A stretch of DNA of 23,800 bases from a virus. Lineage: Duplodnaviria > Heunggongvirae > Uroviricota > Caudoviricetes. The stretch is taken from the IMG/VR virus record IMGVR_UViG_2663763471_000001. One strand, 5' to 3'. This document shows positions 1-23,800 of the stretch, piece after piece. A model generated the notes under the pieces. It was not told where the DNA came from and made no database searches. It saw nothing but the letters and a program-made list of their open reading frames with translations. Numbering within the stretch: the first letter of the stretch is position 1; every line of letters begins with the position of its first letter. The position numbers and the translations under genes were made by a program.

Positions 1-1
1 G

Positions 2-103
2 GGGCTGAATGCGCTGACGCTGACGGATATTACCAAAAATGCAACGTATGGCGTTGAGATAGAAAGTCTGGTGCTGGAGATAAATGCACCGGCATCATCA
101 TAA
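2..103 (+). CDS. 3' end of an upstream ORF (partial, unknown function)
   Basis: Open frame from the window edge to TAA at 101-103 (…GLNALTLTDITKNATYGVEIESLVLEINAPASS*). Sits where lambdoid phages carry Q or a moron upstream of the lysis genes. No recognisable motif. Confidence 0.3.
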   Translation, partial: GLNALTLTDITKNATYGVEIESLVLEINAPASS

Positions 104-187
104 AAAGTGAGCCAGTCAAATGGAAGGTATCGTTAAACTCACCGGTAGTGTCAGTGGGTCGTCTGAGATGCCTGCATGAGTTATCAG

Positions 188-218
188 AGCCATCAGTACT
201 TAACTGGTGGCTTTTTTT
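188..218 (+). terminator. Rho-independent terminator, tR'-like, upstream of the lysis genes
   Basis: 8-bp stem agccatca/tggtggct (one G-U wobble), 9-nt loop, then a run of seven T. Lies just before the holin start, the position of lambda tR' that Q antitermination reads through. Confidence 0.55.
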
Positions 219-253
219 ATTGTTGTCAGCTTCCGGATAACGGGAGACGGGGT

Positions 254-469
254 ATGTACCAGATGGAAAAAATCACAACAGGTGTGTCATACACCACGTC
301 AGCGGTGGGAACGGGCTACTGGTTCCTGCAGTTGCTGGACAGGGTTTCCCCGTCTCAGTGGGCGGCAATAGGCGTGCTGGGGAGTCTGCTGTTTGGGCTG
401 CTGACATATCTGACTAACCTGTATTTCAAAATCAGAGAGGACCGTCGTAAGGCGGCACGGGGAGAGTAA
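254..469 (+). CDS. S: Class II holin/antiholin, phage 21 S (pinholin) type, dual-start motif
   Basis: Translation [71 protein letters not shown] resembles phage 21 S as recalled from memory. In-frame ATGs at 254 and 263 give 71- and 68-aa products, the S21-71/S21-68 arrangement. Two TM segments and a charged C-terminus. The ORF-track start at 176 is rejected because it would span the terminator hairpin. Confidence 0.85.
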
Positions 470-473
470 TTCA

Positions 474-818
474 ATGACTCAAAACTATGAACTGATTGTG
501 AAAGGGATCCGCAATTTTGAGAATAAAGTTACGGTAACTTTAGCGTTACGGGACAAAAAACGCTTTGACGGTGAAATTTTTGACCTGGACATCTCGCTGG
601 ACCGTGTTGAAGGTGCCGCGCTGGAGTTTTATGAGGCAGCAGCCAGAAGGAGCATCAGACAGGTCTTCCTGGATGTTGCTGCCGGGTTATGTGAAGGGGA
701 TGAGCAGTCGCCGGAAAAGCGCCCCGTAATTTTAGAGGCGCAGGATGTGTTGATAACCTACAGAGGAAAACTACCGGGAATAATTACGGGTTCTCTGAAG
801 AGTCCGCCGAAATGGTAA
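474..818 (+). CDS. Hypothetical protein (114 aa) inserted between holin and endolysin
   Basis: ATG at 474 with SD ggagag 7 nt upstream. Charged, soluble-looking protein with no TM segment. Local GC is lower than in the flanking phage genes. Not recognised. Confidence 0.5.
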   Translation: MTQNYELIVKGIRNFENKVTVTLALRDKKRFDGEIFDLDISLDRVEGAALEFYEAAARRSIRQVFLDVAAGLCEGDEQSPEKRPVILEAQDVLITYRGKLPGIITGSLKSPPKW

Positions 819-1056
819 TTTTACCAGCATATTTTTCATCCAGTAATACAGCAAGCCGCCTGAAAGAGTCTTGTTGTTCCTGAGACCATTTGGGATTGCA
901 TGATTCAAACTGGATTGATGCCAGCGTTGATTGCATCTGTTCCCTTGGAATTGAGAATGCCAGATATGAGAAGGCGACGGTAAGGGTATTCACGTCTTCC
1001 CGAAGCCTGGAAATGCTGTCGAGCAACTCCTGTAGAGAAATGGTGTTATTGTCCAT
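784..1056 (-). CDS. Hypothetical protein (90 aa), convergent with and overlapping the 3' end of 474-818
   Basis: ATG at 1056 on the - strand with SD GAGGA 7 nt upstream. Hydrophilic, likely helical. Its 3' end overlaps the upstream + gene by 35 nt. Function unknown; coding status unverified. Confidence 0.35.
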   Translation of the reverse strand: MDNNTISLQELLDSISRLREDVNTLTVAFSYLAFSIPREQMQSTLASIQFESCNPKWSQEQQDSFRRLAVLLDEKYAGKITISADSSENP

Positions 1057-1161
1057 AAATAATCCTCATGATTGTATTGACCTGTTAGCAGCCTGAGGCA
1101 ACAGGCTGGAACTGATAAACATATCCAGGGCTCAGAAACCGATAAATCCTGATAAATATCC

Positions 1162-1695
1162 ATGAACGCAAAAATCAGATACGGCCTGTCGGCTGCCGTT
1201 CTGGCGCTGATTGCCGCTGGTGCGCCTGCGCCTGACATTCTCGACCAGTTTCTGGATGAAAAGGAAGGTAACCACACCACGGCATACCGTGATGGCGCGG
1301 GTATCTGGACCATCTGCCGCGGTGCCATCCTGGTGGATGGCAAACCTGTCGTTCCGGGCATGAAGTTGTCGAAGGAAAAATGCGACCGGGTTAACGCCAT
1401 TGAGCGTGATAAGGCGCTGGCATGGGTGGAGAAAAACATCAAAGTGCCATTGACCGAACCCCAGAAAGCGGGGATCGCGTCATTCTGTCCGTACAACATT
1501 GGTCCCGGTAAGTGTTTCCCGTCGACGTTTTACAGACGAATTAATGCAGGTGATCGCAGGGGAGCATGCGAAGCGATTCGCTGGTGGATTAAGGACGGTG
1601 GCAGAGACTGCCGTATTCGCTCAAATAACTGTTACGGTCAGGTATTCCGTCGTGACCAGGAGAGCGCGCTGGCGTGCTGGGGAATCGACAGATAA
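1162..1695 (+). CDS. R: SAR endolysin (lysozyme, T4-lysozyme/GH24 type, phage 21 R-like)
   Basis: N-terminal weakly hydrophobic Gly/Ala-rich SAR segment (YGLSAAVLALIAAGAPAP) followed by the E-X8-D-X5-T catalytic motif (EGNHTTAYRDGAGIWT). Paired with a pinholin as in phage 21. Confidence 0.9.
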   Translation: MNAKIRYGLSAAVLALIAAGAPAPDILDQFLDEKEGNHTTAYRDGAGIWTICRGAILVDGKPVVPGMKLSKEKCDRVNAIERDKALAWVEKNIKVPLTEPQKAGIASFCPYNIGPGKCFPSTFYRRINAGDRRGACEAIRWWIKDGGRDCRIRSNNCYGQVFRRDQESALACWGIDR

Positions 1696-1786
1696 GCAGA
1701 ATATTTTGCTGAAAAATGAGGTTGGCCAACGCGGGCGGATAACACGAAGTCCTGTGAACTGGCAAAACCTAAGTGAATAAAAGTAA

Positions 1787-1825
1787 AAACCCCGTTTGTT
1801 GGCAGCAAGCGGGGTTTTGTTTTTA
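1787..1825 (+). terminator. Rho-independent terminator downstream of the endolysin
   Basis: aaaccccgtttg / caagcggggttt stem (one U-G wobble), 7-nt loop, followed by tgttttta. Confidence 0.55.
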
Positions 1826-1987
1826 TGGCAGTAAGCTATGGGAGGCTGCCTTGATTGATTTTAGCAAACTGATTAGGGAGTTGCGACTCATGATTAGTCA
1901 ATTACCAAACTGGAAATTTTTGCTGGTCTGGAGCATCCCTTTTTTATGGGTAGTATCCCAGTTAATTGTGGCAATTAAGGGGTAGCT

Positions 1988-2119
1988 ATGTCAGACAAAC
2001 TCATAACGCCGGCAAAGGTCCTGTGTGTGATTGTCGGTATTTCATTTTCACTAATGCTGGTTGCTCTTTTTCTGTCCCTCGCCTGGGTGATGTTGTCTTC
2101 GTCGGGGCTGCTGGGGTGA
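1988..2119 (+). CDS. Small hydrophobic peptide (43 aa, single predicted TM)
   Basis: ATG at 1988 with SD aagggg 6 nt upstream. MSDKLITPAKVLCVIVGISFSLMLVALFLSLAWVMLSSSGLLG. Too short for the ORF track. AT-rich context between endolysin and Rz. Confidence 0.4.
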   Translation: MSDKLITPAKVLCVIVGISFSLMLVALFLSLAWVMLSSSGLLG

Positions 2120-2337
2120 CAGTGACTGATGACATCAGCAGAGCGCTGGCTTTTGCTATTAAGTGGGTGGCTGTTGGTATTGCTGTGTCTCCGATGCTGT
2201 ATGGGCTGGCAAAACTGGTCATTGCGCTGAAATCGTGAACTTTAAAAAGATGAGTGCTGAACTTATTCGGGCAATGGCATTTGCCATTCGTATTGTGGCC
2301 ATTGCTGTTCTGGTCTGGGCAATCCGTTGGTGGTGAT

Positions 2338-2832
2338 ATGAACCGTGTTCTGTGTGTGGTGATTATTGTCATGCTGGTAGCCTGTGGTGTGCTTAGTCTG
2401 GGGCTGAATCATTACCGCGATAACGCCATCACCTACAAAGCGCAGCGCGATAAAAAAGTCAGTGAGCTGAAACTGGCGAATGCCACTATTACTGACATGC
2501 AGCAGCGCCAGCGAGATGTCGCTGCGCTTGATGCCAGATACACGAAGGAATTAGCCGATGCGAGAGCTGAAAATGAAACTCTGCGCGCTGATGTTGCCGC
2601 TGGTCGTAAGCGCCTGCGGGTCAACGCCACCTGCCCCGGTACCGTGCGTGAAGCCACCGGCACCTCCAGCGTGGATAATGCAACCGGCCCCCGACTGGCA
2701 GACACCGCTGAACGGGATTATTTCATCCTCAGAGAACGGTTGATGACAATGCAGAAGCAGCTGGAAGGGGCGCAGGAATATATCCGCACTCAGTGCACTA
2801 AGCTGGCTTTTTATTATCCGGAGGATACATGA
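2338..2832 (+). CDS. Rz: i-spanin Rz
   Basis: [41 protein letters not shown]… has an N-terminal TM anchor and the [15 protein letters not shown] motif, then a coiled-coil periplasmic domain, closely resembling lambda Rz as recalled. The ORF-track start at 2254 is an upstream extension. Confidence 0.9.
2558..2743 (+). CDS. Rz1: o-spanin Rz1, embedded in the +1 frame of Rz
   Basis: Signal peptide with lipobox LVVSAC, proline-rich mature part ([32 protein letters not shown]), about 60 aa, entirely inside Rz in another frame. Alternative start ATG at 2573. Confidence 0.85.
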
Positions 2833-3044
2833 AGAAATTACGGGTAACCGTAGAACCTTTTCAGGGAACAATTCCGTTCCGTATTTTGCAGCGTGGTCGT
2901 GTTCTTGTTGAAGGTTCGTTCAGTGGTAAATGTACGCAATTACACTCCCGGACCTTTCAGGTGAATGCCACGAATGAAGAGCTAACCGTGGAGTGTACGA
3001 TGAATGCCGCTAAATGCCGCATGGTATTACAGCCAGTGTGTTGA
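2829..3044 (+). CDS. Hypothetical protein (71 aa) downstream of Rz
   Basis: ATG overlaps the Rz stop (ATGA) and has SD ggagga upstream. Position matches small genes of unknown function found after the spanins in DLP12-like prophages. Confidence 0.45.
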
Positions 3045-3242
3045 GCGACCTTATTATCCATGCGCGGTATTGTCGCCGTATTCCTGCATTAACAGAGACC
3101 GCAGCCCGACAGGGAGACTCCTCTGCGCGAGTGTGCGGGGATAATCAAAAACGATACACACCGGGGTTTACCGCGTTAACGGAGCGCGGCGTTGTCCCCT
3201 CATAGTCGCCTGTCCGGTGCGATGGTGGAAGAAACCGAACGT

Positions 3243-3443
3243 TCATTTCTCGTTATTTGTCATGCTGGCCGGGCGCAGATGCGTTGCATCTGTTGCCAGC
3301 CTTCTCCTGCAGGCTTCAATAACCCACGCTGAAAAGTTACCGGACCCTTTATGCTCAAGGGCGATGTTGATCTGTTCAATTATGTGATTGGGGAAACGGA
3401 TATTGCGGGTTGTGGTTCTGCGGGTCCGGTTTTTCGATGACAT
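3243..3443 (-). CDS. Small basic protein, possibly YlcI/DUF3950-like (ribbon-helix-helix-like)
   Basis: Start moved to the internal ATG at 3443, which has SD AAAGGA 7 nt upstream. MSSKNRTRRTTTRNIRFPNHIIEQINIALEHKGSGNFSAWVIEACRRRL… resembles, from memory, the DLP12 ylcI product that sits just before the terminase small subunit. Identity unverified. Confidence 0.5.
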   Translation of the reverse strand: MSSKNRTRRTTTRNIRFPNHIIEQINIALEHKGSGNFSAWVIEACRRRLATDATHLRPASMTNNEK

Positions 3444-3484
3444 ATTTATTTCCTTTACTGATTGCCATATGACGGGGATTTTAC

Positions 3485-3850
3485 ATGGCTGAGCTTCGTA
3501 CACTCCAGAGCAGAATCAAAACACTGAATACCCGACGGGTGAATATTCTGAAGGGGGAGCAGCGTCGTGTCAGTGGCAGTGCACGTGTTTCCCTCAAGCG
3601 TCATATCTGGCTGAGGGACGCCGGGCAGTGCTGTATCTGTGGTCGTGTGGTTGACCTCTGTGACAGTGAACTCGATCACCGAATTGCACTTCAGTTCGGT
3701 GGTGGTAATGAGGAGACGAATCTTTGGACGCTCTGTGCCGAATGCCATCGACAAAAGTCTGCTCGTGAAGCGGCGAGTGGTATGCCGGACCCGACGCTGC
3801 CGGAGGTGTCCGGAGGTAGTGGCAGAGAGGACGACATCATCGGACTGTAA
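3485..3850 (+). CDS. HNH endonuclease, packaging-associated (HK97 gp74-like)
   Basis: HNH motif with zinc-binding Cys pairs (CCICG…DHRIALQFGG…N…CAECH). Located immediately upstream of the cos-like region and terminase small subunit, as in HK97-like phages. Confidence 0.85.
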   Translation: MAELRTLQSRIKTLNTRRVNILKGEQRRVSGSARVSLKRHIWLRDAGQCCICGRVVDLCDSELDHRIALQFGGGNEETNLWTLCAECHRQKSAREAASGMPDPTLPEVSGGSGREDDIIGL

Positions 3851-3942
3851 CCCAACCCGGGGGGGGTATCATCCGGCGTAAAAAACGATCGCTTTGGACA
3901 CCGCGCCCCCTCTCACGCAGAGAAAAAATTCCCGTTTCAGGG

Positions 3943-4064
3943 CAGTTAACATGTTAACTGGCTGCCCGGGCATTTTTGCGGTTTTTATCTTTATTATTCA
4001 GTTTGTTGTGCGGAAAAAATGTTAACAGGCTTTTTCAGCAAATGTTAACCAGGCAGCAGTTAAC
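3943..4064. repeat. Cluster of GTTAAC-containing palindromes and repeats in the HNH-terS intergenic region (putative cos / terminase-binding sites)
   Basis: Perfect 18-bp palindrome cagttaacatgttaactg at 3943-3960, plus further aatgttaac copies at 4021-4026, 4044-4049 and 4059-4064. A G8 run lies at 3859-3866. Non-coding, directly upstream of terS. Confidence 0.5.
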
Positions 4065-4140
4065 ATTTGCGGCATGAGACGCCGGGAAAAATGGGCTGAA
4101 CCATACCCGGCTGAGTGCGTTCTGGACCCGGGAGGAGGCT

Positions 4141-4704
4141 GTGCTGACAACGCAAAAACGAAAATTTGCGCTGGCGCTCATGTCCGGGAAAAACAAAACA
4201 GCGTCAGCCATTGCCGCCGGTTATTCGGCGAAGACCGCCAGGGTTAAAGGCTCGCAGCTGGCAAAAGATCCTGAGGTGCTTGCGTTTATAGCCCGTAAAC
4301 AATGCGAGACGGTGGAGGTGGATGAGGTTCCTGTTTACCGGCAGAAAAAATCAGAGCAGGAGGATAAACCCCGTCGCCGTGAGGCGGCTGCAATACCACA
4401 GCCGGACGAAAACAATCTGGAGATGCCACCGTCCGCGGTGATGTCTCCTGGTATTGAATATATGGAGGATGGTCTTCCCGATCCGGTGAAAGCCATGGGG
4501 CGGATCCTGGTGGAAAACCTCTGCATTGATCCGAAACTGGCACTGGATGCGGCCTGGCGTCTGGCGCAGTTCACGCACCATAAAAAAGGGGATACCGGGA
4601 AAAAATCGGCAAAAGGTGATGCCGCGAAAAAAGCGGCTAACCGTTTTGCGGTGCCACCGCCCCCCCGACTGGTGGTGAATAACGATAATGAGGGCAACGG
4701 ATGA
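4141..4704 (+). CDS. Terminase small subunit
   Basis: GTG start with SD gggaggagg. N-terminal HTH-like segment (ASAIAAGYSAKTARVKGSQLAKDPEV) typical of phage small terminases. Stop overlaps the terL start. Confidence 0.8.
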   Translation: MLTTQKRKFALALMSGKNKTASAIAAGYSAKTARVKGSQLAKDPEVLAFIARKQCETVEVDEVPVYRQKKSEQEDKPRRREAAAIPQPDENNLEMPPSAVMSPGIEYMEDGLPDPVKAMGRILVENLCIDPKLALDAAWRLAQFTHHKKGDTGKKSAKGDAAKKAANRFAVPPPPRLVVNNDNEGNG

Positions 4705-6362
4705 TACCTGTATGGAGCACAGCCTGCCCGGACTGGGCAGAGCGCCTGAAAAAGGGGCTGTCGATTATTCCGGATCCGATTTATCCGGACGAGGCCGCAC
4801 ATGCCCTGGCGATTTTTAAACAACTGCGGATTGTGGATGCACCTGGTAGCCCTACGTTCGGGGAGTCCTGTGCACCGTGGGTGTTTGACCTGGTGGCGGC
4901 CCTGTTTGGCTCCTACGATGCGCAGACCGGTGTACGCCATATCAAGGAAGTTTTTATCCTTATCCCCAAGAAAAACTCGAAGTCCACGCTGGCCGCGGGG
5001 ATCATGATGACTGCACTGTTACTGAACTGGCGGCAGGCGGCGGGTTACACGATTCTGGCCCCGACTGTGGAGGTGGCGGCCAACGCCTTCAACCCTGCCC
5101 GGGATATGGTACGACGTGACGATGATCTGGATGACCTCTGCCAGGTACAGACCCATATCCGGACCATCACCCACCGAGTGACGGACACCACCCTGAAGGT
5201 GGTGGCAGCCGATCCGAATACGGTGTCCGGTATCAAGTCCGTGGGTACGCTGATTGATGAGTTGTGGCTGTTTGGCAAGCAGTGCAAGGCGGAGGACATG
5301 TTACGTGAAGCCATAGGCGGCCTTGCCTCCCGCCCGGAAGGGTTTGTGGTGTATACGACCACCCAGTCGAATGAACCGCCCGCCGGGGTGTTCAGACAGA
5401 AACTGCAGTACGCCCGGGATGTGCGCGACGGCAAAATTCATGATCCGCACTTTCTGCCGGTGATATTTGAACACCCTCCTGAAATGGTGGAAAGCGGGAC
5501 TAACCTGCTGATGGAAAACCTCGCCATGGTCAATCCGAATCTCGGCTATTCAGTGGATGAGGCCTTTCTGTACCGGGAGTACCGTAAAGCCCGGGAAGCC
5601 GGTGAAGAGACATTCCGGGGGTTCATGTCAAAACACGCCAATGTGGAAATTGGTCTTGCCCTGCGCTCTGACCGCTGGGCGGGGGCTGATTTCTGGGAAG
5701 AGCAGGGCCGTTGTATCAGCCTGGACGATATCCTGCGTCGTGCTGATGTGGTGACGGTGGGGATTGACGGCGGAGGGCTGGATGATCTGCTGGGGATGTA
5801 TGTGATTGGGCGTGACCGGGAGACCCGCGAATGGCTGGGCTGGGGCCATGCCTGGGCGCATGAAACCGCGGTGGTCCGACGGAAGAGCGAGGCGTCCCGG
5901 TTTCAGGATCTTGTTGCCTGTGGAGATATGACCATTGTCCGGCGTGTCGGGGATGACACGGCGGAAGTGGCGGAATATGTGCGTCGCATTCATGAGGCTG
6001 AGTTACTGGACCATATCGGTATTGACCCGTCAGGGGTGGGGCAGATTCTGGATTCACTGGCGGAAGCCGGGATCCCCGACGGAATTGTGGTGGGGATAAG
6101 CCAGGGCTGGAAACTGGGCGGGGCCATTAAAACCACCGAGCGCAAACTGGCTGAAGGGGTGCTGGTGCATGGTGACCAGCCCCTGATGGCCTGGTGTGTC
6201 GGCAATGCCCGGGTGGAGCCTAAAGGTAACGCCATTCTTATCACCAAACAGGCCAGTGGACGGGGAAAAATTGACCCGCTGATGGCGCTGTTCAATGCGG
6301 TCTCCCTGATGTCCCTTAACCCGGAACCGAAAAAGAAAGAATATGCGGTTTTTTTCATATAA
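4701..6362 (+). CDS. Terminase large subunit (Terminase_1-like)
   Basis: 553 aa. Walker A-like ILIPKKNSKST in the N-terminal ATPase part and a C-terminal nuclease region. ATGA overlap with terS. Confidence 0.9.
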   Translation: MIPVWSTACPDWAERLKKGLSIIPDPIYPDEAAHALAIFKQLRIVDAPGSPTFGESCAPWVFDLVAALFGSYDAQTGVRHIKEVFILIPKKNSKSTLAAGIMMTALLLNWRQAAGYTILAPTVEVAANAFNPARDMVRRDDDLDDLCQVQTHIRTITHRVTDTTLKVVAADPNTVSGIKSVGTLIDELWLFGKQCKAEDMLREAIGGLASRPEGFVVYTTTQSNEPPAGVFRQKLQYARDVRDGKIHDPHFLPVIFEHPPEMVESGTNLLMENLAMVNPNLGYSVDEAFLYREYRKAREAGEETFRGFMSKHANVEIGLALRSDRWAGADFWEEQGRCISLDDILRRADVVTVGIDGGGLDDLLGMYVIGRDRETREWLGWGHAWAHETAVVRRKSEASRFQDLVACGDMTIVRRVGDDTAEVAEYVRRIHEAELLDHIGIDPSGVGQILDSLAEAGIPDGIVVGISQGWKLGGAIKTTERKLAEGVLVHGDQPLMAWCVGNARVEPKGNAILITKQASGRGKIDPLMALFNAVSLMSLNPEPKKKEYAVFFI

Positions 6363-6387
6363 CCCTGTTCACACTGTAACCATCACG

Positions 6388-6408
6388 AACCGCTCCGGCG
6401 GTTTTTTT
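6388..6408 (+). terminator. Terminator-like hairpin between terL and the capsid gene
   Basis: aaccgc-tccg-gcggtt stem-loop followed by seven T. Nearly identical to the element at 13873-13893. Confidence 0.4.
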
Positions 6409-6425
6409 ATTTTCAGGAGGCTGAT

Positions 6426-13911: not shown

Positions 13912-16900
13912 ATGGCGACGTTACGTGAACTGATTATCAAAATTTCGGCAAATTCGCAGTCATTCCAGTCGGAGATCCAGCGGGCTTCCCGCATGGGCAG
14001 TGAATATTACCGGACCCTGCAGAATGGCGGGCGTCAGGCTGCCGCAGTCGCCCGGGTGCAGCGACGCGCCCTGGCTGAGCTGAACAGCCAGTTGACGGAA
14101 ATCCGCGCTTCAGCTGCCGGAACGGCGGGGGCATTTGCAGGTGCCTTTGCCACCGGACACCTGATTTCTCTGGCCGATGAATGGAGTTCCGTGAATGCCC
14201 GACTGAAACAGGCGTCGCAGTCATCCGATGAATTTTCGTCATCACAGAAAGTGCTGATGGATATCAGCCAGCGGACGGGCACGGCATTTTCAGATAATGC
14301 GGCCCTGTTTGCCCGCTCGGCAGCCTCAATGCGTGAATATGGTTACAGTGCTGATGATGTGCTGAAGGTGACGGAGGCCATTTCCACGGGGCTGAAAATC
14401 TCCGGTGCCAGTACGGCAGAGGCGGGCTCGGTGATCACCCAGTTCAGCCAGGCGCTGGCACAGGGTGTGTTACGCGGTGAGGAATTTAATTCGGTCAATG
14501 AAAGCGGAGACCGGATCGTACGTGCACTGGCTGCGGGTATGGGCGTGGCCCGTAAAGACCTTAAGGCGATGGCGGACGACGGCAAACTGACGGCGGATAA
14601 AGTCGTTCCTGCGTTAATCAGCCAGCTGGGGGTATTGCGTGATGAATATGCCGCCATGCCGGAAACGGTCTCTGACGGGATCACAAAGGTGGAAAACGCC
14701 TTTATGGCCTGGGTGGGTGGCGCGAATGAAGCCAGCGGAGCGACGAAAACGCTCTCCGGCGTGCTGAACGGTGTTGCCGGTAATATTGATAATGTGGCAA
14801 CAGCCGCGGGGGCGCTGGTTGCCGTCGGGGTTGCCCGGTACTTTGGCAATATGGCCTCCGGAGCGGTGTCTGCCACGGCAGGACTTGTGACGGCAGCACG
14901 TAATGAAGTGGCACTGGCGGAAGCACAGCTCAGGGGGACGCAGATTGCCACGGCGCGGGCAAGGGCAGCCGTGTACCGTGCACAGCAGGCTGTGGCGGCA
15001 GCCCGCGGGACGGAGATGCAGATTGCTGCAGAAGCCCGTCTGGCGGCCACACAGGAACGCCTGAACAGAAATATTGCTGCCAGAACCGCAGCCCAGAATG
15101 AGCTGAACAGTACAACGGCGGTGGGCTCACGTCTGATGACTGGTGCGTTGGGACTGGTTGGTGGCGTACCCGGACTGGTGATGCTGGGGGCAGCAGCATG
15201 GTATACGCTGTACCAGAATCAGGAGCAGGCCAGGGAGTCAGCGCGCCAGTATGCACTGACGATAGATGAAATCGCGCATAAAACGCCGTCAATGTCTTTG
15301 CCTGAAGCCTCAGATAATGAAGGACGAACACGGGCGGCGCTGGCAGAGCAGAACCGGCTGATTGATGAACAGGCCAGCCGGGTGAAATCCCTGCAGGAAA
15401 AAATCGCTGGATATCAGTATGTTCTGGCTAACCCTGGCTGGACAACCGGTGACGGATTCATGATAAACCATCTGACATCGGTGAAGACCGTGACGGAAGG
15501 GCTTTCTCAGGCAACAGAGCAGCTTGCCGTTGAGCAGTCCCGTCTGGCACAGATGCAGGAAAAAGCGCAGTCCATTCAGGATGTGCTTGCCGGGCTGGAA
15601 GACCGTCGTGTGGCGTTAATTCGTCAGCAGGCGGCAGAGCAGAATAAGGTGTACCAGTCCATGCTGGTTATGAACGGTCAGCATACGGAATTCAACCGTC
15701 TGCTGGGGCTGGGGAATGAACTGCTTCAGCAGCGTCAGGGACTGGTGAATGTACCGTTACGGCTGCCGCAGGCCACCCTGGATGATAAACAGCAGAGCGC
15801 CCTGACAAAAACAGAACGTGAGCTGGCCCTGTCCCGACTGAAGGGGGAGGAAAAAGAGCGTGCCCGGCTGGGGTATGCGGCGGATGACCTTGGTTTTGTG
15901 GGGGATTCGTATCAGGAGGCGAGACAGCGTTATATCAGTAATGCTCTGGAAGCCTGGCGTAATAACGAGGCGAACAAACCTAAATCCCGGGGTGGAAAAT
16001 CAGAGACGGAAAAAGCGGAAGACAGTTTTTCCCGGCTACTGAAGCAGCAGAAAGAGCAACTGGCACTGGCGGGTCAGAATACAGAGCTGGCGAAGCTGAA
16101 GTACCAGACTGCGCAGGGCGAACTGAAAACCCTGACGGAGATGCAGAAGCAGGAACTGCTGCGTAACGCGGCCCTGATTGACCAGCAAAAAATCCGGGAA
16201 CAGTTGCGATCCCGGGAAGAGACCCTGAAGAATGATAATGTGGCTGCGCGTGCATCAAATGAAGCCGAACTGCTGGGATACGGGCAGGGAGAACGAGCCA
16301 GGGAACGCATGCGGGAGTTGCAGCAGATCCGTGACAGCTTCCGCCAGAAGGATGCGGACCTTCAGTCTCAGTATCAGACCGGGGATATCAGTGAGGATTT
16401 TTACAGACAGGCACGGGCACAGAACGCGCAGTATCTGAGCGAACGCCTTAAGGACCAGGCAGCCTTTTATGCCGAATCGGATGCGCAGCGTGCGGACTGG
16501 CAGAAAGGCTTGCAGGAGGGGCTCAGTAACTGGGTGGACAATGCATCCGATTACGCCTCACAGGCAGCACAGCTTGCGACGGAGGGTATCTCAGGGATGG
16601 TGAATAACATCACGGAGATGCTGAACGGAAACAAAGTGGAATGGCGCAACTGGGCCTCATCCGTACTGCAGGAAATCTCAAAAGTTCTTATGAATGCTGC
16701 GATTGTCAACGGAATTAAGACGGCGGCAAACGGTATGTCCGGTGCGGGAGGATTTATTGGCAGCATTGGTGACTGGCTGGGCGGTGCGGTGGCCAATGCA
16801 AAAGGCGGCGTGTATACCTCGGCAAACCTGAGTGCGTACAGCAACAGCATTGTGGACACGCCCACGTACTTTGCGTTTGCAAAAGGGGCCGGGCTGATGG

Positions 16901-17154
16901 GGGAAGCCGGACCTGAAGCCATTATGCCCCTGACCCGGGCGGCGGATGGCTCGCTGGGCGTACGCGCGGTGGGCAGTATGAACGGCAGTGCCGGTCTGGT
17001 GTATTCCCCGGTCTACCACATCGCCATTCAGAATGACGGGGCTAACGGACAGATAGGGGCGGAGGCGGCAGGCAGTCTTGTGCAGCTGATTGACCAGCGG
17101 GTGCAGGCGGTGATGCTGTCCATGCGACGTGACGGAGGAATGCTGAGTGGCTGA
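13912..17154 (+). CDS. H: Tail tape measure protein
   Basis: 1080 aa. Long Ala/Gln/Glu-rich helical protein with a Gly-rich hydrophobic segment. SD gagaaaggtga. Sits between the G/GT chaperones and gpM-like gene. Confidence 0.9.
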   Translation: MATLRELIIKISANSQSFQSEIQRASRMGSEYYRTLQNGGRQAAAVARVQRRALAELNSQLTEIRASAAGTAGAFAGAFATGHLISLADEWSSVNARLKQASQSSDEFSSSQKVLMDISQRTGTAFSDNAALFARSAASMREYGYSADDVLKVTEAISTGLKISGASTAEAGSVITQFSQALAQGVLRGEEFNSVNESGDRIVRALAAGMGVARKDLKAMADDGKLTADKVVPALISQLGVLRDEYAAMPETVSDGITKVENAFMAWVGGANEASGATKTLSGVLNGVAGNIDNVATAAGALVAVGVARYFGNMASGAVSATAGLVTAARNEVALAEAQLRGTQIATARARAAVYRAQQAVAAARGTEMQIAAEARLAATQERLNRNIAARTAAQNELNSTTAVGSRLMTGALGLVGGVPGLVMLGAAAWYTLYQNQEQARESARQYALTIDEIAHKTPSMSLPEASDNEGRTRAALAEQNRLIDEQASRVKSLQEKIAGYQYVLANPGWTTGDGFMINHLTSVKTVTEGLSQATEQLAVEQSRLAQMQEKAQSIQDVLAGLEDRRVALIRQQAAEQNKVYQSMLVMNGQHTEFNRLLGLGNELLQQRQGLVNVPLRLPQATLDDKQQSALTKTERELALSRLKGEEKERARLGYAADDLGFVGDSYQEARQRYISNALEAWRNNEANKPKSRGGKSETEKAEDSFSRLLKQQKEQLALAGQNTELAKLKYQTAQGELKTLTEMQKQELLRNAALIDQQKIREQLRSREETLKNDNVAARASNEAELLGYGQGERARERMRELQQIRDSFRQKDADLQSQYQTGDISEDFYRQARAQNAQYLSERLKDQAAFYAESDAQRADWQKGLQEGLSNWVDNASDYASQAAQLATEGISGMVNNITEMLNGNKVEWRNWASSVLQEISKVLMNAAIVNGIKTAANGMSGAGGFIGSIGDWLGGAVANAKGGVYTSANLSAYSNSIVDTPTYFAFAKGAGLMGEAGPEAIMPLTRAADGSLGVRAVGSMNGSAGLVYSPVYHIAIQNDGANGQIGAEAAGSLVQLIDQRVQAVMLSMRRDGGMLSG

Positions 17155-17488
17155 GATAAAAACGCTGCATCTGGTCCCGCGTGAAGGGATGCAGGTGAGT
17201 GAGAAACCGTCGGTGGTGAGGGTTCGGTTTGGTGACGGTTATGAACAGCGCCGACCGACGGGACTTAATGCCAGACTGAAGACGTTTCAGGCGGTGTTCC
17301 GGGTGACGGATGAACCAACCCGGCGCTGGCTGGATGAATTTTTATCGTGGCATGGTGGTTACCGTGCCTTTTTGTGGCGACCGCCGAAACATAACCTGAC
17401 GGTGAGGGTGGTGTGCCGGGAGTGGAGCGTCACAGATAACGCCAGGCACAGTGATTTCAGTTGTACGATTGAGCAGGTGGTGAACTGA
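17147..17488 (+). CDS. M: Minor tail protein M (lambda gpM-like)
   Basis: GTG start with SD ggagg. VRFGDGYEQRRPTGLNARLKT… and a C-terminal …IEQVVN resemble lambda gpM. Confidence 0.9.
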   Translation: MAEIKTLHLVPREGMQVSEKPSVVRVRFGDGYEQRRPTGLNARLKTFQAVFRVTDEPTRRWLDEFLSWHGGYRAFLWRPPKHNLTVRVVCREWSVTDNARHSDFSCTIEQVVN

Positions 17489-18186
17489 TGCAGGATATTC
17501 GCGAAGAAAGTCTGAACGAGTCGGTTAAGTCAGAGCAGTCACCGCGGGTGGTACTCTGGGAAATCGACCTGACGGTACAGGGCGGTGAGCGGTATTTTTT
17601 CTGTAATGAGCTGAATGAAAAAGGGGAGCCGGTCACCTGGCAGGGGCGGCAATATCAGGCATACCCGATTGACGGCAGCGGTTTTGAGATGAGCGGGAAG
17701 GGCAGCAGTGCCAGACCGTCGCTGACGGTGTCCAATCTGTTCGGTCTGGTCACCGGGATGGCGGAAGACCTGCAGAGTCTGGTGGGGGCCACGGTGGTCC
17801 GCCGCCGGGTGTATGCCCGTTTTCTGGATGCGGTGAATTTCGTTGCGGGCAATCCGGAGGCGGACCCGGAGCAGGAGCTGAGTGACCGCTGGGTGGTGGA
17901 GCAGATGTCGCAGCTGACAGCCATGACGGCCTCGTTTGTGCTGGCTACACCGACCGAGACGGATGGGGCGCTGTTTCCCGGTCGCATCATGCTGGCGAAC
18001 ACCTGTATGTGGGATTACCGGGGAGATGAATGCGGGTATAACGGTCCTGCGGTGGCGGATGAGTTCGACAACCCCACCACGGATATCCGTAAGGACAGAT
18101 GCAGCAAGTGCATGCGCGGGTGTGAACTGCGCAGGAATGTCGGCAATTTTGGCGGTTTCCTTTCCATTAATAAACTTTCGCAGTAA
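17488..18186 (+). CDS. L: Minor tail protein L (lambda gpL-like)
   Basis: 232 aa, MQDIREESLNE…VVLWEIDLT…GERYFFCNE…GNFGGFLSINKLSQ. Cys-rich C-terminus. Same length as lambda gpL. Confidence 0.95.
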   Translation: MQDIREESLNESVKSEQSPRVVLWEIDLTVQGGERYFFCNELNEKGEPVTWQGRQYQAYPIDGSGFEMSGKGSSARPSLTVSNLFGLVTGMAEDLQSLVGATVVRRRVYARFLDAVNFVAGNPEADPEQELSDRWVVEQMSQLTAMTASFVLATPTETDGALFPGRIMLANTCMWDYRGDECGYNGPAVADEFDNPTTDIRKDRCSKCMRGCELRRNVGNFGGFLSINKLSQ

Positions 18187-18196
18187 ATCCCGGTTT

Positions 18197-18940
18197 ATGA
18201 CACAGACTGAATCAGCGATTCTGGCGCATGCCCGGCGGTGTGCGCCTGCGGAGTCGTGCGGCTTCGTGATAAGCACGTCGGAGGGGGAGTGGTATATCCC
18301 TTGTGTGAATATTTCTGCAGAGCCGGAGGCGTATTTTCGTATCGCACCGGAAGACTGGCTGCGGGCAGAGATGCAGGGGGAGATTGTGGCACTGGTCCAC
18401 AGTCATCCCGGTGGGCTGCCCTGGCTGAGCGAGGCTGACCGGCGGCTGCAGATAAAAAGCGCACTGCCCTGGTGGCTGGTCTGCCGGGGTGACATTCACA
18501 AATTCCGCTGTGTGCCACATCTGACAGGACGGCGCTTTGAGCACGGGGTGACGGACTGTTACACGCTGTTCCGGGATGCTTATCATCTGGCGGGGACTGA
18601 AATGCCGGATTTTCATCGCGAGGATGACTGGTGGCGCAACGGTCAGAACCTTTACCTGGACAATATGGCGGTCACCGGCTTTTACCGGGTGCCCCTGTCC
18701 TCTGCACAGGCGGGCGATATTCTGCTGTGCTGCTTTGGTGCTTCGGTACCGAACCATGCCGCCATTTACTGCGGCAACGGTGAGCTGCTTCACCATCTGC
18801 CTGAACAACTGAGTAAACGGGAGAGGTATTCCGAAAAATGGCAACGACGAACGCATTCTGTCTGGCGTCACCGCCACTGGCACGCATCTGCCTTCACGGG
18901 GATTTACAACGATTTGGCCGCCGCCTCAGCCTGTATGTGA
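18197..18940 (+). CDS. K: Tail assembly protein K (MPN/JAMM-like plus NlpC/P60-like domains)
   Basis: Start at the ATG at 18197 (MTQTESAILAHARR…); the ORF-track start at 17936 is an extension overlapping L. HSHPGG motif and a downstream Cys-containing NlpC/P60-like region. Overlaps gene I as in lambda. Confidence 0.85.
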   Translation: MTQTESAILAHARRCAPAESCGFVISTSEGEWYIPCVNISAEPEAYFRIAPEDWLRAEMQGEIVALVHSHPGGLPWLSEADRRLQIKSALPWWLVCRGDIHKFRCVPHLTGRRFEHGVTDCYTLFRDAYHLAGTEMPDFHREDDWWRNGQNLYLDNMAVTGFYRVPLSSAQAGDILLCCFGASVPNHAAIYCGNGELLHHLPEQLSKRERYSEKWQRRTHSVWRHRHWHASAFTGIYNDLAAASACM

Positions 18941-19518
18941 ACACGGCAGCGGAAGCCATCCGGGCGCTGTCGTTACAGGTGCCGGGCTTTCGCCGTCAGA
19001 TGAACGAAGGCTGGTACCAGATACGTATTGCCGGTTATGACACGGCACCGGAGGCGGTGTACGCCCGTCTTCACGAACAGCTGGGTGAGGGAACGGTCAT
19101 CCATATTGTGCCGCGACTGGCCGGGGCCGGAAAGGGTGGACTGCAGATTGTGCTGGGGGCGGCAGCCATCGTGGGCTCTTTCTTCACTGCCGGGGCATCA
19201 ATGGCGTTATGGGGTTCAGCCCTGGCAGCCGGTGGTTTTTCTGCCACCACGATGCTGTTTTCACTTGGAGCCAGCATGATTCTGGGCGGTGTGGCCCAGA
19301 TGCTGGCCCCGAAGGCAAAAACACCGGATTACCGCGCAACGGATAACGGCAGACAGAACACGTACTTTTCCTCGCTGGATAACATGATTGCCCAGGGGAA
19401 CCCGATGCCGGTGCCTTACGGGGAAATGCTGGTTGGCTCCCGCCGTATATCCCAGGACATCAGCACCCGTGATGAAGGCGGGGGCGGAACGGTCGTGGTT
19501 ATCGGGCGACAGGGATAA
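18838..19518 (+). CDS. I: Tail assembly protein I (lambda gpI-like)
   Basis: 226 aa. N-terminal ubiquitin-like part, a Gly/Ala-rich hydrophobic segment and the …YGEMLVGSRRISQDISTRDEGGGG… C-terminus, as in lambda gpI. Confidence 0.9.
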   Translation: MATTNAFCLASPPLARICLHGDLQRFGRRLSLYVNTAAEAIRALSLQVPGFRRQMNEGWYQIRIAGYDTAPEAVYARLHEQLGEGTVIHIVPRLAGAGKGGLQIVLGAAAIVGSFFTAGASMALWGSALAAGGFSATTMLFSLGASMILGGVAQMLAPKAKTPDYRATDNGRQNTYFSSLDNMIAQGNPMPVPYGEMLVGSRRISQDISTRDEGGGGTVVVIGRQG

Positions 19519-19727
19519 AACATAAAAAAATCCCGCAGTGATCGCGGAGCTGCGGGGACAGACAAATGAAGATCAATGTTAAGGAGTTGTTTTTGTTACT
19601 CGGGCAAAAAAACACTAACGCAGCGAAATTATAAGCGCCACAGTCAGTGTGTGAAAATGTGAAGATATTCAGAATTTTTATGCCATTACCGGTTTTAACC
19701 AACAGGATTATCGGTGGGCATGAAAGA

Positions 19728-19757
19728 AAACCCCGGTATCTGCTGATACCGGGGTTT
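19728..19757. terminator. Strong hairpin (13-bp perfect stem, 4-nt loop) in the I-J intergenic insert
   Basis: aaaccccggtatc-tgct-gataccggggttt. U-rich on the + side (ctcttt) and on the - side (ttttctttca), so it could terminate either strand. Confidence 0.5.
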
Positions 19758-19860
19758 CTCTTTAGCATGGCAGAAATGTGTTTCATGCTTTTCGGGCGAA
19801 GGATATCCGACTTCTGTACGGAATGGCAAGTGGCGGTTAATTTATTCAGGGGAAGGCTGT

Positions 19861-22800
19861 ATGGGAAAAGGTGGCGGTAAGGCACACACGCCTCGTGAGG
19901 CGAAGGATAATCTCAAATCCACGCAGATGATGAGCGTGATTGATGCGATTGGTGAGGGACCGATAGAAGGTCCGGTGAAGGGACTGCAGAGTATTCTGGT
20001 GAACAAAACCCCACTGACGGACACGGACGGCAATCCCGTGATACACGGTGTGACGGCGGTCTGGCGCGCCGGGGAGCAGGAGCAGACACCACCGGAAGGC
20101 TTTGAGTCCTCCGGAGCTGAAACCGGACTGGGCGTGGAAGTGACGAAGGCAAAACCGGTGACGCGCACCATTACGTCCGCGAACATTGACCGCCTGCGGG
20201 TTACCTTCGGGGTGCAGTCACTGGTGGAGACCACCTCAAAGGGTGACCGTAACCCGGCATCCGTCCGCCTGCTGATTCAGTTACAGCGTAACGGTAACTG
20301 GGTGACAGAAAAGGACGTCACCATTAACGGCAAGACCACCTCACAGTTCCTGGCCTCGGTGATTCTGGATAATCTGCCTCCCCGGCCCTTTAACATCCGG
20401 ATGGTCAGGGAGACGGCGGACAGCACCACGGACCAGCTGCAGAATAAGACGCTGTGGTCGTCATACACCGAAATCATCGATGTGAAACAGTGCTACCCGA
20501 ACACGGCCATTGTGGGGCTGCAGGTGGATGCGGAGCAGTTCGGCGGCCAGCAGATGACGGTGAACTACCATATCCGCGGTCGCATCATCCAGGTGCCGTC
20601 AAACTATGACCCGGAAAAACGCACGTATAGTGGTATCTGGGACGGCAGTCTGAAACCGGCATACAGCAACAACCCGGCCTGGTGTCTGTGGGACATGCTG
20701 ACTCACCCGCGCTACGGCATGGGAAAACGTCTGGGGGCGGCGGATGTGGACAAGTGGGCGCTGTATGCCATCGGGCAGTACTGCGACCAGACGGTCCCGG
20801 ATGGTTTCGGGGGGACCGAGCCGCGGATGACCTTTAATGCGTACCTGGCACAACAGCGTAAGGCGTGGGACGTTCTCAGTGATTTCTGCTCTGCGATGCG
20901 CTGTATGCCGGTATGGAACGGTCAGACGCTGACGTTCGTTCAGGACCGCCCGTCGGATGTGGTGTGGCCGTACACCAACAGCGATGTGGTGGTGGATGAT
21001 AACGGCGTGGGATTCCGCTACAGCTTCAGTGCCCTGAAGGACCGGCACACGGCGGTGGAGGTGAATTACACCGACCCGCAGAACGGCTGGCAGACCTCCA
21101 CGGAACTGGTGGAAGACCCGGAAGCCATACTGCGCTACGGACGCAACCTGCTGAAGATGGACGCGTTCGGCTGTACCAGCCGCGGTCAGGCCCACCGTGC
21201 CGGACTGTGGGTGATAAAGACCGAACTGCTGGAAACGCAGACGGTGGATTTCACGCTCGGGTCTCAGGGGCTGCGGCACACACCCGGTGACATTATTGAA
21301 ATCTGTGATAATGACTATGCCGGGACCCTGACCGGCGGACGTGTCCTGTCCATTGATGCTGCCACCCGCACCCTGACGCTGGACCGTGAGGTTACCCTGC
21401 CGGAGACAGGTACATCGGCGGTGAACCTGATTAACGGCAGCGGTAAGCCGGTGAGTGTGGACATCACCGCACACCCCGCGCCGGACCGGATACAGGTCAG
21501 TACCCTGCCTGATGGTGTGGAGACATACGGGGTGTGGGGACTCTCCCTGCCGTCACTGCGCCGTCGCCTGTTCCGCTGTGTCTCCATCCGGGAAAACACG
21601 GACGGCACCTTTGCCATCACGGCGGTGCAGCACGTACCGGAAAAAGAAGCCATCGTGGATAACGGTGCCCGCTTTGAGCCGCAGTCAGGTTCCCTGAACA
21701 GCGTCATCCCACCGGCAGTGCAGCACCTGACGGTGGAGGTGAGCGCAGCTGACGGCCAGTATCTGGCGCAGGCGAAATGGGACACGCCGCGGGTGGTGAA
21801 GGGTGTGCGCTTCAGTCTGCGCCTGACCAGTGGTAAGGGAACGGATGCCAGACTGGTGACCACCGCCATCACCGCAGACACGGAGCACCGTTTCAGCGGC
21901 CTGCCGCTCGGGGAATACACCCTGACGGTGCGGGCGATAAACAGCTATGGCCAGCAGGGTGAACCTGCCACCACCACCTTCCGGATTGCCGCACCGGCAG
22001 CACCGTCGCGGATTGAGCTGACGCCGGGCTATTTTCAGATAACCGCAACGCCACATCTTGCCGTTTATGACCCGACGGTACAGTTTGAGTTCTGGTTCTC
22101 GGAAAAGCGGATTGCGGATATCAGGCAGGTTGAAACCGCAGCCCGCTATCTTGGCTCGGCGCTGTACTGGATAGCTGCCAGTATCAATATCAAACCGGGC
22201 CATGATTATTATTTTTATATCCGCAGTGTGAATACTGTTGGCAAATCGGCATTCGTGGAGGCTGTCGGTCGGGCGAGCGATGATGCGGAAGGTTACCTGG
22301 ATTTTTTCAAAGGAGAAATCGGGAAAACACATCTGGCCCAGGAGCTGTGGACGCAGATTGATAACGGTCAGCTTGCGCCGGACCTGGCTGAAATCAGGAC
22401 GTCCATTACGAATGTCAGCAATGAAATCACGCAGACCGTCAATAAAAAACTGGAAAATCAGAGTGCGGCAATCCAGCAGATACAGAAAGTTCAGGTTGAT
22501 ACAAATAATAACCTGAACAGCATGTGGGCCGTGAAACTGCAGCAGATGCAGGACGGACGCCTTTATATTGCGGGTATCGGTGCCGGTATTGAGAATACGC
22601 CAGCAGGAATGCAGAGTCAGGTGCTGCTGGCGGCAGACAGGATTGCGATGATTAATCCTGCGAATGGCAACACAAAGCCGATGTTTGTTGGTCAGGGCGA
22701 TCAGATATTTATGAATGAAGTGTTCCTGAAATATCTGACGGCTCCCACCATTACCAGCGGCGGTAATCCTCCGGCATTTTCCCTGACACCGGACGGGCGG

Positions 22801-23334
22801 CTGACGGCGAAAAATGCCGATATCAGCGGTAACGTGAATGCGAACTCCGGGACGCTCAACAACGTCACGATTAACGAGAACTGTCGGGTTCTGGGAAAAT
22901 TGTCCGCGAACCAGATTGAAGGCGATCTCGTTAAAACAGTGGGCAAAGCTTTCCCCCGGGACTCCCGTGCACCGGAGCGGTGGCCATCAGGAACCATTAC
23001 CGTCAGGGTTTATGACGATCAGCCGTTTGACCGGCAGATTGTTATTCCGGCGGTGGCATTCAGCGGCGCTAAACATGAGAAAGAGCATACTGATATTTAC
23101 TCCTCATGCCGTCTGATAGTGCGGAAAAACGGTGCTGAAATTTATAACCGTACCGCGCTGGATAATACGCTGATTTACAGTGGTGTTATTGATATGCCTG
23201 CCGGTCACGGTCACATGACACTGGAGTTTTCGGTGTCAGCATGGCTGGTAAATAACTGGTATCCCACAGCAAGTATCAGCGATTTGCTGGTTGTGGTGAT
23301 GAAGAAAGCCACTGCAGGCATCACGATTAGCTGA
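19861..23334 (+). CDS. J: Tail tip / host specificity protein J (central tail fibre)
   Basis: 1157 aa with SD ggggaagg. Lambda gpJ-like features throughout, including the conserved N-terminal region and fibronectin-III-like central segment. The C-terminal ~150 aa would be the receptor-binding domain. Confidence 0.95.
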
Positions 23335-23353
23335 ATTTTATAACCCAGATACG

Positions 23354-23377
23354 GGCGCCAGAAATGGCGCCTTTTTT
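23354..23377 (+). terminator. Rho-independent terminator downstream of J
   Basis: ggcgcc-agaaat-ggcgcc stem-loop followed by six T. Confidence 0.6.
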
Positions 23378-23401
23378 ATTGCAGAAAAGCGAGAGGTAAT
23401 T

Positions 23402-23800
23402 ATGCGTAAATTATGTGCTGTTATTTTGTCCGCAGTAGTCTGGCAGGTCGCCGCTGCTACGCCAGCGAGTGCAGCAGAACATCAGTCCACGCTGAGCGCG
23501 GGGTATCTCCATGCCTCGACGAACGTTCCCGGTAGTGATGATCTGAACGGGATTAACGTGAAATACCGTTATGAGTTTACGGACGCGCTGGGGCTGATTA
23601 CGTCCTTCAGTTATGCCAATGCTGAGGATGAGCAAAAAACGCGCTACAGCGATACCCGCTGGCATGAAGATTCCGTGCGTAACCGCTGGTTCAGCGTGAT
23701 GGCGGGGCCGTCTGTACGCGTGAATGAATGGTTCAGCGCGTATGCGATGGCGGGTGTGGCTTACAGCCGTGTGTCGACTTTTGCGTATTTTCATGAAAGG
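23402..23800 (+). CDS. lom: Lom-like outer membrane protein (Ail/Lom/PagC family), 5' partial at the window edge
   Basis: ATG at 23402. Signal peptide MRKLCAVILSAVVWQVAAATPASA, then …GINVKYRYEF…SVMAGPSVRVNEWFSAYAMAGVAYSR…, typical of Lom/Ail beta-barrels. Runs off the window end. Lies downstream of J as lom does in lambda. Confidence 0.85.
   Translation, partial: MRKLCAVILSAVVWQVAAATPASAAEHQSTLSAGYLHASTNVPGSDDLNGINVKYRYEFTDALGLITSFSYANAEDEQKTRYSDTRWHEDSVRNRWFSVMAGPSVRVNEWFSAYAMAGVAYSRVSTFAYFHER

Follow-up and report, generated by a model that had tools for sequence, protein, structure and literature searches.

What occupies the 688 bp that separate the pinholin gene (S) from the SAR endolysin gene (R) in the lysis cassette of this Caudoviricetes DNA, and do the genes found there belong together? 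An initial annotation, made from the sequence alone, took as its reference the phage 21 type of cassette, in which R follows S directly. This layout does exist: in VT2-Sakai, R begins 4 nt after S. The cassette studied here resembles the phage 21/Stx2-phage S21–R21 cassette in two respects: its holin belongs to the same family (PF04971) and is 98.6% identical to VT2-Sakai S, and its SAR endolysin has 177 aa. It differs from VT2-Sakai in the 688 bp between the two genes. The initial annotation described these 688 bp as one low-GC insertion that carries two genes with unrecognizable products, followed by a spacer with a direct repeat. We find instead that the interval holds two unrelated elements, namely the catalogued gene ydfR and a separate, small cargo gene in reverse orientation, which is referred to here as m90. 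The main features are listed below, with positions counted along the window, i.e., the whole stretch of 23,800 nucleotides that was analyzed (IMG/VR record IMGVR_UViG_2663763471_000001).

254–469, + strand: S21-type class II (pin)holin gene, 71 aa (Pfam PF04971, Phage_holin_2_1, 9e-33; PHROG holin families)
474–818, + strand: ydfR (DUF1327/YdfR family), 114 aa (Pfam PF07041, phrog_406)
784–1056, − strand: m90 open reading frame, 90 aa (phrog_2411)
784–818, both strands: convergent ydfR/m90 overlap of 35 bp (YdfR residues 104–114 against m90 residues 80–90)
1162–1695, + strand: SAR endolysin gene R, 177 aa (Pfam PF00959, 9e-24)

The coordinates of the two ORFs, their convergence, and their 35-bp overlap had all been given correctly. 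The lower GC content is confirmed: positions 474–1161 have 45.6% GC, the window as a whole has 55.9%, and an equally low value is reached by only 0.1% of 688-bp windows. Each ORF has a plausible Shine–Dalgarno sequence, as proposed; that of ydfR is GGAGAG, 8 nt before the ATG, and the gene starts 4 nt past the holin stop codon. The flanking lysis genes have clear hydrophobic stretches. Using a Kyte–Doolittle window of 19 residues, the maximum value is 1.70 for the holin and 1.74 for the signal anchor of the endolysin, which is an Ala/Gly-rich stretch (residues 9–27) followed by an E-x8-D-x5-T motif that begins at residue 35. R is separated from Rz by 642 bp. The maxima for YdfR and m90 are 0.69 and 0.75, respectively, so that the 114-aa protein is soluble as had been stated; by this measure, neither protein has a membrane-spanning stretch of the kind expected of a holin, antiholin, or spanin. 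A search of positions 1–3600 against Rfam returned no RNA family.

Bases 470–1165 are 100% identical, with a 44-base offset, to Escherichia phage vB_EcoS-783R2 (ON470626.1, a partial genome), and they are also identical to prophage DNA in many Escherichia coli strains, notably of ST131. The GenBank and RefSeq labels at the identical DNA are, in order, holin, "YdfR family protein," "hypothetical protein" (on the minus strand), and lysozyme R. Both genes of the interval are already annotated publicly, and the presence of ydfR at the holin–endolysin site is textbook knowledge for K-12. The apparent unknown insertion is a normal, already annotated arrangement in E. coli prophages, among them Qin of K-12 and those of the ST131 lineage.

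The identity of the 114-aa protein is unambiguous. It matches Pfam DUF1327 (PF07041) with 145.2 bits, at a cut-off of 25 (E = 7.3e-43, profile positions 1–91 of 93), and phrog_406 with 4e-68. The statement that neither protein was recognizable does not hold for this ORF, which RefSeq labels as a YdfR family protein at the same site; homology to a DUF1327/YdfR-type protein had, moreover, been named beforehand as an outcome that would speak against the initial annotation, and this is what was found. The protein falls into two parts, as follows.

474–704, + strand: conserved DUF1327 core, residues ~1–77 (alignment of YdfR length variants; predicted β–β–β–α domain)
705–818, + strand: variable C-terminal segment, residues ~78–114, in which the family diverges into forms of 103, 114, 116, 176, 183, and 211 aa

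An AlphaFold2 (AF2) model of YdfR (pLDDT 63) has β-strands at residues 5–14, 18–27, and 34–43, followed by a helix at residues 50–73, and residues 72–114 are modeled with low confidence (pLDDT < 50). A Foldseek search with this model gave no significant match, and no YdfR match was found among the known anti-phage defense proteins of PADLOC-DB at E ≤ 1.

The closest well-known counterpart is YdfR of the Qin prophage of K-12 (b1555). It belongs to the same family and is located, as here, between a class II holin gene (essQ) and a SAR lysozyme gene (rrrQ), in the gene order essQ–ydfR–rrrQ–rzpQ. The K-12 protein differs in being 103 aa long, with an unrelated C terminus from about residue 74, and the Qin locus differs in that the ydfR stop codon overlaps the start of rrrQ and in that there is no minus-strand gene. 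The order S–ydfR–R also occurs in O55:H7, in Stx1/H-19B-type phages, and in ST131. When positions 200–1750 (holin to endolysin) were used as a query, 4408 of 5426 complete E. coli genomes matched some part of it, and 1727 held at least 80%. Among deposited phage genomes, an S21-type holin is present in 436 and YdfR in 101, the latter including H-19B, BP-4795, YYZ-2008, and many Stx1a and Stx2c phages. In S21-type cassettes, ydfR is regularly found, whether or not they also carry m90.

The functional data on YdfR that we found come from one study (PMC13232886, 2026), in which the protein was K-12 YdfR. There, a two-hybrid screen that used RNase G as bait picked up residues 1–72, and the two-hybrid signal of this fragment was stronger with RNase E, the catalytic N-terminal half included (PMC13232886). 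Full-length Strep-YdfR copurified RNase E 1–598 together with DNase-resistant nucleic acid, i.e., RNA, and overexpression of YdfR changed few transcripts (PMC13232886). The 114-aa protein is 82% identical to K-12 YdfR over residues 1–72 and, by homology, most likely binds RNase E as well; its C terminus differs from that of the K-12 protein, the source of the binding data. YdfR would most likely be a cytoplasmic protein with the catalytic half of RNase E, and perhaps also RNA, as its binding partner, rather than a membrane lysis effector. Because its start codon is only 4 nt from the holin stop codon, ydfR is expected to be made from the Q-dependent late transcript along with the lysis proteins. 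Through the RNase E link of its K-12 relative, this common cassette gene could provide a testable case of a phage protein that is made late and has a bearing on RNA decay in the host.

The position of ydfR could alternatively reflect a direct role in lysis, with YdfR acting as a lysis-timing or lysis-regulating factor. Such a role would fit the apparent translational coupling, seen here in the 4-nt distance from S and in K-12 in the overlap with rrrQ, and it would fit a genetic screen, cited in PMC13232886, that ties ydfR to cell-envelope integrity. We consider a lysis role unlikely, however: YdfR has neither a membrane segment nor a signal peptide, many working S21-type cassettes such as that of VT2-Sakai lack ydfR (see the 436 and 101 phage records mentioned previously), and the sole experiments link it to RNase E and RNA.

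Comparison of cassettes with and without m90 shows where the second element begins and ends. The features concerned are the following.

814–1091, strand not applicable: present/absent segment of ~277 bp, GC 43% (alignment with vB_EcoS-611R1, Chlobot, and O55:H7 CB9615)
1089–1108, strand not applicable: palindrome CAGCCTG-N6-CAGGCTG, upstream of m90
1092–1161, + strand: conserved endolysin leader, 70 bp, nearly unchanged in cassettes with and without m90
1141–1147 and 1151–1157, strand not applicable: GATAAAT direct repeat, inside the endolysin leader

In vB_EcoS-611R1, ydfR runs straight into R, and the window is near-identical to this phage up to ~813 and again from ~1092. The GC content of positions 815–1091 is 43.0% (55.9% for the window), which places the segment in the lowest 0.8% of 277-bp windows. 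The m90 segment is an indel separate from ydfR. Accordingly, the idea of one two-gene insertion does not hold: the comparison of synteny shows the m90 segment to be present or absent, and ydfR stays in place in either case. The more general claim that lower-GC cargo DNA lies between the pinholin and SAR endolysin genes is borne out, in the form of a genuine, conserved, and moron-like gene.

The left boundary of the indel falls in the last codons of ydfR, and cassettes without m90 share almost all of the overlap DNA (784–818, up to ~813). It follows from the location of this boundary inside the end of ydfR that the last ~9 codons of m90 are read from DNA that is owned by ydfR in every variant, which fits with this tail being disordered and lacking conservation within the m90 family. 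On the other side, the GATAAAT repeat does occur in the spacer, at 1141 and 1151, as described; the leader around it is intact with or without m90, so that the repeat belongs to the upstream region of R and not to the cargo. Both the right boundary of the indel (~1091) and the site of an IS insertion in ST131 (1084–1086) are located at or beside the palindrome at 1089–1108.

The slot taken by m90 has other fillings. In one of these, a 183-aa YdfR has an in-frame C-terminal extension; in another (PhiR5_1), a 211-aa YdfR is accompanied by an 86-aa minus-strand ORF (phrog_2572). The latter was considered as a possible relative of m90, and no relation was detectable using hhalign.

The minus-strand ORF might in principle be a chance open frame in the spacer, given that it lacks a Pfam or NCBIfam family and is antisense to a highly transcribed operon. 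Seven copies, with dS values of up to about 1, were compared to assess this. The dN/dS values range from 0.11 to 0.47 (median about 0.27), the changes are in excess at third positions, and the frame is open for exactly 90 codons, a length that is kept at dS of up to ~1.1; the other five frames of the same DNA carry stops in most copies. Homologues with 24 to 99% identity were found, and those at 24 to 40% share a conserved core motif across several genera. The gene is called by both PGAP and PHROGs, and residues 1–90 match the 90-position profile of phrog_2411, a PHROG family without annotation, with E = 1.1e-58. These data effectively refute a chance frame, and m90 is a real, conserved gene under purifying selection.

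The m90 product is acidic (pI 4.5) and soluble. Its AF2 model consists of four helices (mean pLDDT 69), with residues 79–90 disordered. Scans of m90 and ten diverse family members against Pfam, NCBIfam, and PADLOC gave nothing above noise, with no m90 match in PADLOC-DB at E ≤ 1. A sequence search of the PDB using the m90 family profile gave a best E of 1.2, and Foldseek searches of the PDB and BFVD with the AF2 model gave no match at E ≤ 0.001. A literature search for ybl58, the m90 protein accessions, phrog_2411, and the name of the matching phage returned nothing; proteins labeled "ybl58," which at 44% identity looked like distant relatives of m90, turned out to be frameshifted copies. The product is pictured as a small, acidic, four-helix cytoplasmic protein that probably binds another macromolecule of host or phage. 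The binding of a partner is the default expectation here, because both structure models are mediocre (pLDDT 69 for m90 and 63 for YdfR) and yielded no significant fold match.

The DNA around m90 contains candidate signals for expression of the gene on its own, as follows.

1067–1063, − strand: Shine–Dalgarno sequence GAGGA of m90, 6 nt before the ATG
1076–1071, − strand: −10-like element TACAAT of m90, upstream of the start codon
715–741, − strand: terminator-like hairpin (GCGCCUC, 9-nt loop, GGGGCGC, UUUU), inside ydfR codons ~82–90

The Shine–Dalgarno sequence is strong, and it and the −10-like hexamer are retained in diverged copies. The hexamer reads TACAAT, GACAAT, or TATAAT there, TATAAT being the form in the E. 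coli copy that has diverged most. The −35 element is weak (TTGCCT, at a spacing of 19 nt), and a scan with consensus promoter elements detected no σ70 promoter for m90. The hairpin begins 43 nt past the m90 stop codon and is modest in the window (−12.3 kcal/mol, z = −1.9, four U); a stricter terminator scanner missed it because there are only four T. The same stem, with other loops and U-runs, follows the m90 homologue both in the remnant of an E. coli island (L009, −16.1 kcal/mol) and in Citrobacter (L094, −17.9 kcal/mol). The consensus GCGCCUC...GRGGCGC plus a U-run therefore recurs in three diverged contexts, and the overlapping protein in Citrobacter is a different one. Terminator-like hairpins were also found past two more distant homologues. 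Since the hairpin sits in coding DNA, its conservation could partly reflect coding constraint on YdfR, and the stem also occurs in ydfR variants without m90. Late transcription should pass the hairpin, because there is no T-run on the + strand.

Based on these elements, i.e., the ribosome-binding site, the −10-like sequence, and the terminator-like hairpin, m90 most likely has a transcript of its own in the lysogen. It would constitute a self-contained moron of about 0.3 to 0.45 kb, placed backward in the late operon, with a transcript that ends inside ydfR, and head-on late transcription would silence it after induction. We infer the timing of expression, the functions of the promoter and the terminator, and the activity of m90 from sequence features. 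Together with the data on YdfR, this leads to the composite reading that we favor and consider probable, by a fair but not a wide measure of confidence: ydfR is a late gene that acts on RNase E or RNA, and m90 is an autonomous moron that is expressed in the lysogen.

Transcription of m90 runs against the late operon, and its transcript would be able to pair with ~104 nt at the 3′ end of ydfR (715–818). One could thus imagine that the m90 transcription unit is mainly an antisense or transcription-interference device that silences the lysis genes in the lysogen, with the protein being secondary. We regard this as very unlikely. The m90 protein is under clear purifying selection and is conserved, at 24 to 40% identity, in other genera and contexts. 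The hairpin would limit the antisense reach to the ydfR end and stop the transcript short of the holin gene, and m90, being downstream of S, cannot block transcription that enters S.

Morons are extra transcription units in late operons and were defined from comparisons of HK97, HK022, and lambda. Like lambdoid morons, m90 is present or absent between homologous neighbors, deviates in GC content, and has its own translation signals and a terminator-like hairpin. It is unlike the usual morons in that it is directed against the late operon, overlaps the 3′ end of its neighbor, and has a promoter that is only a candidate, and its family has no known function, unlike the moron genes bor, lom, and Stx. 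By these features, m90 looks like a moron-like gene, a further uncharacterized example of the class.

Within E. coli, m90 DNA is present at a coverage of at least 80% in 1053 of 5426 complete genomes, i.e., in about a fifth, and it occurs in three deposited phage genomes, compared with 101 for ydfR. We fetched 82 related loci (80 from IMG/VR and two from GTDB). In 77 of these, the homologue of m90 shares the overlap with ydfR, and its distance from R is 106 bp; the holin is found at the standard spacing in 72 of the 77, and the remaining five are cut before the holin. The pair ydfR and m90 is also kept together in phiSTEC1575-Stx2k, in which two other holins and an M15 peptidase take the place of R.

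Beyond these loci, an exhaustive HMMER pass over 1.84 billion representatives yielded only 20 proteins. Distant relatives (24–60% identity) lie backward in the late operons of lambdoid phages. In Atlantibacter, the homologue is located between tail genes M and L, and of further distant homologues, one adjoins tail gene M and one is near the terminase. The Citrobacter homologue is located between a 238-aa ORF and a set consisting of a lambda-S-type holin, a CHAP endolysin, and Rz. All of these late-operon homologues overlap an ORF that converges on them. The homologues from Citrobacter, Atlantibacter, and a lambda-like phage match the phrog_2411 profile. The family extends to chromosomal genes of Serratia, Sodalis, Chania, Gibbsiella, and Acerihabitans. 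In Serratia-like genomes (many Serratia, Chania, and Gibbsiella entries), the gene is found between dinI and bssS; other chromosomal homologues occur in Sodalis and, in E. coli, beside an AIDA-type autotransporter gene or iha. No LexA box was found upstream of m90 or of the Serratia-like homologue beside dinI; dinI itself has one. In its distribution, m90 behaves like a portable cargo gene and, in Serratia-like bacteria, like a conserved chromosomal gene. It represents a widespread, unannotated family of small proteins in Enterobacterales and could sensibly be included when prophage-encoded lysogen functions are screened for. Because relatives occur at nonphage chromosomal sites that lack ydfR and lysis genes, what m90 does is probably independent of lysis and of YdfR, and we favor an autonomous function over a YdfR-specific one.

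The opposite view is that ydfR and m90 form one functional two-gene module, such as a protein with its antagonist or two genes coupled by antisense, in which the overlap is purposeful. The fixed spacing of the overlap in 77 of 82 loci and the persistence of the pair in phiSTEC1575-Stx2k argue for such a module. So does the fact that five of the distant m90 homologues that were examined overlap a convergent ORF, with the ORFs in Citrobacter and Atlantibacter ending in tails (...ITGSLRVPMKL* and ...FGDLKKPPSY*, respectively) that are similar to that of YdfR (...ITGSLKSPPKW*). This likeness is statistically weak (hhalign probability 3–8%; HMM E = 0.4–3 among 2231 ORFs), and the partner ORFs are otherwise unrelated to one another. 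An attempt to unite them in one family found nothing with BLASTP, and an HMM of the YdfR tail ranked two of them near the top, not significantly. In addition, ydfR is found far more often without m90 than with it, as shown by the 101 and three phage records, K-12, and 611R1-type cassettes, and neither ydfR nor any overlapping partner accompanies the m90 relatives in Serratia-like genomes, in Sodalis, and in E. coli islands. A purposeful two-gene module is, on balance, improbable, and we retain the composite reading, in which m90 is autonomous.

A more far-reaching proposal would combine the recurring tails with the recurring hairpin. The mobile unit would then consist of m90, the hairpin, and the "...ITGSLKxPP" tail encoded on the opposite strand, and it would insert backward into late operons of enterobacterial phages, so that the gene that it abuts would receive a new C terminus and stop codon. 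The m90 protein would found an Enterobacterales-wide family, one that in Serratia-like genomes is part of the core beside dinI, with a regulatory role expressed in the lysogen, for example, in RNA turnover with YdfR or in superinfection. We give this proposal a small chance of being correct as a whole.

Genes of the m90 family (phrog_2411), to which the 90-aa minus-strand gene of the window belongs, were also found outside prophage late operons. The following loci carry such copies:

L103 4001-4279, m90-family gene
L095 4001-4294, m90-family gene
L107 2769-3047, m90-family gene
L009 1446-1718, m90-family gene in an E. coli island remnant

In Serratia-like chromosomes, the gene is flanked by dinI and bssS, and Sodalis ligni likewise carries a family member outside a prophage late operon. 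In E. coli, the neighbors are an AIDA autotransporter and an AraC regulator, and in the island remnant the adjoining gene is iha. Phage phiSTEC1575-Stx2k (L007 1158-3176) has the S21 holin, ydfR, and m90, but in place of the SAR endolysin it carries another lysis set, unrelated to the first and made up of an M15 peptidase and two holin-like genes; the recombination joint lies at the start codon of R.

Where an ORF converges on an m90 homologue, its product can carry a C-terminal tail resembling that of YdfR (...ITGSLRVPMKL*, ...FGDLKKPPSY*, and, for YdfR of the window, ...ITGSLKSPPKW*), a similarity with weak statistics between proteins that are otherwise unrelated. The sites compared were as follows:

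L094 2739-3455 (-), convergent ORF, Citrobacter
L098 4261-4476 (-), convergent ORF
window 783-818 (+), 3' end of ydfR

Possibly, DNA immediately beyond the stop codon of m90 travels with the gene and would thereby give the adjacent gene a new C-terminus.

Palindromes are located 35 to 70 nt upstream of the start codons of three m90-family genes:

window 1089-1108, CAGCCTG-N6-CAGGCTG, upstream of m90
L094 ~2425-2445, palindrome of the Citrobacter copy, loop GTGGGA
L096 ~3930-3952, palindrome of the lambda-like-phage copy, loop GTGGGA

The latter two share their loop, with compensating changes in the stem, and the palindrome of the window differs from both in sequence. None of the three is a LexA box; they could be operators or RNA elements.

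In ST131 and related genomes, the IS3-family element ISEc52 (1253 bp, with a 3-bp GTT duplication) is inserted upstream of m90, at a distance of 28 bp from its start, so that the endolysin is parted from holin, ydfR, and m90:

L001 6888-8139, ISEc52 copy at the equivalent of window 1084-1086

Such an insertion would isolate m90 from everything upstream of its −10-like box.

A second low-GC insertion (46% GC; window 1696-2337) lies between the endolysin and Rz and contains the following features:

1786-1818, strong terminator-like hairpin
1988-2119, 2083-2238, and 2250-2336, three tiny hydrophobic ORFs (matches to PHROGs 4906, 3246, 1115, and 4493, function unknown)

In other cassettes, R and Rz overlap directly, and in Stx phages the slot is occupied by the antirepressor gene ant.

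Two further features of the window are the following:

2558-2743 (+), 61-aa Rz1 candidate ORF, lipobox LVVSAC, proline-rich body
186-214, strong terminator-like hairpin, 12-bp stem and T-run

The former, nested within Rz (2338-2832) in the +1 frame and omitted from the annotation of Escherichia phage vB_EcoS-783R2 (ON470626.1), is the expected Rz1 o-spanin. The hairpin, which follows the preceding gene and precedes the start of the holin gene by 40 bp, is presumably read through by late transcription under Q antitermination.

Follow-up and report, generated by a model that had tools for sequence, protein, structure and literature searches.

We analysed a 23,800-nucleotide stretch of Caudoviricetes DNA (IMG/VR record IMGVR_UViG_2663763471_000001; hereafter the window), which belongs to an E. 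coli prophage and carries a lysis cassette near its left end. An S21-type class II holin (pinholin) gene with a MYQM dual start lies at 254..469 (+) (PF04971, E = 9e-33; PGAP 'class II holin'). The GH24 lysozyme gene R occupies 1162..1695 (+) (PF00959, E = 9e-24; phrog_7 endolysin), and its product has a hydrophobic, SAR-like N-terminal segment (MNAKIRYGLSAAVLALIAAGA). To the right are the i-spanin gene Rz at 2338..2832 (+) (PF03245, E = 4e-51; phrog_13) and, in the +1 frame within it, the o-spanin gene Rz1 at 2558..2743 (+), recognised from the ORF list and by sequence inspection, with the lipobox LVVSAC. The end of R (1695) and the start of Rz (2338) are separated by 642 bp (1696-2337). In K-12 Qin there is no such gap, as the orthologous lysozyme and Rz genes (rrrQ and rzpQ) share 4 nt; the interval is therefore an insert, as the initial annotation had proposed for the roughly 640 bp between the two genes. 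It contains one intrinsic terminator and four tandem ORFs for single-pass membrane microproteins, all co-oriented with the cassette. The terminator, ORF1, ORF3 and ORF4 were found where the initial annotation had placed them; its 'two or three' small hydrophobic peptides exist, but they number four, ORF0 having been overlooked. The insert had also been called AT-rich, which holds only mildly (GC 0.44-0.50, versus 0.50-0.58 in the flanks). A clearer signal than GC is its AT skew of -0.25 to -0.31 (T over A), which is expected because the + strand codes for hydrophobic residues.

The first part of the insert is a spacer at 1696..1785 (+), which is conserved together with the terminator at 88-95% identity (blastn) in related cassettes, including those of Stx phages; window positions 1600-1827 aligned with loci L129, L007, L157 and L146, and 1600-1790 with L005 and L006. 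The terminator spans 1786..1828, with a 15-pair stem at 1786-1818 and a T-run extending to about 1828. Its predicted fold has an energy of -25.8 kcal/mol (z = -4.8), and none of 200 shuffled sequences was as stable. An A-run precedes the stem, giving U-runs on both strands, so the terminator looks bidirectional. P27-like cassettes also have a hairpin at this position, but its stem and loop differ in sequence. The location of a terminator at the 5′ side of these genes is odd for genes meant for co-expression with R. A simple consensus scan of the + strand returned no sigma-70-like site in 1-3600 at 9/12 matches and none in 1690-2340 even at 8/12, although non-sigma-70 and weak promoters escape such a scan. 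A TATAAA in the leader of ORF3 was rejected as a promoter, as it has no usable -35 element and lies within probable coding sequence. Because the ORFs lie downstream of the terminator and have no + strand promoter, we infer that they would be transcribed only by readthrough of Q-modified RNA polymerase; their expression is probably part of late transcription under Q antitermination and coupled to that of Rz.

ORF0 (1851..1985, +; phrog_6632) encodes 44 aa, MIDFSKLIRELRLMISQLPNWKFLLVWSIPFLWVVSQLIVAIKG, and most plausibly starts at the TTG at 1851, behind the Shine-Dalgarno (SD) sequence GGAGG at 1841-1845. A 70-aa alternative with a GTG start (1773-1985) was discarded, as it reads through the terminator. 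The product combines a basic amphipathic N-terminus with one transmembrane (TM) segment. Its family, with members of 44-50 aa and 28 invariant columns, occurs in E. coli, Salmonella, Providencia and Cronobacter.

ORF1 (1988..2119, +; phrog_4906, E = 4.5e-21) encodes 43 aa, MSDKLITPAKVLCVIVGISFSLMLVALFLSLAWVMLSSSGLLG, and its ATG stands behind AAGGGG, in agreement with the earlier description of a 43-aa single-TM peptide with an SD sequence. The one TM segment has a best 19-residue hydropathy of 2.87, and the positive-inside rule suggests an N-in/C-out topology. We collected 103 ORF1 homologs, mostly of 43-44 aa, with an invariant small-xxx-small motif in the TM segment. The family is present in 276 deposited phage records, including 933W-type Stx phages, often without annotation, and relatives lie upstream of Rz in nearly all Stx phages; in eight loci ORF1 is frameshifted. 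The pN/pS of ORF1 was 0.39-0.41 (26 or 29 sequences), below that of the other two + frames, and one antisense frame was equally low (0.44). By itself, pN/pS thus leaves a 123-aa antisense ORF at 2001-2372 (-) possible over ORF1. We rejected this ORF as the usual stop-free shadow of hydrophobic codons, which module rearrangements elsewhere would break. A 90-aa ORF with a TTG start (1966-2238) was likewise rejected; it overlaps ORF1 out of frame, and its homology begins only at 2122.

A member of the ORF1 family with about 65% identity to ORF1, XECs191/ECs_1966 of Sakai Sp10, also lies directly upstream of Rz. It differs from the window gene in its surroundings, standing alone after ant in Sakai and other Stx phages, without ORF0, ORF3 or ORF4. 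XECs191 was reported as a 'novel small gene' with one TM segment and a predicted inner-membrane location (Huecker et al. 2017, PMC5597208), and it met the RIBOseq criteria in LB (translatome 12.6 RPKM, coverage 0.55, RCV 0.43; PMC5597208). That RIBOseq signal was low and came from uninduced cultures (PMC5597208). A full-text literature search with the peptide sequences and accession numbers returned no paper, and the Sakai homolog surfaced only in the supplements of PMC5597208.

ORF3 and ORF4 belong together. ORF3 in the window (2122..2238, +; phrog_1115/3246/4493, E = 3e-24) is a truncated, 38-aa form starting at a GTG, (M)TDDISRALAFAIKWVAVGIAVSPMLYGLAKLVIALKS. Family members elsewhere have 48 or 60 aa; the window copy is 10 codons short at its 5′ end compared with the 48-aa form and 22 codons short compared with the 60-aa form, and it has kept neither the native SD nor either of the two native ATGs. 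All six nucleotide variants of the ORF3 N-terminus encode MKNGLELKAP. PGAP calls a 51-aa ORF3, which we rejected; it starts at 2083, a CTG codon, with an N-terminus unsupported by any family member. If ORF3 is translated, this would occur by reinitiation 2 nt past the ORF1 stop. Natural 38-aa forms with an ATG start exist (P0169). The window ORF3, having lost its start signals, may nevertheless be a decaying remnant. ORF4 (2250..2336, +; phrog_1115/3246/4493, E = 3.8e-6) encodes 28 aa and is a short paralog of ORF3. The motif that the initial annotation saw in both ORFs is real: the Smith-Waterman score between them (z = 5.3) was reached in none of 2000 shuffles, both match PHROGs 1115, 3246 and 4493 through a RAxAFAI(K/R) plus TM core, and P0192 and P0169 are intermediates between them. 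As had also been noticed, the last ORF ends 1 nt before Rz, the TGA of ORF4 preceding the Rz ATG. The ORF4 SD is poor, and its 3′ end (GGTGGTGA) contains the ribosome-binding site of Rz, which has its own SD. The same junction (RWW, stop, 1 nt, Rz) is found in Salmonella (L173-175), and the apparent coupling to Rz is conserved in E. coli and Salmonella. ORF0 is probably a distant paralog of the ORF3 family and its counterpart by position: hhalign comparisons of the two families gave P = 0.0015 to 0.0003, and in L177 ORF0 takes the same slot after the terminator.

Family conservation supports the view that these ORFs of the lysis cassette are real genes, that they are conserved, and that each encodes a small membrane protein with a single TM segment. 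They are more than chance ORFs because they recur across genera and because pN/pS in the called frame of ORF1, ORF3 and ORF4 is 0.21-0.41, below the values of the other two + frames; the sequence pairs behind these figures are not independent, and the sequences are short and recombine. Among the three, the ORF3 core had a pN/pS of 0.21 (27 sequences), with variable sites distributed 10/1/18 by codon position and thus hardly any variation at second positions, and ORF4 a pN/pS of 0.38 (7 sequences). Replacements are conservative in the hydrophobic residues, and there are invariant polar or small residues. The peptides are 28-44 aa long, and each has a single hydrophobic 19-residue segment with a mean hydropathy of 1.9-2.9, as expected from the initial annotation, leaving at most 14 residues beyond the TM segment. 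In the ORF0 and ORF3 families, a conserved internal Met 12-13 codons after the first start provides a potential second in-frame start, preceded by an SD-like sequence; the longer form has additional positive charges, and the window ORF3 lacks both starts. None of the four peptides matched Pfam, NCBIfam or PADLOC, and their PHROGs matches were confined to families of 'unknown function'. The initial annotation had called them membrane-active peptides. That they are small single-pass membrane proteins stands, and the holin-modulating, toxin-like and exclusion options that it listed belong to the hypothesis space weighed below.

It had also been suggested that the peptides are degenerate copies of an Rz-type TM anchor, and more broadly they might be degenerate duplicates of lysis-protein TM segments, with the Rz anchor giving ORF1 and TMD2 of the S21 pinholin giving ORF3. 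By eye, KVLCVIV..MLVA looks like RVLCVVI..MLVA and the ORF3 stretch KWVAVGIAVS resembles a stretch of S21; ORF3 scored z = 3.7 (p = 0.006) against S21, and a chimeric S21::ORF3 protein is present in ENA (P0181). The Rz anchor shares with the peptides a single hydrophobic segment of the N-in/C-out type, and the genes are adjacent. However, chance alignment between hydrophobic segments is easy, and profile comparisons did not support homology. ORF1 against the Rz N-terminus gave a Smith-Waterman p of 0.04-0.065 and an hhalign P of 0.14 (probability 0.4%), ORF3 against the Rz N-terminus gave z = -0.7, and the ORF3 family against S21 gave P = 0.029 (1.7%). PF04971 did not match the peptides even at E ≤ 10, and when 1.84 billion representative proteins were searched with a profile, only 14 family members and no holins came back. 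The peptide families are also independently conserved, even in cassettes without any Rz. An origin as TM copies is thus largely refuted, and we consider it highly improbable. Geometry excludes a spanin-like role as well; unlike Rz, the peptides have periplasmic tails of at most 14 residues, with no coiled-coil to reach an outer-membrane partner, and cannot bridge the periplasm.

We surveyed 176 sequences (175 loci and the window) for the arrangement of these genes. They form a module of about 0.4 kb comprising the terminator, which is its left boundary, an ORF0/ORF3-type gene, whose product has a basic amphipathic N-terminus and one TM segment, and an ORF1-type gene. This module is mobile: L007 1615-1996 and L088 2423-2807 are 83.6% identical in an alignment that starts within the terminator, in its 3′ half, and stops at the ATG with which the following gene begins. 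Across the 176 sequences the module adjoins lysis genes, except for two Salmonella cases in prophage remnants, one (L173-175) with the module directly upstream of Rz and the other (L171/L172) with no lysis gene nearby. The endolysin genes ahead of it encode a GH24 SAR lysozyme, a GH108 enzyme, an M15_4 peptidase, a CHAP-domain protein or, in Salmonella, a Phage_lysozyme in a cassette with an HP1-type holin. Downstream lies either Rz/Rz1 or, in 39 loci, a gene for a 60-aa lipoprotein. The module was found with five endolysin types and with holins of at least three families, or of four when the DUF7940 holin-like gene in L127 is included. Cassettes without it also exist, R and Rz being contiguous in Qin; from this and from the eight loci with a frameshifted ORF1, the module appears to be non-essential.

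The window itself holds a rearranged copy, with breakpoints relative to L129 at 1827/1828 and 2119/2120. Alignment shows this copy to be a composite of two module alleles, in which, on the sequence evidence, an ORF3-ORF4 allele has had its leader and initial codons exchanged for an ORF0-ORF1 allele, yielding four tandem genes with an N-terminally truncated ORF3. The initial annotation had noticed neither this composite structure nor the truncation. A count across 5426 complete E. coli genomes found the four-gene array in 585, with O25b:H4 strains and JJ1887 among the carriers.

We then considered what the peptides do. The reading that we favour, tentatively and at slightly under an even chance, is that they are accessory inner-membrane lysis factors encoded by a composite mobile module, whose canonical form places an ORF0/ORF3-family gene and an ORF1-family gene between the endolysin and outer-membrane-directed genes. 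Under Q readthrough they would be transcribed together with S, R and Rz/Rz1. Translation would be serial: successive gaps measure 2, 2, 11 and 1 nt, and ORF4 contains the ribosome-binding site of Rz. Late in infection the proteins would build up in the inner membrane, where they would probably oligomerise by way of helix faces made of small residues. As putative non-essential factors, they would adjust how the membrane is permeabilised or when lysis occurs, or help envelope disruption in some other way, independently of the type of holin, endolysin or spanin, and would be neither lysogen toxins nor exclusion factors. A permissive insertion site combined with late co-expression could produce the same synteny, which speaks against a lysis-accessory role.

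A toxin role, in which at least ORF0 would be a type I toxin held by an antisense RNA of about 170 nt, is very unlikely. The candidate RNA would run from a promoter-like site on the - strand (1994->1965, CTGACA-18-CACAAT, extended TG), which faces the terminator, to the U-run that the terminator offers on that strand. The peptides are small and hydrophobic, and prophage precedent exists in hokW-sokW: HokW of Sp5, a type I toxin, promotes phage release (PMC8621323). Like HokW, the peptides are small hydrophobic prophage products predicted in the inner membrane, with a possible positive effect on lysis. However, the - strand site matches at only 9/12 and lies within sequence constrained by ORF0 and ORF1 codons, and no equivalent was seen by eye in one ORF3-type module (L088). 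The antisense fold was not exceptional (z = -1.2), Rfam returned no match for an RNA of the insert, and the peptides matched no Hok/Gef or other Pfam toxin family. In contrast to hokW, the genes form a co-directional operon with the spanin genes and have no convincing antisense RNA.

The possibility that the genes are lysogenic-conversion morons bears more directly on the location of the module. Morons have reportedly been described in lambdoid phages, and small proteins of the inner membrane are common among known exclusion proteins. The peptides would then be made by the resident prophage to the advantage of its lysogen, for instance by superinfection exclusion, defence or tolerance of membrane stress, with the cassette as merely a tolerated site. 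The R-Rz junction is indeed an insertion hot spot, carrying ant, a gene without known lysis role, in Stx phages and a 231-aa ant-like gene in PhiR5_1. As in many morons, the module is inserted between genes that are adjacent in relatives, has sharp mosaic boundaries and a terminator, and differs slightly in composition, its GC being a little below that of the flanks. RNA-seq and RIBOseq signals of the Sakai homolog in uninduced cultures would also fit (PMC5597208), but the signal is low and spontaneous induction would explain it equally. Other features argue against this reading. No + strand promoter-like site was detected from the terminator to the genes, and the only strong terminator lies upstream (1786-1828), not downstream, where ORF4 abuts Rz. 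The genes are tightly packed onto Rz, which must stay silent in lysogens, and PADLOC gave no match. Morons scatter, whereas the module stays at the endolysin-spanin junction in five cassette types. We therefore regard expression for the benefit of the lysogen as unlikely.

Quite unlikely, too, is that the peptides are inert, the ORFs being translated leaders that relay ribosomes to Rz once insertions had moved it away from R, and the truncated ORF3 and short ORF4 being decaying remnants of recombination. The window lends itself to this reading, in that the native ORF3 start was lost at the recombination junction and ORF4, a paralog reduced in length, ends in codons that form the ribosome-binding site of Rz; the eight frameshifted ORF1 loci and the module-free cassettes point in the same direction. 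However, purifying selection acts on the amino-acid sequences, the module is kept ahead of the lipoprotein gene in 39 loci, and Rz has its own SD.

Returning to accessory lysis factors, we also considered a more specific form, which is possible though on balance doubtful. The module of terminator and two microprotein genes would be an unrecognised but widely shared component of enterobacterial phage lysis, and its two proteins would together act in the inner membrane, whatever their partners, to set or sharpen the moment at which the envelope is disrupted. They might lower the membrane potential needed for holin triggering or license the spanin or lipoprotein step, and the ORF0/ORF3-type protein might occur in a long and a short form through a dual start. 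Known lysis proteins offer partial parallels. P2 LysA, encoded between the endolysin gene K and the spanin genes lysB/lysC, reportedly affects lysis timing. Like LysA and antiholins, the peptides would be non-essential late membrane proteins, and LysA likewise lies between endolysin and spanin genes; however, it is larger and multi-spanning and has no sequence similarity to them. The S21 pinholin/antiholin pair is a dual-start system. Its small Gly/Ala/Ser-rich helices resemble those of the peptides, and the potential dual starts of the ORF0 and ORF3 families recall holin/antiholin pairs, but S21 has two TM segments rather than one and no significant homology, and the present ORFs lie downstream of the endolysin.

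The usual view of lambdoid lysis cassettes is that holin/antiholin, endolysin and spanins account for all of their genes, and conserved, selected microprotein gene families have now been found within them. Should the peptides tune lysis timing or efficiency, they would influence burst size, the release of Shiga toxin and killing by prophages. Should they instead act in the lysogen, they would make up a new class of conversion factors consisting of small membrane proteins. The terminator-linked mobile module shows how microprotein genes can spread between unrelated cassettes, and its peptides provide a compact, genetically tractable test case for phage microproteins.

The window comes from a lambdoid E. 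coli prophage and represents its late region, in which an S21-type holin gene, S (254-469), YdfR/DUF1327 (474-818), the GH24 lysozyme gene R (1162-1695) and Rz with embedded Rz1 (2338-2832) precede HNH and terminase genes. The orthologs of R and Rz in K-12 Qin, rrrQ and rzpQ, overlap by 4 nt, indicating, by sequence comparison, that the 642 bp between R and Rz in the window are a true insert. Positions 1650-2400 are 100% identical to the chromosomes of many E. coli strains, including JJ1887 and an O25b:H4 strain, and to three deposited phage records (vB_EcoS-569R3, -705R7 and -783R2); 585 of 5426 complete E. coli genomes match them at no less than 80% coverage. A PGAP-annotated 90-aa ORF antisense to the ydfR 3' end and the S-R spacer (784-1056, - strand) matches phrog_2411 end to end (E = 1e-58), a conserved opposite-strand gene within the lysis cassette. 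A 71-aa ORF overlapping the Rz stop codon (2829-3044; ATGA) matches only positions 100-165 of the 291-position phrog_2571 and is possibly a fragment of a larger gene.

All elements listed in the initial annotation of the insert were present. The terminator consists of a 15-pair stem (1786-1818) and, after it, a T-run; its folding energy is -25.8 kcal/mol (z = -4.8 relative to shuffled sequences), and it looks bidirectional because its 5' side is A-rich. Another intrinsic terminator-like hairpin (186-214; 12 pairs and a T-run) separates the SASA esterase gene from S, and given this hairpin the late operon appears to be punctuated by terminators at module boundaries. ORF1 (1988-2119), ORF3 (2122-2238, GTG start) and ORF4 (2250-2336, its stop 1 nt before the Rz ATG) were as described, and PGAP already annotates all three as hypothetical proteins, but a fourth gene, ORF0, had been missed. 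The gaps from ORF0 through ORF1, ORF3 and ORF4 to Rz are 2, 2, 11 and 1 nt, and nearly all bases 3' of the terminator are coding. Each of the four peptides contains a 19-residue segment with a mean hydropathy of 1.9-2.9. The earlier idea that the ORFs are remnants of an Rz anchor failed on comparison with Rz, and descent from S21 TMD2 was rejected after failing in profile searches and comparisons; an origin as duplicated anchors is the least probable reading we weighed. A spanin role was rejected too, the peptide tails being far too short.

The ORF0 family was found by searching with the in-frame sequence upstream. Its members (44-50 aa; E. coli, Salmonella, Providencia and Cronobacter) follow the pattern (I/V)DFSKLIRELRLMI(S/K)QLPNWKFLLVW.IPFLWVVSQLI.AIKG, with 28 invariant columns. 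The window encodes the conserved N-terminal part 5' of ATG 1890, and TTG 1851 stands 5 nt after GGAGG. TTG 1851 appears to be the only sensible start, with which ORF0 would span 1851-1985. Using hhalign, ORF0 matched the ORF3 family over the C-terminal 21-24 columns (P = 3e-4 to 1.5e-3), compared with P = 0.28 for the ORF0-ORF1 control. ORF0 is probably a distant paralog of the ORF3 family and certainly its positional equivalent; one related locus (L177) has the order terminator, ORF0, ORF1, lipoprotein, and other loci terminator, ORF3, ORF1, lipoprotein. An invariant Met in the ORF0 family occupies the place equivalent to the second in-frame start of the ORF3 family.

In other loci, ORF3 family members are 48 or 60 aa long, their two in-frame starts being separated by 12 codons; the protein sequence of the extension, M.KYKRILLRLT, is maintained even by a divergent copy from Salmonella. 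ORF4, a short paralog of ORF3, scored z = 5.3 against it, shares PHROGs 1115, 3246 and 4493 with it and is joined to it by intermediate proteins (P0169 and P0192). Searching 1.84 billion representative proteins with the ORF3/ORF4 profile yielded only 14 clusters, all of the same family; these are narrow, enterobacterial prophage families. One protein on a 554-nt ENA contig (P0181) is a chimera of an S21 holin N-terminus (through ...SPSQW) and an ORF3 C-terminus (VAVGVAVSPMLYGLAKLVIALKS). It is a genuine recombination product, formed where the two share a brief similarity, or else an artefact of assembly.

The comparison set comprised 175 related loci, drawn from IMG/VR, GenBank phage records and public assemblies. 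Called-frame pairwise pN/pS values, calculated from non-independent pairs of short, recombining sequences, were 0.39-0.41 (ORF1), 0.21 (ORF3 core) and 0.38 (ORF4), with higher values in the other two + frames. Variable sites in ORF3 were distributed 10/1/18 over codon positions 1/2/3, and all six nucleotide variants at its N-terminus were synonymous. Since one antisense frame of ORF1 has an equally low pN/pS, its status as a gene rests also on its ATG and SD, its conserved length (43-44 aa in 103 homologs) and the shuffling of modules at the edges of ORFs. In Sakai Sp10, the homolog (MISDKLITLVKSLCVLVGISFLVMLVAIFFSTAWRVLTLSGLVG) is directly upstream of Rz; it is the 'novel gene' XECs191 of Huecker et al. 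2017 (PMC5597208) and carries the current annotation ECs_1966. XECs191, a predicted inner-membrane protein with one TM helix, showed in LB a translatome value of 12.6 RPKM, a coverage of 0.55 and an RCV of 0.43, within that paper's thresholds (PMC5597208). These RIBOseq data are independent experimental support for the ORF1 family. In eight loci (L146, L138 and six others), an 11-nt deletion frameshifts ORF1 (...LVALRLDDVVFVGDAGVRGI*); therefore, ORF1 can be lost in some prophages.

The terminator, an ORF0/ORF3-type gene and an ORF1-type gene recur together. L007 (R, ORF3, ORF1, Rz) and the unrelated cassette L088 have in common one block of 83.6% identity, running from the 3' half of the terminator to the ATG of the next gene. 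The hairpin is present in every context, its stem and loop sequences varying between contexts. The window order, S-(YdfR)-R-ORF0-ORF1-ORF3-ORF4-Rz, was found in the window and 79 loci (80 in all, partial contigs included), S-(YdfR)-R-ORF3-ORF1-Rz in about 39 loci, Phage_holin_8-Phage_holin_3_7-GH108-ORF3-ORF1-60-aa lipoprotein in 39, and R-ORF3-ORF4-Rz in one (L129, whose Rz has 155 aa versus 164 aa in the window prophage). Further arrangements are R-ant-ORF1-Rz in Stx phages (L005 and L006); an HP1-type holin, lysozyme, ORF3 and Rz in Salmonella (L169); ORF0 and ORF1 after an M15 peptidase (L177); ORF0 after a CHAP-domain protein in Providencia (L178); and a Salmonella remnant in which an ORF3-like gene ends 1 nt short of Rz (L173-175). 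Members of the ORF1 family were found in 276 phage records, mostly of Stx phages and often without annotation.

Antirepressor-type genes occupy the same insertion spot: Ant in the Stx phages (L005/L006, 1769-2343) and a different, 231-aa ant-like gene in PhiR5_1 (L003, 1790-2485). Both share 4 nt with the start of the next small ORF, and with their insertion the ORF0/ORF3-type gene has lost its N-terminus or has gone altogether. Another small single-TM family (49-65 aa; ...AKIIAVCRGVRHILTPVAWVLCTAMVAYTMIYLKG), with no Pfam or PHROG match, lies between the endolysin and ORF3-type genes of the same arrays (L127, 2682-2831; L179, 2307-2504). In a Salmonella prophage remnant (L171, 3856-4168; L172, 165-528), two tandem ORF3-like genes stand between SASA esterase and DUF1353 genes, with no holin, endolysin or Rz left in the vicinity. 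P27-like cassettes (Phage_holin_8, Phage_holin_3_7 and a GH108 or M15 endolysin) are without Rz/Rz1 and end in a conserved 60-62 aa lipoprotein (phrog_7528; MKRKHWTHRMPRTAAKWALVAILVPFFLVGC...) with a mature part of only ~29 aa (L088, 2804-2986; L176, phiP27 NC_003356, 3058-3246; L179, 2764-2961). In phiP27, an overlapping ORF in another frame is annotated in its place. This lipoprotein might serve in lysis, as a non-canonical factor at the outer membrane, or in exclusion.

The window has the same layout as L129 through 1827 and again from 2120 on. Between these points, 88 nt of L129 (the ORF3 leader and first codons) correspond to 292 nt with ORF0 and ORF1 in the window, a replacement that makes the four-gene array a composite of two module alleles. 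ORF3 in the window has kept its core only, with GTG 2122 as the sole possible start. This core-only protein may still work, because natural 38-aa ATG-started forms exist (P0169), or it may be a remnant. That the insert ORFs as a whole are a translational relay or remnants we consider rather improbable.

Scans of the + strand between R and Rz detected no sigma-70-like site, including when the threshold was relaxed. ORF4 contains the ribosome-binding site of Rz, and the ORF4-Rz junction is conserved in Salmonella. In the simplest reading, which we infer, the insert genes would ride on the Q-antiterminated late transcript and, without Q antitermination, would be silent behind the terminator. On the - strand, a weak promoter-like site (1994->1965; CTGACA-18-CACAAT with TG) faces the terminator and could yield an RNA of ~170 nt antisense to ORF0. 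A type I toxin is nevertheless very unlikely, as this site is weak and falls in coding sequence and the antisense fold is unremarkable. Visual inspection of a single ORF3-type module (L088) showed no equivalent - strand site.

None of the four peptides or the RNA matched Pfam, NCBIfam, PADLOC or Rfam, and the PHROGs matched by the peptides are of 'unknown function'. The strongest clue to function is persistent placement: the module follows endolysins of five unrelated types, occurs with three holin families (four, counting the DUF7940 holin-like gene of L127) and always stands just before outer-membrane-directed genes. This placement, the tight coupling to those genes and the lack of a detected promoter of its own point to late-made inner-membrane proteins, which would act independently of specific lysis proteins. 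The small-xxx-small helix faces are invariant, which would suggest oligomerisation. ORF0-ORF4 are not essential, because R and Rz are contiguous in Qin and ORF1 is frameshifted in some prophages; R and Rz are contiguous in phage 21 and lambda too. We tentatively propose that ORF0-ORF4 may be non-essential accessory lysis factors, acting in the manner of P2 LysA or antiholins. A moron whose genes benefit the lysogen is a less likely reading.

That the ORFs exist is not a new finding, since they already carried hypothetical-protein annotations and RIBOseq had singled out one family member in 2017. The new results are the fourth gene, the relations among the families, the mobile module linked to a terminator, the constant niche of this module in unrelated lysis cassettes, and the origin of the window array as a composite. 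The insert ORFs would belong with the accessory membrane-protein genes of lysis cassettes, and their function is easily testable.

Follow-up and report, generated by a model that had tools for sequence, protein, structure and literature searches.

The small RNA gene pasB and a terminator-like hairpin in the spacer between the tail genes I and J of a lambda-like Escherichia coli prophage

The tail genes I and J are separated by 60 nt in lambda (15445-15504), and most of its relatives have 40-64 nt at this place. The window analysed here—a stretch of 23,800 nucleotides that forms the late part of a lambda-like prophage of E. coli—presents 342 nt between the same two genes and, within them, a perfect hairpin of 13 bp. 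The locus thus raises the question of what the additional DNA encodes and what the hairpin may do.

Composition of the I–J spacer

The spacer covers positions 19519-19860, beginning directly after the stop codon of I (TAA, 19516-19518), and its GC content of 0.41-0.43 is to be compared with 0.54-0.63 in both flanks (200-nt windows). The first-pass annotation had described an AT-rich insert at this place, which agrees with the ~42% GC found over the whole spacer. The features to which the text refers are as follows:

18838..19518, plus strand: tail assembly gene I, the left border of the spacer (ORF; Pfam Lambda_tail_I over 18838-19515, E = 2.3e-16)
19524..19606, minus strand: pasB small RNA, 83 nt (ends mapped from the published E2348/69 coordinates)
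19524..19556, minus strand: predicted intrinsic terminator of pasB (terminator scan and folds)
19628..19655, minus strand: promoter-like site of pasB (-35 TTCACA at 19655-19650, 16-nt spacer, -10 TATAAT at 19633-19628)
19656..19681, no strand assigned: conserved block AATGTGAAGAtATTCAGAAtTTTTAT (also given as AATGTGAAGAnATTCAGAAnTTTTAT), just upstream of the pasB promoter-like site
19677..19725, plus strand: predicted stem-loop AUGCC..UACCGGU / AUCGGUGGGCAU (folds, -19 kcal/mol), just upstream of the 13-bp hairpin
19728..19757, no strand assigned: 13-bp hairpin (sequence and folds)
19758..19860, plus strand: leader of J with the Shine-Dalgarno-like GGGGAAGG at 19849-19856 (sequence; invariant within the window-type module)
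19861..23334, plus strand: host-specificity (tail tip) gene J, the right border of the spacer (ORF; Pfam FNIII-A_GpJ at its start, E = 3e-42)

The late region of the window is ~95-96% identical to that of the Sakai prophage Sp12, and the I–J region tested is 100% identical to its counterpart in the 'PPompW' prophages and in those of numerous other E. coli. Selection on the spacer was rejected as the cause of its near-identity with Sp12, the identical block being a mosaic recombination block that runs from ~18860 to 20200 and extends beyond the spacer on either side.

Among the 86 distinct I–J gaps collected, 51 measure 70 nt or less. The spacer of the window appears, with good probability, to consist of two parts with separate histories. 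According to BLAST, a wider set of phages shares only its first half (~19500-19681). The J-proximal module (19682-19860) shows an identity of at least 99% in 1442 of 1451 E. coli records as well as in each of the 13 phage records; since it is nearly identical everywhere and yet joined to pasB variants differing by a third of their sequence, it seems to be a recently spread recombining module. That the second half of the spacer could be a repeat or a mobile element was rejected, the sequence being found exclusively between I and J and without diverged copies. The I-proximal part is additional DNA lying between two genes which related phages have side by side, and it carries both a promoter-like site and a terminator on the minus strand, i.e. 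the features by which a moron (Juhala et al. 2000, cited in PMC4104026) is recognized.

A third spacer type, 851 nt long, contains an antisense gene for Cu/Zn superoxide dismutase (sodC) with its own terminator, followed by a PasB-like gene. As this type, too, carries such genes, the I–J junction is a repeated landing site for extra genes in the antisense orientation. It should be added that the minus-strand ORF of 128 amino acids (19499-19885), already doubted as a protein in the first-pass annotation, was discarded together with a 44-aa ORF of the same strand, neither having the support of a Pfam or PHROG family.

The pasB gene and its relatives

PasB (pathogenicity-associated sRNA B) was reported as an 83-nt RNA from the minus strand of NC_011601 (1466343..1466261), located in prophage PP6 of the EPEC O127:H6 strain E2348/69 between E2348C_1436 and E2348C_1437 (Pearl Mizrahi et al. 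2021, PMC8550237, Table S6). The fetched locus identifies these two genes as I and J, respectively, with pasB oriented opposite to the tail genes there as in the window. The E2348/69 spacer aligns base for base with that of the window up to ~19690, and the published northern probe AATCCCGCAGTGATCGCGGAGCT matches exactly the positions 19529-19551. The window copy is identical to the founding PasB in 82 of 83 positions. The sole difference (C to A) falls at position 27, the place where PasB-2 departs from PasB according to Zhu, Shabalina and Storz (2026, bioRxiv 10.64898/2026.05.13.724894), who cover the distribution of PasB as well. Judged by this sequence match and by the published experiments, the small RNA gene of the spacer is the already known pasB in its PasB-2 variant. 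The two loci share the I–J position, the strand, the terminator and the probe site, and in the RNA itself nothing of substance differs; the E2348/69 spacer has, however, only 240 nt and a different hairpin (CAGGCACC-cggtga-GGTGCCTG), in contrast to the 342 nt and the 13-bp hairpin of the window.

In E2348/69, PasB was validated by northern blot and found strongly Hfq-dependent, with a log2 fold change of -6.8 in the hfq mutant, i.e. an ~100-fold drop, and with 37 RIL-seq interactions, the partners including ler, bfpB, bfpI, perB, ftsZ and galE (PMC8550237). An Hfq-dependent RNA of ~83 nt is thus documented for the E2348/69 copy (northern blot, RNA-seq and RIL-seq) and, by other work, for the Sakai relatives described below; the window copy may behave alike. 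PasB is absent from Rfam, no family of which reaches its gathering threshold anywhere in the window, and among the E. coli records listed, RefSeq annotates no feature under the match to the spacer. Of the 5,426 complete genomes of E. coli, ~1,600 nevertheless contain this spacer, so that a validated regulator escapes automated annotation.

A small RNA gene had indeed been proposed for this spacer; its presence was borne out, its supposed layout was not. The gene lies on the minus strand (19606-19524), converging on I, and ends at its own terminator (19532-19556 plus U7) rather than at the 13-bp hairpin. That terminator is formed by a 7-bp stem, CCCGCAG/CTGCGGG (19550-19556 with 19532-19538), an 11-nt loop and a U7 tract (19530-19524) reaching within 6 nt of the I stop codon; the scan places it at 19548-19524. 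Instead of the promoter-like sequences suggested near 19590-19640, the consensus scan detected no sigma-70-like promoter on the plus strand of the spacer, that stretch included; the strong site is on the minus strand at 19655-19628, where TTCACA-16-TATAAT, with 11 of 12 positions, scores higher as a sigma-70 match than any other site in the first 20 kb of the window. Most variants have TATAAT, AATAAT or TATCAT as the -10 hexamer at this position. The assignment of this site to pasB is nonetheless a putative one. A start predicted from TATAAT falls near G19621 and would yield a primary RNA of 98 nt, whereas the published 5' end equals position 19606, 15 nt downstream, so that either the 98-nt primary RNA is trimmed in its U-rich leader or the promoter assignment is wrong. 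A weaker conserved element, TAnnnT at 19617-19612, is a possible alternative -10.

Just upstream of the promoter-like site, the block 19656-19681 is invariant in 30 of 32 distinct spacers, although the RNA bodies are 60-68% identical. Its core TGTGAagatatTCAGA (19658-19673) is the sole match to TGTGAN6TCACA in the window, with one mismatch; with 0.7 such matches expected by chance, it is not significant by itself. The centre of this core would lie at -44.5 from the predicted start or at -59.5 from the published 5' end, neither being a canonical distance for CRP sites (near -41.5 or -61.5). The core resembles a CRP site, but it could equally be an A/T-rich UP element. The level of PasB is higher in the 'nonactivating' condition, in which Spf is ~5-fold lower; since Spf is repressed by CRP-cAMP, the opposite behaviour of the two RNAs fits an activation of pasB by CRP, short of proof.

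The gene also has relatives under other names. Three RNAs of the Sakai strain (EHEC O157:H7)—EcOnc22, EcOnc23 and EcOnc24—were assigned to the prophages Sp15, Sp14 and Sp11, respectively (Tree et al. 2014, PMC4104026 Table S2), the Sp15 RNA being ~85 nt long and destabilised without Hfq (PMC4104026). All three map to I–J gaps, and the northern probe used in that study (GGGAGAGAACGATGAAGATTAAC...) falls in the PasB-like RNA of Sp11/14/15, just 5' of its terminator. Common to them and to the pasB of the window are the I–J position and the strand, the stem of the terminator, the motif AAUCUUC and an A-rich stretch; they differ from it in the RNA body (~65% identical) and by a 6-nt deletion. From these sequence features, EcOnc22/23/24 of EHEC and PasB of EPEC are to be regarded as one family, a link stated in neither PMC8550237 nor PMC4104026, as far as their accessible parts go.

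The printed coordinates of EcOnc24 would, taken literally, place an antisense RNA over the second hairpin in Sp11. This was rejected: the printed coordinates of AgvB1 lie ~136-143 nt below those of the current Sakai record, in accordance with an older genome version, and since there is this offset and the probe is located in the PasB-like RNA, such an antisense RNA is left without evidence. The EcOnc51 locus, where two similar terminators are 150 nt apart, is ambiguous as a check of the offset.

In total, 19 distinct PasB-like RNA sequences were found in the 32 distinct pasB-bearing spacers, the classes of RNA bodies being the 60-68% identical ones mentioned above when compared with the window copy. 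All of them keep the A-rich (AAN)n stretch, AAUCUUC, the stem CCCGCAG/CUGCGGG and a U6-8 tract, the loop being variable. The seed of PasB has been proposed just upstream of the terminator (bioRxiv 10.64898/2026.05.13.724894), and the invariant AAUCUUC region just 5' of the terminator is likely to be that seed, in line with the proposal. With bodies so different and with the motif, the A-rich stretch, the terminator and the upstream block in common, the PasB/EcOnc family narrows the search for both the seed and the regulatory site.

Like the morons of lambdoid phages, the pasB insert has its own promoter-like site and terminator and is expressed from the prophage. AgvB and AsxR are, similarly to PasB, Hfq-binding prophage sRNAs, but they occupy the PR'-proximal moron site and have no sequence relation to pasB, which lies in the tail module and antisense to the operon. 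An identity with AgvB (anti-GcvB), guessed from a CA-rich stretch, was rejected for that different site and because no Rfam family reaches its threshold.

Terminator-like hairpins in the I–J gaps

The 13-bp hairpin itself was found exactly as the first-pass annotation had described it, with T-rich flanks on both strands. It reads AAACCCCGGTATC-tgct-GATACCGGGGTTT, i.e. 13 perfect pairs closed by a 4-nt loop, with ~-24 kcal/mol on either strand, and its tails are TTTCTCTTT on the plus strand (19758-19766) and TTTTCTTTC on the minus strand (19727-19719). No other perfect hairpin of at least 10 bp (loop 3-8) occurs in the 23.8 kb of the window, and 100 shuffles under a first-order Markov model yielded 0.06 stems of at least 10 bp per sequence and none of at least 12 bp. 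With A-T pairs counted as tail, its terminator form consists of 10 core pairs, 7 of them G-C (CCCCGGTATC/GATACCGGGG), a loop of 4 and a tail with 6 of 8 T on the plus strand and 5-7 of 8 on the minus strand. The plus-strand T-tract is interrupted, and the hairpin is equally terminator-like on the minus strand. A standard terminator scan missed it because the T-tract is absorbed into the stem. Relaxed Rfam hits over the hairpin (SSRC34_2, STnc310, CopA-like and others) are far below threshold and match generic terminators only.

Within the J-proximal module there is little variation to work with: no diverged relatives were found in the phage or E. coli collections, and covariation therefore lends the hairpin no support. 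The predicted stem-loop at 19677-19725 is likewise confined to the window-type module and is almost without sequence variation. A few rare copies of the module have lost the hairpin, one by a 47-nt deletion, one by a G-to-A change in the 3' arm and one by truncation of that arm.

The comparison with other phages concerns the position rather than the sequence. Under one uniform rule, a terminator-like hairpin on the sense (tail-gene) strand occurs in 84 of 86 distinct lambdoid I–J gaps, the window type included, so that such a hairpin is near-universal in lambda-like phages, lambda itself among them. The short gaps have a sense-strand hairpin with a T-run in 50 of 51 cases, while the antisense strand also scores in only 20 of 51. 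The hairpins comprise at least eight unrelated stem sequences, which differ completely between lineages. The 60-nt gap of lambda holds AAACCGCC-tgcg-GGCGGTTTTGTC. In phages whose I proteins are only 34-45% identical to that of the window, the gaps have other stems, for instance AAAGGTGC-ttcg-GCACCTTTTTTT, AACCCAGC-tcagg-GCTGGGTTTTTT, GGCTGCC-tccg-GGCAGCTTTTTTT, GGGCGC-ttct-GGCGCCCTTTTTT and AACCCGCC-cc-GGCGGGTTTTTTT, and in each case a run of T6-7 comes after the stem, directly ahead of the start of J.

The second pasB-linked spacer type (E2348 PP6 and Sakai Sp11/14/15) has the hairpin ACAGGCA(C/T)CC-loop-GG(G/A)TGCCTGT, whose T-run is confined to the sense strand. One of its pairs shows a replacement series C-G, U-G and U-A; as a test of the strand, the wobble pairs are weak, 97.1% of the cells being paired against 95.7%, with 76 of 500 shuffles doing as well. 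The 851-nt sodC-type spacers are without a convincing sense terminator near J.

The hairpin of lambda resembles that of the window in being GC-rich, in its 4-nt loop and in being preceded by an A-tract and followed by a T-tract when read along the tail-gene strand. The window hairpin departs from the lambda type by its 13 bp against 6-8, by its distance from J of ~100 nt against 10-20 and by being fully two-sided. No sequence similarity exists between it and the hairpins of other phages, the likeness being one of position and form; since it lies so far from J, it is by position that it is equated with the conserved terminator. Taken together, the comparative data favour the tail-gene strand as the one on which the hairpin would function, and it is most likely the local representative of a conserved I|J intrinsic terminator of the late operon. 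No paper describing an I|J terminator or the function of the lambda I–J hairpin was found in the literature search.

Explanations of the hairpin and of the spacer as a whole

Based on the above results, the explanation that we consider the probable one combines a pasB moron with a J-proximal hairpin acting as the I|J terminator. The segment from 19524 to ~19681 would be a small moron that entered directly behind the stop codon of I, carrying pasB opposite to the tail genes and bringing its own promoter, the conserved upstream block and a terminator whose U-tract abuts the end of I. It would have landed between that stop codon and the I|J terminator, of which the 13-bp hairpin is presumably the local version, kept between I and J by lambda-like phages. 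In the lysogen, PasB would be produced independently of the silent late operon and, together with Hfq, would base-pair in trans with host and virulence mRNAs. Ordinary polymerase, including any that fires divergently from the pasB promoter region or leaks in from upstream, would stop at the hairpin, which would keep J and the genes downstream of it switched off in the lysogen. Q-modified lambda polymerase reads through terminators in late transcription. Since it does so, the hairpin should be harmless in lytic growth, when Q-modified RNA polymerase coming from PR' would pass it. With A- and T-tracts on both sides, the hairpin could also stop antisense transcription before it enters pasB.

Several other roles of the hairpin have to be weighed against that of the I|J terminator. 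It might end a second sRNA of the tail-gene strand, ~100 nt in length (~19665 to 19765), divergent from the pasB promoter region and composed of a U-rich 5' stretch, the stem-loop 19677-19725 and the terminator, which in the E2348/Sp11-type spacer would shrink to ~60 nt. The 111-nt stretch 19660-19770 (plus strand) does fold as a stem-loop followed by a terminator, the usual layout of sRNAs, with a fold z of -5.8; both pasB-linked spacer types have a sense terminator 50-95 nt downstream of the block 19656-19681, and a weak extended -10 (TGtGAAAAT, 19650-19658) can be read. The last is, however, not kept in the Sp11-type (GGAAAT), the scan revealed no plus-strand promoter, and short gaps devoid of pasB have the same terminator with no room for a promoter. 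Moreover, no tail-strand Hfq-CRAC peak is listed in any I–J gap of Sakai, which has both spacer types, and PasB is the only new EPEC sRNA given here, with no other I–J intergenic entry, in the accessible part of the tables of PMC8550237. A second sRNA is therefore held to be unlikely. An equally low probability is given to a role on the minus strand, by which the hairpin would either shield the pasB promoter from antisense transcription arising within J or end an RNA of ~70 nt starting from 19829-19800. The two strands do not differ in stem energy and the minus-strand tail TTTTCTTTC is on a par with that of the plus strand, a promoter-like TTGCCA-18-TATCCT (9/12) is present at 19829-19800, the corresponding 78-nt minus-strand stretch folds to -32 kcal/mol, and the 851-nt spacers hold the terminator of the antisense sodC at the same position upstream of pasB. 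Promoter matches of 9/12 are, on the other hand, at the chance level (9 found against 10.9 expected in the first 20 kb), the sister hairpin of the E2348/Sp11-type and most of the short gaps are without a minus-strand T-run, and the list of Hfq-CRAC peaks has none for the Sp12 spacer, in which the window-type module is present. The earlier suggestion of a terminator for antisense transcription is possible, though unlikely, and for this two-sided variant only; the comparative data favour the tail-gene strand.

Two further roles appear considerably less probable. That the hairpin belongs to a regulated attenuator or riboswitch-like leader tuning J, as had also been suggested, is very improbable: a terminator upstream of J and the stem-loop 19677-19725 could in principle form alternative structures, but both the minimum-energy and the centroid fold show two separate hairpins, and a 6-bp pairing through the CCGG cores, sketched by eye, is the only alternative. 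None of the Rfam leaders or riboswitches attains its threshold in the window, and the relatives possess a bare hairpin with a T-run and no upstream partner. Still less credence is given to a small protein encoded by the J-proximal module in a 66-aa ORF (19680-19880, plus strand). A gene caller annotated this ORF as a hypothetical protein in phage ASU11 (ON416862.2); it has, however, no Shine-Dalgarno sequence, crosses the terminator hairpin, overlaps the J start and gives no significant Pfam or PHROG match, and RefSeq annotates nothing there among the E. coli records listed.

As regards the spacer as a whole, its two parts might also be joined functionally, with the I–J junction as a control point working in both directions; together with the variant in which the J-proximal module encodes a second sense sRNA divergent from pasB, this has only a small probability in our estimate. 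PasB, complementary over its full length to the I–J part of the late mRNA, might then act in cis during induction, either by RNase III-type cleavage or by transcription collision, the terminator might render J, as the host-range gene, and the conversion genes that follow it strictly Q-dependent, and the invariant CRP-like block might link the node to the carbon status.

Returning to the preferred explanation, that of a pasB moron beside an I|J terminator, the pasB part of it is already known, the main content of the spacer being a published sRNA and little of it new. The hairpin is best read as a commonplace terminator within the operon, belonging to a widely conserved type for which the literature searched offered no description; if it truly terminates, it would constitute a checkpoint by which J is kept off as long as Q is absent. 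Three side results deserve to be retained, namely the link between EcOnc22-24 and PasB, the invariance of the block that precedes pasB and the near-universal presence of a terminator-like hairpin in the I–J gap. Further sense-strand terminator-like hairpins are found in other long gaps of the late operon of the window, namely at 6387-6404 and 12417-12431.

Mosaic origin of the spacer and its Sakai relatives

The spacer between the tail genes I and J lies within a stretch, 18860-20200, over which the divergence between the window and prophage Sp12 of EHEC O157:H7 Sakai falls from about 5-14% to below 0.5%. This stretch takes in most of I, all of the spacer and the initial 340 nt of J; its edges are sharp, and the divergence profile marks it as a clear mosaic recombination block. 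Concerning three further Sakai prophages, their I-J spacers are identical in sequence:

I-J spacers of Sakai prophages (locus coordinates)
L002:4673-4912, Sp11, 240 nt
L005:1023-1262, Sp14, 240 nt
L004:992-1231, Sp15, 240 nt

The family of RNAs related to PasB, the published Hfq-dependent sRNA, includes EcOnc22/23/24 of Tree et al. 2014 (PMC4104026); it should be pointed out that the peak coordinates in that study are about 136-143 nt below those of the current NC_002695.2. The PasB entry of Pearl Mizrahi Table S6 (PMC8550237) names no EHEC homologue.

The sodC-type spacer and a possible pasB promoter element

An I-J spacer of 851 nt, found in the comparison loci L079, L082 (2182-3032) and L096, contains an antisense gene for a Cu/Zn superoxide dismutase (sodC-like), which has a terminator of its own. 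A PasB-like RNA gene comes next on the same strand. In all three loci this spacer lacks both the conserved block found upstream of the pasB promoter-like site (window 19656-19681) and a convincing sense terminator near J. Its PasB variant has no TATAAT box and carries a TAnnnT element, which is followed by a T-run and kept at aligned positions in all PasB variants, as TAGTGT, TAATTT, TACTTT, TACAGT or TAATGT. In the window the element occupies 19612-19617 (-); the 5' end published for PasB is 7 nt downstream of it, and the element may serve as an alternative -10 of pasB.

Further hairpins in the late operon

Additional terminator-like hairpins, all on the sense strand, occur elsewhere in the window:

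Terminator-like hairpins
1786-1818 (+), longer gap of the late operon
6387-6404 (+), GAACCGCtccgGCGGTTT+TTTTATTTT, 3' of ORF 4701-6362
12374-12390 (+), longer gap of the late operon
12417-12431 (+), CCCGCcgcgtGCGGG+TTTTTTATTA, 5' of ORF 12454-13170

Their presence in longer gaps suggests that in-operon terminators are a general pattern of the late operon.

Doubtful records and a tandem repeat

The 66-aa "hypothetical protein" annotated in phage ASU11 (ON416862.2, 8112-8312; window 19680-19880) spans both the terminator hairpin and the start of J, and is probably a gene-caller artefact. Three contigs (L087, L089 and L096) are labelled Streptomyces flavalbus, Parendozoicomonas haliclonae and a Clostridiales MAG. 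The I proteins encoded on them are of the E. coli type (90-98% identity), two of the three also carry the pasB spacer, and all are probably contaminants within their assemblies.

A run of N (masked bases) is present at 10221-10231, within the long ORF 8575-10920 (+). Sp12 aligns to this region three times, with the copies about 160 nt apart, and the region is therefore a tandem repeat.
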